Below the pieces are notes generated by a model. That model had not been told where the DNA came from, ran no database searches, and worked only from the letters and a program-made list of their open reading frames with translations. Shown one piece after another: positions 1 to 64,000 of a stretch of 64,000 bases of DNA (positions are counted from its first letter, which is position 1; each line of letters begins with the position of its first letter). Origin of the DNA: Candidatus Bathyarchaeia archaeon (lineage in GTDB: Archaea; Thermoproteota; Bathyarchaeia; Bathyarchaeales; Bathycorpusculaceae); the NCBI GenBank assembly GCA_050012755.1, contig JBEKGO010000006.1, positions 1 through 64,000 of the forward strand, written 5' to 3'. Both the position numbers and the translations under genes were made by a program.

Positions 1-347
1 CCTGGGCCCTTGTCTCAGTGCCCATCTCCGGGCTCCCGCTCCCACGGCCCGCACCGGTAAAAGGCTTGGTGAGCCATTACCTCACCAACAACCTGATCGG
101 TCGCGGCCCCATCCTTGGGCGAAACTGGAGAGCATAACCCCAGCCTCTTTTAAGCGAAGACTCATTCCAGAGTTCTTCACCTATCGAGAATTAGCCCCAG
201 TTTCCCGGGGGTGTTCTGGTCCCAAGGGCAGGTTAGCCACGTGTTACTGAGCTGTGTGCCGCGCTTCCAAATTGGCTAGGAAGCGCACGACTAGCATGTC
301 TTAGTCCTATCCCGATAGCAGTGGGGTCCGGCAGGATCAACCGGAGT
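1..347 (-). rRNA. rrs: 16S rRNA, 5' portion (continues beyond window start)
   Basis: Reverse complement begins ACTCCGGTTGATCCTGCCGGA (archaeal 16S 5' signature) and contains GCTCAGTAACACGTGG and CACTGAGACAAGGGCCCAGG. Confidence 0.98.
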
Positions 348-647
348 TGTGACACTCCGTTTTGATTTCTGCGGATCTTGATTGTTTTTTGTGTGGTACG
401 TTCTGCACTATTCGCATGATTTGTGCCTAACTGGATTTGGAGGGAAAAACATTCCACTCAATACGTCAAAGCCCAATTCAGACCTAACTGAGCAATTAAT
501 CAGGTCCACATTCGTGTCCCCGCAATTGGAGGCCAATCCCATCATTCCTGCAAGGCAAACGCCGTTTCGGTACGGGTTGAGCCGCCGCCATGTGAAAATT
601 GCGGGGCTAGCAATTATAGCTGAATTCTAACAGAAGCTAGTTCAACT

Positions 648-666
648 GATATAAACATTTCTTTTC
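648..666 (-). promoter_or_regulatory. Putative rRNA operon promoter (BRE + TATA)
   Basis: Minus strand GAAAAGAAATG-TTTATATC about 300 nt upstream of the mature 16S 5' end. Confidence 0.6.
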
Positions 667-1058
667 ATTCAATTAAACATTATTCTGTCAGCCGTTGAAT
701 GCAAACTTTTTAGACAGCTGCGGTTTTTCATTTTTCTCGGCTATTTTTTGCGTTTTTTCGTTCAAAACTAAGGCTAAAAAATAGAGAAGAAATTTTTAGG
801 CAAGCTAGCATTAGAGAGAAAATAGGAATTATGAAACCGTTCCATTGATCAAAAACCAGTAATTTTTGCTCTTAGGTCTCTATTTCTCATCTATGGGTGA
901 TACGTTATCTAGGTTTTTGTGTTACTGGTTTTCAACATAGGTCAACATACTTTCATGAACCGGGGGTCTACCGAAAAATAGACTGCCGATCAACCGCCCA
1001 CGTATAATTTTTGGCTGCAAGCTTTCAGATTTTCTCAAAACTAAACGATACGGAGTTA

Positions 1059-1406
1059 TTATATTGTGTAGCTGTCGCCTGTTTTGTCCTCTTCCTTCAC
1101 ATAAAAAGTTGAGCAAAGCTTGCAAAAATCTAGTGTCACTTCATCCCAAGTTGTCTGTTGGTTTGCAAGTTGTTTAGCAGTTTTTTTGGCTTCAGCTTGT
1201 ATTCTGGGCAAAACCTCGTTGAATTGTTCTGTGCCTTTGATGGCACGTTTCGAGTTCATGTATTGGCTTACTGCAGCTTGGGTGGTTTTGAGTTTCTTTG
1301 CCGTTTCAACCTGTGTTAAATGGTAAGTGCTGATGAGTTCTTTGGCGACAAGTGATCGAAAAACTGGCAGCACGAATTTTCCTATGCTTTCACATCGGGC
1401 GCTCAT
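1059..1406 (-). CDS. XRE-type HTH transcriptional regulator (COG2522-like)
   Basis: CE..GKFVLPVFRSLVAKEL...LTQVETAKKLKTTQAAVSQY HTH and C-terminal CxxC. Confidence 0.85.
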   Translation of the reverse strand: MSARCESIGKFVLPVFRSLVAKELISTYHLTQVETAKKLKTTQAAVSQYMNSKRAIKGTEQFNEVLPRIQAEAKKTAKQLANQQTTWDEVTLDFCKLCSTFYVKEEDKTGDSYTI

Positions 1407-1850
1407 TTTGTTTTCGCCATTATAACAGTATTATACTTAATAAATTGAGCGATGGAAATCTGCTTCCGCAAGTTGTTTGAGATAGGCAGGGGCCGTGAAA
1501 GGGGTTGCTTTCTTGGTAAATTGAACCTGCAGGTTCAAAAATGGAGGGTATTTTCACTCCTTCGGGGCTTGAATCGGTCTTGAATCTGCGAAAGCTCATC
1601 AAAAGTGCCCTGAGCCAGGTGTAAAATTGAACTAAGTCAACATTGTTTCGGGACAAACTTGAACTGAATTGATGTTAACTAGTGGCGAGACCCGCAAAAC
1701 CTGCACGCCATTTACAAAAACAGTCTGGATGTTTACAATTTCTTTTGCAGCTAAGGATCTTAAGACCGTTAGCACAAATTTTCCTACACTTTCGCATCGA
1801 GCGCCCATTTTAATTCGACGTTATAACAGCATTATACTTGATAAATTGAG
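1369..1850. repeat. Imperfect ~80-bp direct repeat (1369-1449 and 1771-1850) covering the promoter and 5' end of the HTH gene
   Basis: agcacgaattttcctatgctttcacatcgggcgctcat...tataacagtattatacttaataaattgag versus agcacaaattttcctacactttcgcatcgagcgcccat...tataacagcattatacttgataaattgag. Confidence 0.9.
1632..1808 (-). pseudogene. Truncated paralog of the 1059-1406 regulator (58 aa, HTH lost)
   Basis: Hand translation MGARCESVGKFVLTVLRSLAAKEIVN... matches MSARCESIGKFVLPVFRSLVAKELIS, then diverges. Confidence 0.75.
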
Positions 1851-2209
1851 TGTCAAACGATTTCTTATTTGCTCAAAATACTAAACCAAAAGTTTCGGTG
1901 TCAAAATTTAAGCGAGAGTTAATCTCTGAAGTTTCGAAGCACTATCTCTGTAACTACTAAAGTGTATATACAAGTGATAAGACAGAAAGTAGTGATACTA
2001 AATACCCATAGGGAAGAATAACAGCCTAAAACCTTGATCTTTCTCTGCTACGTCGCTGCATTGTCGCTATAGATGTCACCATGTCGCTTCTTAGAATAAA
2101 ATCTTTTACTGAGTAGGCTAAACCCTCTTTCTTCACTATGATAGCTAACTTAGTTTTTTCTTGCTTAAGGTCGATCTTCTATTATATTCTGAAAACTTAA
2201 TCAAAATCC

Positions 2210-2734
2210 TTAAACAGATATTGGTTGTTTTTTAAATGTTTGTATTAAATTTTTGACACCCTGCGGATCACGAATATTATTAAAACATAAGACTCTTTTA
2301 CCGTCAAAGACAAAAACCAAATTACCATAGGTTCTGCTTATTCTTTGACTCGAGCTGGTTCTCGAAGACTTACTAATTTTTTCTGTAACTACCGTATCAG
2401 AAACATGCAGACCTACAGGGAATCCTATTCCTTCCTTAGAAAATATAAATGCTCTAAAATTAGTTAAGACCATTTCACCGTTTTCTTTGAGGGTATACCT
2501 TCTAAGAGTTTGTTCTCCTGCAATAAGCTTGGGATTATGAATTTTTTCGTTGTATCTCGTGATAAATAAGTTAATATCACCTTCATGTTTCTTAAATTCG
2601 GTTTGGTCAGTATTTTTCTTTGCTTTGATTGCAGCTTTAACTAATTCTCGAGGAAGAATGTTTTTGTAAAGCTTTAGAGATTTCTCAAAATTATTGCTAA
2701 TTTCAGGTTTCTTGATAAGTCTATTTTCTGTCAT
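2210..2734 (-). CDS. Hypothetical protein, C-terminal PH-like (bPH) domain
   Basis: VLTNFRAFI...YGNLVF..DGKRVLCFNNIRDPQGVKNLI resembles the prokaryotic PH-domain pattern. Confidence 0.5.
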   Translation of the reverse strand: MTENRLIKKPEISNNFEKSLKLYKNILPRELVKAAIKAKKNTDQTEFKKHEGDINLFITRYNEKIHNPKLIAGEQTLRRYTLKENGEMVLTNFRAFIFSKEGIGFPVGLHVSDTVVTEKISKSSRTSSSQRISRTYGNLVFVFDGKRVLCFNNIRDPQGVKNLIQTFKKQPISV

Positions 2735-2930
2735 GGTATCACTTTCGAGATATAGAACATTAAACTTATAGACTTTCCCCGTAAAAATTTTAGGTTCACT
2801 TAGTTGAAGAGAGTGAGAGCTTCTAAGTAACTAAGTTTCTTAACTAAATTCTACTGGGTACATCTTAACTCTTGAATGTACTCGGTAATAGCCCTAACTT
2901 CTATCGCTAAAAAAGTTATAGAAAATAATT

Positions 2931-3224
2931 TTACTTCGGTGGAAGCCTTGTTGGTTGTCCAATACGCTCTCCGTACTTAACTAAAAAATTCCTACCAAAA
3001 GGACCTTTAGCGCTCAATCCCTCAAGTTTAAGTTTTAATTCTTCGATAGTCAGGTCTTTTGCTGGAATTCGCCATAGTTCATGAACTCTGCTAACCGAAT
3101 CAAACACAACATCATAACAACCATTTTCTTTTATGTAACTCTTCCCACCGACAATCCAATAGCTATCACCTTTCGCTGTCCAACCACCAAACCCTTTCAC
3201 CATAATATCAAACCCTTTTCTCAC
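2931..3224 (-). CDS. Hypothetical protein
   Basis: 97-aa ORF co-oriented with its neighbours; no family recognised. Confidence 0.45.
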   Translation of the reverse strand: MRKGFDIMVKGFGGWTAKGDSYWIVGGKSYIKENGCYDVVFDSVSRVHELWRIPAKDLTIEELKLKLEGLSAKGPFGRNFLVKYGERIGQPTRLPPK

Positions 3225-3290
3225 TTCTTCTATTCAATGCTTTTCAGATTTAAGACTTATCTTTATGAAAACTTGTCATTTTTACTTATT

Positions 3291-3704
3291 TTAGCATCCA
3301 TATTCTAAATAGTCTAAAATTTCGACTGGTAGGTTTTCAATTACTTTCATTGCTTCAAAATGTCTTTGCTCTTCAACTTCTTTGATTTTTTTAATTAAGA
3401 ATTTTTGCCAGAATTTCTGTTTTTTATAGAAGTGAACATAGATAACAGAAATGTTGTTATCATGGCATATTTTCTCTCTGTATTCGTATTTGAAGTCCTT
3501 TGAGCCACAGACTTCAATATATATCCTCAATTTTGGGAGGTAAAAATCAGGTGTCCAAAGTCTTGGACGTTTCCTTTCATCATAGAGATAAACTGGTGAT
3601 TCAAAAATCCATGCGAGTCCTAATGCATCCAAAAATTCTGCTACTTTTCTTTCAGAAGGCATCATCTTATCATACAGAGCTTGAAACTTTGATCCTCTCA
3701 ACAT
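3291..3704 (-). CDS. PD-(D/E)xK restriction-endonuclease-like protein
   Basis: SERKVAEFL...WTPDFYLPKLRIYIEVCG: E...PDF...IE pattern of the restriction-like nuclease fold. Confidence 0.7.
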   Translation of the reverse strand: MLRGSKFQALYDKMMPSERKVAEFLDALGLAWIFESPVYLYDERKRPRLWTPDFYLPKLRIYIEVCGSKDFKYEYREKICHDNNISVIYVHFYKKQKFWQKFLIKKIKEVEEQRHFEAMKVIENLPVEILDYLEYGC

Positions 3705-3874
3705 ATAATAAATAATAAGATTTTTATTACTTCTGAATTTGAGCTACATATTTTACTTCATGGATTATTATGAGGAGTAACTTGCTTAGACTCGATATAC
3801 TTAGTAATTATCTAATTTTTGATGAATGATAGTCTTAAATCTGTACGACATTGAAATAGGACTGAGATGAAAGA

Positions 3875-4108
3875 ATGATGAATACTGAAAACAAAAAAGA
3901 TGAGGTAAAAGAAGCGATTATTAAAGCTCTAAGTGATAAGATAGTTCAAGAAATAGCAACAGAACTAAATTTGCCGACTGGACAAAATTCAGATGCCAGT
4001 GTTAGAGTAGAACCAAGCACTAAAGTTGTTAGGTATCTTGTTCATAAACTTGCAGAGTTACGTTATGAACATGGAGTAGAAATGAAGAAAAAAGCTGAGG
4101 ATTGGTAA
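3875..4108 (+). CDS. Hypothetical protein
   Basis: 77-aa charged helical ORF with an upstream TATA-like CTTAAAT. Confidence 0.5.
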   Translation: MMNTENKKDEVKEAIIKALSDKIVQEIATELNLPTGQNSDASVRVEPSTKVVRYLVHKLAELRYEHGVEMKKKAEDW

Positions 4109-4113
4109 ATAAT

Positions 4114-4329
4114 CTAAGTTACTTTAACAACGTTTCTCAGTTCTATTGGTACTCTAACAGGGAGTATCTCTTTTAATGCTATATGTTGTAAATACTGCTC
4201 GAATGAGATGTAAGATCGACCTCTCAATTCATGATATCTTCTATTATGCAACCAGTTAGATCTAAGCCTACCATTCTCGGTAGCTAAGTAAGTTTTTTGG
4301 TTTACAGCCATTCTTTCTCTAAACTTCAA
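4114..4329 (-). CDS. Hypothetical protein
   Basis: 71-aa ORF convergent with 3875-4108; no family recognised. Confidence 0.3.
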   Translation of the reverse strand: MKFRERMAVNQKTYLATENGRLRSNWLHNRRYHELRGRSYISFEQYLQHIALKEILPVRVPIELRNVVKVT

Positions 4330-4516
4330 AGTGGGATATTGGGATAACTTTGTTCAATAATAAGACTATTGATCTTACTACATACAAATGTACTGACAAA
4401 ATGTATATGTTTTGACCTATACCTCGGTCACTGTCAGAGAGAGAAAAAGAGAAAGAAACTAGAATGAAAACAAAAAATGAATACAATAGCATTACTCTCG
4501 GCTAAAGACACAGGTT

Positions 4517-5071
4517 TTAGATCATGCGTAGCAAATCTGCTTTTGTTATAATGCCGATTACCACGCCTTTTTTGACAACTAGAACACCAGGATAAGTCTG
4601 TAATAGGTTAGAAATCAATGATAATGGAGCATCCTCATTTATTTGAGGCAAAGCTTCTTCCATGATTTCCTCCGTCGGCAACTTAGATATCTCTTCTAAA
4701 TCTTTGCCTGACATAATTTGGCGCAAAATAGCTTTTTCCGAAATGCTACCAACCGAATGTTTGCCTTCGAAAACTGGTATTTGTGAGTAGCCATATTCCT
4801 GCATGATTTTTACAACTTTTGATATTGGCTCGTTTTTCTGCACTGTTACAACGTTTTTATGGAGTACTTTGTCTGCTTGGGCTTTTGTTTTGAATTCTAG
4901 CCGTTCTAGGACATTGAAGATTGTTTTTACTTTGGTGTATGATGAGTCGATGGTTCCTGCTTCTAGTTTGGCGATTAGGGATTGGCTGACGCCTGCGGCT
5001 TTGGCTAGTTCTGATTGTTTGAGACCTAGTTGGCGTCTGCGTTTGGCAATGTCTTCTAAGGTTGGGAACAT
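4517..5071 (-). CDS. XRE HTH + CBS-pair transcriptional regulator (COG3620-like)
   Basis: RRRQLGLKQSELAKAAGVSQSLIAKLEAG HTH; tandem CBS (YSQIPV..VGSISE; VIGIITKADLL). Confidence 0.92.
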   Translation of the reverse strand: MFPTLEDIAKRRRQLGLKQSELAKAAGVSQSLIAKLEAGTIDSSYTKVKTIFNVLERLEFKTKAQADKVLHKNVVTVQKNEPISKVVKIMQEYGYSQIPVFEGKHSVGSISEKAILRQIMSGKDLEEISKLPTEEIMEEALPQINEDAPLSLISNLLQTYPGVLVVKKGVVIGIITKADLLRMI

Positions 5072-5162
5072 GATTTAGTAATTAAGCGAGTAAGGTAATA
5101 TTCTTTTTGGAATATTTTTGTCAAAAACCAATATAACGCCGTTATGCAGTATTGCCCTGTAA

Positions 5163-6479
<1,317 letters not shown>

Positions 6480-6491
6480 ATCTTCATTTTC

Positions 6492-7640
6492 TTGGAGGAA
6501 ACAAAATTAGCGATAACTAACCAAACTGTTCAAGCCTTTGAAACAAAGCACTTTACATTCGCCAACCCACCAGAGGAAGTGGTTCTTGAATCTGGGGAAA
6601 AACTTGGTCCAATAACGCTTGCTTACGAAACTTACGGAAAGCTAAACGATCGAAAATCAAATGCCATTCTTGTTCTCCATGCACTCAGTGGAGATGCTCA
6701 TGCTGCCGGACCTGATGGCTGGTGGAACAGCTTGATTGGCCCCGGCAAGGGTTTAGACACAAAGAAGTACTTTGTAATATGCTCCAACGTAATTGGGGGA
6801 TGCCAAGGCTCAACAGGTCCATCCTCCACTAACCCGAAGACGAACAAACCTTACGGCACAGATTTTCCGCTGATAACCATTGGGGACATGGTAAAGGCTC
6901 AAGCTCACCTAATTGATCATTTAGGCATAGAAAAGCTGCTTGCGGTCGTCGGCGGTTCGATGGGTGGAATGCAAGTTCTTCAGTGGATGGTTTCGTACCC
7001 AGAACGCATTCGATCTGCAATACCGATCGCCACAACAATAAAGCATACCCCCCAGCAGATAGCCTTCAATGAGGTTGGACGACAAGCAATAATAGCTGAT
7101 CCCGACTGGAAAAAAGGGCATTATTACGGGTCTTCAGTTCCCGCGAAAGGCTTAGCTGTAGCCCGAATGATTGGGCACATAACATATATGAGTGATGCTT
7201 CAATGGCTGAAAAGTTTGGCAGACGCGTTCGCGAAGATAAGGAACCATTCAAGTTTGGCGCGGAATTTGAGGTTGAAGGTTACTTGCGCAATCGTGGCGA
7301 CAACTTTGTCAAGCGATTCGATGCTAACTCATATCTCTACATAACCAAGGCGATAGATTACTTCAATATCCTAAATGGAAACAAAAACTTAGGTAACATC
7401 TTCAAAGGATTAAAGGCAAAAGTGCTCGTGATATCATTCAAATCTGACTGGCTCTATCCCCCATATCAGTCTCAAGAAATCGTTAAAGCCTGCAAACTAG
7501 CCGGGGTTGACACAACTTATTGCGAAATAACCTCCACCTATGGGCATGATGCATTTCTTCTGGAAACAGAACAAGAAACTTGCCTAAACAAAAACTTCCT
7601 CAATACAGTGTCAAATGGTCATAATGGTGGTGCACAATGA
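6492..7640 (+). CDS. metX: Homoserine O-acetyltransferase
   Basis: [30 protein letters not shown]. Confidence 0.96.
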
Positions 7641-8227
7641 AGCAGATATCACTAAAAGCAGAACACGGAATCATCTTAAATTGGATCACTAAAGAAGCAT
7701 CCATTTTGGATCTTGGATGCGGCGACGGCGAATTATTATCACTCCTCATAAGCGAAAAGCAAGTCCATGTGCAAGGAATAGAACTAAGCGAGCCAGCCAT
7801 CCACCACTGTATCGCCAAAGGGTTAAGCGTCTTCCAACAGGACATTGACACAGGGCTCTCAGAATACGCAGACAAGGCATTTGATTATGTTATTCTTAAC
7901 CAGACACTTCAGCAAGTCAAGAAGCCAGATTTCGCCCTAAAAGAGACACTACGCGTCGGAAAGAAGGCGATAGTTACATTTCCAAATTTTGTTCAAGCCT
8001 CAGCTAGATTCCAAATATTCTTCAAAGGAAGAGTCCCCGTAACCAAGGCACTACCTTACGAATGGTATGATACACCAAACCTCCATTTTCTAGGAATCGC
8101 CGACTTCAAAGATTATTGCAAAAAAAGAAACATCCGAATTGAAAACTCAGCCTTTATCAGAAAAGACAAGAAAATTAAATTGTCGCCGAATTTCTTTGCT
8201 GAAATTGGGCTTTTTCTTTTGTCATAG
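7637..8227 (+). CDS. metW: Methionine biosynthesis protein MetW (SAM-binding)
   Basis: [21 protein letters not shown]; ATGA overlap with metX. Confidence 0.93.
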
Positions 8228-8478
8228 TAAACTTTGTTGCTGTGTTGCTACAACCACTTAATTTCAAGAGCGCAATGCACTAAGCAAGTATGCGCAAACT
8301 CGCATAAGCTGCTCTAAACTGCTTGGAAGGTTATTTATGGAAAGTGTAATTTCTTAAAGAAACAAGCGCTTATCGGGCAAGAATGTTTAGCTGGAAAACC
8401 TACGTTTAGTCATCTTCGCCGCCGACAAAGTCCGAAGCATCCTTGGACCCAAAGTCGCCTACAACCCCAAACGCTATG

Positions 8479-9708
8479 TTACACCGCACCATATTTGGAA
8501 AAAGCTTTCTCCGCCAACGCTTTGCCAAGCTGTTTTGCCTTTTCAAGGTCTTCTTTTGTGGGATTGCCGAAGAATGAAAGCGGCTGTTCCACCAGCTCGA
8601 AACCCAAAGCAGTTAGCTCTACTGATAGTTTTCGTGTGGCTTCTCCGCTCCAGCCGAAACTTCCGAACACGCTGGCGAATCTGTTTGAAAACTTTTTGGT
8701 CTTAAGCAGATTCAGGAAATCGACTACTTTTGGAAATATCTCGTGTTCATATGTGGGCGAACCAACGATTAGTGCTGGAGCCTCAACCAAGGCAGTTAAT
8801 GCATCAACAGCAGTGTCTTCAGAAAGATTGAAGCTTAGAACCGTGCCTCCGGCTTCCTCAACGCCTTCAACGATTGCATTTAAGCACTTTGCAGTCATTC
8901 CATACATGGTATCATATGCCACTACAACAGTTTTCGTGTAGGTGCCTTTGCTCCAAGAAGCCCATTTACGTATAGTTTGATTTGCGTTGATAGTGTAGAC
9001 GGGTCCATGGCTTGGCGCCAAAACTTCAATTTCGAGGTTAACTTTGTCAAATTTTTCTATGGCTTTCAGAATCCATTCGCGTTGTCCATTGAAGACTGAG
9101 GCAAAGTACTTTTGCGAGCATCCGCAAATATTCTGCTTGACCATGTCTATGTCGGATTCTAATATGGCGCCTTCGGGCAGTTTTTTGAAGGAGCCAAATA
9201 CGTCGCAGCAGAACAAAATCTTGTCTTCCACGAGGTAGGTGCTCATGGTTTCGGGCCAATGAAGCCAGGGTGTTTGAATAAACCTCAACGTTTTGTTTCC
9301 TAAGGAGATTTCTGCTGCTTCGTTTTTTACGATGACTGCGACGGGGTCGAAACCGTAGAACTTTTTAAATACCATTTGGGCAATCGGTGTGAAAACCACT
9401 TTTGCGTTGGGTGCTTTCTTAAGAAGACTAGGCACAGAACCGGTGTGGTCAGGCTCCATGTGGTTAATGACTAGATAATCAATTTTTGAGATGTCTGTTA
9501 GTTTGCTAATTTTGTCAAAGTGTTCAAGGGCATTCTTCTCGTGGACAGAATCAATCAGCGCAGTTTTTTCTGAGCCTACGATTAAGTAAGAGTTGTAGGA
9601 AACACCCTCGGGGATGCGCCAGAGCCCCTCAAAAAGTGGGGTTTCTGCGTCGTTAACTCCGACCCAGTTTACGTTAGAGGATAATGGAAGAGGTGGATTG
9701 TTTCTCAT
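8479..9708 (-). CDS. fprA: Flavodiiron protein (FprA family O2/NO reductase)
   Basis: NHMEPDH, LHWPE, PSHG diiron ligands; flavodoxin domain YDTMYGMT, FGSFGWSGEA. Confidence 0.93.
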   Translation of the reverse strand: MRNNPPLPLSSNVNWVGVNDAETPLFEGLWRIPEGVSYNSYLIVGSEKTALIDSVHEKNALEHFDKISKLTDISKIDYLVINHMEPDHTGSVPSLLKKAPNAKVVFTPIAQMVFKKFYGFDPVAVIVKNEAAEISLGNKTLRFIQTPWLHWPETMSTYLVEDKILFCCDVFGSFKKLPEGAILESDIDMVKQNICGCSQKYFASVFNGQREWILKAIEKFDKVNLEIEVLAPSHGPVYTINANQTIRKWASWSKGTYTKTVVVAYDTMYGMTAKCLNAIVEGVEEAGGTVLSFNLSEDTAVDALTALVEAPALIVGSPTYEHEIFPKVVDFLNLLKTKKFSNRFASVFGSFGWSGEATRKLSVELTALGFELVEQPLSFFGNPTKEDLEKAKQLGKALAEKAFSKYGAV

Positions 9709-10022
9709 GTCAAAACCGCGAATAACTAAAATGTTAAACTGCCTGAACGATTTAACCTTTTATTACAGTGCAAGCTATCCGGGGCTACATTAAACCTTAG
9801 TCAGGCAGATTTCAAACTCCGTTAACAATCGAAAAACCGTACAATTCCCAATCCGCTTCAACACGTAATATTTCGACAAGGCAGCGTGCGCTATTGTCTT
9901 ATTCTCATCCAAGTCTCAAAAACTCTTTAAGCGTATGTGCTTGGCTAACGGGTTGTTACAAAAATTAAAAGGGATGAACTGGTTGATACCAGCATTTAAT
10001 CTGGTTCTTAAACAATGGTCGT

Positions 10023-10358
10023 TTATAGTCTTAGCCAGAGTAGAATGCCCATAATCAAACCGTAAATTGCTAATGCTTCAGCTAACGCCACAATCAAGAA
10101 ACTTCTAAAGAAAGTTTCAGGCTTCTCAGCTAACGCACTGATGGCGGCGCTACCTACAGCTGAAATTGCAAATCCGGCCCCTAACGCGGATAAACCAATA
10201 GCCAATCCTGCCCCGATAGCTATACCTAATCTGTCGTAGGGTCCGGCAGTTGTCGTGGTCGCTTGAACCGTGGAAATTGAGAATGCTGCTGCTACTCCGA
10301 CTAGTGGCAAAAGCGCTAGCGGAAGGACAAAAAATAAGATTAAAAGCTTATGTTTCAA
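10023..10358 (-). CDS. atpK: A-type ATP synthase proteolipid subunit K (c) with N-terminal hydrophobic extension
   Basis: GAGLAIGLSALGAG...AEKPE...ALAEALAIYG single hairpin with the conserved Glu. Confidence 0.95.
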   Translation of the reverse strand: MKHKLLILFFVLPLALLPLVGVAAAFSISTVQATTTTAGPYDRLGIAIGAGLAIGLSALGAGFAISAVGSAAISALAEKPETFFRSFLIVALAEALAIYGLIMGILLWLRL

Positions 10359-10390
10359 ACCGACCTAGCTCCAGTTAAACAAGGCATGCG

Positions 10391-10591
10391 CTAGGTATTA
10401 ACTTTTTTCTTAGCGGGTTTTGGCTGTTTTCTATTAATCGAGCGCTCAACAGCTTCACCGATTTTGCCAGCTTCCTTTTTTAATGCATCACTGTCTTCTT
10501 GGATTTTCTTTAATTCATTTTCAGCCTCATTTTCTATGTCGAGGTTGAATTTTTTGTAGTCTTTTTCTAGTTGGTCTTTCTTTGACGTAAG
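10391..10591 (-). CDS. Cryptic ~66-aa charged coiled-coil ORF without a canonical start
   Basis: Open frame LTSKKDQLEKDYKKFNLDIENEAENELKKIQEDSDALKKEAGKIGEAVERSINRKQPKPAKKKVNT* fills the USP-atpK gap; GGAG upstream of CTT. Confidence 0.5.
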   Translation of the reverse strand, partial: LTSKKDQLEKDYKKFNLDIENEAENELKKIQEDSDALKKEAGKIGEAVERSINRKQPKPAKKKVNT

Positions 10592-10609
10592 TTTCGCTCC
10601 TTCACCCTT

Positions 10610-11053
10610 TCATTTAATTACTAGCACAGGGCAAGGGGAATATTCAATGACCCTTTCGGCAACGCTGCCTATGAGAATCCTTTCTGAACCTCTTAGGCCA
10701 TATGTACCCATCACAATCAAATCCATTTTTAACCCTTTAGCTATATGAACAATCTGCTCGAACGGTCTGCCTTTCGCAATTAGAGAAGCAGCCTTAACCC
10801 CTTCTTTCTCGGCTAAACTTAAAACATAATTGATGTATCGTTGCCCATCGTTTTTTAATTCTCGCTCAACATCCTCACGTTCGCTTACTCTGGAAATTTG
10901 ATCCAAAACAACTTCATCCATCACATAAACAACCATAATTTGGGCACCAAGCATCTTGGAAATACTTATACCATATTCTGCAGCACGTAGACTATAATCT
11001 GAGCCGTCGGTAGGAATCAAAATATTTTGAGTATTTTTAAAGTTCAAACTCAT
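10610..11053 (-). CDS. Universal stress protein (UspA family)
   Basis: ILIPTDGS, DLIVMGTYG...LIGSVAERVI..SPCPVLVIK; ATGA overlap with atpD. Confidence 0.95.
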   Translation of the reverse strand: MSLNFKNTQNILIPTDGSDYSLRAAEYGISISKMLGAQIMVVYVMDEVVLDQISRVSEREDVERELKNDGQRYINYVLSLAEKEGVKAASLIAKGRPFEQIVHIAKGLKMDLIVMGTYGLRGSERILIGSVAERVIEYSPCPVLVIK

Positions 11054-11685
11054 GTAACTTCATGCTCCCTAATCATATGTTTAATTCGTTTAGTTCGAAC
11101 AAACTCCTCACGGTCTTTTTCTTCTAAAACAAGCTCAATTTTCTTTGTAATGTTTCGGTACATAGGAATAAGAACATGATTCAGAGCGTTTACTCGACGC
11201 TGGGTCCTTCGGACGTCGTTAGCAATTTGAAAAGTTGTCCCTTCGGCTCTAGCTAAGTCAGCAATTATTTCCAACAAATTGTAGAAATGCTTAAACGATT
11301 TATCTAGCTCTGCACTTGTGTTGGCAAACCCGTAATCCGGCTTAGGATCAGATTCGCCATGAAAATTTACAATAGGAACGGTAACGCCCATAACGCTGCG
11401 GAAATCCAATAAAAAATCGGCTTCATAACTCGAACCCAAAGCTACATTGGCAACTGTTTCTGAACCATTAGCCATATTCGCTTCTTTTAGGCTTTGATAA
11501 GCTTTTGAAAGAGCCTCAGATAAATCTCCTCGGGTTCTTTCTGCATCATAAAGACTGTTTCTTAACTCACGAAGCAAAATGTCACGTTTGCGTTCAAGCA
11601 CTTCGCGCCCGGACTCTGCCAGATTTAAGGTTTTTTTTGTTTGAATTAAATTAATTCTTGTTGGGCTTATATTTTCAAGAGACAT
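11050..11685 (-). CDS. atpD: A-type ATP synthase subunit D
   Basis: PTRINL...LERKRD; TQRRVNALNHVLIP; LEEKDREEFVRTK. Confidence 0.96.
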   Translation of the reverse strand: MSLENISPTRINLIQTKKTLNLAESGREVLERKRDILLRELRNSLYDAERTRGDLSEALSKAYQSLKEANMANGSETVANVALGSSYEADFLLDFRSVMGVTVPIVNFHGESDPKPDYGFANTSAELDKSFKHFYNLLEIIADLARAEGTTFQIANDVRRTQRRVNALNHVLIPMYRNITKKIELVLEEKDREEFVRTKRIKHMIREHEVT

Positions 11686-11692
11686 TAATGCG

Positions 11693-13090
11693 TCACTTTA
11701 CCTCTTTTACGATTTTTGGAAAATATTTTTGGAGGTATTCAGGGTGTATCCTTGTCAGTTCTTCATCTGGCAAAATTGACAGCGTATCCCAAGCAATCGA
11801 AAGGGTCTGCTCAATTGATCTGTTCTCATTTTTGCCTTGATTAATCAGCTTCTTCTCGAAACGTTCACCAAACCGCAAGTAATCTTTATCCCTACTTCCC
11901 AAGCCTTCCTCGCCGATAATTGTGACCAGAGACTTCACTGAATTATACTGGGCATAAGCTGAATACAGTTGGCTTGCAACGTCAGCGTGGTCTTCTCTTG
12001 TGTGGTCTTTACCTATTCCATCCTTCATCAGCCTTGAAAGGCTTGTGGCGATGTTGATTGGGGGATAGATACCCTGTTTTTCCAGAGAGCGGGATAAAAC
12101 GATTTGGCCTTCAGTTATATAGCCTGTTAGGTCGGGAATGGGATGGGTTATGTCGTCGTTTGGCATAGTTAAAATTGGCATTTGTGTGATTGAACCTTTC
12201 TTGCCTGCAATTCTGCCTGCTCGCTCATATAGACTTGCAAGGTCACTGTACATGTAGCCTGGATAACCTTTCCTGCTGGGCACTTCCTCCATTGAAGCAC
12301 TAACCTCACGTAGTGCCTCGCAGTAGTTGGTCATATCTGTTAAAAGCACGAGCACATGTGAATCATGTTCAAATGCCAAATACTCTGCCAAAGTCAACCC
12401 AGTCCGTGGGGTGATGATTCGCTCAACAGGCGGGTCCTCTGCTAAGTTAAGGAACATTGCAACGTTTTTAATTGCGCCTGTTTCCTCGAAGCTTTTTTGG
12501 AAGAAAGCAGCATCATCATGTTCAAGCCCCATTGCAATAAAGACAACGTAGAATTCTTCGCCGCCTCCTCGAATCTGCGCTTGCCTCACAATTTGAGCGG
12601 CAAGATTATTGTGTGATAAGCCTGGACCGCTAAAGATTGGCAGCTTCTGTCCTCTAACAAGACTGGTTAAGCCATCAATGGCCGATATGCCCGTCTGGAT
12701 AAAATCCTGTGGATATTCTCTTGCAATGGGATTCAGAGGCAAACCATTTACGTCACGTCGTTCCTCAGTGAAAAATCTGGGGTAACCATCAATTGGTTCG
12801 CCGAAACTGTCCATTATACGACCAAGCATTTCTGTGGACACAGGCACTTCTAGAGGTTTTCCTAGAAAACGTGTACGTGTTTCCGAAGGCGATAAACCTG
12901 TTGTACCTTCAAAAACTTGTACGGTTACGGCTTTCTGAGTTACTTCAATAACTTTACCCAAACGCGTTTCTCCACTTTGAGTTTTCACGGACACAAGCTC
13001 GTCAAAACCAACGTCACGAACATTCTCCACGATGATTATTGGTCCAGAAATTGAAGCGACGCCTTTGTACTCTAATCCACTGCCCACCAT
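11693..13090 (-). CDS. atpB: A-type ATP synthase subunit B
   Basis: [43 protein letters not shown]. Confidence 0.98.
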
Positions 13091-13095
13091 AGGTT

Positions 13096-14865
13096 TTACC
13101 TCAAGCTTGCCTCCAGTCCATTAAAATGCTGCTTCATCCGTTTCTCCAAATCGTCCAGTTGATTGATCTTGTCGTTTGCCACTGAAGTTTTCATGCGCAT
13201 AATTTCTTCTGTTATGGGCAACTGAGTGATTTTGAAGATTGGTGCACCCTTGTTTACTACTCGCTCAGCCAAACTATGGAAATCCAAAATTAGCTTTAAC
13301 ATTTTGAATTGTTTTTGTGGAGAGCAGTAAGTATCCACAGGATCTAAAGCGTTCTGCTGAAGGAAAGCTATTCGGATTATTCGGGCTGTTTCCAAAATTA
13401 ATCTTTGGCGGTCAGGCAGAGCTTCTGGACCGACTAGCTTAACAATGTTTTTTAAGTCATCTTCAGCCTGCAATATCCGCATTGCCTCTTCACGGTAACT
13501 GTTCCAGTCTTTATCCACCTTATCATGCCACCAGCCTGCCAATTCGCTGATATAGCCGCTGTAACTTTGAATCCAGTTAATCGCTGGATAATGCCTTTCA
13601 TCCGCTAATTCAGAGTCTAAAGCCCAGAAAACCCGCGTAAAACGTTTCGTGTGCTGTGTTACCGGTTCAGAAAAATCGCCGCCAGGAGGAGAAACTGCAC
13701 CTATCGCACAAATTGATCCGACTCGTTTTTCTTCGCCTAGGGATTCAACGACGCCAGTTCGTTCGTAAAATTCTGCGAGTCGTGACGGCAAATAGCTTGG
13801 GAAGCCCTCTTCGGCAGGCATCTCTTCGAGTCTTCCTGAGACTTCTCTTAGCGCTTCTGCCCATCGACTGGTGGAGTCTGCCATTAAAGCTACGGCGTAG
13901 CCCATGTCTCGGTAGTATTCAGCGATGGTTATGCCCGTGTAGATGCTTGCTTCCCGAGCGGAGACGGGCATGTTGCTTGTGTTAGCGATTAGTATTGTTC
14001 GCTCCATGAGCGGGTGTCCACTTGTAGGATCAACTAACTTGGGAAAGCTAGTCAGCACGTCCACCATTTCGTTTCCACGTTCCCCGCAACCCACATAAAT
14101 GATCAAGTTTGCATCCGACCATTTTGCTAGTTGCTGTTGAGTGATGGTTTTACCTGTGCCGAAGCCGCCTGGGATTGCAGCGCTTCCGCCTTTAGCAATT
14201 GGAAAAAACGTGTCTATTACACGTTGCCCAGTGATTAAGGGCGTGGATGGTGCTAGCCTTCGACTGTGAGGTCTAGGTTTTCTCACAGGCCATTTCTGCA
14301 ACATTGATAGTTCGGTTTTTAAGCCGTCAGATTCAATTGTGCCTATTGTCTCTGTGATGGTATAGTCGCCTTGCGGGGCAACTTGAATTAGTTTGCCTTG
14401 CAGAGTCGGTGGTACCATTATTAGATGTTCAAGTAAAGCTGTTTCTGTTACTGTTCCGATGACGGCACCGCTGGCAAGCTTATCGCCAACCTTTGCCTTA
14501 GGCTTGAAAGACCATTTTTTATTTCTTGAAAGAGACGGCACTCGACGGACTTGTTTTATGAATGAGCCAGTAATTGCCCTTAGCTCTTCCAGAGGTCTTT
14601 GGATTCCATCAAAAACGTTTCCAACTAATCCTGGAGCCAGCTCAACTGAAAGCGGCTTTCCAGTTCCTAAAACAGGCTCGTTAAGTTTTAATCCTGAAGT
14701 ATTTTGGTAAACTTGAATAGTTGCACGTTCGCCATCTAAACGAATAATTTCCCCAATTAATCCTTCCACACCTACTTCAACCAGTTCATGCATTACAGCC
14801 TGCTCCATGCCTTTGGCTTCGACAACTGGTCCTGCGACTCGAATAACGCTGCCTTTCGCGGACAC
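13096..14865 (-). CDS. atpA: A-type ATP synthase catalytic subunit A
   Basis: P-loop [28 protein letters not shown]. Start placed at GTG 14865 after GGAGG. Confidence 0.97.
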
Positions 14866-14869
14866 TTTT

Positions 14870-15490
14870 CTATGCCTCCTCTTCAAACAATATTTTCGCC
14901 ACTTCAACACGTAAAACGGGCTTAAGTTCCCGTAACCTGTTATCTATGGTGTTATCATAGGTTATTTTGCCATCTTCGGTTTCGATTTTGCAGCCGCCGA
15001 TGAATTTTTCGGTTTTGCCTGAAAAAGTGAGTTTACAATTAAGCTTCTTACTCAAAGCGTTTAGAGCGGTTTGCTTTAGCAAAGTTTTGTCTTTGGCGTT
15101 CACTTGCATCAAAAGGTTTTTGCTGTTAATTCGCTTAACTGCTTGTTCGATTAAGTTAAGCAGATAATCATTGTATTCTTTTGTTGTCGTGAATTCTTCA
15201 AGTTTAGTGAGGGTTTTCTCGAAGGCGGCATCAACTAGTTCTTCTTTTGTTTGAAGCAGACGATTTCTGATTTCTACTTCAGTTACGGAAGCGATTTTTC
15301 GCCGCTCATTTTCGGCTTTTCCTTTGGCTTGGGTTATTATGGTTTGATAGTTTTGGTCAGCTTGTTCTTTTGCTGTGTTTAAGATTTGTTTGGCTTCGGT
15401 TTCAGCCTTTAAGACTATGGCTTGCGCTTCTTTTTGCACATCCTCTAAAACCTCGTTTGTAATCGCCAAGAGACCGTCTTTTATGCTCAA
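14870..15490 (-). CDS. atpE: A-type ATP synthase subunit E
   Basis: Long N-terminal helix; IGGCKIETEDGKITYDNTIDNRL. Confidence 0.93.
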   Translation of the reverse strand: MSIKDGLLAITNEVLEDVQKEAQAIVLKAETEAKQILNTAKEQADQNYQTIITQAKGKAENERRKIASVTEVEIRNRLLQTKEELVDAAFEKTLTKLEEFTTTKEYNDYLLNLIEQAVKRINSKNLLMQVNAKDKTLLKQTALNALSKKLNCKLTFSGKTEKFIGGCKIETEDGKITYDNTIDNRLRELKPVLRVEVAKILFEEEA

Positions 15491-15502
15491 GTTTAATCGC
15501 CT

Positions 15503-15811
15503 TTATACTCTCACGCCTAGAGTTTTGCTGATCAGGTCAGACATTTTTGTTTCGCTTGGTTTTCCCTTGCTTCCTGGTATTTCTACAATTAGTGGGTTTC
15601 TGCGTTCTCGGCGGACCTCATCGATTGTCTCACGGATTGGCGTTTGAGTTGAGAAATCTTCGCTTATGATTACGATTGCCAAGTCACTACGCTCAAGCGC
15701 TTTGTTTAAGGCTTTTGATGCCCCATCAACAGAAGTTGCTTCAACACCTTCAACACCCACAAGTCGAAAACCAGTAATCATGTCGCTGTCCCCGATAACA
15801 AAACCAAGCAT
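15503..15811 (-). CDS. atpF: A-type ATP synthase subunit F
   Basis: VIGDSDMITGFRLVGV...PLIVEIP. Confidence 0.95.
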   Translation of the reverse strand: MLGFVIGDSDMITGFRLVGVEGVEATSVDGASKALNKALERSDLAIVIISEDFSTQTPIRETIDEVRRERRNPLIVEIPGSKGKPSETKMSDLISKTLGVRV

Positions 15812-16042
15812 GCTACTCGCCTAATGAACTTTAAATTCAGTACCTAATAAAGTGCGATGCCCACAAGCGCGCTAACTTCAGAAGCAAAACGACTCTAATT
15901 TAAGTCGCATTTCTCTTCTCATGTAAGGTACCGGTTGAAATTCTAATTATTTATCGCAAAATATTCAATGAGGGCTTCTTAAATTTAGCTCAGACAAATT
16001 AACCTTTAAATGCTTAGCTTAACCACATTTTGTTAGGAGATT

Positions 16043-18049
16043 ATGCTCCGCCCTGAACGAATGACTTTTACGTCAATAATTTGCGTCAGAAAAGACATTG
16101 AATCGGTACTGGAAGCGCTAAGTAGCTTCGGTGAATTCCATATAGATCTAGCCTCCGAAGGAAACACAAGCCTTACCGATTACAGCCAGAGCATCCAGAA
16201 AACTGAAGACTCTCTAATAAATGTAAACGAGTTAACTAAACAACTTTGTCCAGAAAAGCCAGGCTTGTTTGACATTTTCAGATTGCCCAAAATAACAAAA
16301 ACACAGGTAACGGCAGAAAACTGGCAAACCCTCTTAGAATCTACTATCGAACAAGTTTTAACGTTGAAAAAAGAGGTTGATGTTCTTAACAATTCTTTGT
16401 CTGCCCTGCAAGAAAAAACCGCTCAACTCAACCACCTCAAAGACATGTTAACAACGATAGATAGCATGGGAGCAGACCTTCAAGTTATGGAAGAATTAAA
16501 GCTGATACACATCACCATTGCAAGCGTCCCGCACAAAAATCTAGATGGACTCAAAACTGCGTTAGCTGGTTTTCCAATTATTCTTAACCGTTGTTACTCA
16601 GCCGAAGTCAACGACTTTGTATGTTTAGCCATGACAAGCAAACACCGCAGTGAAATAGAAAGAATTCTAAAAATACATCACTCCGACATCTTTGAAATCC
16701 CTCAAAACTTGCCGCACAATGCACCTGAGGCGCTCAAAGAAGTTAACAAGCAAATAAAGGAAAATCTGCATAGGGAAAAAAAGATTTTGAACGAGCTAAA
16801 TAAGTTGGGCAAAAAAAACAATAACAAACTTGTTTCATGGCATGAAGTCACGGATAACATTCTTACTCTACTTCAAGCAAAAAGTAAAATCTTGGAGTCT
16901 GGACGGCTGGCAACAGTCAAAGGGTTTGTGTCTCAGAAAAAGTTCAATGCGCTCACCAAAAAAATCCACGGAATGCTTGGAGAAAAAGTTTTGGTGTTGG
17001 AAAACGAGACGTCTGAAGTTGAAGATCCACCGACAAAGTTTAGCCACAGCAGGTTTATCTCGCCTTTTGAAGAACTCACCAAACTTTATGGCGTTCCGCA
17101 TTATGAAGAGGTTGATCCAACACCATTTATGGCGTTGACTTTCCCGCTTATTTTCGGTTTAATGTTCGGCGATGTTGGACACGGGTTAATCCTATTGGTC
17201 GGTGGATTAACGCTTGGAATACTGATTAAGAAAAATCAAGCAATAAGAAATATGTGTTGGATTTTAGCTGCTTGCGGAGTCGGCGCAATAGTAGCGGGAG
17301 CATTGTATGGAGAATTCTTTGGGACCGAGCTATTTCATCCTTTATGGCTTAACCCTTTCAACCCTATTAATAACGTGTTCATGTTTCTTATTTTCAGCCT
17401 ATTTATTGGAATAATGCAAATCATGAGCGGCTTAGCATTAGAAATGGTGAACTTCCTGTTTAGGCGGAACTTCGCTGATGCGGTTTTAACTTCGCTTCCA
17501 AAAATGGCGTTTTACGCTGGCGCTGTTACCCTTGTCGCAGTTTATCAGTTAAATTTTGCTGCATGGTTCAATGGCCCAATTTTGCTTGTAATTGTGCCGT
17601 TTGTAGTTATGGTTTTTGCGAAGCCCACATTTTCAATAATGCAAAATTTTTCTCTGCGTGCCGTTGATTCGCAAAATGGAAAGACATCTTTTGGTCAAAG
17701 GCTTTTTGAAAGCGGAGATTTAGTTACACGTTTACTTAGTAACACTATTTCTTACACCCGAATTCTTGCTTTGCTTATGGCGCATTGGGCATTAATTCTT
17801 GTAACGTACACCGTTGCGGGATTAGTTGGTACAGCTTCCCTTTTAGGATTAATAATAAGTGGCGTAGTAATTGTTGGCGGAAACATATTTGTTCTTGCAC
17901 TTGAAGGGCTAATTGTTTTTATCCATACAATAAGGTTGCATTTTTATGAGTGGTTCAGCAAATTTTATCAAGGTAACGGGACCGAGTTCAAGGCTTTTAA
18001 GCAAAACTACGTCTATACCGAAGTTGTTCCTCATCAAAAAAAGAGTTAA
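16043..18049 (+). CDS. atpI: A-type ATP synthase subunit I (a)
   Basis: [26 protein letters not shown] (essential Arg), [12 protein letters not shown]. Confidence 0.97.
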
Positions 18050-19098
18050 AGTGACAGTTGAGTCTGTATGTCCTCGGGCTTAACTGCAGCTTCCACACCT
18101 GAACTTATTGCAGTAAGATTATGCACTTCAACTTCTTTCTGCGTCAAGTAAGAAAGGGGTGAGCCAAGATTGAAATTTTCGCTGACTCTGCTAGCTTTAG
18201 CATGTTCCAGTATTGCTTTTTTGAAGGCTTTTTCAGCATTTGCCAATGTGTCTTCAGGATTTTGTGTCCTTACAAAGAATCCTCCATAGTAACTATCGAG
18301 GGCAATTTTAAGGGCGGATTCAAAATCAACAGCCGTTACCATTTCCTCAACTGTGTCAGCATAAATGTTAAAATTGTCAGGCGGCACTGCAAGTCTAAGC
18401 CAATTGGGATCATAATTTAGATTTTTCCCTCTTAAAAGAGTCAATAAAGTAAAGCCGTCATTTTCCATGCTCGCATAAAAATATGCCTTAGCTTTCTCGT
18501 TTTTTGAGAGACTAACATAGCTGCTATAGAGTTTTTCGTGAAATACCTTATCTATGAGCACATCGAGGCAAGTTGTTGAGCCATCTTCTTCATAACTTTG
18601 CTGCCCCATACCTAGAGCTAATGCGTATTCCGTTCGTTTTAGGACATTAACTATTTGCTTTATAGTTTCGGCTTTAGCCGCTTCCTCAATCACCGCTCGG
18701 TTTTTAAGGTAATCCTCAGCCGAAAGGTATAATTTTGCTAGTTTTTGTTCGCGGTTGAGTTTTGCGTTTGTAGTTTTTATGAGGGTCTTTATGTTTTCAG
18801 CTTCAAACCTGTAAAGGTATAAGCTGAGATATTTTGCGGATTGCCTAGGCGAATTCTTGATTATTTTCACTGTTGTTGCAATCAGGTTTTCATGAAAGGC
18901 TCTTTCAAGAGTGCGGCTTGTAAGCGGCAAAGGCAATTTAGTTATTTGTTCTTGGTAGCTGGTATCTCGGAGTTGTGCTGATAGTTCTGAGAGTTTTTTG
19001 GTTTCTGTAAGTGTCTTGATTTTTGCTTCACTGAGCAGTTTGCTTCTTTCTGCCCCGATTTTGGCTAAAACCTGAGCGTAGCGTGTTGTCTGCGTCAA
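18046..19098 (-). CDS. atpC: A-type ATP synthase subunit C
   Basis: YAQVLAKIGAERSKLL, FEAENIKTLIK, YLTQKEVEVHNL. Confidence 0.9.
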   Translation of the reverse strand: MTQTTRYAQVLAKIGAERSKLLSEAKIKTLTETKKLSELSAQLRDTSYQEQITKLPLPLTSRTLERAFHENLIATTVKIIKNSPRQSAKYLSLYLYRFEAENIKTLIKTTNAKLNREQKLAKLYLSAEDYLKNRAVIEEAAKAETIKQIVNVLKRTEYALALGMGQQSYEEDGSTTCLDVLIDKVFHEKLYSSYVSLSKNEKAKAYFYASMENDGFTLLTLLRGKNLNYDPNWLRLAVPPDNFNIYADTVEEMVTAVDFESALKIALDSYYGGFFVRTQNPEDTLANAEKAFKKAILEHAKASRVSENFNLGSPLSYLTQKEVEVHNLTAISSGVEAAVKPEDIQTQLSL

Positions 19099-19415
19099 GG
19101 TTTTGTTTCACCGAGCACTGCCTTCATCGCTGCTGAGGATGCTTGTTCCATGCGTTTTTCCGCTTGCGTTTTTAGTTTCTCTGTAGCTTTTTGGCTGGCT
19201 TTTATTTGTTCGTCACGGTTGTGGTTGGCTTCGTCGATGCTACCATTGTATAGACGTTGAGCTTCTTCTTGGGCGTAAGTCTTGCTGTTTGCAAGTAACT
19301 TTTCAGCTTCTTGCTTTGATAGTTCGGTTAATGTTTTGGATTTGTTCTGGGCTTCGCTTCGAATTTGTTCTGCTTGCTCTTCGATTTTTTTGAGTTCTTC
19401 CCAGACCTTCTCCAT
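19095..19415 (-). CDS. atpH: A-type ATP synthase subunit H (peripheral stalk)
   Basis: 106-aa E/K/A-rich helix overlapping the atpC start. Confidence 0.8.
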   Translation of the reverse strand: MEKVWEELKKIEEQAEQIRSEAQNKSKTLTELSKQEAEKLLANSKTYAQEEAQRLYNGSIDEANHNRDEQIKASQKATEKLKTQAEKRMEQASSAAMKAVLGETKP

Positions 19416-19619
19416 TATTCCACCAGTATGCTAGGGGTTGTGTGGTTTCTAAACTTTTTGTGTTTCTTAAATATTGAACATCGTAATGTTAATCAAATTG
19501 AATCGAGTTGCACTTTTTCGGCAATCGTAGGCATTTTACTACGTTGTTTTCCGAGTGAATTGGGAAAAGGCATTTAAAAAGGGTGACATAAGCTAGATGA
19601 AAAGCTGGACGATTAATTA

Positions 19620-20585
19620 ATGGTGAAGAAAAAGGAAGACCCAAAAAAACTCAATCTTGAAAGAATAAAACTTGATTTGAGTTTTGACTATCATTCTTCA
19701 CGATTCTTTTCCCTTCTTTTCTTAGGAATTTACGCAGTCGCTATAACTATTTTCTGCGTGGAATACAAAATTATTCCAGGACCCGAATTTCTTGTTATAG
19801 GCATATTGTTTTACGCATCTTATAATCAACGAACATGGCGTGCCTTAAAGGATTGGCTTCCATTCGTCACAGTGTTCATTTCCTATGAAATCATGTATAG
19901 TGTCGTTGGCAGCATTGACATGGATATTCTTCATGCGGGACCACGCATTTTTGATATCCGATTGTTCGGACAGATCCCTACCCTGATTCTTCAGCAAAAT
20001 TTTAGGTTTCCAGCTTTAGATTACATCGGAGCAGTTTTCTATGGAATATATTTCTTTGTACCCACAATCTTTGCTTTTGTTCTTTGGAAGAAAAGCCCCA
20101 AAAATTACTGGAAATACATCATTGCTTTCGGAGTATTAACCTATGCCGCATTGCTAACCTTTCTCTTTTACCCTGTTGCGCCCCCATGGTTCACTTATAG
20201 CTCCACTTTTAACCCTGCATATTCAGGACCGCAAGTAATCAGAATCTTGACAGGCTCAGTGGATGTCAATCTAGGACTCCCTGTATACAAAACCTTATTT
20301 GATTTTCTAAGCCCAAACATCTTTGCAGCCTTTCCCAGCATGCATTCAGCTATGCCTTGGCTGGTTTTTCTTTTTGCCTTCAAAGTGTGGAAGTGGAAGT
20401 CTCTCCCAGTCGCAATTATTCCGGTTGGAACATGGTTTAGCGCAGTCTACCTCGGAGAACACTATTTCATGGATGTGCTAGGAGGAATCGCCTACGCTAC
20501 AATCGCGTTTATTGCAGTAGAGAGACTCTTGCCACTGCTAACTGCAAGGATTAACTTTTTACAGAAACATGTCCCTACCGAGTAA
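19620..20585 (+). CDS. PAP2-superfamily membrane enzyme (Aur1/IPC-synthase-like)
   Basis: Multi-TM; YPVAPPW, AAFPSMH, HYFMD motifs. Confidence 0.85.
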   Translation: MVKKKEDPKKLNLERIKLDLSFDYHSSRFFSLLFLGIYAVAITIFCVEYKIIPGPEFLVIGILFYASYNQRTWRALKDWLPFVTVFISYEIMYSVVGSIDMDILHAGPRIFDIRLFGQIPTLILQQNFRFPALDYIGAVFYGIYFFVPTIFAFVLWKKSPKNYWKYIIAFGVLTYAALLTFLFYPVAPPWFTYSSTFNPAYSGPQVIRILTGSVDVNLGLPVYKTLFDFLSPNIFAAFPSMHSAMPWLVFLFAFKVWKWKSLPVAIIPVGTWFSAVYLGEHYFMDVLGGIAYATIAFIAVERLLPLLTARINFLQKHVPTE

Positions 20586-20690
20586 CAAGCAGCTTCTTAA
20601 AAAACAGGCAACCTATTTCCATCAAAAATTTATACGCGAAATTCAATTTATAAAGTAGTGACGATTTTTATAGGCAAAAAATAACTCTAG

Positions 20691-20965
20691 AGAGAAGATT
20701 ATAGGGACAATTGTTATGACTGCAAATTTGTGGCGAACAACGAAGAACCTGTAAATCCAAAAATACTTAACGATGAAGGCGGCGTTGACCCACAAAACGA
20801 AGAAGAAATGAATCGAGCAAAAAAAGCTGACTTAATTACTCTTCCTGGCGGCTCCAAAGCTATGCAATAACCAAAAAGTTATGTTACAATAATAGCATAA
20901 AAATGTACATTACAGTTCGGAAGTGCTATGGGTATTGGGACAATGACGGCGTTAAGAGACCGTGA
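20691..20965 (+). pseudogene. Frameshifted Cys-containing small protein
   Basis: NCYDCKF...KADLITLPGGSKA in one frame continues after a 1-nt slip as AITKKLCYNNSIKMYITVRKCYGYWDNDGVKRP*. Confidence 0.5.
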
Positions 20966-21023
20966 AAAAGACTGAAAAGCTGAAGATCAAAAAAAATAAG
21001 TCTTTAAAAGCAATTTTGAAGGG

Positions 21024-21620
21024 TCACTTTACTGAAACAAAGCGGTTGCCTTTTATATAAAATCTCCAAGGTTTATTTTTCCATTCGCCTGCATAATCTA
21101 CGCCAACCCGTGTGGTTTCCACAATTTCCTCTTTGGGAACAGGTAAAGCGCAATTTACGTACAGGGACGGAGCAGTTAGATCCGCTTTATTTTGAAGTTT
21201 GGATATGCTCATAGCCATACATAGCTTGCTGGGACCATTTGTCAAGTTAGCAGACTTTCCCTCAGCTACTCCTCGACGCTTTGCCATAAGATCTTCGCCA
21301 GCGACTGGTTCAAGCGCCCTGAATAGAACAGCTTCCGGTTTTCCAGGCACTGCACCCGCCGTTACGTTGAAGCACCAATACAAACCGTAGATGAAATAGA
21401 CGTATGCATGGCCTTTTGGTCCATACATAACCTCGTTTCTGGCTGTTCGACGACCGCCAGAACTGTGAGCTGCTTGATCTTCAGGTCCCATGTAAGCTTC
21501 CGTCTCAACTATTCTGCCTACAGTGATGCCATCAACGGATTCATGAACCAGAATTTTTCCAAGAAGCCCACTTGCGACCGTCTTTACTTCTTGTTGGTAG
21601 AACGTTCTTTCCAAAATCAT
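21024..21620 (-). CDS. mpg: DNA-3-methyladenine glycosylase (AAG/MPG family)
   Basis: GRIVETEAY, AYVYFIYG, AVLFRALEP, NGPSKLC, RVGV, PWRF. Confidence 0.95.
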   Translation of the reverse strand: MILERTFYQQEVKTVASGLLGKILVHESVDGITVGRIVETEAYMGPEDQAAHSSGGRRTARNEVMYGPKGHAYVYFIYGLYWCFNVTAGAVPGKPEAVLFRALEPVAGEDLMAKRRGVAEGKSANLTNGPSKLCMAMSISKLQNKADLTAPSLYVNCALPVPKEEIVETTRVGVDYAGEWKNKPWRFYIKGNRFVSVK

Positions 21621-21741
21621 ACTTTTGGGTTAACTGCTGTCAACCAAATAAGCTTGCCTATAGTTTTGGCTGCTTTATCAGTATTCAAAAAGAGGCAATG
21701 GAATAACTGCAATTCGTTCGTAGCAGAAAGTTTTTAGTGGC

Positions 21742-22161
21742 TTAACGGTTTCCATATCTTTTCTTCATGCAGGCTTGACAAAAATTCTTTCTATACCGCC
21801 TTATTCTTTGCGGGTGAAAGACTTTGCCGCAGGAACTGCATTTGATTTGTGATGTCTGAACAGGATCAAGCAGTTTTAATCTTCTTTCAATTTCAGCTTT
21901 TATCACGGAATCATTTTCCGCTTTCAAAGCAGCATTCAACAAAACTTTTGCTTGCTCTAAGCTTTTATTTCCAAAAAGCTTCAAGAAAACGCTATCTGTC
22001 TTTCCAGCACCCAATTTTAAAGGAAGCATGCAGACAAAGTTTGATGGGTAACTTTCCGATTTACTGAAGTCCACTACAGCGAAACGGAAGTTCCTTTGAA
22101 ACGGATTATCTTCCTTGCTATTTAACTCGAAAACCTGCAGTCCCATATTCATTTTAGTCAA
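21742..22161 (-). CDS. Hypothetical protein with C-terminal zinc ribbon
   Basis: CSSCGK...FCQAC. Confidence 0.75.
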   Translation of the reverse strand: MTKMNMGLQVFELNSKEDNPFQRNFRFAVVDFSKSESYPSNFVCMLPLKLGAGKTDSVFLKLFGNKSLEQAKVLLNAALKAENDSVIKAEIERRLKLLDPVQTSQIKCSSCGKVFHPQRIRRYRKNFCQACMKKRYGNR

Positions 22162-22352
22162 GACTTAACACTTAGAGTAAAGCAAGATTAATATCTATAC
22201 CTCAAAATTCTGTCGCTTATTAAGATAGCGTTTGGCTTTTTCCCATCAATTACTTATTAGGCCATTTGATTTTACTTCATCATTCGCGTCTGACTGAAGA
22301 AAAGGCTCTTAACGAGCGTTTTGTTTTTAATTTAACGAATTGTAAAACTGAA

Positions 22353-22469
22353 CTATCTCTTAACACATTTTCCTGTAGCTGGGTCATAATGGTTACTTTT
22401 TGAGTAATCACAGTTTTTGCAATCGTCTTTTATGTCTTGTCCAAATGGACAATCTTTCAAATCTGCCAT
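22353..22469 (-). CDS. 38-aa four-Cys microprotein (not in ORF track)
   Basis: AGGTGA RBS, then MADLKDCPFGQDIKDDCKNCDYSKSNHYDPATGKCVKR*. Confidence 0.65.
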   Translation of the reverse strand: MADLKDCPFGQDIKDDCKNCDYSKSNHYDPATGKCVKR

Positions 22470-22702
22470 TCAAATCACCTTACAAGTTCGTTATTGTTGC
22501 TTTTAATGTAAATTTGTCATATAAAAGCTGAGTCCTATGAGGCAGACTTTTTGCACAATTTACGTATGATCTATCTGAAAGCAATATGAAGTTAACTTTT
22601 TTCATTTTTGTATGTACTGCCTTAGCGCTTATTCAATAGTTCTAGAGCTTTTTTGCAAAAACGTTAAATGGAGTACTTAACACAAAGGAGTGGGGAGATT
22701 GT

Positions 22703-23611
22703 ATGACAAAACGCCGAATCGGTTTGAAGCAAGCACTAGTAACTGCAATCTTGGTTTTGCTTGCTGTGAGCACAGTAACTTCGCTAATTTCAAAAACAGT
22801 GTCTGCACAAGCCACCGTTACTTTATATCCCACTCAAGGTCCAGTTGGCCAACAAGTTATTGTTAACGGGGTAGGATTTGGCCAATATGCGAGTGTAACT
22901 ATTTCGTTTAACGGGAAAGTAGTACAGCAAACACAAGTTACCGGGATGTACGGGGGAATAGTGGCGGGTCTATTCAATGTGCCCACCGGTACTCCTGACG
23001 GCACATATAACGTCGTCGTTACAGATTCGGATGGTAATTCTGAATCAGCTCCGTTTACTGTTGGCGCTTCTACGGCTACCCCCCTGCCAGCAACCAGTGG
23101 CCCGTCTTCTCCAGTTTACACCCCAAACAATGGCGTGACTCCCACTTACACTCCATTCACATATCCAACCATTCAACCTCAAAACTCCGGGTTGGATCCA
23201 TTAATAATAGGCTTAATAGTTGTCGTTGTCGCTGTTGGTGTTATTGTTCCAGTGTTCTTCATGTTTTTCAGAAACCGCTCTCCTAAGCGTGATCTGCTAC
23301 TTGATAGAGAACCCACTTACCGACCAGAACCGTATGCACCAGTTGAACGACCTGCTCCGCCTTCTTCACCGTACAATCAGCCTACATCTCGCTACAGTAC
23401 GCCGACATCTAGGTACAGTTCTCCTTCGACTTCGCGGTACACTCAGAATACTGCCTACAGCCGTTACTCAGCTCGACCTACCGCAGATCGTTACAGCGCA
23501 CCCGCAAGCAGTGTTCAACAGTCGACTTCAGGAAGAGTATGCCCTAACTGCAAACGGACTGTCAAAGGAGATTACAGCGTCTGCCCCTATTGCTACAAGA
23601 GAATGCGGTAG
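22703..23611 (+). CDS. Single-pass membrane protein: signal peptide, Ig/IPT-like domain, TM, S/T/P/Y/R repeat tail, C-terminal zinc ribbon
   Basis: Signal ..VSA, PTQGPVGQQVIVNGVGF, TM LIIGLIVVVVAVG, CPNC..CPYC. Confidence 0.8.
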   Translation: MTKRRIGLKQALVTAILVLLAVSTVTSLISKTVSAQATVTLYPTQGPVGQQVIVNGVGFGQYASVTISFNGKVVQQTQVTGMYGGIVAGLFNVPTGTPDGTYNVVVTDSDGNSESAPFTVGASTATPLPATSGPSSPVYTPNNGVTPTYTPFTYPTIQPQNSGLDPLIIGLIVVVVAVGVIVPVFFMFFRNRSPKRDLLLDREPTYRPEPYAPVERPAPPSSPYNQPTSRYSTPTSRYSSPSTSRYTQNTAYSRYSARPTADRYSAPASSVQQSTSGRVCPNCKRTVKGDYSVCPYCYKRMR

Positions 23612-23650
23612 CAACATTTCTCACCTATTTAGAAGCATTTAACTAATGAG

Positions 23651-23674
23651 AACCCACGAGAGATTTAACTCTCG
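23651..23674 (-). repeat. Degenerate copy of the tRNA-Gln 3' arm (outer att-like scar); also a terminator-like hairpin
   Basis: cccacgagagattt-aactctcg versus tRNA cccgggagagattcgaactctcg; followed by a T-run. Confidence 0.5.
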
Positions 23675-23823
23675 CTCGGGATTTTTTTGCAAAAGAAAAT
23701 TAGTGAATTTCATCGTTTTCCATTTTTGTGTTTAGTGTGAAGTGAGCGGTAATTAACTGTTCTTTTTGAAGAACACTCTGTTCTTTCGGGAGAGTAATAA
23801 GTTTCCTTCAATAATGACTAATT

Positions 23824-24750
23824 GTGACAAAAGTGCGGAAAATCGGTCTTTACGTCTTGATTCTCATTATCCTGAGCTGTCCATGCATTACAAACCTTTT
23901 GATTGTCAAGTCTGAAGTTGTTGCAAACACAGTTACCATTAGTTCCGATGGGAATGTTGTGCCTTCATCCGCGCCAATTGAGCATAACGGAAACGTTTAC
24001 ACTTTGACAAGTAATATTTCGGGGAGTATAGCCGTTCACAGAAGCAACATCGTTATTGACGGAGCTGGCTACTCTCTTAATGGCAATGGCGGTACAGGCG
24101 TAGATTTAACGAACAACTTAACTGAAGTTCCTTCCCCACAAGCAATATGGAATGTCACTATCAAAAACTTGGCGATATTAAGCTTCCACTTTGGAATAAA
24201 TACTCTCGGAGGAGGTAACGATGCTCTATACGATGATTATGTTGTCACAAGCATGAGCGGTAATGCAGGCGCAGTCTCCTTCTGGAGTTGTGGCGGAAAC
24301 AACGTTTCTTATTGCAGTATCATCGGTGAATCTGCGATTGACATGCAGTTTGGTTCAAGCCGCAACACCATAACTGATAACAACTTTGTTGGTAGCGTTT
24401 GGGTCGAGATAGGTGGAGATGAGACAGTTGATAGAAACTACTGGAGTGACTACTTTACAAGATATCCTAATGCAACCGAAATAGATTCAACTGGAATAGG
24501 CAATACACCGTATGTATTTTATTCATACGTAAACAATGCATCCGGTCTGACTAGCAGTCCACTCTATGATTACCACCCTCAAATTAAACCGCTTAGCCTT
24601 TCGTTCTTTCCAAGTGGCGCATCATTTGCTTCAACAAATCAACAAGCGTCAATTGCCGAATTCCCGTTAGCGATAATTGCTCTTGCCGTTGTACTTATAA
24701 CAAGCACATTGGTGGCCTTTGTGTACAAAATAGGACGCCCAAAATCTTGA
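23824..24750 (+). CDS. Secreted NosD/CASH-like beta-helix protein with PEF-CTERM-like anchor
   Basis: YTLTSNISGSI..SNIVIDGAGYSLNG, NYWSDY..DSTGIGNTPY..DYHP; C-terminal AEFP + TM + basic tail. Confidence 0.8.
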   Translation: MTKVRKIGLYVLILIILSCPCITNLLIVKSEVVANTVTISSDGNVVPSSAPIEHNGNVYTLTSNISGSIAVHRSNIVIDGAGYSLNGNGGTGVDLTNNLTEVPSPQAIWNVTIKNLAILSFHFGINTLGGGNDALYDDYVVTSMSGNAGAVSFWSCGGNNVSYCSIIGESAIDMQFGSSRNTITDNNFVGSVWVEIGGDETVDRNYWSDYFTRYPNATEIDSTGIGNTPYVFYSYVNNASGLTSSPLYDYHPQIKPLSLSFFPSGASFASTNQQASIAEFPLAIIALAVVLITSTLVAFVYKIGRPKS

Positions 24751-24799
24751 CACACTCATTTTTCAAGATTGGATATGGACTGTTTTTCAGATTCAAGTT

Positions 24800-25687
24800 C
24801 TATGTTGCTAGTGCATCCACTAAGGCTTTGACGTCTTTAATCCACGTGGTTATCGTTTCGATGTTCTCTGTCTGTTTATGTGAAATTTTGTGCAATCCTT
24901 TTAACTCGTCAAGTTGGTGCTGATAATATCTAGCCAATTGGTTTAGTGACTTTGTGAACTGTGTTGCCGATTCACCATGTTCCAGTTTGTCCCCTAAGCT
25001 ACTAAGCATGCTCTGCACCTCGTCCACTGACATACTACTGTTTTTCTCAAAGTCTTGAAGCACCCATTGTTTGACGAGCATGTTGCGGTTCCTCCAACCA
25101 GCGGATTGCTCAGTGAATGTTTTGAGTACGGCTTGGTAAAGTTGGGTGACACGATTTGTGTGAAGTTCCTGTGTTTGAGGCGTTTCTTCGGTTGTCATCT
25201 GAGTCTGGGAATTACGTAGCGGCTCAGCAGAGGAGACGGTTAAGCTCACAGAAAGCCTAAGTGGGGCATCCAACGCCATCCACAGCCTGCTTAGCTCTTT
25301 CAGAGAAAGCGAATCTATCTTCACCGCTAGCTCGCTCTTGTTCTCCGCATCTGCAACTTCAAGAAATGGCTTGTCTAAAAACATCTGAATTATTTTTGCA
25401 AGCAGTGCATGGTCGTCTTTGTCGTTTTCGGTAAATGGAGTAATGAGATAATGAAGGGCAAAAGAGGCATTGGTGTTTCCTGCCACTGTTTCTTCAGTTA
25501 TGTTGTATAGAAAAATCGTCAGCTTTTTGTTTCCTCGACTGATTGCGGTTTTTGGAGAAGAAAATGAAATCTGCTCTCGGGTTGAGACTGTCGCTGTTGT
25601 GGCGGAATCATTTTCTATGCATTCCCAAATTAGATTTGCAAGCGCCGTGTCGACATGCGATATGAGGTCTTTTTGATCCATAGACAT
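24800..25687 (-). CDS. DUF4255/Pvc16-N-like protein with extra helical C-terminal domain
   Basis: ISFSSP...LTIFLYNITE...LHYLITP...SLSLKELSRLW.AL..PLRLSV.LTV. Confidence 0.75.
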   Translation of the reverse strand: MSMDQKDLISHVDTALANLIWECIENDSATTATVSTREQISFSSPKTAISRGNKKLTIFLYNITEETVAGNTNASFALHYLITPFTENDKDDHALLAKIIQMFLDKPFLEVADAENKSELAVKIDSLSLKELSRLWMALDAPLRLSVSLTVSSAEPLRNSQTQMTTEETPQTQELHTNRVTQLYQAVLKTFTEQSAGWRNRNMLVKQWVLQDFEKNSSMSVDEVQSMLSSLGDKLEHGESATQFTKSLNQLARYYQHQLDELKGLHKISHKQTENIETITTWIKDVKALVDALAT

Positions 25688-25753
25688 CGTTTAACTAACG
25701 TGGTCAAGTTCCTAAAAAGAGTTAGCCAAATTTCCAGCTGCGTTTTTACATAA

Positions 25754-25780
25754 TAGCCCGGGATAGGTTCAAACTCTCGT
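25754..25780 (-). repeat. Direct repeat of the tRNA-Gln 3' end (att-like), 24/27 identical to 29742-29768
   Basis: tagcccgggataggttcaaactctcgt versus tagcccgggagagattcgaactctcgt. Confidence 0.85.
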
Positions 25781-26190
25781 TCAAACATTTTTCAATTACT
25801 ATCAATTTGAGAGCAAAAAGTAGCTGGATTGCTATTAAAACGGCTACATTTCTATCGCTTTTTGATAGTATACCCGAGAGTTCGACCATTTTCAGCAGTC
25901 ATGTTGTGTATATGTTATGACGCACCAGAAAACAAGAATTAAAGTGGCGCTTGTTTCAGAAATACTGCTTAATACAAGGCGTACTTTAGAAATGGGCTCT
26001 TAATAATACCACTTATAACCCACGTTTGCACTTACGTTTTAATTATTAGATTTGTTTTGATACGATGATTTTTGAGAGTATGTCTGTGTATTTAGGTCAA
26101 CTTTAAGCGCCTTATTATCGGTAAACTGAAGGTAACAGATCCCATTTTCACTTTTTCTCAATTTGGGCTAATTACTGAACCACTTTTTCT

Positions 26191-26502
26191 TTACGTACGA
26201 CGTTTTCGTCGCCGAATTAAAATCATCACTCCGTAGAGCACTCCTCCAGTGAATAGCGACATAAAGACTCCTTGAAACAGATTATACGCCAGACCATAAC
26301 CATCATAAAAATTAGAGATTAAACCAAACGATAAGAAGATACTTACCATAATTATAATAATTGCCTCGTTTGGAAGCTCTCTAATCTTGAAATGTTGCTT
26401 TAACCTGTTTTCAAATGAGGACAAAGTGGTTTTTTGGGGGTTTGGCAAAGAGGGCTCTTTTGGAAGCCAACCTCGAAAAAGATTCTCTATGCGCTTTTTC
26501 AT
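26191..26502 (-). CDS. Small 2-TM protein with N-terminal RGWLPKEPSLP motif
   Basis: ATGA-coupled to the upstream gene; two hydrophobic helices; basic tail. Confidence 0.8.
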   Translation of the reverse strand: MKKRIENLFRGWLPKEPSLPNPQKTTLSSFENRLKQHFKIRELPNEAIIIIMVSIFLSFGLISNFYDGYGLAYNLFQGVFMSLFTGGVLYGVMILIRRRKRRT

Positions 26503-27548
26503 ATTTCCAATACTCCAAAATTCGTTTTGTCAGCCCAGAGGTTCCCAAAAACCTTATCGTTAAATCCTACTTTTGCATTGACAGCCACTGAAAAGTGCGT
26601 TCCTTGAGGAACCCACAAGTCTGTTGAAAATGTTTCGCTTTGTTTGGGGTGGAGTGTTGATTCTGTCCAGCTTATTTTCGTTTTATAGTCAGAATTAACC
26701 AGAACGGTTTCAGGGTTTCCAATGTACAATGTTGCGATGCCTAGTCCGATGCCTATCGGAGTCCCGGGACTTGCTTGTGGCTCCCAATCAGTTGTGGCAG
26801 TTTCGTTTTGGGTGTCTATAGAGGCATTTACGATGGCAGAGTTAAAATTTCTTTGTGGACACTGCAAATCTATCTCTAAATAGTAGTAGTCTTTCTTGCT
26901 GTCAAGGTCCGCGTATTGGTATACGTTGACGCCGACGTTAAAACTGCCGTTATTACTTGTTTGGCTCAGGCTTTTTATCATTGTTTTTGAAGGATTAATT
27001 ATTTGTGGGTCCGCGGCGTAAACAGGCGCAAACGATGCGACGCATAACAACACCAACAATGCCACGGGCGCCACCTGAATCAACTTTGAGGACGCGATAC
27101 CTTTGCCCATGCGTAGCGCTACCAGATAAACTAAGACAACAGCTTCCAAAGGCAATGCGAACCTTAGCGGAACAACGTAAAATGCAACAAGCGATATTGC
27201 CAAAAATATAATGGCTATGTCTACCCAACCTTTTTTCAATGTGAGCAAGCCTGCGCCAACAACAAACAAGGCAACGCTGTCTGTTGCTGTTACTGTAGCC
27301 ATAAGGAACTGCACGTTAAAAGAGAGGTAGCCAAGTTGTGTTACCTGCTGTATAAGTGCCATTATTGCGCCAAAACCGAATATCCAAAGCAAAGCGGTAA
27401 CGAGCTTCAAGCCTAGTGGCGCTCGGCTTAAGAAAATTCTTGGGGCTTTTTTATTCTGTGAATTTGACGCATTTAAGGTTCTGGGAAGGCTTGGTTCTTT
27501 AGGTAACCAACCGCGAATGCGGCCTTGAAGGTACTTTAGTGGTTTCAT
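26499..27548 (-). CDS. Multi-TM protein with N-terminal RGWLPKEPSLP motif and C-terminal extracytoplasmic beta domain
   Basis: About 5 TM segments, then an S/T/N-rich beta-strand domain; ATGA-coupled on both sides. Confidence 0.82.
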   Translation of the reverse strand: MKPLKYLQGRIRGWLPKEPSLPRTLNASNSQNKKAPRIFLSRAPLGLKLVTALLWIFGFGAIMALIQQVTQLGYLSFNVQFLMATVTATDSVALFVVGAGLLTLKKGWVDIAIIFLAISLVAFYVVPLRFALPLEAVVLVYLVALRMGKGIASSKLIQVAPVALLVLLCVASFAPVYAADPQIINPSKTMIKSLSQTSNNGSFNVGVNVYQYADLDSKKDYYYLEIDLQCPQRNFNSAIVNASIDTQNETATTDWEPQASPGTPIGIGLGIATLYIGNPETVLVNSDYKTKISWTESTLHPKQSETFSTDLWVPQGTHFSVAVNAKVGFNDKVFGNLWADKTNFGVLEI

Positions 27549-28024
27549 GTACTCAACTCCGGAATAAGTTTACTGAAAATTACGCGAGCTAATTTGGCTG
27601 GGTGAATACTTTGGGCATCTTCCACTGTTATGCCTCTTTCTTTGGCTATGTCAATTAGATACTGCCGGGTTTGGTTTAGGAAGGCTGTGTCGGTGACTTC
27701 TTCAGGGTTGTCGTGCCAGTACCAAACTTTTATTCCGTAATTTGTGCTGTAGGTGAGGATGGCTTTGCGTTTTAAGGCGGGGTGATAAGCTAAAAGTATG
27801 CCTTCTTTGGGGTACAGTTTTGTGATTTGGAGGTCGTTTGCTTGGGCTACATCCAAAAGCGTGATTGATAACTTGGCTTCAGTTGCTAACTTTGTTTGGT
27901 TAATGAACTGCCTAGTAGTGTTAAGTTTGTCGGCAATTGTGGCGGCGGATAAACCTCTGCTTATCAAGGACCAAACGAGTTTTTGTTTCTGAGTTAATGG
28001 TGATGCTAAGGTGGAAGATACCAA
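27545..28024 (-). CDS. HTH DNA-binding protein (LuxR/sigma-r4-like HTH + unknown C-terminal domain)
   Basis: LTQKQKLVWSLISRGLSAATIADKLNTTRQFINQ. Start placed at TTG 28024 because the track start (28081) lies upstream of the TATA-like box. Confidence 0.78.
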   Translation of the reverse strand: MVSSTLASPLTQKQKLVWSLISRGLSAATIADKLNTTRQFINQTKLATEAKLSITLLDVAQANDLQITKLYPKEGILLAYHPALKRKAILTYSTNYGIKVWYWHDNPEEVTDTAFLNQTRQYLIDIAKERGITVEDAQSIHPAKLARVIFSKLIPELST

Positions 28025-28046
28025 CGTACACACGACGTAAATAATA

Positions 28047-28067
28047 AATTGTTTACAATTATTTAAG
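28047..28067 (-). promoter_or_regulatory. TATA-like box with adjacent palindrome AATTGT-TT-ACAATT
   Basis: Minus strand CTTAAATAATTGTAAACAATT directly upstream of the HTH gene. Confidence 0.55.
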
Positions 28068-28144
28068 GTTTCAGTCGGCAAAGATTAAAGGTCATTCTAA
28101 TGGCGACGTATATAGTCAGCCATCGCCGCGTCAACCAAAGGTCG

Positions 28145-28173
28145 TGTTCAATTTGGTTTGAACAGTGTTCAAA
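28145..28173. promoter_or_regulatory. Triple TGTTCAA half-site operator including perfect TTTGAACA-G-TGTTCAAA
   Basis: Half-sites at 28145-51, 28157-64 and 28166-73, just upstream of TATA-like CTTATAC (28182-88). Confidence 0.65.
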
Positions 28174-28223
28174 AGTGTAGGCTTATACATCGCATCGCTG
28201 ATTAAAATTGCAGGTGCCCAATC

Positions 28224-29045
28224 TTGAGTTTACCTAAGAGAAGTTTGATTAAGCCAATTGTTGCAGCGGTAATACTTGTGCTTCTAATAAGTGGAATAGC
28301 CATCTTTGTTCTTCCAAAGTACATTTACATTAGCCCTTTTTCCTCGTTCTACGGTTCAGGCGTTGTTTACTACAAGACTGTAGGATATAGCACTGAAATT
28401 AATGGCAGTCAATTACCAACATACTTGGTTTCAGTTACATTGTTAAACGATGACCCAGTGAATCATTTCTCGGGTGGAAATACTAACACATACACTGTTT
28501 CCAAGGCAGATTGGGATGTGATTGCCCCCGGAGATGGCGTGAATATTAAGCTTTTACCTAACGCACATGCACAGTTGGTTGATCAATTTCCAAACCCCGG
28601 TGGTACTCCTGCATGGCAATCGGTACCTGCAGACTTGCCGCTTACCCTTAATGTAACTTCCAACAAACCTCAATATACTATTGGAGAAACCGCCAACTTT
28701 ACCGTTCGCTTAATCAACGACCCTGCGTTGTCAAGCGGCATACCTTCCAATGTTTCACTTTCCCTTTTCAAAGATTGCATATTTTATACCTTCTTAAACG
28801 CAAAAATAATTACTTCAAATGACAATCTGCTCCAATATGACAATCCGCTTGAAATCAAAACTGTAAGTCTTCAGCCAAACCAAGAGATTGACTATTCATT
28901 CAATTGGAATCTCACAAATATTCAGCCAGGCACTTGTTTTGTGCGAGCATATATCGGATACTATCCTCCATTACAGGGTCAGTCGACAACGCTGTTTAGG
29001 TCGATAACGCTTACGGCAACAACGACGATCGATGTGACTAAATAA
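28224..29045 (+). CDS. Membrane-anchored extracytoplasmic protein with BsuPI-like Ig-fold domain
   Basis: N-terminal TM; LTLNVTSNKPQYTIGETANFTVRLIN...LQPNQEIDYSFNW. Confidence 0.72.
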   Translation: MSLPKRSLIKPIVAAVILVLLISGIAIFVLPKYIYISPFSSFYGSGVVYYKTVGYSTEINGSQLPTYLVSVTLLNDDPVNHFSGGNTNTYTVSKADWDVIAPGDGVNIKLLPNAHAQLVDQFPNPGGTPAWQSVPADLPLTLNVTSNKPQYTIGETANFTVRLINDPALSSGIPSNVSLSLFKDCIFYTFLNAKIITSNDNLLQYDNPLEIKTVSLQPNQEIDYSFNWNLTNIQPGTCFVRAYIGYYPPLQGQSTTLFRSITLTATTTIDVTK

Positions 29046-29474
29046 ATGACAGATCGAAACGCTGACAGAAAGAACGAAGAGGTTTTGCATGGTAAAACCC
29101 TGCTCGTCTACCGATTCATTATAACCAAAAACGAGCCTGTCGGCGTAAGAGAAATCCAGCGGAAACTAAAGTTTAGTAGCCCCTCTCTTGCTCAATACCA
29201 CATAGACAAACTGAAGAATGAAGGCTTAATAAAAGAAGAAACAGGCGGATACATAGCGGATAAAGTCATTTTAAAGAATCTTGTACGATTTAGAAATATG
29301 CTGATTCCCCGTTTTTTCTTCTATTTCTTGGTCTTCACCCTCGGCTTCATCGTGGAGCTTACTTTGCTACTTCCACCAATTGTCACCAGAGAATATGCGG
29401 TCGCTGTCGGGTTCACGTTGGCTGGTGCCGTAGCCTTTGGTGTTGAGACCTACAGAAACTGGAGAAGACTGTAA
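29046..29474 (+). CDS. Winged-HTH regulator with two C-terminal TM helices
   Basis: VGVREIQRKLKFSSPSLAQYHIDKLKNEGLI, then two hydrophobic helices; start abuts the upstream stop. Confidence 0.85.
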   Translation: MTDRNADRKNEEVLHGKTLLVYRFIITKNEPVGVREIQRKLKFSSPSLAQYHIDKLKNEGLIKEETGGYIADKVILKNLVRFRNMLIPRFFFYFLVFTLGFIVELTLLLPPIVTREYAVAVGFTLAGAVAFGVETYRNWRRL

Positions 29475-29741
29475 CTACTTCTGTCTAGGGCAAATTCAGC
29501 TCGGACCCAAGATTGCATGTAGCCCAAGAAGGTTATCATGCTTCTGTGTGAGCCCTTTATTCTTTTAAGGTGAGCCTAATTGCGGGGCCTAGATTATCGT
29601 ATGGGTCTCTATGGTTCCAGACTCAGTTAAAGGTGAGGCCGTCCAGTTCCCCCATAGAATTTGCCAAACGTTCTCCGCTTCCAAACTTGTTCGCTCTTTT
29701 TGATTCGAGAGTTTGAAAGTCGACCTAACTAGTGTTTGATG

Positions 29742-29814
29742 TAGCCCGGGAGAGATTCGAACTCTCGTCAAGGGCTCCAGAGGCCCCTATGCTTGACCAC
29801 TACACCACCGGGCT
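29742..29814 (-). tRNA. tRNA-Gln(CTG)
   Basis: AGCCCGG/CCGGGCT acceptor stem (archaeal A1-U72), GGGGC-CTCTGGA-GCCCT anticodon arm, GAGAG-TTCGAAT-CTCTC T arm. Confidence 0.97.
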
Positions 29815-29865
29815 GCAGGTTTCAAATAAAACATCGTTCCAATTATTAACTTTAACTTGACCTGA

Positions 29866-30072
29866 TTAGCCGCCGTTTTTCTTCTTTAACGCTTCTCGTG
29901 CACAGTAGCATTCTTGGCTAACTTTATTCCAGTCCTCGCAGTGCCAAAGTGTGTCAACTATTGGGTTCTTGTTTTGTGCGTGTCGGGTTGAGCAAAAAAC
30001 TTTTGTTGGGTAATCGTATGAGTTGTGGCTGTCACAGTTACCGCAGTACTTTTCCACATCGTCGCCTGTCAT
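29866..30072 (-). CDS. Small Cys-rich metal-binding protein
   Basis: CGNC..C..C..CYC; ATGA overlap with dys. Confidence 0.7.
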   Translation of the reverse strand: MTGDDVEKYCGNCDSHNSYDYPTKVFCSTRHAQNKNPIVDTLWHCEDWNKVSQECYCAREALKKKNGG

Positions 30073-31097
30073 GGTTTAGCTTCCTTTATTTGGTTTTCAA
30101 ATTCTAGAAAAGGAGTTCGCGTGAAGCTTTGGCCTAATCTTTCCGTTACCGAGGCAACAATAAATGGGAAAACCATCAATGCCTCCCCTATAACCATTAC
30201 GTGGTCAGCTTGACCCTTCATTTTTCCCCAACTTACCGTCTCCTCCAAAGTTGAGCCTGATAAACCACCCGTTTCAGGACGATCCAGAGTGATGACTATA
30301 GCGTAATCTAGGCCTTTCTTGGAAGCCAACGCTGAAGACTGGATAGTGTTTCGCGGCACTCCTCCGCCAATTACTATCATTCCGTTCTTAGGTGACTTAG
30401 CGCAGATATTGCAAACTGTTGCCACATCTTTGAATGCGTCAAGCAAAAGCACCGGTTTGGGGTTTTGCTGTGCTGAATGAAGCCAGTGGATAAAGCCGAA
30501 TTCTGAGTCTCTTACAGCTGGAAGAAAAATTGGGACGTTCTCTTCATATGCCGCTCGGAGAATAGAGTTTTTGTCTGTAAGACGTTTGCCTATTTCCCAG
30601 CTGAACTCGTTTGAAGCTAAACTATCTCCTTTGTGCTCGGCGGCAATATCATCGTACATTTCTGAAAGCTTGAAATCTAATTTGACATAGTCTTCTTCTG
30701 GAACGAAAATGTCGTATATTCGGAAAAGATGATATTTGTAGAGTTCAGTGTCATTTACTGCCCAGCCTCCAATGTAGTGATGCCCACCCACGGCTTCGAT
30801 AGCATCGTGAACCATGCATGCACCAGTGCTGACAATCACGTCGACTAGTCTTTTTCTGATCAAATCAGTGATTAACATTCGCATGCCAGCAGGGACAACC
30901 GCGCCTGAAAGAGCTAGGAAGATTGTGCAGTCTTTGTCTTTGAGCATTTTCTCGTAAATATCACACGCTGCCGATAAGCGTCCAGCGCCAAGAGCGCCTG
31001 AACCTTTAAACTGCTGCATTAACTGGTCAACGGTTAAAGTCCCGTCGATTTTTATGTGTTTGACTGGGGTGTGGAGGTAATCTTTTCTTTCCATCAA
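30069..31097 (-). CDS. dys: Deoxyhypusine synthase
   Basis: IGGGVPRN, GGLSGSTLEETVSWGK (catalytic Lys), RIYDIFVPEEDY. Confidence 0.93.
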   Translation of the reverse strand: MMERKDYLHTPVKHIKIDGTLTVDQLMQQFKGSGALGAGRLSAACDIYEKMLKDKDCTIFLALSGAVVPAGMRMLITDLIRKRLVDVIVSTGACMVHDAIEAVGGHHYIGGWAVNDTELYKYHLFRIYDIFVPEEDYVKLDFKLSEMYDDIAAEHKGDSLASNEFSWEIGKRLTDKNSILRAAYEENVPIFLPAVRDSEFGFIHWLHSAQQNPKPVLLLDAFKDVATVCNICAKSPKNGMIVIGGGVPRNTIQSSALASKKGLDYAIVITLDRPETGGLSGSTLEETVSWGKMKGQADHVMVIGEALMVFPFIVASVTERLGQSFTRTPFLEFENQIKEAKP

Positions 31098-31269
31098 AGT
31101 TGCGCCTGAATTATTAGTATTGCTGGATTATGGAAATAGGTTTCTATATTTAAGATAAACCTTTAGAAAAGTAAATATGAGTATACAGAATTATCCTGAG
31201 GAAAATCTTCCTTGAACCTTTTTAAGACGGTCTTCCGAAAGAAAGTATTTCCCCTTTTAATTTCCGCTG

Positions 31270-31653
31270 TTATTTTTTGAGTAGACCTAGTATTCCGCCT
31301 ATTAAGCCGAGGATTAAGCCTACTAGCCAGCCGCCACCTGCAATGATGCTTAAGATAGCGAATATTAGGACAATTATGCTTCCTGCCATTTGTGTTTTTG
31401 GATTATAAATCAAGATGGCTCCAACTATGATTGTGATGGCAAGAACTATGCCAATTGCTCCATCCGCTCTTATTGCTAAACCTAAGACTCTATGCCAAAT
31501 CCTATCTGTCCCAAGAACCGCCAATGCTTCGCCGCGTATTATTCTTACTAAGCCTTCAAGTAAAACCAAAATTCCGCCTACCAGAGATAAGGCAAAGGCT
31601 AAAGTTGCTTTTTTAGGAACGGAAATAGGCTGCTGTGTGTTTGATTGCTGCAA
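31270..31653 (-). CDS. Small 4-TM membrane protein
   Basis: AFALSLVGGIL...GGGWLVGLILGLIGGILGL. Confidence 0.8.
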   Translation of the reverse strand: MQQSNTQQPISVPKKATLAFALSLVGGILVLLEGLVRIIRGEALAVLGTDRIWHRVLGLAIRADGAIGIVLAITIIVGAILIYNPKTQMAGSIIVLIFAILSIIAGGGWLVGLILGLIGGILGLLKK

Positions 31654-31748
31654 TACAATATCCTCTTAAAATTTTATTGAAGCAAGCGATAATTTAAGGC
31701 TTATTCACCAAACATTAAGTTGATAAACCAGCAGAATAAGAAAACATA

Positions 31749-32846
31749 ATGAAGGTCAAGTTTATGAATCGTTTTGAGGCACGTCGAGAGAGAGCTCAAG
31801 AGCTCATGCTTGAGCAGAATGTTGCTGCTTTACAAGTTACAAGCAGAGAAAACTATTATTATTTAACTGGTGACATGCGAAGTGTTGCCAGGCTGTTTCT
31901 TCCGCAAGAAGGAGAGCCAGCAATTATTGTTTTTGATGAGGAAGTTGAGGCTGCAGCTGAAGCTTCAGGAATCAAAGACGTTCGAGGCTGGCGTACACCT
32001 GCTCAGCTCATGCAAAACTTCTTTCAATTGGTCAAACAATACAACGTTTCAGAAAAGAAAGTCGGCTTTTGCGTTCACTCGAACCCAGGTTTTTTAGTTT
32101 ACAAGTTTCTCAGAGCAAATCCTAAGATGAAAGTGATTGAAAACGAAGAAATCTTGATGCCTCTGCGGTATGCTAAAGATTCGGAAGAAATCGAAGCAAT
32201 GAAAAAAGCAGCTGAAGTAGCAAGCAAAGGTGTCGCCACAGCCATTGCTGCTGTTAAGCCAGGCATGACTGAGATTGAGGTTGCTGCAGAAGCCGAATAT
32301 GTGATGAGGCGTGCTGGTGCGATGCGTTATGGATCAAGCACTTTTGTCGACAGTGGACCGCATTCCATTTGGTTGCATGGTGGAACTTCAAAGCGCAAAA
32401 TTGAGAACGGCGACCTCGTCGTAATTGATGTCCACCCAGTAGTAGATATGTATTCTTCAGACTGCGCGAGAACCATAGTCTGTGGAGAAGCCACACAAAA
32501 GCAAAGCGAGCTTATTCAAACGTATAAAGATACTCAGCAAAACGTCATTGCCAACATAAAGCCAGGCTGGATGGTCGGCGATGTCACTAAAGCGTTCACG
32601 GCGGCCTTCGCTGCTAAGGGTTACGGCGAAGTTTGGATTCCAGGGCCAGTGCATGGAGTCGGTTTGGAGTTTGAAGAGTGGCCTCATCCAAGTCATTATT
32701 TTAACCATCTACAATTGAGAATAGGTGAGAATTGGACTTTGGCTGTGGGACACTCAATTTTGCCTGTCAAAGGTGTCGGAGGCGTGAAAATAGAGGACAC
32801 CATTCAAATTACCTCTGAGGGCACCAAAAGTTTAACGAATGTTTAG
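31749..32846 (+). CDS. M24 family (Xaa-Pro peptidase-like) hydrolase, atypical metal site
   Basis: Creatinase-N domain, KDSEEIEAMKKA, VID..YSSD, HGVG, GGVKIED. Confidence 0.88.
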   Translation: MKVKFMNRFEARRERAQELMLEQNVAALQVTSRENYYYLTGDMRSVARLFLPQEGEPAIIVFDEEVEAAAEASGIKDVRGWRTPAQLMQNFFQLVKQYNVSEKKVGFCVHSNPGFLVYKFLRANPKMKVIENEEILMPLRYAKDSEEIEAMKKAAEVASKGVATAIAAVKPGMTEIEVAAEAEYVMRRAGAMRYGSSTFVDSGPHSIWLHGGTSKRKIENGDLVVIDVHPVVDMYSSDCARTIVCGEATQKQSELIQTYKDTQQNVIANIKPGWMVGDVTKAFTAAFAAKGYGEVWIPGPVHGVGLEFEEWPHPSHYFNHLQLRIGENWTLAVGHSILPVKGVGGVKIEDTIQITSEGTKSLTNV

Positions 32847-32941
32847 GGCACTAAAACCGCTCCGGCTGCAACAAATCTATAAAAAAGTCCGTCAAAAAAG
32901 ATTTAATAAAAAGAATAGGAAAGATTCATTGAGGAAAAAAT

Positions 32942-33136
32942 ATGCCAGTAGTTCAGGTTTCCGTTTGGGAAGGCATGAGCCCCGAGAACAAGAAGAAAAT
33001 AGCTGAAGGAATAACAAGTGTTTTTGAAAAGATAGGAATCCCAAAAGACGCAGTAACAGTAGTCATTTATGAAACGCCAAAAAGCAATTGGGCAACAGGT
33101 GGACAACTGCACTCAGAAAAACACCTTAGCCGCTAA
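32942..33136 (+). CDS. 4-oxalocrotonate tautomerase family protein
   Basis: Pro after Met (MPVVQV), NWATGG. Confidence 0.92.
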   Translation: MPVVQVSVWEGMSPENKKKIAEGITSVFEKIGIPKDAVTVVIYETPKSNWATGGQLHSEKHLSR

Positions 33137-33153
33137 CCAGGATTTGACCCGCC

Positions 33154-33453
33154 GTGGATGAGAAAAACTTTAAGCTATCAGCAACAATAAGCAGCGACAA
33201 TCCAGCAGCTGTAAAACCAGTATTAGAAAGAATAGTTGGCAATGCTGCATCCATAAAAGCGACCACTGACGGATTTGAAGTTACCGCTGAATTCAAAGGT
33301 CTCAGTGCAAGAGAATTAAATCGCATTTTTCTTTCTGAGTTACGCAGGGCTGAAAAGAAAACTAGAATTCGATCAGAATGGACTTGTGAAGGTACGACTG
33401 AAAAGTTTTTTGATTATGCGCTAAAACAAACCAAAAGGCCAAGCGCAAAATGA
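33154..33453 (+). CDS. Hypothetical protein
   Basis: 99-aa ORF co-oriented with the tautomerase gene; SARELNR..LSELRRAEKKTRIRSEW. Confidence 0.65.
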   Translation: MDEKNFKLSATISSDNPAAVKPVLERIVGNAASIKATTDGFEVTAEFKGLSARELNRIFLSELRRAEKKTRIRSEWTCEGTTEKFFDYALKQTKRPSAK

Positions 33454-33640
33454 ATTTGTGATATTTCAATTATTTGCGAGTGCTTCATTAAAGACCAAAC
33501 TTTGAACCGTCAAGCATATTTACTTGTTTTCTAACCCTGTATTTTCAATCTTACGCACAGATGATACATTGGAGAAATAAAACAAAGAATTTCAATGTTT
33601 TATTTGATGCTGAAAGCTGTTCAGGTTGAAATGAAAACGC

Positions 33641-34315
33641 ATGAATAAGAAAATATTGGCAATTGGAGCAATAATGATGATTATGGCATCATACATGGCC
33701 ACTTTTCAAATATTGAATATAAGACCGATGACGCCCCTAAATGTGCCAATTCGCGTGGCTTGCGTAGGCGACAGCATCACCCAGGGAAGCGGGTACCCTG
33801 CTAAGCTACAAATGCTCCTTGGAACAAACTATTTGGTGGGCAACTTTGGAGTAGCTGGAACCACAGTCTCACTTAATTCTACAAGTCCATATATGAATCA
33901 GACTGCATTCCAGAAAGCCGAGGAATTCAACCCAAACTATGTCGTCATTATGCTGGGTACCAACGATGCGCGCACAGACGAAAATGAATCTAGTGAAACT
34001 TTTGAGGCAGATTATAGCGAGCTTGTTTCATCTTTCCAAAATCTTACAAGCAATCCACAAATCTTTGTGGTGGATTCACCGCCAATTTTCACTGACAACC
34101 CAAACTACAACGGCACATATCTTGCCGACAATGTAATTCCCCAGATTGATAGTGTAGCAAGTAATCTTAATTTGCCAACGGTTAATGTCTATGGTGCTTT
34201 TGGTAATCAAAGTAACTATTTCATGGATGGCGTCCATCCTGATCCCGACGGTGCAACTCTGATCGCTTCCGAAGTAGACAACGCAATAATTGGGCAAGAA
34301 AATCCCAACCCGTGA
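33641..34315 (+). CDS. Exported SGNH/GDSL hydrolase
   Basis: GDSIT, NFGVAG, LGTND, DGVHP; N-terminal hydrophobic helix. Confidence 0.93.
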   Translation: MNKKILAIGAIMMIMASYMATFQILNIRPMTPLNVPIRVACVGDSITQGSGYPAKLQMLLGTNYLVGNFGVAGTTVSLNSTSPYMNQTAFQKAEEFNPNYVVIMLGTNDARTDENESSETFEADYSELVSSFQNLTSNPQIFVVDSPPIFTDNPNYNGTYLADNVIPQIDSVASNLNLPTVNVYGAFGNQSNYFMDGVHPDPDGATLIASEVDNAIIGQENPNP

Positions 34316-34450
34316 TTAAAGGATTCAATATTTGGCACCAGGCCAAGCAGTTGAATGCACTTCTGGCAGTGAATTTGAAAGCTTTCTTCATGCGTCTTTT
34401 AGAAAAGTTCTTACGACTAGATCTTACATAATTCCGTTTAAGGAAAGATA

Positions 34451-35344
34451 ATGGTGTCAAGCGACAGCAATTCAAGCCATTCGGAAAGAAAAATCGTCAG
34501 CATAGGACTTATCCAAACGAAAGTTTCAGACAACATAGCCGACAACATGAAAAAAACATTAGAAAAAATCAAAGAAGCCGCGACAAAAGGTGCTCAAATT
34601 GTTTGTCTTCAAGAACTGTACAGAACCAAGTATTTCCCCCAAGAAGAAAAACAGGATGTAAGGAAGTTAGCTGAGACAATTCCGGGAGAATCCACAAAAG
34701 CTTTCGCGGAACTGGCAAAAGAGGAAAAAATAGTAATAATTGCACCATTATTTGAGAAAACTTCAAACGGAAAATTCTACAACACAGCCGTCGTAATTGA
34801 TGCAAACGGAAAAATCTCGGGCAGCTACCGCAAGATGCATATTCCGCAAGACCCGTTTTTTTACGAAAAAAATTATTTCGAAGAAGGCAACCAAGGCTAC
34901 CTAGTCCACAAAACCAAATACGCTAACATAGGAGTGCTAATCTGTTATGACCAATGGTTTCCTGAAGCCGCAAGAATCAACGCACTTAAATGTGCAGAAA
35001 TTATTTTTTACCCAACTGCTATAGGCTACATCAAAGGTCAAAATTCATCTGACGGCGACTGGCATGATGCTTGGAAAACGGTGCAGCGTGCCCACGCCAT
35101 AGCAAACGGAGTACATGTAGCTGCTGTGAACCGAGTGGGTGAAGAGGAGCAACTGCAGTTTTGGGGCGGCTCATTTGTTTGTGACTCATTTGGAAAAGTG
35201 CTCGGAGAGGCAAGCTACACAAAAGAAGAATCATTGGTTGTTAAGGTAGATCTTAGCAAAAACAAGCAAATTCAAGAAGGATGGGGTTTTCTAAAAAATC
35301 GGCGACCAGACACCTACAAGTCGTTATTTGAAGGTTGTACCTGA
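34451..35344 (+). CDS. aguB: N-carbamoylputrescine amidase (nitrilase family)
   Basis: CLQELY, YRKMHIP..P.FYEKNYF, ICYDQWFPEAAR, YPTAIG; adjacent to aguA. Confidence 0.88.
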   Translation: MVSSDSNSSHSERKIVSIGLIQTKVSDNIADNMKKTLEKIKEAATKGAQIVCLQELYRTKYFPQEEKQDVRKLAETIPGESTKAFAELAKEEKIVIIAPLFEKTSNGKFYNTAVVIDANGKISGSYRKMHIPQDPFFYEKNYFEEGNQGYLVHKTKYANIGVLICYDQWFPEAARINALKCAEIIFYPTAIGYIKGQNSSDGDWHDAWKTVQRAHAIANGVHVAAVNRVGEEEQLQFWGGSFVCDSFGKVLGEASYTKEESLVVKVDLSKNKQIQEGWGFLKNRRPDTYKSLFEGCT

Positions 35345-35352
35345 GGCATCCT

Positions 35353-36423
35353 ATGACGAATGTTAATTGCTTTTCAGGTAAAACTCCCCGCGAACTAGGA
35401 TACTGCATGCCCCCTGAATGGAGTAAACATGAAGCCATCTGGTTAGCGTGGCCACATGACCCAACAACCTTCATAACGGGTGTCGAAAAAGTGGAAGAAA
35501 CTTTTCTTAAAATTATAGAATTAATCCACAAAGATGAATGCGTTAATCTTTTCGTTAAGGATGCAGACATGAAACGAAGAATAACTGGTTTGTTTGAGAA
35601 AAGAAACATTGATTTAAAGAAAATACGTTTTTTCGAATTTGATTATGCTGATGTTTGGTTTCGAGATTATGGTCCTATATTTGTTATGAACAGAGAGCAA
35701 AAATTGGCGATGGTACGCTGGATTTTTAATTCTTGGGGAGAAAAGTATGAGAATCTGCTAAAAGATGCACAGATTCCTCAGGTAATAAACAAAGCAATGC
35801 ATTTGGATTGTTTTGAACCGGGAATAGTTTTGGAAGGCGGCTCGATAGATGTTAACGGAAAAGGAACCTTACTTACAACCGAGCAGTGCTTACTTAACAA
35901 AAACAGGAACTCTCTGCTTGGAAAAGAAAAAATCGAGAAATACTTACAAGATTATTTGGGTGCAAATCACATTATTTGGTTAGGGTGTGGTATTGTAGGT
36001 GATGATACAGACGGTCATGTTGATGATCTTGCACGATTCGTTAATCCAACGACCGTTGTCTGCGCTTATGATGAAGGCGACGACCAAAATGCAGAAGCAC
36101 TGAGAAAAAATTATGAAATATTATGCCAATCCACGGACCAAGACGGTAAAAAATTAAAAATTGTTAAGTTGCCGATGCCAGGAAATGTTGAATGCGACAA
36201 TAAGCGGCTTCCAGCGAGCTATACAAATTTTTATATAGGAAACAAAACAGTTCTGGTTCCTACATTTGAATCTAAAAATGATGATGTCGCGTTGTCTATT
36301 TTAAAGAAACTGTTTCCCAAAAGAAAGGTGGTAGGCGTGGATTGCGTTGACTTAATTTGCGGGTTTGGTGCAATTCATTGTATTTCGCAACAACAACCCA
36401 CTAGCAAATCACTTACTCGCTGA
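35353..36423 (+). CDS. aguA: Agmatine deiminase
   Basis: MPPEW, WFRDYGP, LEGGSI, DTDGHVD, SYTNF, GAIHCISQQQP. Confidence 0.94.
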   Translation: MTNVNCFSGKTPRELGYCMPPEWSKHEAIWLAWPHDPTTFITGVEKVEETFLKIIELIHKDECVNLFVKDADMKRRITGLFEKRNIDLKKIRFFEFDYADVWFRDYGPIFVMNREQKLAMVRWIFNSWGEKYENLLKDAQIPQVINKAMHLDCFEPGIVLEGGSIDVNGKGTLLTTEQCLLNKNRNSLLGKEKIEKYLQDYLGANHIIWLGCGIVGDDTDGHVDDLARFVNPTTVVCAYDEGDDQNAEALRKNYEILCQSTDQDGKKLKIVKLPMPGNVECDNKRLPASYTNFYIGNKTVLVPTFESKNDDVALSILKKLFPKRKVVGVDCVDLICGFGAIHCISQQQPTSKSLTR

Positions 36424-36780
36424 GTTTTCCTTGGCTCTAAACTTCACAATTTCCTTTACCAATTCAAGTGGAATTGGTTCATCAATTGGAAACTGGATTG
36501 TACCCTTACTTGTTTGATAAGAAGACAATTTTTCTTTGAAGGCTTTAATAGCTGAGATTTTAGGAAAAAAACCGATATGATTCTTGAATGCTGCAAACCA
36601 CACCAAAACACCATTTTGTTTGAATGCAGGCATTTGATAGCTAATTGTCTCCTCCGCCTCAGGTGCAGCCTCCTTGATTGCTTGTCTTAATTCTTCTAAA
36701 ATAATTTGAACATTTTTAGGATAAGTGGCGATGTATTCATCTATGGTTCTGAATTTTTTCTTAGACGCCATAGGGCTCAC
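36409..36780 (-). CDS. DUF1801 (YdhG-like) protein
   Basis: TIDEYI...APEAEETISYQMPAF...SKGTIQFP. Confidence 0.9.
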   Translation of the reverse strand: MSPMASKKKFRTIDEYIATYPKNVQIILEELRQAIKEAAPEAEETISYQMPAFKQNGVLVWFAAFKNHIGFFPKISAIKAFKEKLSSYQTSKGTIQFPIDEPIPLELVKEIVKFRAKENSASK

Positions 36781-37044
36781 TATATAACAAGTTGGTTGAT
36801 AAGTTATCTAAGTCTATTTCTATTCTTGAAGTGCATCGAAAAAAATTGAATCCCGCAATTTTCATAAATAAATCAAACGCGTTCGTTTCATGAATTCTAG
36901 AACTTCCTCATTGTCCATTAAGTATTGTCTCCCTTTTTCCGTCAGGCGTAACATGGGCTCTTGCTGAATCAAAACCCCAAGCTCATGCAATAACTTCCAC
37001 AAATTATAAACCAGAATAAGACAATAATAGAATTGTTGAATTCT

Positions 37045-38076
37045 ATGGGAAAAACTCTGTTGAATGCATTCTTGATTACCCTCATGGTTATCGGATTGGC
37101 TTTTGTTGGCAATGCGCATTATTGTACGGCTGAAAGCGACGTTTCTGCCTCAATTCCCTCCGCAAATATGGCATCCGGAGGAAACGGCAATCTCGAACTC
37201 ACGATGACCATAGACAAAGAATCTTACAGTTTAGGCGAACCTGTTAACCTAACTCTGACCATCACCAACATTAGCAATCAGACAATAAGCTTTGAGCACA
37301 CAGGATTGGATTTTGATTTTCAAGTTTTCAACGACACAAACAACTTAGTGTACCAATGGTCAAATTTCAAAGCCATAGCTCAATTCATAGCCATCGTGCC
37401 GCTTCCAGTTGGAGAGAACATGTCAACCAACTTCACTTGGCTGCAAACATGCAATTTCAACGCCTCAGTTCAAGGGGACCCAGTCTCGCCTGGAATCTAC
37501 AACATTATTGGCAAAACTGGCCCAACCTACGGAATACAAACTACACCAATACAACTCACAATCGGGGTTACACCAACGACTGCTCCAACGCCATTACCTA
37601 CAACGACGCCCACACAAACTCCGCAGGCAACAACATTGCCCGCGACAACAAACAATGGCTCAACAGTTGACCTCGCAATTACCGGAAACATAACCAGTGC
37701 ACAGATTTCCAACGTTACAATCGCAACACTCCAGTCTACTTCTTCAAGTATCGTGTCTTTCACTGTGACGGGAGAAAACGGCACTACAGGTTTTGGCAAC
37801 ATAACCATCCCAATAAGTGCAGTGCTCTATGGAACCACGCCAACAATTTATATTGACGGCCAACCTGCTCAAGACCAAGGTTACGCGCAAGACAGCAACA
37901 ACTACTACGTATGGTATGCCACACACTTTAGCACACACGAAGTATCAATCGTGTTCACCGCAAAGTCTTTAATTCCAGAGTTTCCGTTATCAGCAATCTT
38001 GTCTTTGTTCATAATACTGGCAGTCTCAGTTTCAGTGATGCTTATACCTAAGAATCGAAAGATATACAAAAACTGA
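37045..38076 (+). CDS. Secreted BsuPI-domain protein with Thr/Pro linker and PEF-CTERM-like anchor
   Basis: GEPVNLTLTITN..DFDFQV..VYQWS; C-terminal IPEFP + TM + KNRK. Confidence 0.82.
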   Translation: MGKTLLNAFLITLMVIGLAFVGNAHYCTAESDVSASIPSANMASGGNGNLELTMTIDKESYSLGEPVNLTLTITNISNQTISFEHTGLDFDFQVFNDTNNLVYQWSNFKAIAQFIAIVPLPVGENMSTNFTWLQTCNFNASVQGDPVSPGIYNIIGKTGPTYGIQTTPIQLTIGVTPTTAPTPLPTTTPTQTPQATTLPATTNNGSTVDLAITGNITSAQISNVTIATLQSTSSSIVSFTVTGENGTTGFGNITIPISAVLYGTTPTIYIDGQPAQDQGYAQDSNNYYVWYATHFSTHEVSIVFTAKSLIPEFPLSAILSLFIILAVSVSVMLIPKNRKIYKN

Positions 38077-38205
38077 AATGTGAAAACAGAAGAAGGTTTT
38101 ATTAGCTATGAAGTTCTAAACGGGCTGAAATTCTAAGTCTTATTGAAATCACTGATTGACTAAAACCAGAATAAGCTAAAATCGAGCTTTGGAGAGAAAT
38201 CGAAG

Positions 38206-38280
38206 CGGGCCCGATGGGATTTGAACCCATGACTTTCAGCTTAGAAGGCTGACGCGCTATCCGTACTGCGCCACGGGCCC
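38206..38280 (-). tRNA. tRNA-Arg(TCT)
   Basis: GGGCCCG/CGGGCCC acceptor stem, TCAGC-CTTCTAA-GCTGA anticodon arm, ATGGG-TTCAAAT-CCCAT T arm. Confidence 0.97.
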
Positions 38281-38363
38281 TCATGGGGCACTTTAATGAA
38301 ACACTAACAAATATAATTTTACCTATCGCGCTGGCCTAAAAAAATTAAGAAACAATCTTTTGG

Positions 38364-39173
38364 TCATATTTTTTGTCCGCAATGAGAGCAATATAATGCA
38401 TTCAGCTGGTTTGGGGCTCCGCAGTAGGTGCAGTATTTTACTTGCCCAGAAACGGGTGGAATATTAATTGCCGCTTGCACTGGAACGGTCGGCACTTGTA
38501 TTCTAAAATACGCCATTGCCAAGAGCACCCAGGCAACGTCCTGCACTAAACCTCCAATTGTCAGAAGTGCCAGCAGAGTGTTAAGCGGAACTGTAACAAA
38601 AGAGACAACAACGGCAAATATTATTGCAATTACGATGTTTACTAGTGCGCCGGCTATGAGCACTTTAGCGCCAGTTCTAAACAGGGGAACATTGGACTTA
38701 TCTGATAGCAAATTGAAAGCCTTCACGTTAAATGCTATCCAAATTATTCCAACAAGGCTAAACAAAGGAAAAACGAAGCCGAAGATCCTTGACATTTCGG
38801 AAGATATTTGACTTGACGGTGGAGCTGAGGAGCTCAAGTTTGGAAATAGGGTAGTCAGATTAAACAAAATAACTATAACTAGAATAACCAAGACAACTAC
38901 AGCTGCCACAATCGTAATTATTATGCCGTATAGCAAATAACTGAAAATTCTGTGATCTTGGTAATCTTTGGAGAAGCCATACATCGCTACCAGGAATAGT
39001 AGAAAACCAACAAAAGATAAAACACCAAATAAACCGCCTATGCCGGCAAATATCAAGGCTCCAACTGATTGGGGAAAAACGTACCTAAAAATGGTTGATG
39101 CTTGGCTGATAACTCCAATTAGCATTAGAATAGCAGCTACTCCGCCCAAAGTTCTGTTAGATTCAATTGTCAA
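38364..39173 (-). CDS. DUF996-like membrane protein with C-terminal zinc ribbon
   Basis: LGGVAAILMLIG..., multi-TM, YCTYCG..YCSHCG. Confidence 0.82.
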   Translation of the reverse strand: MTIESNRTLGGVAAILMLIGVISQASTIFRYVFPQSVGALIFAGIGGLFGVLSFVGFLLFLVAMYGFSKDYQDHRIFSYLLYGIIITIVAAVVVLVILVIVILFNLTTLFPNLSSSAPPSSQISSEMSRIFGFVFPLFSLVGIIWIAFNVKAFNLLSDKSNVPLFRTGAKVLIAGALVNIVIAIIFAVVVSFVTVPLNTLLALLTIGGLVQDVAWVLLAMAYFRIQVPTVPVQAAINIPPVSGQVKYCTYCGAPNQLNALYCSHCGQKI

Positions 39174-39368
39174 CTTGCTGCACCTCGGGTAAGCTAATTG
39201 TAGTGGTTAAGGGATAAGTTTTTTGCTTCAAGCAGCATCCTCTGATTAACACCTTTCTAAATGCAAAGCACTGTTTAACGCTGAAATCGTAGAAGAGCAA
39301 TTCTATTCGGGCGCCAAATTGTTTCATTTTTGTATTAGAAGTACAATATCAACATCTGAACAGGTCGC

Positions 39369-40370
39369 CTACTTCACGTTTCCAACCCTAAGTTTGTCCA
39401 CTTCAGCCTTTTCAGGGACCACGACCAGTACAGATTTGTCGAGGGTTTCTCTTCCAAAATTAACCTTAACTTCATTACCCTTCGCATCGGAATAAAATGC
39501 AGTTATCTTAGCCGCTGTCTCAATTGACTTTTTTGTTTTGGGTCCCTGCAAAATCGTAGTTGGACCCACAGTGTCAGGCAACTCGAAAAAGAAGTCGCCT
39601 CGCAGTTTTTCAGCAGCCAACAGCTTATTCTCGGCTTCATTTCGTCCCACGATTATTTTGTTATTGCTTAATCTAAAGTGCCTGCCAACTTTAAGCAAAG
39701 CAACATCAGCGATTGAAATCCGCTTCTTGTTGACGAATAGGTCTCTTAGCTTCTTTGAGTATTCCTCGCATGTCAGCAAGCATCCGCCAGCAGGAGCGGG
39801 AAAACTTGTAATTCCAAATTCCGCCGCAAGTTGGAACTGGGGCTTTCTTGATCGCCCTTGAATGTTGTATAGTTTGGTTCTGTCAACTAAGCCTTTCTTC
39901 TCCGCTTCGGTTTCACGAAGTAGCTTTGCTGAAAGAGGTCTTAAGAGTTTGCCTTTCAATCCAGCCTCTTCTTCAATAATCTTCAAGGCGGGACCGTGCT
40001 GGGATTTGGGTCTTTCGCCAAGCACTTCACCTGTGAAAAGGAAATCAGCACCAATCTCTTTGGCGTATTTTTTGGCTTTTTTTATCATAAAGATTTTGCA
40101 GTCGATACAGGGATTCATGTTTTTGCCATAACCATACTTTGGGTTGCGGAGCATTTGCAAATAATCTTTTCCTACACAGACGATTTTTAGGGGAACTTTA
40201 AGTTGGTTTGCGGCTTCGGTTGCTTCGCTGGTTCCGTCTTTTTTGGGTATGCAAAAGGGAGTTCTAACGTTAAAGGCTACTACTTCGATGCCTTGTTTAC
40301 GAATAAGTTCCGTAGCAAGTATGCTGTCTAAGCCGCCAGAAAGCAAACTTATAGCCTTAACACGAGTCAT
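39369..40370 (-). CDS. PP-loop tRNA thiolation enzyme (ThiI/MnmA-like) with NFACT-R/DUF814 domain
   Basis: SGGLDS, NPCIDC, GEVLGERPKSQ, PAGGCLLT, GRHFRL..IVGRNEAEN. Confidence 0.85.
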   Translation of the reverse strand: MTRVKAISLLSGGLDSILATELIRKQGIEVVAFNVRTPFCIPKKDGTSEATEAANQLKVPLKIVCVGKDYLQMLRNPKYGYGKNMNPCIDCKIFMIKKAKKYAKEIGADFLFTGEVLGERPKSQHGPALKIIEEEAGLKGKLLRPLSAKLLRETEAEKKGLVDRTKLYNIQGRSRKPQFQLAAEFGITSFPAPAGGCLLTCEEYSKKLRDLFVNKKRISIADVALLKVGRHFRLSNNKIIVGRNEAENKLLAAEKLRGDFFFELPDTVGPTTILQGPKTKKSIETAAKITAFYSDAKGNEVKVNFGRETLDKSVLVVVPEKAEVDKLRVGNVK

Positions 40371-40542
40371 ATCGCCAATAGGATTCTTTTGCGATAAATA
40401 ATAATTTACCTATGAAACATAGAGGAAAAAACTGATTTCTTGAGTTTTCCAACATTCGGCTGACTTGCTTGCTCCCTTTTCTCTAGAATGATTTAAAAAC
40501 CCATGTGAAAATAAAACATGTGATTATACTTACTAACGAGGA

Positions 40543-41679
40543 TTGCGTTTGACAGTAGATGTCAGCATCTTTATCCCAGTCTACAGGGAATCAAATCAAC
40601 TAGCAAGCATGCTTAATGAGCTAAATTCCCAAAATGTTGCAAAAGAAATCTTTGTAACTGTTGACGCACCTACAGATGAATTTTCGCAAAAAATCAAAAA
40701 CCTTGGGAATGAGAACGTTAAATTTATTGTTAACAAAGAACGCATAGGCAAAGCAAACGCAGTAAACAGCACAGTAAAATTGTCTTCAGGTCAAGTGCTG
40801 CTTTTCCTCGATTCCGATGTTCAAATAAGCGGCGACCCAGATTTTCTAAGAAAAATCATTATGGAAACACACGTCGCAGACATTGTCGACATAAAAAAGA
40901 GAGTAATAAAAGGAAAATCACTCCTATCTAAAATGGCTTATTATGAATATTTCACGTACAACGTCAGCGCCTGGTTATCATCAAAGTACCTACATAAATG
41001 TCCTGCAGTGAACGGCGCAGCATTTGCGATTAAGCGAGAAACATTTGAGAAAGTCGGAGGCTTCCACAGAGTTATTGCCGAAGACATTGATCTGGCAACA
41101 AGAGCTTTCTTGGAGGATAGTAGTTTCGCTTACTCAACTGACGTCGAAGTGAAAAACGTTGTTTATTCTGACTGGGGAAGATGGTTTACTCAGCGTAGAA
41201 GATGGGCAATAGGTCAAGCCTCATGGTTTGTTTGTTGGTATCGGACTTTAGCAAAAAAATTCTTAAAAAAACCCCAAGTTTTTCTGCCAGGCTTGTTTTT
41301 CCTTTACCCTTCTGTCGCAATTTTCTTCATAAGCGCTTTAGTGCCAAGCCTTTGGATGTATAATTCACTGCTTGTTTTTTCACTGTTTCTATCTGTCAAA
41401 TTCAACATCATGTTACCTATTTTTCTTGTTTCACTAGGAACCGCGGACTTGCTAAAGATCTTAATTATCTCCTTGTCAGGTTTTGCCATAACTGCAGGCG
41501 TTTTTTACATTTTCTCGCGAAAATTGGGATTCCGAGAAATGAAACTTCATGAATTTTTCGTCTATTACTTTTTCTATTCAACAATTTGGATGGCAATAAT
41601 AATTATTGGGGTCATTCAAGTGATTGCTTTACGCAAAAAGGTTGCCCTAGGCTGGACAACTGGATCAGCAAAAATATAA
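40543..41679 (+). CDS. GT2 family membrane glycosyltransferase
   Basis: IPVYRE, GKANA, DSD, AEDID, QRRRW. Confidence 0.92.
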   Translation: MRLTVDVSIFIPVYRESNQLASMLNELNSQNVAKEIFVTVDAPTDEFSQKIKNLGNENVKFIVNKERIGKANAVNSTVKLSSGQVLLFLDSDVQISGDPDFLRKIIMETHVADIVDIKKRVIKGKSLLSKMAYYEYFTYNVSAWLSSKYLHKCPAVNGAAFAIKRETFEKVGGFHRVIAEDIDLATRAFLEDSSFAYSTDVEVKNVVYSDWGRWFTQRRRWAIGQASWFVCWYRTLAKKFLKKPQVFLPGLFFLYPSVAIFFISALVPSLWMYNSLLVFSLFLSVKFNIMLPIFLVSLGTADLLKILIISLSGFAITAGVFYIFSRKLGFREMKLHEFFVYYFFYSTIWMAIIIIGVIQVIALRKKVALGWTTGSAKI

Positions 41680-41691
41680 AACCAAAAAAAA

Positions 41692-42402
41692 TCACTCTTT
41701 TTTCATCGCTTCTATTTTCAGTTCCTTAGGCATTAACTCAATAGCGTATCTCAATGCGGTTCGAGGCATTACCCTTCTATTTTTTATGATATAGTCATAA
41801 ACTTCTTTTTGATGAATTCGGCTTTCCTCTTTGAGTAACCACCCATAACCTTTCTGTACCATATCATCGCCATCATTTAACAGTTGATCGCATATTTCGA
41901 GGGCGTCTTGCAGGAAACAGCCCTTTTTTGCAGGAACAATAAGTGAAACAGCCGCAGCCCGTCTAAGCCAACGATTCCCAGATTTCGCCCATTCTCTAAT
42001 TTCGTTTAAGGTTTCTGGATATTTCTGGACTAGGTCGCCGATAGTGTGGTTACAGAATCCATCGCATTTTGCCCAGTTGTTTATGTATCGCTCAATCCAT
42101 CCTTTGAAAAACGGCAAGTCGCTTGGCTCAAGATGGTCAATGTAGTTCGGCAACCAAAAAGCAACTACAAAAGCCTCCTCAGTGTAGTCTGAACGATAAA
42201 GTTCTTTGCAAAGACCAAAAATTTCTTGTTTGTCAAGTGTCTGTACTTGTTTCCAGTATTTCTTGGCGATTTTACCTACTGTTTCGGTTTTAACGCCATA
42301 ATATTTTACTTGTTCTTTAAAGAAACGTTGAAAACTTTTTTGTGTTTGCGTGTCGGTGTTGACTTTTAGTTCTTTTCTTATTTGGGCAAGGATGCTGTTC
42401 AT
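41692..42402 (-). CDS. DNA alkylation repair protein (AlkD-like)
   Basis: NNWAKCD, WAKSGNRWLRR, MVQKGYGWLLKE, MPRTALRYAIE. Confidence 0.9.
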   Translation of the reverse strand: MNSILAQIRKELKVNTDTQTQKSFQRFFKEQVKYYGVKTETVGKIAKKYWKQVQTLDKQEIFGLCKELYRSDYTEEAFVVAFWLPNYIDHLEPSDLPFFKGWIERYINNWAKCDGFCNHTIGDLVQKYPETLNEIREWAKSGNRWLRRAAAVSLIVPAKKGCFLQDALEICDQLLNDGDDMVQKGYGWLLKEESRIHQKEVYDYIIKNRRVMPRTALRYAIELMPKELKIEAMKKE

Positions 42403-42477
42403 GTAGGTAAAAACAGTCTTTTGAGATTAATAGCTTTACTTAAAACTAAAGGTACAAAAAAATAGGAAGGTTGTGGG

Positions 42478-42765
42478 TTAGTAGTCTTCCATTTGGTAGA
42501 GGCCTAAGTCGATGTTTAATGATTTTTCAGGTCCATGTGCATCTTCAAGGTCGTAGAGGTGATTTGTGGCTTTGTCTAATCGGCTAGTTTTATTAACGGG
42601 CATTTTGGACTTTACCATCCTTACTTTCATTTTATTTTTGGGTTTGCGGACAATTTCCCCGCCGCCTATAACAAGTGAGTGGTCGATGGCTTTTGGAATA
42701 ATCTCGACCTTCACATCTTCAAGTCCTATCGGTTTTAGTATGTCTTCATGTAAATGTTTAGTCAA
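42478..42765 (-). CDS. 95-aa hypothetical protein, possible FtsZ C-terminal remnant
   Basis: TTG start overlaps the RHH gene end; ends ...EKSLNIDLGLYQMEDY. Confidence 0.6.
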   Translation of the reverse strand: MTKHLHEDILKPIGLEDVKVEIIPKAIDHSLVIGGGEIVRKPKNKMKVRMVKSKMPVNKTSRLDKATNHLYDLEDAHGPEKSLNIDLGLYQMEDY

Positions 42766-42913
42766 CGCCTTTGCGCCTCCAGACTTCTGCACTGATCAAG
42801 TCTCGAACAGCCACTCGGATCGCTTCGGCGCGGTTCGGATAGAACCTTTCGTCGACAAGCTGGTCCAAAGCTTTTATATATGTTTCAGGCAAATACAGAG
42901 TAATCATCTTCAA
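42758..42913 (-). CDS. Ribbon-helix-helix regulator, CdrS-like (not in ORF track)
   Basis: GGAG RBS; MKMITLYLPETYIKALDQLVDERFYPNRAEAIRVAVRDLISAEVWRRKGVD* (PNRxEAIRxAVRD motif). Confidence 0.88.
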   Translation of the reverse strand: MKMITLYLPETYIKALDQLVDERFYPNRAEAIRVAVRDLISAEVWRRKGVD

Positions 42914-43127
42914 TAGTTATCGCTCCCTATTAGTGATTGAATAATCAAACGAGTCCTTGTTGGATATACATCTATATAATATGCTACAAATATGCTTATA
43001 ACATGTTCATGCCTTAGCATATAAGCCTTTAATGGGTAACATTGCAGGTTTTTGTCAATTTCCGCTAAGCAACCTTTAAGTTTTTATCTCTTGTTGAAGC
43101 TTCTTACGAGCCGGTGATACATGGCCT

Positions 43128-44450
43128 TTGCAGGTTTTCGTTAGAAACTTTGGATGCTCAGCGAACATAGCAGATGGCGAAGTCTTAGCAGGATGCCTAG
43201 TACACGCAGGCTTCCAACTCGCAACTTCAGAGTCAAACGCTGACGTGTTAATCTACAATACATGTGCAGTTAAAGGTCCAACTGAAAACCGCATCATCAA
43301 CGTTATGAAGCATGCACCAAAAAGCAAGAAACTTATCGTAGCAGGTTGTTTGCCAATAATTAGTTTTGAACGGCTTTTTCGCGAAGTGTGTTTTGACGGC
43401 GCAATCGGTCCGTCAATTGGCAGCGGAATTGTTGATGTTGTTTCCCGTGTTTTTGCTGGCGAGAAAGTTGTGGAATTATCAAACCTGAATTGCAAACCAC
43501 AGCTGGATCTTCCAAGAGCAAAGACTAACCCTGTCATCAGCATTGTCCCTGTGAATTATGGATGTCTAGGTTCTTGCGCATACTGTTGTGTTGTTTTTGC
43601 CCGTGGACATCTGCGAAGCTATGGCATAAAGGAGGTTGTCAAACGAGTGCAATGCGATGTTGCCTCAGGCACCAAAGAGTTTTGGATCACATCTCAAGAC
43701 ACAGCCTGTTACGGAAGAGAAATTGGATCGAGTCTTGCAGAGTTGCTGGCAGCGCTGGGTGATTTACCTGGAGATTTTAAAGTCCGGGTTGGCATGATGA
43801 CTCCAAACATGGTTACTGATATGCAGAATAATCTGATTAATGCCTTTAGGAACCATAGAATTTTCAAATTTCTGCATTTACCGGTGCAAAGTGGCGATAA
43901 CGAGACATTGAAGCTGATGCGCAGGTTTTACACTGCTGAGCAATTCAAATATATTGTGGATGCGTTTAGGTCAGAGTTTCCTGACTTGACGCTTGCTACC
44001 GATGTCATTGTAGGGTTTCCAGGCGAAACAAAAGAAGCGTTTGAAAACACCCTAAAACTCTTAGAAGAAGTAAAGCCTGATGTGACTAATGTTTCAAAGT
44101 TTTTTGCAAGACCCAAAACAGCGGCGGCTCAGATGCAAGATGGCTTGGTTGACCGCGAGGAAATCAAACGAAGAAGTGCTGTTTCCGCGGCGTTAGTTAA
44201 GCGGATTTCTTTGGAGCGGAATCAGCGTTGGGTCGGCTGGGTTGGTGAAATACTGGTTGATGAGAAGGGCAAAGTGGATGGTTCATGGGTTGGACGCAAC
44301 TTTGCTTACAAGCCAGTTGCGGTAAAAAGCTCTAATAACCTACTGGGTAAAATTCTGGGAGTTAAAGTTGTGGATGCTTATTCAACTTATCTTAAAGGCA
44401 CTGTAATCAAAAAAATGGAACATAAGAAAGCCAATGAAACATACTTCTGA
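43128..44450 (+). CDS. tRNA methylthiotransferase (MiaB-like, archaeal MtaB type)
   Basis: FGCSAN, NTCAVK, CLGSCAYC radical SAM motif, HLPVQSG, TRAM domain. Confidence 0.92.
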   Translation: MQVFVRNFGCSANIADGEVLAGCLVHAGFQLATSESNADVLIYNTCAVKGPTENRIINVMKHAPKSKKLIVAGCLPIISFERLFREVCFDGAIGPSIGSGIVDVVSRVFAGEKVVELSNLNCKPQLDLPRAKTNPVISIVPVNYGCLGSCAYCCVVFARGHLRSYGIKEVVKRVQCDVASGTKEFWITSQDTACYGREIGSSLAELLAALGDLPGDFKVRVGMMTPNMVTDMQNNLINAFRNHRIFKFLHLPVQSGDNETLKLMRRFYTAEQFKYIVDAFRSEFPDLTLATDVIVGFPGETKEAFENTLKLLEEVKPDVTNVSKFFARPKTAAAQMQDGLVDREEIKRRSAVSAALVKRISLERNQRWVGWVGEILVDEKGKVDGSWVGRNFAYKPVAVKSSNNLLGKILGVKVVDAYSTYLKGTVIKKMEHKKANETYF

Positions 44451-44520
44451 AATTAACACCGAATAGGCACAGTAGAATGCTTAAATAATTTCGGCTCTTG
44501 TATTTTCTTCAGGCTAAGTA

Positions 44521-45948
44521 ATGACTAACACGAAATCAAATATTAAATTCTTTAATACGTTAACGCGTAAGAAAGAAGTTTTCAAGCCATTGGAAGACGG
44601 AAAAGTGAAAATATATACGTGTGGCCCAACAGTTTATGATTATGCTCATATCGGCAATTTTAGGGCTTTTTTGTTTGAGGATTTGCTTAAGCGTTGGCTT
44701 GTGAACAGAGGTTTTAAGGTCACCCACGTCATGAACCTAACTGACGTTGACGATAGAACTATTAAGGGCAGCCAGAAACAGCAGGTACCGCTTAGACAGC
44801 TCACCGATTTCTACGTGAAAGCGTTCTTTGAAGATATTAAAGCGTTAAACATAGAGCCAGCGGATGCTTATCCCCGAGCTACCGAGTTTATTCCTGAAAT
44901 GGTTACTTTGATTAAGACCTTGATGGATAAGGGCTTCGCTTACAGAAGTGAAGACAGCTCAATTTATTACGCCATAAGCAAGTTCCCAGATTATGGTAAA
45001 CTTTCAAAAATAAAAACTAATGAACTCAAGGCAGGGGCAAGAGTCAGCCAGGACGAATACGCTAAAGAGGAAGCTCAGGACTTCGCATTGTGGAAAGCCT
45101 GGACGCTTGAAGATGGCGACGTATTTTGGGAAACAGAGCTTGGCAAGGGTAGACCTGGCTGGCACATTGAATGCAGCGCTATGAGCATGAAGTATCTGGG
45201 CGAAACCTTTGACATTCACTGCGGCGGAGTAGACAACATTTTTCCCCATCATGAGAACGAGATTGCGCAAAGCGAGGCAGCAACGGGTAAGAAGTTTGTT
45301 TATTATTGGTTGCATAATGAGCATTTGCTTGTTGAAGGCAAAAAAATGGCTAAGCGCCTCGGCAACTTCTACGCGCTCCGAGACCTTTTAGCTAAAGGCT
45401 ACGATCCGATTGCCATCAGGTACCTACTTATGTCAACGCATTATCGGCAGCAGTTCAACTTCACTTTCGAGGGCCTGGAATCTGCCAAGGGTGCGGTTGA
45501 TAGGCTACGGAATTTTGTTCGTCGGTTGCATGAGGTCGATGGAGGTAAGGACAGTAAGGGAAGAGTTGCGGTTTTAACCGAGAATCTTGAAGCTTGTTTT
45601 GGCGGTTCGATGGATGATGATTTGGACATCGGGATCGCGTTGGCGTCGCTATTTGATTTTGTAAGGGAAATAAACAACCTGCTTGATTCTAACATGATAA
45701 GCAAGGCGGAGTCGGCGCATGTGGGCGGTTTAATGACGATGATCGACGAAGTTTTAGGTGTTATCGGGAAAGTAGAAGTTGAAGAAGCCTTGTCAGACGA
45801 CATTGATGCTTTAGTGCAGAAACGTGAGAGCGCCAGAAAAGCCAAGAAGTGGAAAGAAGCCGATGAGATAAGAACACAGCTTAAGGCAATGGGCATTGTA
45901 CTTGAGGATACAGCGCAAGGCGTTCGGTGGCATAAAGAAAAGACTTAG
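44521..45948 (+). CDS. cysS: Cysteine--tRNA ligase
   Basis: [34 protein letters not shown]. Confidence 0.98.
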
Positions 45949-46733
45949 TTGCCTGTTTTGCCCTCAAAATTCCATTCCTTCTTAGAATATTTTTCTTTAT
46001 AGAGTTTATTTGCAAGCTCCAATTCGTAAGTTGTTAGCTCACCGAGTTCAAGCTGTATTTTAAGCGTTGCCTTAAAGCCCTGTGTCAATGCGTTAGCGAT
46101 TGTACTGGGCGAAACAGCATGGCCCAGTTCATTTTGGATGCTGGTGATTTTCCGTTTGGCGATGTCTGCTGCTTGACTGCAAGTTGCATTTTTTAATTTC
46201 AGAAGCTGAAACATTTTTGTCAAATCGACATTTCGCAAAAGTGTGCCATGTTGAAGTGCGACTCCTCGGCTGTTGGTTTGGCTGCTGCCAGAGATTTTCT
46301 TGCCTCCAACTGTCATGTTGGGACAGTTTTTAGCGTTGCCAGTGCTGAAATCAGCTGTTATCCCCAAAAGCCTAAGTGCATCCTTTATCGCCTCGTAAAT
46401 CTTGGCGTAAACAATAGTGATATCTTTCGTTCCTAAAGTTTCTGTTTTGGCAGTTATGCTGTAGGTCACTTCGCCCTCGTAGTCATGATAAACTGTGCCA
46501 CCGCCGCTACTACGCCTAACCAAATCGACGCCAAATTGTCTGCAGGCATCAAGGTACACTTCGGCTTCAGGGTTCTGGTTTTTGCCGATGCTTACGGCAG
46601 AGGGTTGCCACCGGTAGAAACGCAACGTATTAGGAACTTGTCCAGTGATTCGCGCATTTAAGATTGCCTCGTCAACTGCCATATTCATAAACGCATTGTT
46701 TGTTTCAAGCGATAATAGGCGCCAAGTATCCAT
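45945..46733 (-). CDS. Lipoate-protein ligase family protein
   Basis: NMAVDEAIL, RRSSGGGTVYHD, KKISGSSQ, QHGT. Confidence 0.92.
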   Translation of the reverse strand: MDTWRLLSLETNNAFMNMAVDEAILNARITGQVPNTLRFYRWQPSAVSIGKNQNPEAEVYLDACRQFGVDLVRRSSGGGTVYHDYEGEVTYSITAKTETLGTKDITIVYAKIYEAIKDALRLLGITADFSTGNAKNCPNMTVGGKKISGSSQTNSRGVALQHGTLLRNVDLTKMFQLLKLKNATCSQAADIAKRKITSIQNELGHAVSPSTIANALTQGFKATLKIQLELGELTTYELELANKLYKEKYSKKEWNFEGKTGN

Positions 46734-46865
46734 AAGTCTTCAACCTTTTCAATGAAAAACTGAATATCGCTTAAAACTCTTATGGGCAATAAAAAAGCTG
46801 CTCTCAGTGGAGAGATAAAGCCTTAAAACCTGAACTTGCATTCTTAACCAAAAGAGGGCAAAATA

Positions 46866-47747
46866 ATGAAGGTTATCTCAGGTCCAGCTTCGAAAGAGCT
46901 TGCTGAACGGATTTCAGCGTTATCTGGCTTTGGCAACATTAGTGTTGCTTCCAAAGTTTTTCCTGATGGAGAATCATACGTTCGCTTGGAAGGCGAAATG
47001 AAAGGCGAAAATGTAGCGATTGTACAGACGACGTGCCCCCCGATGCAAGATGGGAGACTTTTCCAGCTAGCCTTCATGGCTGACGCGGCAAAGCGAAGTG
47101 GCGCCGTCAAAGTCACCGCTGTTGTGCCTTATTTGGCTTACGCGCGGCAGGACAAGATGTTTCTATCGGGTGAAGGCATAAGCATTGAAACCATCGCACG
47201 AATGCTCAAAGCAGCAGGAATCGACGAATTAATCACCGTTAACATCCACTCAGAATCAACACTCAATCAGTTTCCGTTTCCAGCAAAAACCTTGAGCGCT
47301 ATCCCGCTCTTGGCACAGTATTTCGTGGATAAAGGCTTCGAAGGCGCATTTGCTCTATCTCCCGACAAAGGAGCGATGTACATAGCAAAGCAAGCACAGA
47401 AAGTCCTGGGGGGCGACTCTGGACACCTAAGCAAACAGCGCGACCGTTACACTGGGCAAACCGTACAGACTGCAGAGGGCTTAAACGTTAAAGACCAAAC
47501 CGTAATCATCCTTGACGACATAATTAGCACAGGCGGCACCATTGTTGGCGCAGCAAAAATTCTCCGCGAACAAGGCGCCAAACATGTTTTCTGCGCGTGT
47601 GTGCACGGTTTACTGATCGACGACGCACAAAAACGCATCTTAGACGCTGGCGTGGAGGAAATCGTGGGAACCGACAGCGTACCAAGTATTATAAGCAAAG
47701 TTTCGTTAGCGCCGCTATTAAGCCAAGAACTTAGGGCGCAGAAATAG
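46866..47747 (+). CDS. prs: Ribose-phosphate pyrophosphokinase
   Basis: FPDGESYVR, PYLAYARQD, SPDKGA, DDIISTGGT. Confidence 0.96.
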   Translation: MKVISGPASKELAERISALSGFGNISVASKVFPDGESYVRLEGEMKGENVAIVQTTCPPMQDGRLFQLAFMADAAKRSGAVKVTAVVPYLAYARQDKMFLSGEGISIETIARMLKAAGIDELITVNIHSESTLNQFPFPAKTLSAIPLLAQYFVDKGFEGAFALSPDKGAMYIAKQAQKVLGGDSGHLSKQRDRYTGQTVQTAEGLNVKDQTVIILDDIISTGGTIVGAAKILREQGAKHVFCACVHGLLIDDAQKRILDAGVEEIVGTDSVPSIISKVSLAPLLSQELRAQK

Positions 47748-48847
47748 TGGCAAAACTTTTTTTTCTGCTGTCAGGCGAGAATGAATCGCTGCCTGTTGCC
47801 GAAGTCAAAGCGATCCTTGAAGCTGAAGGATACCAATATGCCAATGCAGAGGAATTTGACCAAGTTTTAAGGTTGGAGGCAGACGTGAACAGTGTGAAGT
47901 TGATTCAAGTCCGGTCGGCTTACACGCGAGTTTGTGCATTGGAACTTTTTGTATCAAATGCAGACTTATCGGACATAGCTGATGCAGCTTCTAAAACAGA
48001 CTTCAAAGCCGTCCTACGGCCGGGCGAAAGTTTCGTCGTTAGAATAAACCGTATAAAAAACTATGCTGACGAGGCTTTGAACACTATGGTTCTTGAAGGC
48101 AAACTGGGTAAGCAAATCTTAAACGCAACGATAGGTACAAAAGTAAACCTCAAAAACCCCGACAAAATTTTCCTCGGGATAATCACAGGCGACAAACTTG
48201 TCTTAGGCTTAAAACTCACGGATATAACCTCCAAAACCTTTTCAGAGCGAAGACCACGCAAAAAACCATTCTTTCATCCGTCCGCTATGCCTTCGAAGAT
48301 GGCACGTTGCATGGTGAATTTAGCACATGGCAAAGTGGAAAGCTTGGTTTTAGACCCTTTTTGTGGAACAGGCACATCACTTATTGAGGCCACTTATATC
48401 GGCTGCAGAGCGGTGGGTGTGGATGCTCAGAAACGGATGGTTTTGGGTTGCAGAAAAAACCTTCGACACTTCAACATCTCTCCTGAAGGTCTAATCTGGG
48501 GTGACGCTCGAATGCTGCCTTTCCTTAAGGTTGATTGCGTCGTAACTGACCCTCCATATGGCCGTTCATCAAGCACTTTGAAATCAACGACTAAGCAGTT
48601 GGTGCAAGACGTTTTGGCTTCAACATATGACTTGTTGAGGGTGGGACAACGAATTTGTATCGCACTCCCGATTACACGTAACAAATCTGGATCAATTAAG
48701 CATATGTCAAATGAAATATCTACATTTATTGAAGATCTAGGTTTCAAACGTTTGCAAAGTCATGCAGTCTATGTGCATAGGACGTTAACGAGGGAGATAA
48801 TGGTCTATGAAAAAGCTGAAACAAGCCGTTTGTCTATCCGCCTTTAA
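47747..48847 (+). CDS. tRNA (G10-N2) methyltransferase, THUMP + MTase (Trm11/TrmG10)
   Basis: RPRKKPFFHP, LDPFCGTG, TDPPYGRS, VHRTLTR. Confidence 0.9.
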   Translation: MAKLFFLLSGENESLPVAEVKAILEAEGYQYANAEEFDQVLRLEADVNSVKLIQVRSAYTRVCALELFVSNADLSDIADAASKTDFKAVLRPGESFVVRINRIKNYADEALNTMVLEGKLGKQILNATIGTKVNLKNPDKIFLGIITGDKLVLGLKLTDITSKTFSERRPRKKPFFHPSAMPSKMARCMVNLAHGKVESLVLDPFCGTGTSLIEATYIGCRAVGVDAQKRMVLGCRKNLRHFNISPEGLIWGDARMLPFLKVDCVVTDPPYGRSSSTLKSTTKQLVQDVLASTYDLLRVGQRICIALPITRNKSGSIKHMSNEISTFIEDLGFKRLQSHAVYVHRTLTREIMVYEKAETSRLSIRL

Positions 48848-48934
48848 GGAGTAAAGTAGAGGCATTCTGATGCCCGTCTAGGTATTAAATTAAGATTTGA
48901 ATTAAAAAAAAGAAAAAGGAAAATTGTTTTGAAT

Positions 48935-51604
48935 TTATCGCTTTCTCAGTACAAGCGCAAAGCCTATGGCGATCACGATGATTATGGCAACTGCGGCACC
49001 GACTACGTATAGCATAAGATCAGATGTTGTTGCAACATTTACTTGAGCCGTAACGGTTGGTGTTGGTGTTGCTGCTGGACCGCTAGCATAGAAGTACGTT
49101 GTAGAAGTCGACGGATAGTAGCTGTTCGAACCTAGGAAGCTAGCAATAACTTCGAAGTTGCCAGGAATGTCCGGTGTCCAAGTTAAACCATAGTGGCCCG
49201 TGCCATCACTCGTAGTAGTGCCAATCGTTCTAAAGTTGTTGTTTGCGTCAAGAACACTAATTGTTATTGGCACACCAGTTATGTTGTTCGGCATTACCTG
49301 TTGCTGATAAACTGCTTCCATGAATGCACTTTCGCTTGCATCAGAGACGCATGGCAGACCATTGGGGAAGTTAGATTTAACCAACTGTTGGTTTGTGCCC
49401 GCTGAGACATCTGTTATAGTGCCTGTGATGGTTATCGGGGTAGCGGTTGAAACTCCAACGCTAGGTGCTGAAACGGTAATATCGCTCGGTCCCTTGGCAA
49501 AAGCGTATAACTGGTTGTCATAAGCATTTAGCGACACAACGACTCCATATGATATTTCAGTGGAAGTAACACTTGTATCCAGTTCTTTCCACACAAGCGA
49601 ACCATCAGTCATGTTTACTGCATATAGTTGAGCCCCGTGAAATAGCGGCGGGTTGTATTCATGTCCTCCAGCAAAGTATCCAACGTCGTTGGATATACAG
49701 CTGCTACCGAAGACCCAAAGTGGCCAGATGTTGTATGGTGTCTCAATTCCTGATGGACCGCTCCATTGCGTTGTGTTGGCGTACCATGCCAGTTTTCCGG
49801 TTGTTTCATTTATGGCCCAGACATCGCCTCCGAGAGCTTCCCAGATGCTAAGACCCTTTCCATTATAGGGTTTTATCTGGAATAGGTCGTAGATGTTTGG
49901 GCTAGCGCCGTTTGTTCCAGTCAATTGGATGTCCCATGCTTTGGTGGCAGTGCGTACATTGTATGCGACTACGTCCATGTTGACGTCGTTGCCCCATTCC
50001 ATCAGTCCGTCACCGAAATTTGACATGTCCCTAGTGTATGGTAGAAGCGCCTTTGTATCAGCATAAGTTATGTTTACAGCGCCTAAGAATTGGCCAGTCA
50101 TAGCATCCAAGCTTGCCATACTAACGAAGCCCTGTGTTCCATACATGTAAGATCCTGAAGTGAATACTATAGCACCGCCAGTTATCGACGATAAGCCTAG
50201 AGCGGGGTCAAATTTTACACCGCTGATGTTGGTTGGCACATTTACGTCAAACATGTATCCTGTCTGCATAGCTCGTACTGAGTTTACGTTAAGGTTGGTA
50301 GGACTCATAGCGGAAGTTACGCCCATGCATGTCGTCATGTTGACAGCGGTCACGTGAGTTCCAGTGGTTGTTGCTAACGCGGTTGTTCCAGCGGTCGGAT
50401 GAATGACTTGTGTGCCAGCGGTAGAGTTCGTGAAGTAGCCTATCATGTTTCCATTGCTATCTTGTCCGATTGTCAGAGAGGAGCCGTTGACAACGCTCTC
50501 AACGTATTTCCCAGTTACACCATCATAGAGGTTCCATTGTGTTCCCCTATTGGCGGGTACTGTTCCACCAGTGTCTGATGCTGGAAGAGTGCCTGTAGTC
50601 CAAAGCCAAGGTCCACGAACACCATAGTCGTTAATTGTGTACATATTGAAAAGGACGCCGCCTATCAAGGGGTTGGTGGTGTTTATCGTCCATAGAGTTT
50701 CTCCAGTGTATAGGTTCAATGCAACGATGCCCTGATTAGCGCCAGAGGCCATGCCGAAAGTATATTGCGTAGAGTATAGTATGCCGTTCATGACGACTGG
50801 GGCATACCTAGGTGTGTACTGGAATGTTGACCAAAAGTGACTTGTGACTTCTCCTCCACCGAATATTCCTCCGGCTACACCGCCCGCTAGCCAAGGCTTC
50901 GTCCATATGACATGCCCAGCATTCACCGATTCGGTATAGGGGTTATAGTTACTAGTGCAGTTGTATCCTCCACATGACGCAAAAGCTTCGTAACCGGTTC
51001 CAATCCATGCTCCTGTGAGAGTGTACCAATTCTGAGAATTCTCAGCTGATACTGGTGTCTGCCACCACTGTGTTGGAAGCGGAGTAAACGGAAACACGCG
51101 CTGTACTGCTGGTTCTTGTTGCACCACAAGTGTAGATGGTAAGCTTTGGCTAGGATCAGCCCAGACGCCCTTTGTTCCTGGACCAAAAATACTACCAGAT
51201 TGGTTCGTAAGCTCTTGTCCACCGTATCTGAATATAATTGTATAGTTGCCAAGTACGGTAGGCGTAAAGTAAGCAACTGTACCGTCAGTGAGGTCGGAAG
51301 TATACGGTCCTAACGTGGTTTTAACTCCATTGGGATCCGTTATGTCAACATAGAAATTTATCGCTACTTCATTGCTTGGAAAGACAGTCGAAAGGAATAT
51401 GCCAAGAGTTACTTGCTGGCCGATGCCGGCGGGATTAGGGAACACGTTGAGATATGAATAAGTGGGCATGTGCGTACCTGGTGCAATCGCCGCATCTCCA
51501 TGTGTTAATGGAATTGTAACTACGGTCATTGAGAGCATTAGTAACATTGCAATCAAGGTAATTACGGTTTTACTTTTTGGGATTTTTATGTTTAATGTTT
51601 TCAT
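48935..51604 (-). CDS. Large secreted PQQ-like beta-propeller surface protein with C-terminal TM anchor
   Basis: Signal peptide, repeated A(L/I/V)NxxTG..W motifs, NAYDNQLYAFAKGPS, terminal TM + RKR. Confidence 0.85.
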   Translation of the reverse strand: MKTLNIKIPKSKTVITLIAMLLMLSMTVVTIPLTHGDAAIAPGTHMPTYSYLNVFPNPAGIGQQVTLGIFLSTVFPSNEVAINFYVDITDPNGVKTTLGPYTSDLTDGTVAYFTPTVLGNYTIIFRYGGQELTNQSGSIFGPGTKGVWADPSQSLPSTLVVQQEPAVQRVFPFTPLPTQWWQTPVSAENSQNWYTLTGAWIGTGYEAFASCGGYNCTSNYNPYTESVNAGHVIWTKPWLAGGVAGGIFGGGEVTSHFWSTFQYTPRYAPVVMNGILYSTQYTFGMASGANQGIVALNLYTGETLWTINTTNPLIGGVLFNMYTINDYGVRGPWLWTTGTLPASDTGGTVPANRGTQWNLYDGVTGKYVESVVNGSSLTIGQDSNGNMIGYFTNSTAGTQVIHPTAGTTALATTTGTHVTAVNMTTCMGVTSAMSPTNLNVNSVRAMQTGYMFDVNVPTNISGVKFDPALGLSSITGGAIVFTSGSYMYGTQGFVSMASLDAMTGQFLGAVNITYADTKALLPYTRDMSNFGDGLMEWGNDVNMDVVAYNVRTATKAWDIQLTGTNGASPNIYDLFQIKPYNGKGLSIWEALGGDVWAINETTGKLAWYANTTQWSGPSGIETPYNIWPLWVFGSSCISNDVGYFAGGHEYNPPLFHGAQLYAVNMTDGSLVWKELDTSVTSTEISYGVVVSLNAYDNQLYAFAKGPSDITVSAPSVGVSTATPITITGTITDVSAGTNQQLVKSNFPNGLPCVSDASESAFMEAVYQQQVMPNNITGVPITISVLDANNNFRTIGTTTSDGTGHYGLTWTPDIPGNFEVIASFLGSNSYYPSTSTTYFYASGPAATPTPTVTAQVNVATTSDLMLYVVGAAVAIIIVIAIGFALVLRKR

Positions 51605-51997
51605 TTTTGTTTTTCTTCCTTCAATTTTGTTAAACGGAAAGTAAGCTTTCTAAGCAAGCTCTCTCTCTCTTCCGTTCAGGTTGGTTATATCAAAGCTAAC
51701 GTATTTATAATTTTGGATAAATATTGGAAAACGTTTATAAGTCATAAAATCCATTAAGAAAGTTTCTTTTCCTTCGAAAAAATATTCCTATTAGAATGCC
51801 CAAAACGGTTTCATCAGATTTTGCACATGGGTCCCGTGCTTGCTGAAACTGTTAGATGAGGGTTGAAAGTAGAAGTGCGAGAACTATTAAGAAAAACGGA
51901 AAAAGGCCAAATTTGTTTTTCATTTAATACCTTCGTCATTATATAAATAATATGACACGTGTCATGTTCTTAAGCTTTACCCGCCAAACAATTATCG

Positions 51998-52240
51998 CTG
52001 AAGGGGTTGCAGGTCGTTGAACAGACGCTATCGAAAGCAGGAATACTGCTAAGCCAGCACCTCAAACACTTTTTAGGGGCTGAAACACTCTCACAGGTTG
52101 AAGGAAAATGACTCAATTCAGTCATTCGTTACCCCACAAGGAGCAAGCGGTTTGTATTGCTTCGCCTAAAACATTACAGATTTAAGCGTTAGCTGAGGCT
52201 TTAGGTTATAGGCAAGTGGAATCCCATTCTGCCTTCAAAC
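51998..52240 (+). ncRNA. Putative structured RNA of unknown family upstream of rnz
   Basis: Six hand-folded hairpins plus GGGGT/ACCCC and TGAAGG/CCTTCA long-range pairings; TATA-like CTTAAG at 51969-74. Confidence 0.5.
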
Positions 52241-52289
52241 ATAGAAGTCTAACAAGGGAAATTGCAGGTTTCGAAAAGGTGCAAAGACA

Positions 52290-53213
52290 ATGAGTATTCG
52301 AGTGGTCTTTTTGGGTACAAGCGGCAGTGTTCCAACCCTAAAACGCAGCTTGCCCTCTGTCGTTGTCCAATGCCCAAAGGAGCTGTGGATGTTTGACTGT
52401 GGCGAAAACACTCAGCGGCAGATGATGCAGGGAAAAGTCGGCTTCCACAAAAAACTAACAGTCTTCCTCACTCATCTGCACGGCGACCACGTTTTGGGTT
52501 TACCGGGGGTTTTGCAAACGATGGCTTTGATGGACCGAAAAGAACCGGTCGCCGTTTATGGTCCGTCGGGGATTAAGGATTTTCTTGTCTGTACAAAAGA
52601 AACATTGAATTTTGGTTTAACGTTTCCAGTTGAAATTAACGAGATTTTGAGTGAAGGTACAGTACTCAATGAAGAGGAGTACATGGTAACAGCCATTAGG
52701 TCCAATCACGCGGTCAACAGTTATGCTTACTCGTTAGTAGAGAAGCCGCGCCCCGGAAGGTTCTTCCCCGAAAAAGCCCAAGCACTTGGAGTTCCCAGAG
52801 GTGAATTGTGGTCGCAGCTGCAGATGGGAAAAGAGGTTGAACTTGGCGGCGGCAAGGTGGTTAAACCAAGCGACGTCATGGGACCGCTTAGGGCTGGAAG
52901 AAAAATCGTTTACACAGGAGACACTCGACCATTCAAGGAGTTTGCAAAGTTTGCTGCTGACGCAGATTTGGTTATTCATGAAAGCACATTTGACGATTCG
53001 CTTGCAGAGAAAGCAGAGTCGGATGGGCATTCAACGCCTAGCCAAGCAGCAGAAGAAGCTAAGGCAGCAGGGGCGAAACTATTGGTCTTGACTCATATTA
53101 GCGCAAGATACTCTGATGCCACTTTGCTTTTGGAACAAGCAAAAAAAGTCTTTGCGAACACATTGGCCGCTGAGGATTTTATGGAAGTCGAGTTGCCACT
53201 TAAAGAAAATTAG
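52290..53213 (+). CDS. rnz: Ribonuclease Z
   Basis: LGTSGSVP, FDCGE, THLHGDH, exosite arm, YTGDT, HEST, GHST, LTHIS. Confidence 0.96.
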   Translation: MSIRVVFLGTSGSVPTLKRSLPSVVVQCPKELWMFDCGENTQRQMMQGKVGFHKKLTVFLTHLHGDHVLGLPGVLQTMALMDRKEPVAVYGPSGIKDFLVCTKETLNFGLTFPVEINEILSEGTVLNEEEYMVTAIRSNHAVNSYAYSLVEKPRPGRFFPEKAQALGVPRGELWSQLQMGKEVELGGGKVVKPSDVMGPLRAGRKIVYTGDTRPFKEFAKFAADADLVIHESTFDDSLAEKAESDGHSTPSQAAEEAKAAGAKLLVLTHISARYSDATLLLEQAKKVFANTLAAEDFMEVELPLKEN

Positions 53214-53995
53214 GCGAGAAGCTGTTTTAGTTTTGTGATAGTTTGGGGCACGTTGGTTATTGATTCTATAATTACTGATTTGTCATAGCTTGTTTCGTTG
53301 AGCTTTTCTGCTACCCAGGTATAATCAATTTTCCCGTCGCCTATGCCGAAATGCTGATCATCTGAGCCGTCATTGTCACTTGCATGAATGTGAATAATTT
53401 TGTCAGCTAGCAGGTTGAAAAACCCTTCAATATGACCTTCCAAATTGGCATGACCAAGATCCATTGCAATGCCTACAGGCAAATTTGCTTCGCGGTAAAA
53501 ACGAGCGAATTCCTCAGGTTTACTCATAAAAAAATAATATTTCGCTGGCAAATTCTCAAGCGCAATATTTACCCCATATTCTTCCGCTGACTTGTACAGC
53601 TCTTTGATGCTTTCGATGTTTTGTTTCCAGTCAGCACCAGGATAGAATTGGCTGATGCCAGTTTTTGCGCCAGGATGAAAAACCCACACCTTCGCATCCA
53701 ACTGATTTGCATAAGCCATGGATTGCTTAAGCCGTTTCATCGAAGCGTCAAGCATAATTTTTGATGGCGAAGCAATGTTGATGTCTGCGAAAGGTGCGTG
53801 CAACGAATATTGTATGCTAAAGGATTTGGCGGTTTCCGTTAGAACGGTAACTCGGTTTTTGTTGAGCTCATGAATACCATCATCCAGAACTTCTATATAG
53901 CGAGTATTCATCGTGCCCAAACGTTTAACCATGCAGTTGAATGGTTCGCCCAGGCAATAGAGCATTGAAACACCGACTTTGGCTTTGGACATCAA
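53210..53995 (-). CDS. Sugar phosphate isomerase/epimerase (AP endonuclease 2 fold)
   Basis: LHAPFADIN, FHPG, LENLP, DLGHA, HIHASDN, DQH. Confidence 0.88.
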   Translation of the reverse strand: MMSKAKVGVSMLYCLGEPFNCMVKRLGTMNTRYIEVLDDGIHELNKNRVTVLTETAKSFSIQYSLHAPFADINIASPSKIMLDASMKRLKQSMAYANQLDAKVWVFHPGAKTGISQFYPGADWKQNIESIKELYKSAEEYGVNIALENLPAKYYFFMSKPEEFARFYREANLPVGIAMDLGHANLEGHIEGFFNLLADKIIHIHASDNDGSDDQHFGIGDGKIDYTWVAEKLNETSYDKSVIIESITNVPQTITKLKQLLA

Positions 53996-54114
53996 CAGTA
54001 CCTCTCTTGTAACTTGATGTTTTGATGGTTATGAGCTTAGAACTCACTTAATAATCTAATTGGCAAATTTGCAAAATTCAAGTTTTAAAATCTTAGCTAA
54101 GATTTTCAGTTTCT

Positions 54115-54636
54115 TTATTTGGGAAATAGCTGTCTGCCCCATTGCTGCTGAGGTCTAAATGTCTCTGGTCTAGTTGTTTTGTATTGTACCTGCCTGAGTC
54201 CAAGTGATAGTTCAGCGAATTCTTTTACGGTTTTGTATTGGAAATCCCATGTTGGGGTACCAATTCGCAAGCCACTACACATAGTATCACCATAAACGAA
54301 CAGTCGCACGTTGCCATAATCGTAGGCTGCCTGATTTGCGTCTCCATATTTAGGTTCTGAAAGCACTTTAAAGGGCCAGATTTTGCATGCTTCAGGCTTT
54401 GCGTTTTGCAGTGCACAATGATAGTTGTTTGTATCGTTCCACAAGAAAGCGCAGGAGCCGTCGTTAGTGCGTTTAATGTAGAAACGGTCTAAGCCTGCTA
54501 CAGTCGTTTCCACGCCAAAAGCTTTGGCGATTCTTAACCATTCTGGGAAGCCTAAGACTACGCTGTAGAGTTTGCAGCAGTATCCGCATGCTTTGCAATG
54601 CCAATCCGCTATGTTTTGCCATGGAACAAACTGCAT
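54115..54636 (-). CDS. YkgJ-family cysteine cluster protein
   Basis: CKACGYCC, CAFL..CAL..KPEACKIWPF. Confidence 0.88.
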   Translation of the reverse strand: MQFVPWQNIADWHCKACGYCCKLYSVVLGFPEWLRIAKAFGVETTVAGLDRFYIKRTNDGSCAFLWNDTNNYHCALQNAKPEACKIWPFKVLSEPKYGDANQAAYDYGNVRLFVYGDTMCSGLRIGTPTWDFQYKTVKEFAELSLGLRQVQYKTTRPETFRPQQQWGRQLFPK

Positions 54637-54714
54637 GTTTGCTTAACACTCATGCCTTGTCAAGAATAGAAGGGACTAAAAAATTTTTTCTAAGAAATTC
54701 TCATAAGCCACTGT

Positions 54715-54808
54715 AGAAGAAGTAGGACGCGGTGCTGCCGCGAGTTGTCCTTCTTCTTCCAGAGAAGAACAACAACCCGGTGCTAACAGCGACTGTTGCT
54801 GTTCTTCT
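54715..54808 (-). ncRNA. Tandem homologous RNA hairpins (unknown element)
   Basis: Two AGAAGAA...TTCTTCT stems with a shared loop TCGC.G..AGCACCG on the minus strand. Confidence 0.5.
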
Positions 54809-54844
54809 ACCACAAATTGACTCGACACAAAGCGATTCAAAAAA

Positions 54845-55321
54845 CTATGGTTTTCGATAGAGGTAGATTGTGTGGGAAGGATAACCGAGCTGTGGGTTTT
54901 CACAAAAATTCTCAACTTTCTCGGGGCGCCAACCGATAATTTCATAGTCATGGGAGACGACGCGTGCGCCTCTTTTTAGGTCGCTGTCAAGTTTTGGCCT
55001 GATTTTTTCGTTTGCACTGGTTGTCAAGTAGAGGTAGACTACATCTGCTGAAGTTAAATTCACGTTAAACATGTCACCATTCACGATGGTCACTCTATCT
55101 TCCAGATTGTTCTCGTGAATGTTAGCCAACGCTTTTTTCGCTAAATCTTCACGCAACTCGATGCCCACGCCTCTTGCGCCAAAGGTCTTTGCAGCCATAA
55201 TTACCGTTCTGCCATCTCCAGAACCCATGTCGAACAGGACTTCTCCAGCTTTCAACCCACTAAGTTTTAACATGTACTCTACAACTGTGTTTGGACTTGG
55301 AACGAAAGGAGCAATAAACAT
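54845..55321 (-). CDS. Protein lysine methyltransferase, aKMT/FAM173-like
   Basis: PFVPSP..VVEYML, DMGSGDGR, VYLYL...NEKIRPKL..GARVVSHDY. Confidence 0.85.
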   Translation of the reverse strand: MFIAPFVPSPNTVVEYMLKLSGLKAGEVLFDMGSGDGRTVIMAAKTFGARGVGIELREDLAKKALANIHENNLEDRVTIVNGDMFNVNLTSADVVYLYLTTSANEKIRPKLDSDLKRGARVVSHDYEIIGWRPEKVENFCENPQLGYPSHTIYLYRKP

Positions 55322-55354
55322 CTAATAATTTACCTCATCATTGATAATCATGCT

Positions 55355-55681
55355 TTATGCCACGTAAGCGTCTTTTTTCGGAATCGGTCTTCTTGCTTCG
55401 CCGCATTTTACGCAGCTTTGAGCGCATAATTCAAGGTATTTTTCTTCGTTTGCGGAGCTAACTGCTTTGGCTGCTTTGGTGCATATTTCGCTGGGTTCGG
55501 TGCATCCTTCATCTTTGCATAGATTCGAGATGTATTGGCAGATTTCTTGAACGTCTTTAGGTTCCAAAACGGCTCTGTTGGTGCGTACAATCAGGCAGAG
55601 TTCCCGCGCCATAACGCATGTTTTGACGTATTTCACTCGTTCAAGGACTTCGTCGCGTAGATTTTTTCGGCTTATTTCCAC
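55355..55681 (-). CDS. Cys-rich hypothetical protein
   Basis: 108 aa, nine Cys, helical; between lhr and aKMT. Confidence 0.7.
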   Translation of the reverse strand: MEISRKNLRDEVLERVKYVKTCVMARELCLIVRTNRAVLEPKDVQEICQYISNLCKDEGCTEPSEICTKAAKAVSSANEEKYLELCAQSCVKCGEARRPIPKKDAYVA

Positions 55682-55804
55682 TTCTTTTTAAGTCTCCTAC
55701 GGGCATCCATAAGCGGATAAGCAAAGTAAGAGGTTCTAGGTTTAAAAAGTTGCTGTTACCATTACAAAATAACCATTTTTTAAAAGAGAGCTACAGACTC
55801 ATCC

Positions 55805-58678
55805 TCAGAAACGTCTGTTTAAAGACTTACGTTCAGCTTCCATAACTAATTCGTAAAATCGGTCTGAAAGTTTGGGCTCCTTCTCCAGAACACCAGCAAT
55901 ATCTGCAGTTTGGACTCTGCGAGCGCTCAAAGCCATTGCAGCTGCTTTCCCATACTTTTCAATTAACTCAGCAGTACGTTTAGCCTGCAACTGCATCTTT
56001 TCTTCATCCTTAGCCAAATGCTCTCCCTTCTTCTCAATCAACGGCATAGTCTTCTCCTCATCTACCTTCAACAAGCCAATTGCAAAAGACCCGCATCTGG
56101 GACATTTTGGTCTATCGGGCAAATCTTTTATGCGGATTATTTCCATGTAATCCCAACAGTTTGTGCAAACAAAATTGTCTGATTCATTTAGCAATCGTGC
56201 TTTAGCTGCTGCAACAAGTACAGCGCGCATTTTCTCAGGAGGAATCAGGTCGGTTTTCATGCTGACTCGCTCAATTCCCACTCGAGCAATAGGAGTCGCG
56301 TCTCCGCCAGTTTCAACCACTTGGAAACCTATGTCGCCGTTACGAATCCGTTTGAGCACCATGATTAACCCGTCTGCATCAAGGTCTCTGGTGAAAACCT
56401 CTTTCAAGCCCTCCTCATAAATGGGGGTACCTTCAAAACTTGAAATAAGCTTCTGTATGCTTACATTGCTGAAGTCAGCCCACTTCTTTAATGCACCAAA
56501 ACGTCTCGCTACCTGTATTACGCGGCGTTTGAATAATCCAGTCTTCACAGTTGACCTAGTCAACGTGCCCCTAGCTGTTTCTGTGCTAATGTCTTTTAAT
56601 TCGTTAAGAACTTCAACTACGCGTTCAGCGTTCATGCTGCCCATCGTCTGCAAGAAGATGCGGTAAGGATCATGTTGAACCACCATACCATGCCCAAGCT
56701 TGTCAGACAAAACTTCTCCGAGAAACTGAGCTAGAGCACGGTTGATTAGTGAACCAAAATTAGAGTGAATAATAACGAATTCGCCCCAATCCTCAACGAT
56801 GATGCGTTTAGGTGTGGGAACTGCATAGCCTGCGTTTACTTGCTCAACTGTTTCGGCTATTGCATGTAGAATTGTTTTGGCGTCGGCGGAATAGCGATGA
56901 GAAAGCAGAGCACTAACTTCTTCCGGCGATATGCCGCTACGCATTTTTTCTTCAACAAATCCGCGTATCTCCGCCAATTCCTGCGCTATGTCGTATGGTA
57001 CTGGAATTTCCTCTCCTATCCAACTGGGAATTGAACCTGTTGGGTCGTCAACTGGGCGCACGTACACTTTGTCTTCGGTGGCATGGATTATTTGCCATGG
57101 GCTGCCTCGTATGATGAATTTTGTTCCCGGTTTGCCGTACTCTGCCATAAATGCTTCATCTAAGACGCCGATTGAAGTGTCAGTTGACTCGTCTATGACT
57201 AGGAACTGTTTTTCCACAGGAATCATTGATAAATTATCGAAATAATATTCAAAAAGGGCTTTTGATCGCTGAGGCTTCAGAGCTACTTGGTCTTCAAAAG
57301 AAACCCATGCTAAGCGTGGAAAACGTTCATGCATATATTTGAAAGCTTTTTCAATGTCGTCTATTGTCAAGTTTTCGTATGGCGCGGCTTTTCGGGCTAT
57401 CTCTAAAACATCAGTAAATTCAAGCCGTCTGTTCTTCAGCATTAACCCAGCGATTTGATGGACTAAGACATCGTATGGTTTGTCTGGAATTCTAAGGGGT
57501 TCCAACTCTTCATTGAGGGCTCTGCGGGCGATAACCAAGGCTTCAAGCGTATCATCAGAATCCATCCCGATTATTACTCCTTCAGCAACGTCGCCGTAGG
57601 TGTGACCCGCCCGCCCCACGCGTTGAATCAACCTAGTTACCTGCCTTGGACTCATATATTGAATAACAAGATCTATTCTTCCAACATCTATTCCCAATTC
57701 AAGGCTGCTGGTAGCGATTAAACCCTTCAGGTCTCCACGTTTTAATCCTGTTTCCGCAGCTATCCTTGAAACCTTAGCCAGCGAACCATGATGAATCGAA
57801 ATTGGAAAATCAATATCCCACACCTTAAACCTGGAAGTTAGAACTTCCGAGATGGAACGAGTGTTTGTAAAAAGCAGAACGGATTTTCGCTTATCCATAT
57901 AATCGCGAATAATACGTAGTCTAGCCGCAACTTCTGGATGCGTGTAAATTTTCGCCGCAAACCTAACATCATCATCAGTCGGCTTAGGATAAATTACTTG
58001 AAGCTTCACCATTTTAGCAACTGGAACACGGATAATTTCGACTGGACGGTTGTTGCCGACTAGGAACTGGGCAACTTTTTCCGGGCTGCCAATTGTGGCT
58101 GATAGACCGATCATTTGGAAATCTTTGCCGCTTAAGCTTCTGATACGCTCCAACGCCAAAGAAAGCTGGCTTCCGCGTTTGCTATCAGCCAACTCGTGGA
58201 CTTCATCAATAACTATCCAACGCAAACTTTGCAGATGCTGACGCAAAACCCAGCCCGAAAGTATGGCTTGCAGGGTTTCTGGCGTAGTTATCAAAATATC
58301 AGGCGGGCTGCGTGATTGACGTGTTCTTTCTTTGGTTTCAGTATCACCATGCCTTACAGCAAGTTTTATGTCTAAGCTGTTGCACCACCATTGAAGCCGA
58401 TCTAGCAAATCCCTATTCAAAGCTCGTAACGGTGTAATGTAGAGGACTTTGATGCCCGGCGTTTTTGGTTCTTTAAGAAGCATGCTCAATACTGGTAGGA
58501 ATGCAGCTTCTGTTTTGCCCGTTGCGGTTGGTGAAATTAAGAGGACGTTTTTGCCGTCGAGGATTTTTGGGATTGTCTTTTCTTGAGGCTCGGTTGGTTT
58601 GGAAAATCCTTTCTGCTCAACGAGCCGTCTAACCGGTTTGACAAGCATGTCAAAAGCGTTTTCAGAAGTTGCTTGCAC
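55805..58678 (-). CDS. lhr: Lhr-like SF2 helicase with C-terminal zinc finger
   Basis: PTATGKT, TPLRAL, DEVH, SAT, LELGID, QRVGRAGH; CTNC..CPRC. Confidence 0.92.
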   Translation of the reverse strand: MQATSENAFDMLVKPVRRLVEQKGFSKPTEPQEKTIPKILDGKNVLLISPTATGKTEAAFLPVLSMLLKEPKTPGIKVLYITPLRALNRDLLDRLQWWCNSLDIKLAVRHGDTETKERTRQSRSPPDILITTPETLQAILSGWVLRQHLQSLRWIVIDEVHELADSKRGSQLSLALERIRSLSGKDFQMIGLSATIGSPEKVAQFLVGNNRPVEIIRVPVAKMVKLQVIYPKPTDDDVRFAAKIYTHPEVAARLRIIRDYMDKRKSVLLFTNTRSISEVLTSRFKVWDIDFPISIHHGSLAKVSRIAAETGLKRGDLKGLIATSSLELGIDVGRIDLVIQYMSPRQVTRLIQRVGRAGHTYGDVAEGVIIGMDSDDTLEALVIARRALNEELEPLRIPDKPYDVLVHQIAGLMLKNRRLEFTDVLEIARKAAPYENLTIDDIEKAFKYMHERFPRLAWVSFEDQVALKPQRSKALFEYYFDNLSMIPVEKQFLVIDESTDTSIGVLDEAFMAEYGKPGTKFIIRGSPWQIIHATEDKVYVRPVDDPTGSIPSWIGEEIPVPYDIAQELAEIRGFVEEKMRSGISPEEVSALLSHRYSADAKTILHAIAETVEQVNAGYAVPTPKRIIVEDWGEFVIIHSNFGSLINRALAQFLGEVLSDKLGHGMVVQHDPYRIFLQTMGSMNAERVVEVLNELKDISTETARGTLTRSTVKTGLFKRRVIQVARRFGALKKWADFSNVSIQKLISSFEGTPIYEEGLKEVFTRDLDADGLIMVLKRIRNGDIGFQVVETGGDATPIARVGIERVSMKTDLIPPEKMRAVLVAAAKARLLNESDNFVCTNCWDYMEIIRIKDLPDRPKCPRCGSFAIGLLKVDEEKTMPLIEKKGEHLAKDEEKMQLQAKRTAELIEKYGKAAAMALSARRVQTADIAGVLEKEPKLSDRFYELVMEAERKSLNRRF

Positions 58679-58992
58679 TATAAGGTAAACCCTCGAATAG
58701 GTTAAGCAGAGGTTCTGATATAAAAAATGTTATGGGAGATTTAATAGAAATTCAGGGTTCTTTATCGTGTCTCAATTTCATGATCAACGGCTTGCTTAAT
58801 TGTTGCTGTTTTGGCTAATATTCAAGCGCTAGCTTCAACGCTTTCAACCATTTCGTTTAAATGCTTACAACTACTTTGACAAAAATTTGTATAAATATGA
58901 TGTTGAAACAAAAAATATCGATTTGAAAGCTATGGAAAGTTTTTTATTCTATAATGATAAAGCATGGAATTAGCAATACGGAGGAAATTTGA

Positions 58993-59163
58993 ATGGCTAA
59001 ATGTCCAAAATGCGGAACTGAAGTTGCAAAAACAAAAAAGACGTGGAAAATGGCCGGTCGTCCAGATAAAGCTGGAAAACGTATGCAGCTAGAAATCGGA
59101 TTGTACGAATGCCCAAAATGCGGTCATGTATTCCGCGAAGTACTAAGTAAAAAGAAAATTTAA
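58993..59163 (+). CDS. Cren7-like chromatin protein with zinc-ribbon cysteines (not in ORF track)
   Basis: GGAGG RBS; MAKCPKCGTEVAKTKKTWKMAGRPDKAGKRMQLEIGLYECPKCGHVFREVLSKKKI* (K.W...IGLY..P..G..FR pattern). Confidence 0.8.
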   Translation: MAKCPKCGTEVAKTKKTWKMAGRPDKAGKRMQLEIGLYECPKCGHVFREVLSKKKI

Positions 59164-59290
59164 TTAGTTGCAACCAGAAATTAACTGATTGCAGCATCGT
59201 CCCTCTTTTATTTTTTCTTTATTTCTTAAGCAAGTTTTAAAACATAGTAAGCCTTTATGAAGTGGAATACTTCGTTGCAGAGGCAAAAGC

Positions 59291-60004
59291 TTGATAGCTA
59301 TAAGAAAGTTGTGGAAGAACGATTATTTCAAAACCATAGTCGCAATTGTTTTGATTATCGGGATAGTTCTCGTCTTTTTCTTTGGCTTGCAACTAGGGCT
59401 TAAGACGTCTTTTCCATTGTTGACAGTGGAAAGCGGCAGCATGAGTATTCCTTATGATTCTATGGAAATGCCTAATTGGCAGGGCTTCTTGTTAAGCATA
59501 AATCACCCGTTTGATCGAACCCTAAGTGTAGGCGATATCATAATTATCCAAGGCGTAAACACGAAAGACCTAAACACCAACTACCCAAACAGCGACATAA
59601 TCGTATTCCACAGTCCAATAACTGGCGAATTAATCGTTCACCGCATAATTTCCTCAGAAACGGTCAACGGTACAACATATTACCAGACCAAGGGTGACGG
59701 AAACGGAAACCCGTGGCCTCAACCTCCAGTGATAGGTCAGGGAACTGACCCGTGGGACTACAACAACCCACCTGGAGTCCCGCAAAACCTAGTGATCGGC
59801 AAAGTGATTATGCGAATTCCATGGTTCGGATGGATAACACTTTTCATGAGAAGTAATTCTTTGGGTTTACCAATAATAATTGGCATCATACTGTTGCTTG
59901 TGATTCTTGAATTTGTGATTCCTATGATAAGAGGCAACAACAAAAAAAGTAAAGAACAGAACAACATGCAGCCGCCGCCACCCATGGTACAGATGTCTTT
60001 ATAA
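59291..60004 (+). CDS. Signal peptidase I (archaeal/Sec11-type)
   Basis: VESGSM, GDIII, IVHRI, TKGDGN. Confidence 0.92.
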   Translation: MIAIRKLWKNDYFKTIVAIVLIIGIVLVFFFGLQLGLKTSFPLLTVESGSMSIPYDSMEMPNWQGFLLSINHPFDRTLSVGDIIIIQGVNTKDLNTNYPNSDIIVFHSPITGELIVHRIISSETVNGTTYYQTKGDGNGNPWPQPPVIGQGTDPWDYNNPPGVPQNLVIGKVIMRIPWFGWITLFMRSNSLGLPIIIGIILLLVILEFVIPMIRGNNKKSKEQNNMQPPPPMVQMSL

Positions 60005-60059
60005 AGAAAGCCTTTGATAAATTGATATTTAAGGGCCGGTTTAAGAAGGGGAAAATTGA

Positions 60060-60620
60060 TTGCCAAAAGTTAAAGCGATAATAAGCATCGAGAATGTGGT
60101 CGCTTCCGCCACACTCAACCAGAAAGTTGACTTAAACGCTGTGGTTAAAGGGTACCCAGCTGTAGAATATCGCCCTGAGCAATTTCCCGGCTTGGTTTTC
60201 AGGTTAAAACGCCCCAAAACAGCAACTTTGATTTTTAATTCAGGAAAAATGGTTTGCACCGGCGCTAAATCAGAAAAGGAAGCTCGCCGAGCAGTCATGA
60301 AGGTTGTAAAGGAACTTAAAAAAGGCGGAATAATAATCATCAGCAAACCCGAACTTAAAATTCAAAATATTGTTGCTTCAGGCGGGCTTGGAGGCATGAT
60401 TGATTTGGAAAAAGCCGCTTACACGCTTGAACATGCCATGTATGAGCCTGAACAGTTCCCGGGCTTGATTTACAGAATGGCGGAGCCAAAAGTTGTGGTT
60501 TTGCTTTTTGCGAGCGGAAAACTTGTTTGTACTGGAGCCAAACAAGAACAAGATGTTTACGTCGCTGTTGAAAAATTGCATACGCTCCTAGAAGAGACCA
60601 GCCTAATATTTTACGAATAA
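60060..60620 (+). CDS. tbp: TATA-box-binding protein
   Basis: Two repeats NVVAS/NIVAS, YxPEQFPGL, SGKMVCTGAK. Confidence 0.98.
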   Translation: MPKVKAIISIENVVASATLNQKVDLNAVVKGYPAVEYRPEQFPGLVFRLKRPKTATLIFNSGKMVCTGAKSEKEARRAVMKVVKELKKGGIIIISKPELKIQNIVASGGLGGMIDLEKAAYTLEHAMYEPEQFPGLIYRMAEPKVVVLLFASGKLVCTGAKQEQDVYVAVEKLHTLLEETSLIFYE

Positions 60621-60628
60621 ATTTTGTT

Positions 60629-61267
60629 TTAGTTCTTTTTTATTTGTTTCAAGATTGTTTTAAGGCTTTCTTTATCTATGGAGCCAATTTCGTAAAGTGC
60701 GTTAGCTATTTCGCTTATTTTTAGGAGTGAATGAAGTGTTACTCCGCTTTTTTCAAGTCGTTGTTTTCCTCTTTCTTCACGGTCAAGAAAAACAATTGCG
60801 TCTGTTATTACCCCGCCTTCGGCTCTCACGGCTTCCACAGTTTTTTTAAGGGAAAGCCCAGTGGTAATTAGATCATCAATTAAGAGGACTCTATCGCCCG
60901 ATGCTAAAACTCCTTCCACCCTTCTTTCTCTTCCATGCAGGCGAACACCTTTCCGCACGAAAAGGAACGGTTTTCTAAGGTTATATGCAGTTTGGGATGC
61001 AAAAATGATTCCTGTCACGGGTACTCCGGCTATCCTATCGAAATTTTTTAGTCCAACTGACTTGGTTATATATTCTGCGTAGAAATCGCAGATTTCTCTG
61101 AAAGCATCTGGAAAACTCGGTATCACTCTTAGGTCAATATAATAGGGGCTGGCTTTTCCGCTTGATAGTTTGAAAACACCAAATTTTATTGCGTCAAGTT
61201 TGAGAAGTATGTTTGCCATTTGATCCTTTTTTTCTTGGCTCGCTGTTCCTTTTTTCACTTTTTTCAC
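60629..61267 (-). CDS. pyrE: Orotate phosphoribosyltransferase
   Basis: FKLSSGKASPYYIDLR, VRKG..HG, IDDLITTG. Start placed at the GTGA overlap with the upstream gene. Confidence 0.93.
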   Translation of the reverse strand: MKKVKKGTASQEKKDQMANILLKLDAIKFGVFKLSSGKASPYYIDLRVIPSFPDAFREICDFYAEYITKSVGLKNFDRIAGVPVTGIIFASQTAYNLRKPFLFVRKGVRLHGRERRVEGVLASGDRVLLIDDLITTGLSLKKTVEAVRAEGGVITDAIVFLDREERGKQRLEKSGVTLHSLLKISEIANALYEIGSIDKESLKTILKQIKKN

Positions 61268-61953
61268 TTCCTTTTTGATAATTGATAAATCTTGTTGTGC
61301 TGTGGAATCAAGCATGCGGTTCTAGGCAATTCCTTCTTCAATATTTCAGCAAACTCTGTTTGGCTTGCCGTTGATGCTGTATGGTATGGAACAGCGACTT
61401 GAGGTTTAGTTAATCGTGCTATTTCATAGCCTGTTTGAGGTGTTAACCCTGAAGCTATTCCAACTCCGCAGAAAACCACGTCAAATTTTTCTTTTTGTCC
61501 CATAGCTGCAAGCTCTGGAAAAGGCAAACTGTCTGCGGTGTGGTAAACTTTGAGTTCGTCCTCGCTGGTTATAATGTATGTTACTGGCGCCTGTGCAGAA
61601 TGGTTGCATTTCTCTGCTTTTACGGAGACCTCGCCAATTTTTACTTCAGCACCCGGTTTGACTTCCTTAAGCTTCTCGGGTGTTATAGCATGCTGCAATT
61701 TTCTGGTTGAAGCTGCATCAGCAATAATCAAACAGTTTGTTGCTTTTTGAACCTCAATAATTAATCTTGGATCTAAATGGTCGTAGTGTTCATGGGTTAT
61801 TAAAATTGCATCAATGTCTTGGAGGCTTTTAGGTTTGACGTCAACTGGATCTATGACAAGGGTTTTAGTAGGGGTTTTCAGCAATATTCCAGCGTATTGG
61901 TTTAACCAAACAAAGAAGACAGTGTTTTTTTCGGGGATTTTCTGGATCGACAT
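61264..61953 (-). CDS. MBL-fold metallo-hydrolase
   Basis: VIDP, THEHYDH, YHTAD, VPYH. Confidence 0.9.
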   Translation of the reverse strand: MSIQKIPEKNTVFFVWLNQYAGILLKTPTKTLVIDPVDVKPKSLQDIDAILITHEHYDHLDPRLIIEVQKATNCLIIADAASTRKLQHAITPEKLKEVKPGAEVKIGEVSVKAEKCNHSAQAPVTYIITSEDELKVYHTADSLPFPELAAMGQKEKFDVVFCGVGIASGLTPQTGYEIARLTKPQVAVPYHTASTASQTEFAEILKKELPRTACLIPQHNKIYQLSKRK

Positions 61954-62309
61954 AAACTTGATTCCTCAGACTAATTATGCATTCAGCGTTTTAAAGAAGT
62001 TGTGTTATTCTGTTTGCGATAGAGGCTGTTGCTCAGAAAAAACTTTCCAAACTATGGATTTCCAACGATGCTTAAAGTGGGAAAGCAAACAGGAAACCTG
62101 TAACAACAATTATTATTAGACCGATTATGAGTAAAACTGCAATCAAAATTAAAAGTTGGGTTGGGCCGCGGGGATGACGATTTGCAAAGCTGTCAATAAT
62201 GCCGACCATAAAAAAATAAGTTTTCAGCCATATTCAACAATTTCGAGGCAGCCAAAGTCTAGAAAAACTTAGTTAAAGGTCATGTTGGTTTGACTAATAC
62301 TGATTATTC

Positions 62310-62807
62310 TCAAAGCCGTTTTGTCATGACGTATGCGTCTTCGCCGTCAGAGTAATATCCGTTTATTGTTCTTGTAATTTCAAAACCCAATTTCTTGTAA
62401 AGCGAAATTCCTGCATCGTTCGTCACCCTAACCTCTAAGAAGCATTGTTTCGCTTTGTAATATTGCATGCCTTCCAAAGCCTTGTTGATCACAGCTGTAG
62501 CAATGCCTTTACGCCTATATTGTGGCATAACAGCTATGGATACCACATGTCCCTTTCTTACCAAGCCACCGAAGCCATAATTCGATAAGCCAACTTCAAT
62601 TCGGCACATTATGTAGCCTGCGATTTCCCCATTTTCTTCTGCTATAACAAAGGTTTCTGGAAAACGTTGGTGCAGGTCCATGAAGAAAAAGTCAGTGTAG
62701 TTTTCCGGTAAGCAAACACGGTTGATTTGCATTACTTTTTGTAAGTCATTTGGGACGAATTTGCGTAGCTTAAAGGTTTGTTGCATTCTGTTGCCTTCTT
62801 TATCCAC
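62310..62807 (-). CDS. N-terminal acetyltransferase, Ard1/RimI family
   Basis: NRVCLPENY, GHVVSIAV..YRRKGIA, LEVRVTN, YYSDGEDAY. Confidence 0.93.
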   Translation of the reverse strand: MDKEGNRMQQTFKLRKFVPNDLQKVMQINRVCLPENYTDFFFMDLHQRFPETFVIAEENGEIAGYIMCRIEVGLSNYGFGGLVRKGHVVSIAVMPQYRRKGIATAVINKALEGMQYYKAKQCFLEVRVTNDAGISLYKKLGFEITRTINGYYSDGEDAYVMTKRL

Positions 62808-62885
62808 ATTTCACTGTTCTAACTTAAAGTTTACGCTTTGAGCTTCAATTAGTTGCTTTACTGTCTTTACCGTGGTGCAGGTTGT

Positions 62886-64000
62886 TTAAGTATCGGCTTC
62901 TTCTGGCGCCTTGAACACTGGTAACGTGTAGCTACCATGCGGCATCGCCCACACTCTTGAAGCTGAACCAGCAATTCTTAATGCTTCAGTTAAAGCATCG
63001 TTTACTGCCCGAGCTGTTTTCAGTTTGAATATGCTTGTGGCATAGTAATCTGGCAGGGATGAGACAAGGATGATTTGGTGGTTTTGTAGAGCTTTTAGGA
63101 GATAATAGGCTTTGTGTCCACCCATTACAAAGTTGCGTTTTATTTCATGCTCAACATTCTTCAAATCGCCCAAACGCATCATCCAATCATAAAACACTTG
63201 ATTCCCATGGCCCTCAGGGCATTCAGCAACAAGAATTATGACTCCTCCACGTTTAACCGCGTCTAAGGAGTTGTCTAGGGCTTTATAGGCTTGATAGAGA
63301 TTTATGTCAGCTGGATAACCGCCTGCACTTACAACTAGGATGTCGGCTCGACGCTCCACTGTCACACGGAACATTTCGTCAACAAGTCTTACGGCTTCAA
63401 CAAAAGCCTGCTCTAAGTCCCCAGCGAAGGCTTTCACAATTTCACCCTTCTTGTTTTCTACAACGTTAACTATGAAGTCAACTCTGGCCAATCTTGCTGC
63501 TTCCATCATATCCTGATGCACAGGGTTATCAACCAAGTTGCCAGTGCGGGCGCTAGGATGTAGAAGCATTGAATGGTTATGCTTGATTGTTTCTTCGCCA
63601 CTGACCGCAGGCAAAACGCTTTTTCGCCCACCGCCGTAACCAGCATAATAATGAAAGCCAACATCCCCCAAAAGCACCCTAACATCTGCCTCAGCAAACA
63701 CAGGGTTAACAAACACTTTGTTGCCATACGTTTTGGTCGTACCGATGTTCACCAAATCTTGAGCTTTGCTCTGATGGCTAATAGCTTTTATCCGTTTAGC
63801 TACTTCTGCACCAAGAATTGCCATGGCTTCTTCAGGTTTGACTGACCGATGTGTTCCGCAGCCAAAAATAATTGTGATATTCTCATCTTTTACGCCTGCC
63901 AGATTTAACTCGGCGAGCACAGGCAAAAGCATCACTTCACTTGGCGCTTTGCGTGTGGCATCGTCAACGACTATGGCGATTTTGCTCTCGGCTTTGGCAA
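62886..64000 (-). CDS. larA: Nickel-pincer lactate racemase family protein (5' end outside window)
   Basis: Frame open to the window edge: VDDATR, GTHR, FHYYAGYGGGRKS, NH, GYPADINLYQ. Confidence 0.88.
   Translation of the reverse strand, partial: AKAESKIAIVVDDATRKAPSEVMLLPVLAELNLAGVKDENITIIFGCGTHRSVKPEEAMAILGAEVAKRIKAISHQSKAQDLVNIGTTKTYGNKVFVNPVFAEADVRVLLGDVGFHYYAGYGGGRKSVLPAVSGEETIKHNHSMLLHPSARTGNLVDNPVHQDMMEAARLARVDFIVNVVENKKGEIVKAFAGDLEQAFVEAVRLVDEMFRVTVERRADILVVSAGGYPADINLYQAYKALDNSLDAVKRGGVIILVAECPEGHGNQVFYDWMMRLGDLKNVEHEIKRNFVMGGHKAYYLLKALQNHQIILVSSLPDYYATSIFKLKTARAVNDALTEALRIAGSASRVWAMPHGSYTLPVFKAPEEADT

Follow-up and report, generated by a model that had tools for sequence, protein, structure and literature searches.

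An apparently undescribed Bathyarchaeial operon pairing an HTH regulator with unrelated membrane proteins that share an N-terminal tag

To our knowledge, few routes that lead from the membrane to gene expression are known in archaea, and archaea have no sigma factors. Where an ECF sigma factor is controlled by a membrane anti-sigma factor, including those of the zinc-binding (ZAS) type, the cytoplasmic N-terminus of the membrane partner binds a sigma factor with a region-4-like HTH. In Bacillus subtilis, the autorepressor SdpR is captured by SdpI, a polytopic membrane protein that is co-transcribed with it (PMC2910880). The locus described here is like that system in that a small HTH protein, a putative autorepressor, comes first in the operon and a membrane protein next, with holding at the membrane proposed as the means of control. 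A further point of comparison is the entry 'MGWCP motif, DUF1673' in Table 2 of Makarova et al, 2014 (PMC4158269).

The window (the whole stretch of 64,000 nucleotides that was analysed, from a Candidatus Bathyarchaeia archaeon) contains three minus-strand genes that, as a sequence-only reading of the same DNA had stated, are chained by ATGA overlaps, found at 27548-27545 and 26502-26499. The leading gene (27545..28033) encodes a regulator of 162 aa, counted from GTG 28033, with a LuxR/Tfx-like HTH and a C-terminal alpha/beta domain; its frame is open from TTG 28081 to the stop at 27545, and either GTG 28033 or TTG 28024 is the likely start. Behind it lie a 349-aa membrane protein (26499..27548) with a tag in residues 1-22, five predicted TM helices and a beta-rich C-terminal domain, and a 103-aa membrane protein (26191..26502) with a tag in residues 1-20, two predicted TM helices and a basic C-terminus. 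In the AF2 model of the larger protein, which is of low confidence (pLDDT 60.5), a short helix (3-12) and a low-confidence stretch (14-41) precede TM1, the five predicted helices fall within residues 45-173, and an all-beta C-terminal domain (188-348) with three N-x-S/T sequons follows. Sequons and fold, the latter from this low-confidence model, fit the big extracytoplasmic domain that had been claimed for the protein, which has just 14 relatives among 5.8 billion proteins and for which a Pfam scan gave no family. With the tags removed, BLASTP gives no alignment between the two membrane proteins at E <= 100, which agrees with the earlier view that they are alike in the tag only. We define the module as an HTH gene of this family with, directly behind it, at least one gene whose product starts ..RIRGW[LFIV]P[KQE][ED]P. 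The window has two such genes, and the locus is best explained as an operon of three genes that belongs to a conserved Bathyarchaeial module of HTH regulator and tagged membrane protein.

The tag of the 349-aa protein (MKPLKYLQGRIRGWLPKEPSLP; 27483..27548, minus strand) and that of the 103-aa protein (MKKRIENLFRGWLPKEPSLP; 26443..26502, minus strand) have in common the 11-mer RGWLPKEPSLP, which forms residues 12-22 of the former (27483-27515) and residues 10-20 of the latter (26443-26475). The synonymous divergence noted earlier was recovered exactly: 8/11 codons differ and 21/33 bases are identical, where a random synonymous draw under this genome's codon usage would give 6.87 differences in 11. 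When tags from the same locus were paired across all loci, different codons were used at 794 of the 1386 identical residues other than M and W (0.573, vs 0.636 for random synonymous choice). These comparisons bear out the proposal that selection acts on the peptide and not on the DNA, and to judge from codon choice the tag is kept at the peptide level, not the DNA level.

The roughly 20 conserved residues of the tag follow the consensus M-N-V-K-K-S-L-E-N-R-I-R-G-W-[LF]-P-[KQ]-E-P and stand at a near-fixed distance from Met1, with the G as residue 13 in 125/162. In each of the 153 complete tagged proteins one or more TM helices are predicted, with a start at roughly residue 30-68. On average there are 3.17 K+R in the 15 residues before TM1 vs 0.60 in the 15 after it, with the N side richer in 143/153. 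The tag is basic and lies ahead of the first membrane helix, and this charge bias indicates a cytoplasmic, N-in topology, as had been supposed when the motif was taken to be cytoplasmic rather than extracytoplasmic. The bodies behind the tags form 31 BLAST clusters, i.e. at least 31 unrelated membrane-protein bodies, and no Pfam family spans the tag among the 25 of 41 families listed for 150 tagged proteins. The best 11-residue hydropathy value averages -0.35; a Sec, Tat or class III signal peptide was rejected, as the tag has no hydrophobic core and neither an RR nor a [KR]G-hydrophobic pattern.

Across the whole genome (2.41 Mb), GW.P.EP turns up in just three six-frame ORFs of 50 aa or longer, and the third (on contig C20) comes immediately after a paralogue of this HTH gene, likewise with a 4-base overlap. 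Beyond this genome, the HTH gene is followed by one to nine same-strand tag genes in 60/68 related loci, with 162 tag ORFs in total; among the remaining loci, three have an opposite-strand tag gene nearby and two end at the HTH gene. For the reverse search, a 30-column tag profile was run against three whole genomes (E <= 1), and 25/27 matches had an HTH gene of the family no more than 7 kb away; the two unlinked matches were weak, with E 0.11 and 0.96, and came from ORFs 58 and 33 aa long. Linkage of the motif to HTH homologues, which the sequence-only reading had named as a way to check its idea, is thus seen in both directions. Among loci of the non-Cys type (see below), 15/78 have no tag gene directly behind the HTH gene. 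An untagged membrane protein is the first gene behind it at L045, L007 and L099, and in the ABC-transporter operons L072-L074 the tagged protein is the fifth gene. The regulator superfamily was found in 132/401 sampled Bathyarchaeial genomes (E <= 1e-10), often in several copies. Overall, the pairing recurs throughout the class Bathyarchaeia and would seem to be an undescribed means by which membrane proteins are coupled to gene control; searches of a limited literature collection (on DUF1673, the GWCP motif, Bathyarchaeia regulators and archaeal sequestration) found no paper describing the module.

The AF2 model of the regulator has a pLDDT of 87. Its HTH part fits the DNA-binding domains of GerE/LuxR, RhlR and LiaR at 0.8-2 A over 44-52 columns (probability ~1, Foldseek E 0.2-0.5), and Pfam returns a weak GerE match only below the cut-off (E 0.017; 15.1 bits vs 23.5) and a weak HTH_11. 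A profile search against the PDB gave 8hno (E 3e-6) and Tfx 1nr3 (E 6e-4), in the HTH only. For the C-terminal domain, no match was found among solved structures or in Pfam. Invariant columns of the regulator include K102, W104, Y105, W106, P110, H144, P145, A149 and F153.

Upstream of the regulator gene lies a TATA-like box (CTTAAATAA; 28059..28067, minus strand), a putative element of the operon promoter, with its centre about 30 nt before GTG 28033; a TATA-like word occupies the same fixed place in 57/64 aligned upstream regions. Between this box and the start codon, which is the usual operator position of archaeal repressors, is a 20-bp inverted repeat, GTAAA-N10-TTTAC (28037..28056), a candidate operator of the HTH protein. 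The exact repeat is present in 58/64 upstream regions, where the spacer is always 10 and the distance to the gene constant. The genome itself has just four palindromes with this spacer, two of which sit at the two HTH promoters; of the others, one falls at the 3' end of an ORF of 151 aa (C18:19581) and one within a gene (C29:24756). A wider operator regulon was rejected, as these last two are the only ones besides those at the HTH promoters. At the same position, Cys-type paralogues of the regulator have TGTAAGC-N8-GCTTACA or TGTCAAC-N6-GTTGACA.

These distant paralogues carry C-x2-C-x5-C, and their partners have W-C in place of W-L/F. Among partners of regulators with this triad, 38/43 show Cys right after an aromatic or aliphatic residue and none has GW[LFIV]P; among partners of regulators without it, GW[LFIV]P is found in 62/78, and Cys follows W in 0/162 tags of the window subfamily. 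Some Cys-type Bathyarchaeial partners (L083, L136) carry GWCP or MGWCP, and in one Cys-triad subfamily (L087, L089, L093) the partners have an 'EKVIRPP.QQITSG' tail and no Cys. On the HTH tree, the Cys/tag switch falls on one branch, with one change per trait and hence one independent pair, and as placed on this tree it counts as one event rather than as statistical covariation.

We also followed the earlier suggestion that the HTH protein be modelled in complex with the tag. The model of the regulator with a tagged protein scored 0.72 and the best control 0.27; this score is the model's own confidence, with a partner pLDDT of ~52 (at least 51). The score mark was reached by 58/80 solved complexes and by 2/110 mismatched pairs, counts that are rough because our own alignments were used. 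At least 64% of contacts were common to the runs. In the modelled interface, residues 11-17 of the tag meet regulator residues 102-111, 113, 122, 125 and 144-153; it takes in the invariant KVWYWHDNPE block, the invariant columns named above and the most conserved residues of both partners. In the model, T122 of the window regulator, which aligns to the third Cys of the triad, touches L15 of the tag, where Cys-type partners have their Cys. Because the contact in the model follows an edge strand, a RiPP leader with its recognition element was considered. That idea was rejected, as the 'cores' would be membrane proteins 96-637 aa long, and no modifying enzymes are seen in the operons.

Taking these results together, we lean modestly towards an autorepressor that is docked or sequestered by tagged membrane proteins of many bodies through a portable tag. 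The HTH product would be a dimeric autorepressor that binds GTAAA-N10-TTTAC between the TATA box and the start codon, and a pocket in its C-terminal alpha/beta domain, made of the KVWYWHDNPE strand and the HPAKLA helix, would bind the ~20-residue cytoplasmic tag (RIRGW[LF]P[KQ]EP) of the co-transcribed membrane proteins. Docking would keep the repressor at the membrane, or alter its DNA binding, and operon expression would therefore track how much of the tagged proteins there is or what state they are in. With a portable tag, a single regulator could read many unrelated membrane proteins. The direction of the effect would, we infer, be derepression, and the tagged membrane proteins may serve as sensors of a signal. 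One point counts against this reading: each transcript yields one regulator and one to nine tag carriers, and under simple sequestration the repressor would be titrated all the time if the tags were not masked as a rule. The docking-peptide idea of the sequence-only reading has thus gained from the linkage, the selection on the peptide, the N-in charge bias, the complex model and the joint change of tag and regulator type, with binding itself at the stage of a model. A more elaborate form, which we regard as doubtful, makes the C-terminal domain a dedicated reader of portable tags and hence a multi-input hub, with an ancestral shared Cys site. In that form, three regulator Cys and one tag Cys would have made up a shared metal or redox site in the ancestral contact, and the window subfamily would have a hydrophobic contact instead, V113, T116 and T122 against L or F.

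Several other explanations were weighed against docking or sequestration. The tag may be bound by the regulator with a different outcome: either the tag serves as co-repressor or co-activator and the regulator acts on DNA from a membrane tether, like a non-covalent ToxR/CadC, or the small protein is an escort or assembly factor of the tagged proteins. This would draw on the same linkage and binding model, and the stoichiometry of one regulator to as many as nine carriers favours a co-factor role, but the operator is in the place usual for an archaeal repressor and the sequence does not separate the outcomes; we consider such an outcome unlikely. It is likewise unlikely, in our view, that machinery encoded elsewhere reads the tag as a signal for sorting, insertion, processing or quality control, with the HTH protein a mere operon repressor that has no contact with the tag. 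The place of the tag at the extreme N-terminus and at a fixed distance from Met1, as with targeting signals, fits such a signal, as do the membrane nature of all bodies and the untagged membrane proteins that share the operon at some loci. However, there is no hydrophobic core, twin-arginine or class III pattern in the tag, which in whole genomes is essentially confined to the neighbourhood of this HTH family; its key residue changes together with the regulator Cys triad, and the complex model passes its controls.

That the common 11-mer matches by chance, or is a repeat at the DNA level that came from recent duplication or gene conversion, is improbable to the point of being negligible. It would explain the identity of 11 residues and nothing more, whereas the codon differences (8/11, with 21/33 bases identical) rule out a DNA-level repeat or gene conversion, synonymous sites are near saturation across loci (0.573 vs 0.636), and there are 162 tags in 68 loci.

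If the tag does dock a repressor, it would be a general and portable means of coupling arbitrary membrane proteins to transcription. A large block of 'dark matter' membrane proteins would thereby gain a function, perhaps with the DUF1673 expansion of Methanosarcina among them, and synthetic biology would have a compact peptide/reader pair to draw on. Should the C-terminal domain also prove to be a dedicated tag reader, the module would be a modular, multi-input archaeal transmembrane signalling hub without a described counterpart.

Among known systems, the link to DUF1673 that the sequence-only reading had proposed holds for the motif only. DUF1673 proteins likewise form an expansion of membrane proteins and bear a G-W-C-P motif at the N-terminus, and GWCP is found on Cys-type relatives. 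However, DUF1673 has Cys where the window tags have Leu (RGWLP, not MGWCP), and the PF07895 model (cut-off 30.4 bits) matches none of these proteins: it gave no match in the genome at E <= 0.01, with control matches in Methanosarcina acetivorans, none at E <= 1 in the window proteins or seven Cys-type partners, none in 17 tagged or partner proteins scanned singly, and is absent from the 25 of 41 families listed for the 150 proteins. The Tfx family (1nr3; TFX_C PF14601) and 8hno are of similar size with a related N-terminal HTH, and protein-atlas feature scores of 0.87-0.88 offer a lead only. Foldseek TM-scores of the regulator to 8hno/8hnp are 0.25-0.41, TFX_C gave no match at E <= 1, and only the HTH aligns to 1nr3. 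We know of no tag-bearing partners of Tfx.

The sequence-only reading had likened the module to ECF sigma and anti-sigma factors. The likeness lies in a region-4-like HTH protein that is co-transcribed with a membrane protein with a cytoplasmic N-terminal binding element (proposed) and, in the wider family, in cysteines at the predicted interface. The analogy proved loose, as the regulator has no sigma region 2 and has a conserved palindromic operator; Pfam gave no sigma-70 region 2 match in the HTH proteins, and Sigma70_r4_2 appears only weakly (E 0.082) in a distant relative (P0136). An anti-sigma domain is helical and ~90 residues long, whereas the partner N-terminus here is a short peptide of ~20 conserved residues in which AF2 places one short helix (3-12) and no such domain was found. 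Unlike in ZAS, three of the four cysteines of the Cys-type relatives are on the regulator and not on the membrane partner.

The comparison with SdpR/SdpI also has its limits. SdpR is an ArsR-type winged helix, whereas the regulator here pairs a LuxR/Tfx-type HTH with a C-terminal domain that has no solved or Pfam match, and Pfam found no ArsR (HTH_5) match on it. SdpI proteins all belong to a single homologous family, whose cytoplasm-facing motif lies within the body, whereas here a portable ~20-residue tag stands on at least 31 bodies, often in arrays, with no SdpI family among the 25 of 41 families listed (150 tagged proteins). SdpR/SdpI is bacterial and the module here archaeal. Given that it lacks sigma region 2 and has a conserved 20-bp palindrome over its own promoter, the regulator therefore appears to behave like a dimeric autorepressor, which would place the module closer to SdpR/SdpI.

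The HTH operon consists of three minus-strand open reading frames (ORFs) in which neighbours overlap in an ATGA (27548-27545 and 26502-26499), as the sequence-only reading had described. The HTH gene is open from a TTG at 28081, and comparison with homologues puts its likely start at GTG 28033 or TTG 28024. The second and third genes encode membrane proteins of 349 aa and 103 aa, in which RGWLPKEPSLP spans residues 12-22 and 10-20, respectively, and which show no BLASTP similarity at E <= 100 once these tags are removed. Eight of the 11 shared codons differ (21/33 bases identical), compared with 6.87 expected under random synonymous choice with the codon usage of this genome. The 11-mer was also considered as a DNA-level repeat, and this was excluded. 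GW.P.EP occurs in just three ORFs of at least 50 aa in the 2.41-Mb genome. Besides the two in the operon, contig C20 has one that codes for a 282-aa polytopic protein and overlaps the stop codon of a paralogue of the HTH gene.

A search of 5.8 billion proteins gave 1352 relatives of the HTH protein at E <= 1e-3; among the 120 matches listed, lengths are 154-178 aa, identities are 78-100%, all named relatives are from Bathyarchaeia and none has a precomputed Pfam domain. Scanning species-representative genomes located 68 loci of the HTH gene (62 in genomes labelled Bathyarchaeota, Bathyarchaeia or their genera, and 6 under broader labels). Directly behind the gene in 60/68 loci are 1 to 9 same-strand tag ORFs (162 in total), each starting with a peptide of consensus M-N-V-K-K-S-L-E-N-R-I-R-G-W-[LF]-P-[KQ]-E-P, the glycine of which is residue 13 in 125/162. 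Among the eight exceptional loci, two end at the HTH gene, three have an opposite-strand tag gene nearby, one is unresolved and two are without a tag gene. For the reverse direction, a 30-column tag profile was run against this genome and two complete genomes (cut-off E <= 1), and 25 of the 27 matches had an HTH gene of the same family no more than 7 kb away; the remaining two were weak (E 0.11 and 0.96), and their ORFs span 58 and 33 aa. The anticipated linkage of motif proteins to this HTH family thus holds both ways. Our literature search found no account of a module of an HTH protein with tagged membrane proteins.

Within-locus tag pairs use different codons at 794/1386 identical residues (0.573, vs 0.636 expected). 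As this divergence is near expectation, conservation acts on the peptide and not the DNA, which extends to within-locus pairs at other loci the selection originally proposed from the 11-mer. Each of the 153 complete tagged proteins is predicted to have one or more transmembrane helices (called, like topology, with a simple hydropathy script), the first (TM1) starting at about residue 30-68. Net charge averages +5.8 in the segment ahead of TM1, and mean K+R is 3.17 in the 15 residues before it vs 0.60 after, with the N side richer in 143/153. Given this basic N side, the positive-inside rule predicts a cytoplasmic tag, and not the extracytoplasmic one that would have spoken against docking. The bodies behind the tag form 31 BLAST clusters. 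They extend from about 100 aa, with two helices, to more than 500 aa, with NosD/beta-helix domains, and in a Pfam scan of 150 tagged proteins no family among the 25 of 41 listed covered the tag. For the 349-aa protein, the same 5.8 billion proteins yielded only 14 relatives, and its predicted model, of low overall confidence, has five helices and a beta-rich C-terminal domain.

The AF2 model of the regulator (pLDDT 87, pTM 0.79) consists of three HTH helices, a long helix, a four-stranded sheet (69-105) and C-terminal helices. A fold search of the PDB matched the HTH part to GerE/LuxR-type DNA-binding domains, and a profile search matched it to 8hno (E 3e-6) and Tfx 1nr3 (E 6e-4); in both, the matches were confined to the HTH, with none for the C-terminal domain. 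An exact GTAAA-N10-TTTAC lies upstream of the HTH gene in 58/64 loci, with a constant spacer of 10 and a fixed distance to the gene, directly downstream of a TATA-like CTTAAATA. In the window, this inverted repeat, a candidate operator, occupies 28037-28056, ending 3 nt before GTG 28033, and the TATA-like box is at 28059-28067. In archaea, repressors typically bind an operator that lies downstream of the TATA box and ahead of the transcript start. With the 20-bp palindrome, this position suggests that the regulator is a dimeric autorepressor and that the transcript may be nearly leaderless.

When the regulator alignment was folded with a 30-residue tag alignment, the complex scored 0.72 vs 0.27 for the best control. 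This mark was attained by 58/80 solved complexes and 2/110 mismatched pairs, counts that are rough since own alignments were used. The runs had at least 64% of contacts in common, with partner pLDDT of at least 51. Tag residues 11-17 (IRGWLPK) contact regulator residues 102-111, 113, 122, 125 and 144-153, a surface made of the invariant KVWYWHDNPE block and the HPAKLA helix, so that the most conserved residues of both partners meet. The model supports binding of the tag to the regulator's C-terminal domain; the docking peptide proposed by the sequence-only reading has a complex that beats its controls, the binding itself being a modelled one.

A profile search of 1.84 billion representatives gave 144 clusters at E <= 1e-3. 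Distant full-length regulators have a nearly invariant C-x2-C-x5-C (Cys triad), aligned to V113, T116 and T122 of the window regulator. Family members occur in 132/401 sampled Bathyarchaeial genomes (E <= 1e-10) and in 28/401 of a phylum-wide sample (E <= 1e-5). At 43 loci with Cys-triad regulators, the partner N-terminus has an aromatic or aliphatic residue plus Cys in 38 (for example DYCPQP, NWCPEP, RWCPQPE and MGWCP), GW[LFIV]P in 0 and neither in 5; at 78 loci without the triad, the counts are 1 (a spurious, out-of-frame ORF), 62 and 15, and Cys follows the tag W in 0/162 tags. In a 117-regulator tree, a single branch carries the only change of either trait; the switch is one event, not statistical covariation. 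At Cys-type promoters, the palindromes keep the geometry of the window type and differ in their half-sites. In the window model, T122 contacts tag L15, the position of the Cys in Cys-type partners, which suggests that three regulator Cys and one tag Cys could share a site in Cys-type pairs. The alignment shows no conserved fourth ligand within Cys-type regulators. Caveats to the shared site are the single switch on the tree and one Cys-triad subfamily (loci L087, L089, L093) with Cys-free partners.

Regulators of that subfamily read ..WYKHDSYAGK.C..C.....C.., their downstream membrane proteins start ..EKVIRPP.QQITSGTIFKPSK.. (no Cys, no aromatic-Cys pair), and their promoter repeat is laid out differently (GTAAA-N3-TTTAC, then GGTAAA). 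In window-type regulators, H84 and H144 (the latter within the modelled tag interface) are invariant and H107 nearly so; Cys-type regulators have Ser for H84 and Pro (or Leu) for H144. These histidines may be stand-in contacts for the lost cysteines. At several Cys-type loci (L079, L109, L110, L112 and others), the partner gene is in-frame with the regulator gene, a single stop codon and one to a few further codons lying between them. Read-through would yield a covalent regulator-membrane fusion; recoding is unlikely, as the stop varies between loci (TGA, TAG or TAA). Two single relatives may be real fusions or assembly artefacts: P0213 (287 aa) has a hydrophobic N-terminus and about 170 more residues fused to the putative tag-binding C-terminal domain, with the HTH absent, and P0211 (275 aa) has an additional N-terminal winged-helix-like region ahead of a full Cys-type regulator.

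The best-supported reading is that the C-terminal domain of a putative autorepressor would dock on cytoplasmic tags of putatively co-transcribed membrane proteins. Its rivals are that the tag is read by unlinked sorting or processing machinery, or that the regulator has a co-factor or escort role. Docking by the autorepressor could affect regulation in either direction. With a single regulator and as many as nine tag carriers encoded per transcript, plain sequestration would require that, as in SdpI, the tags stay hidden until there is a signal. A variant operon, in which an ABC transporter separates the regulator gene from that of a single short-tagged protein ('TQGWLPQDPYIPS'), fits a sensory reading and proves nothing. 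These variants, in two complete genomes (L072, 986-5533; L073, 1658-6378; L074, 989-4410), are ordered HTH gene, secreted protein, ABC ATPase, ABC-2-like permease, membrane protein and single-pass short-tagged protein (..TQGWLPQDPYIPS..); in L073, the tagged gene is upstream of the HTH gene.

Elsewhere in the window, a 295-aa protein (24800-25687, minus strand) matches Pvc16_N, a contractile-injection-system tail terminator domain, over its N-terminal 150 residues (PF14065, E 3.9e-23), and the ORFs listed for 24000-31000 include no sheath or tube genes. At 28224-29474 on the plus strand, divergent to the HTH operon, a 273-aa TM-anchored protein is abutted by one of 142 aa whose LexA-type winged helix (PF01726, E 9.8e-6) precedes hydrophobic segments, possibly a second membrane-linked regulator pair. 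The sole tRNA between 20000 and 34000 is tRNA-Gln (CTG) at 29741-29814 (minus strand).

The proposed parallel to DUF1673 held in part: Makarova et al. (2014, PMC4158269) list an MGWCP motif for DUF1673, while the Pfam model of that family finds nothing in this genome or in 17 tagged or partner proteins scanned singly, and it is absent from the 25 of 41 families listed for 150 tagged proteins. By sequence, the closest relatives of the regulator are Tfx-like HTH proteins. Judged by their defining features, the module falls outside Tfx, SdpR/SdpI and ECF sigma/anti-sigma pairs alike; as working systems, SdpR/SdpI (PMC2910880) and ECF sigma/anti-sigma pairs are its closest analogues.
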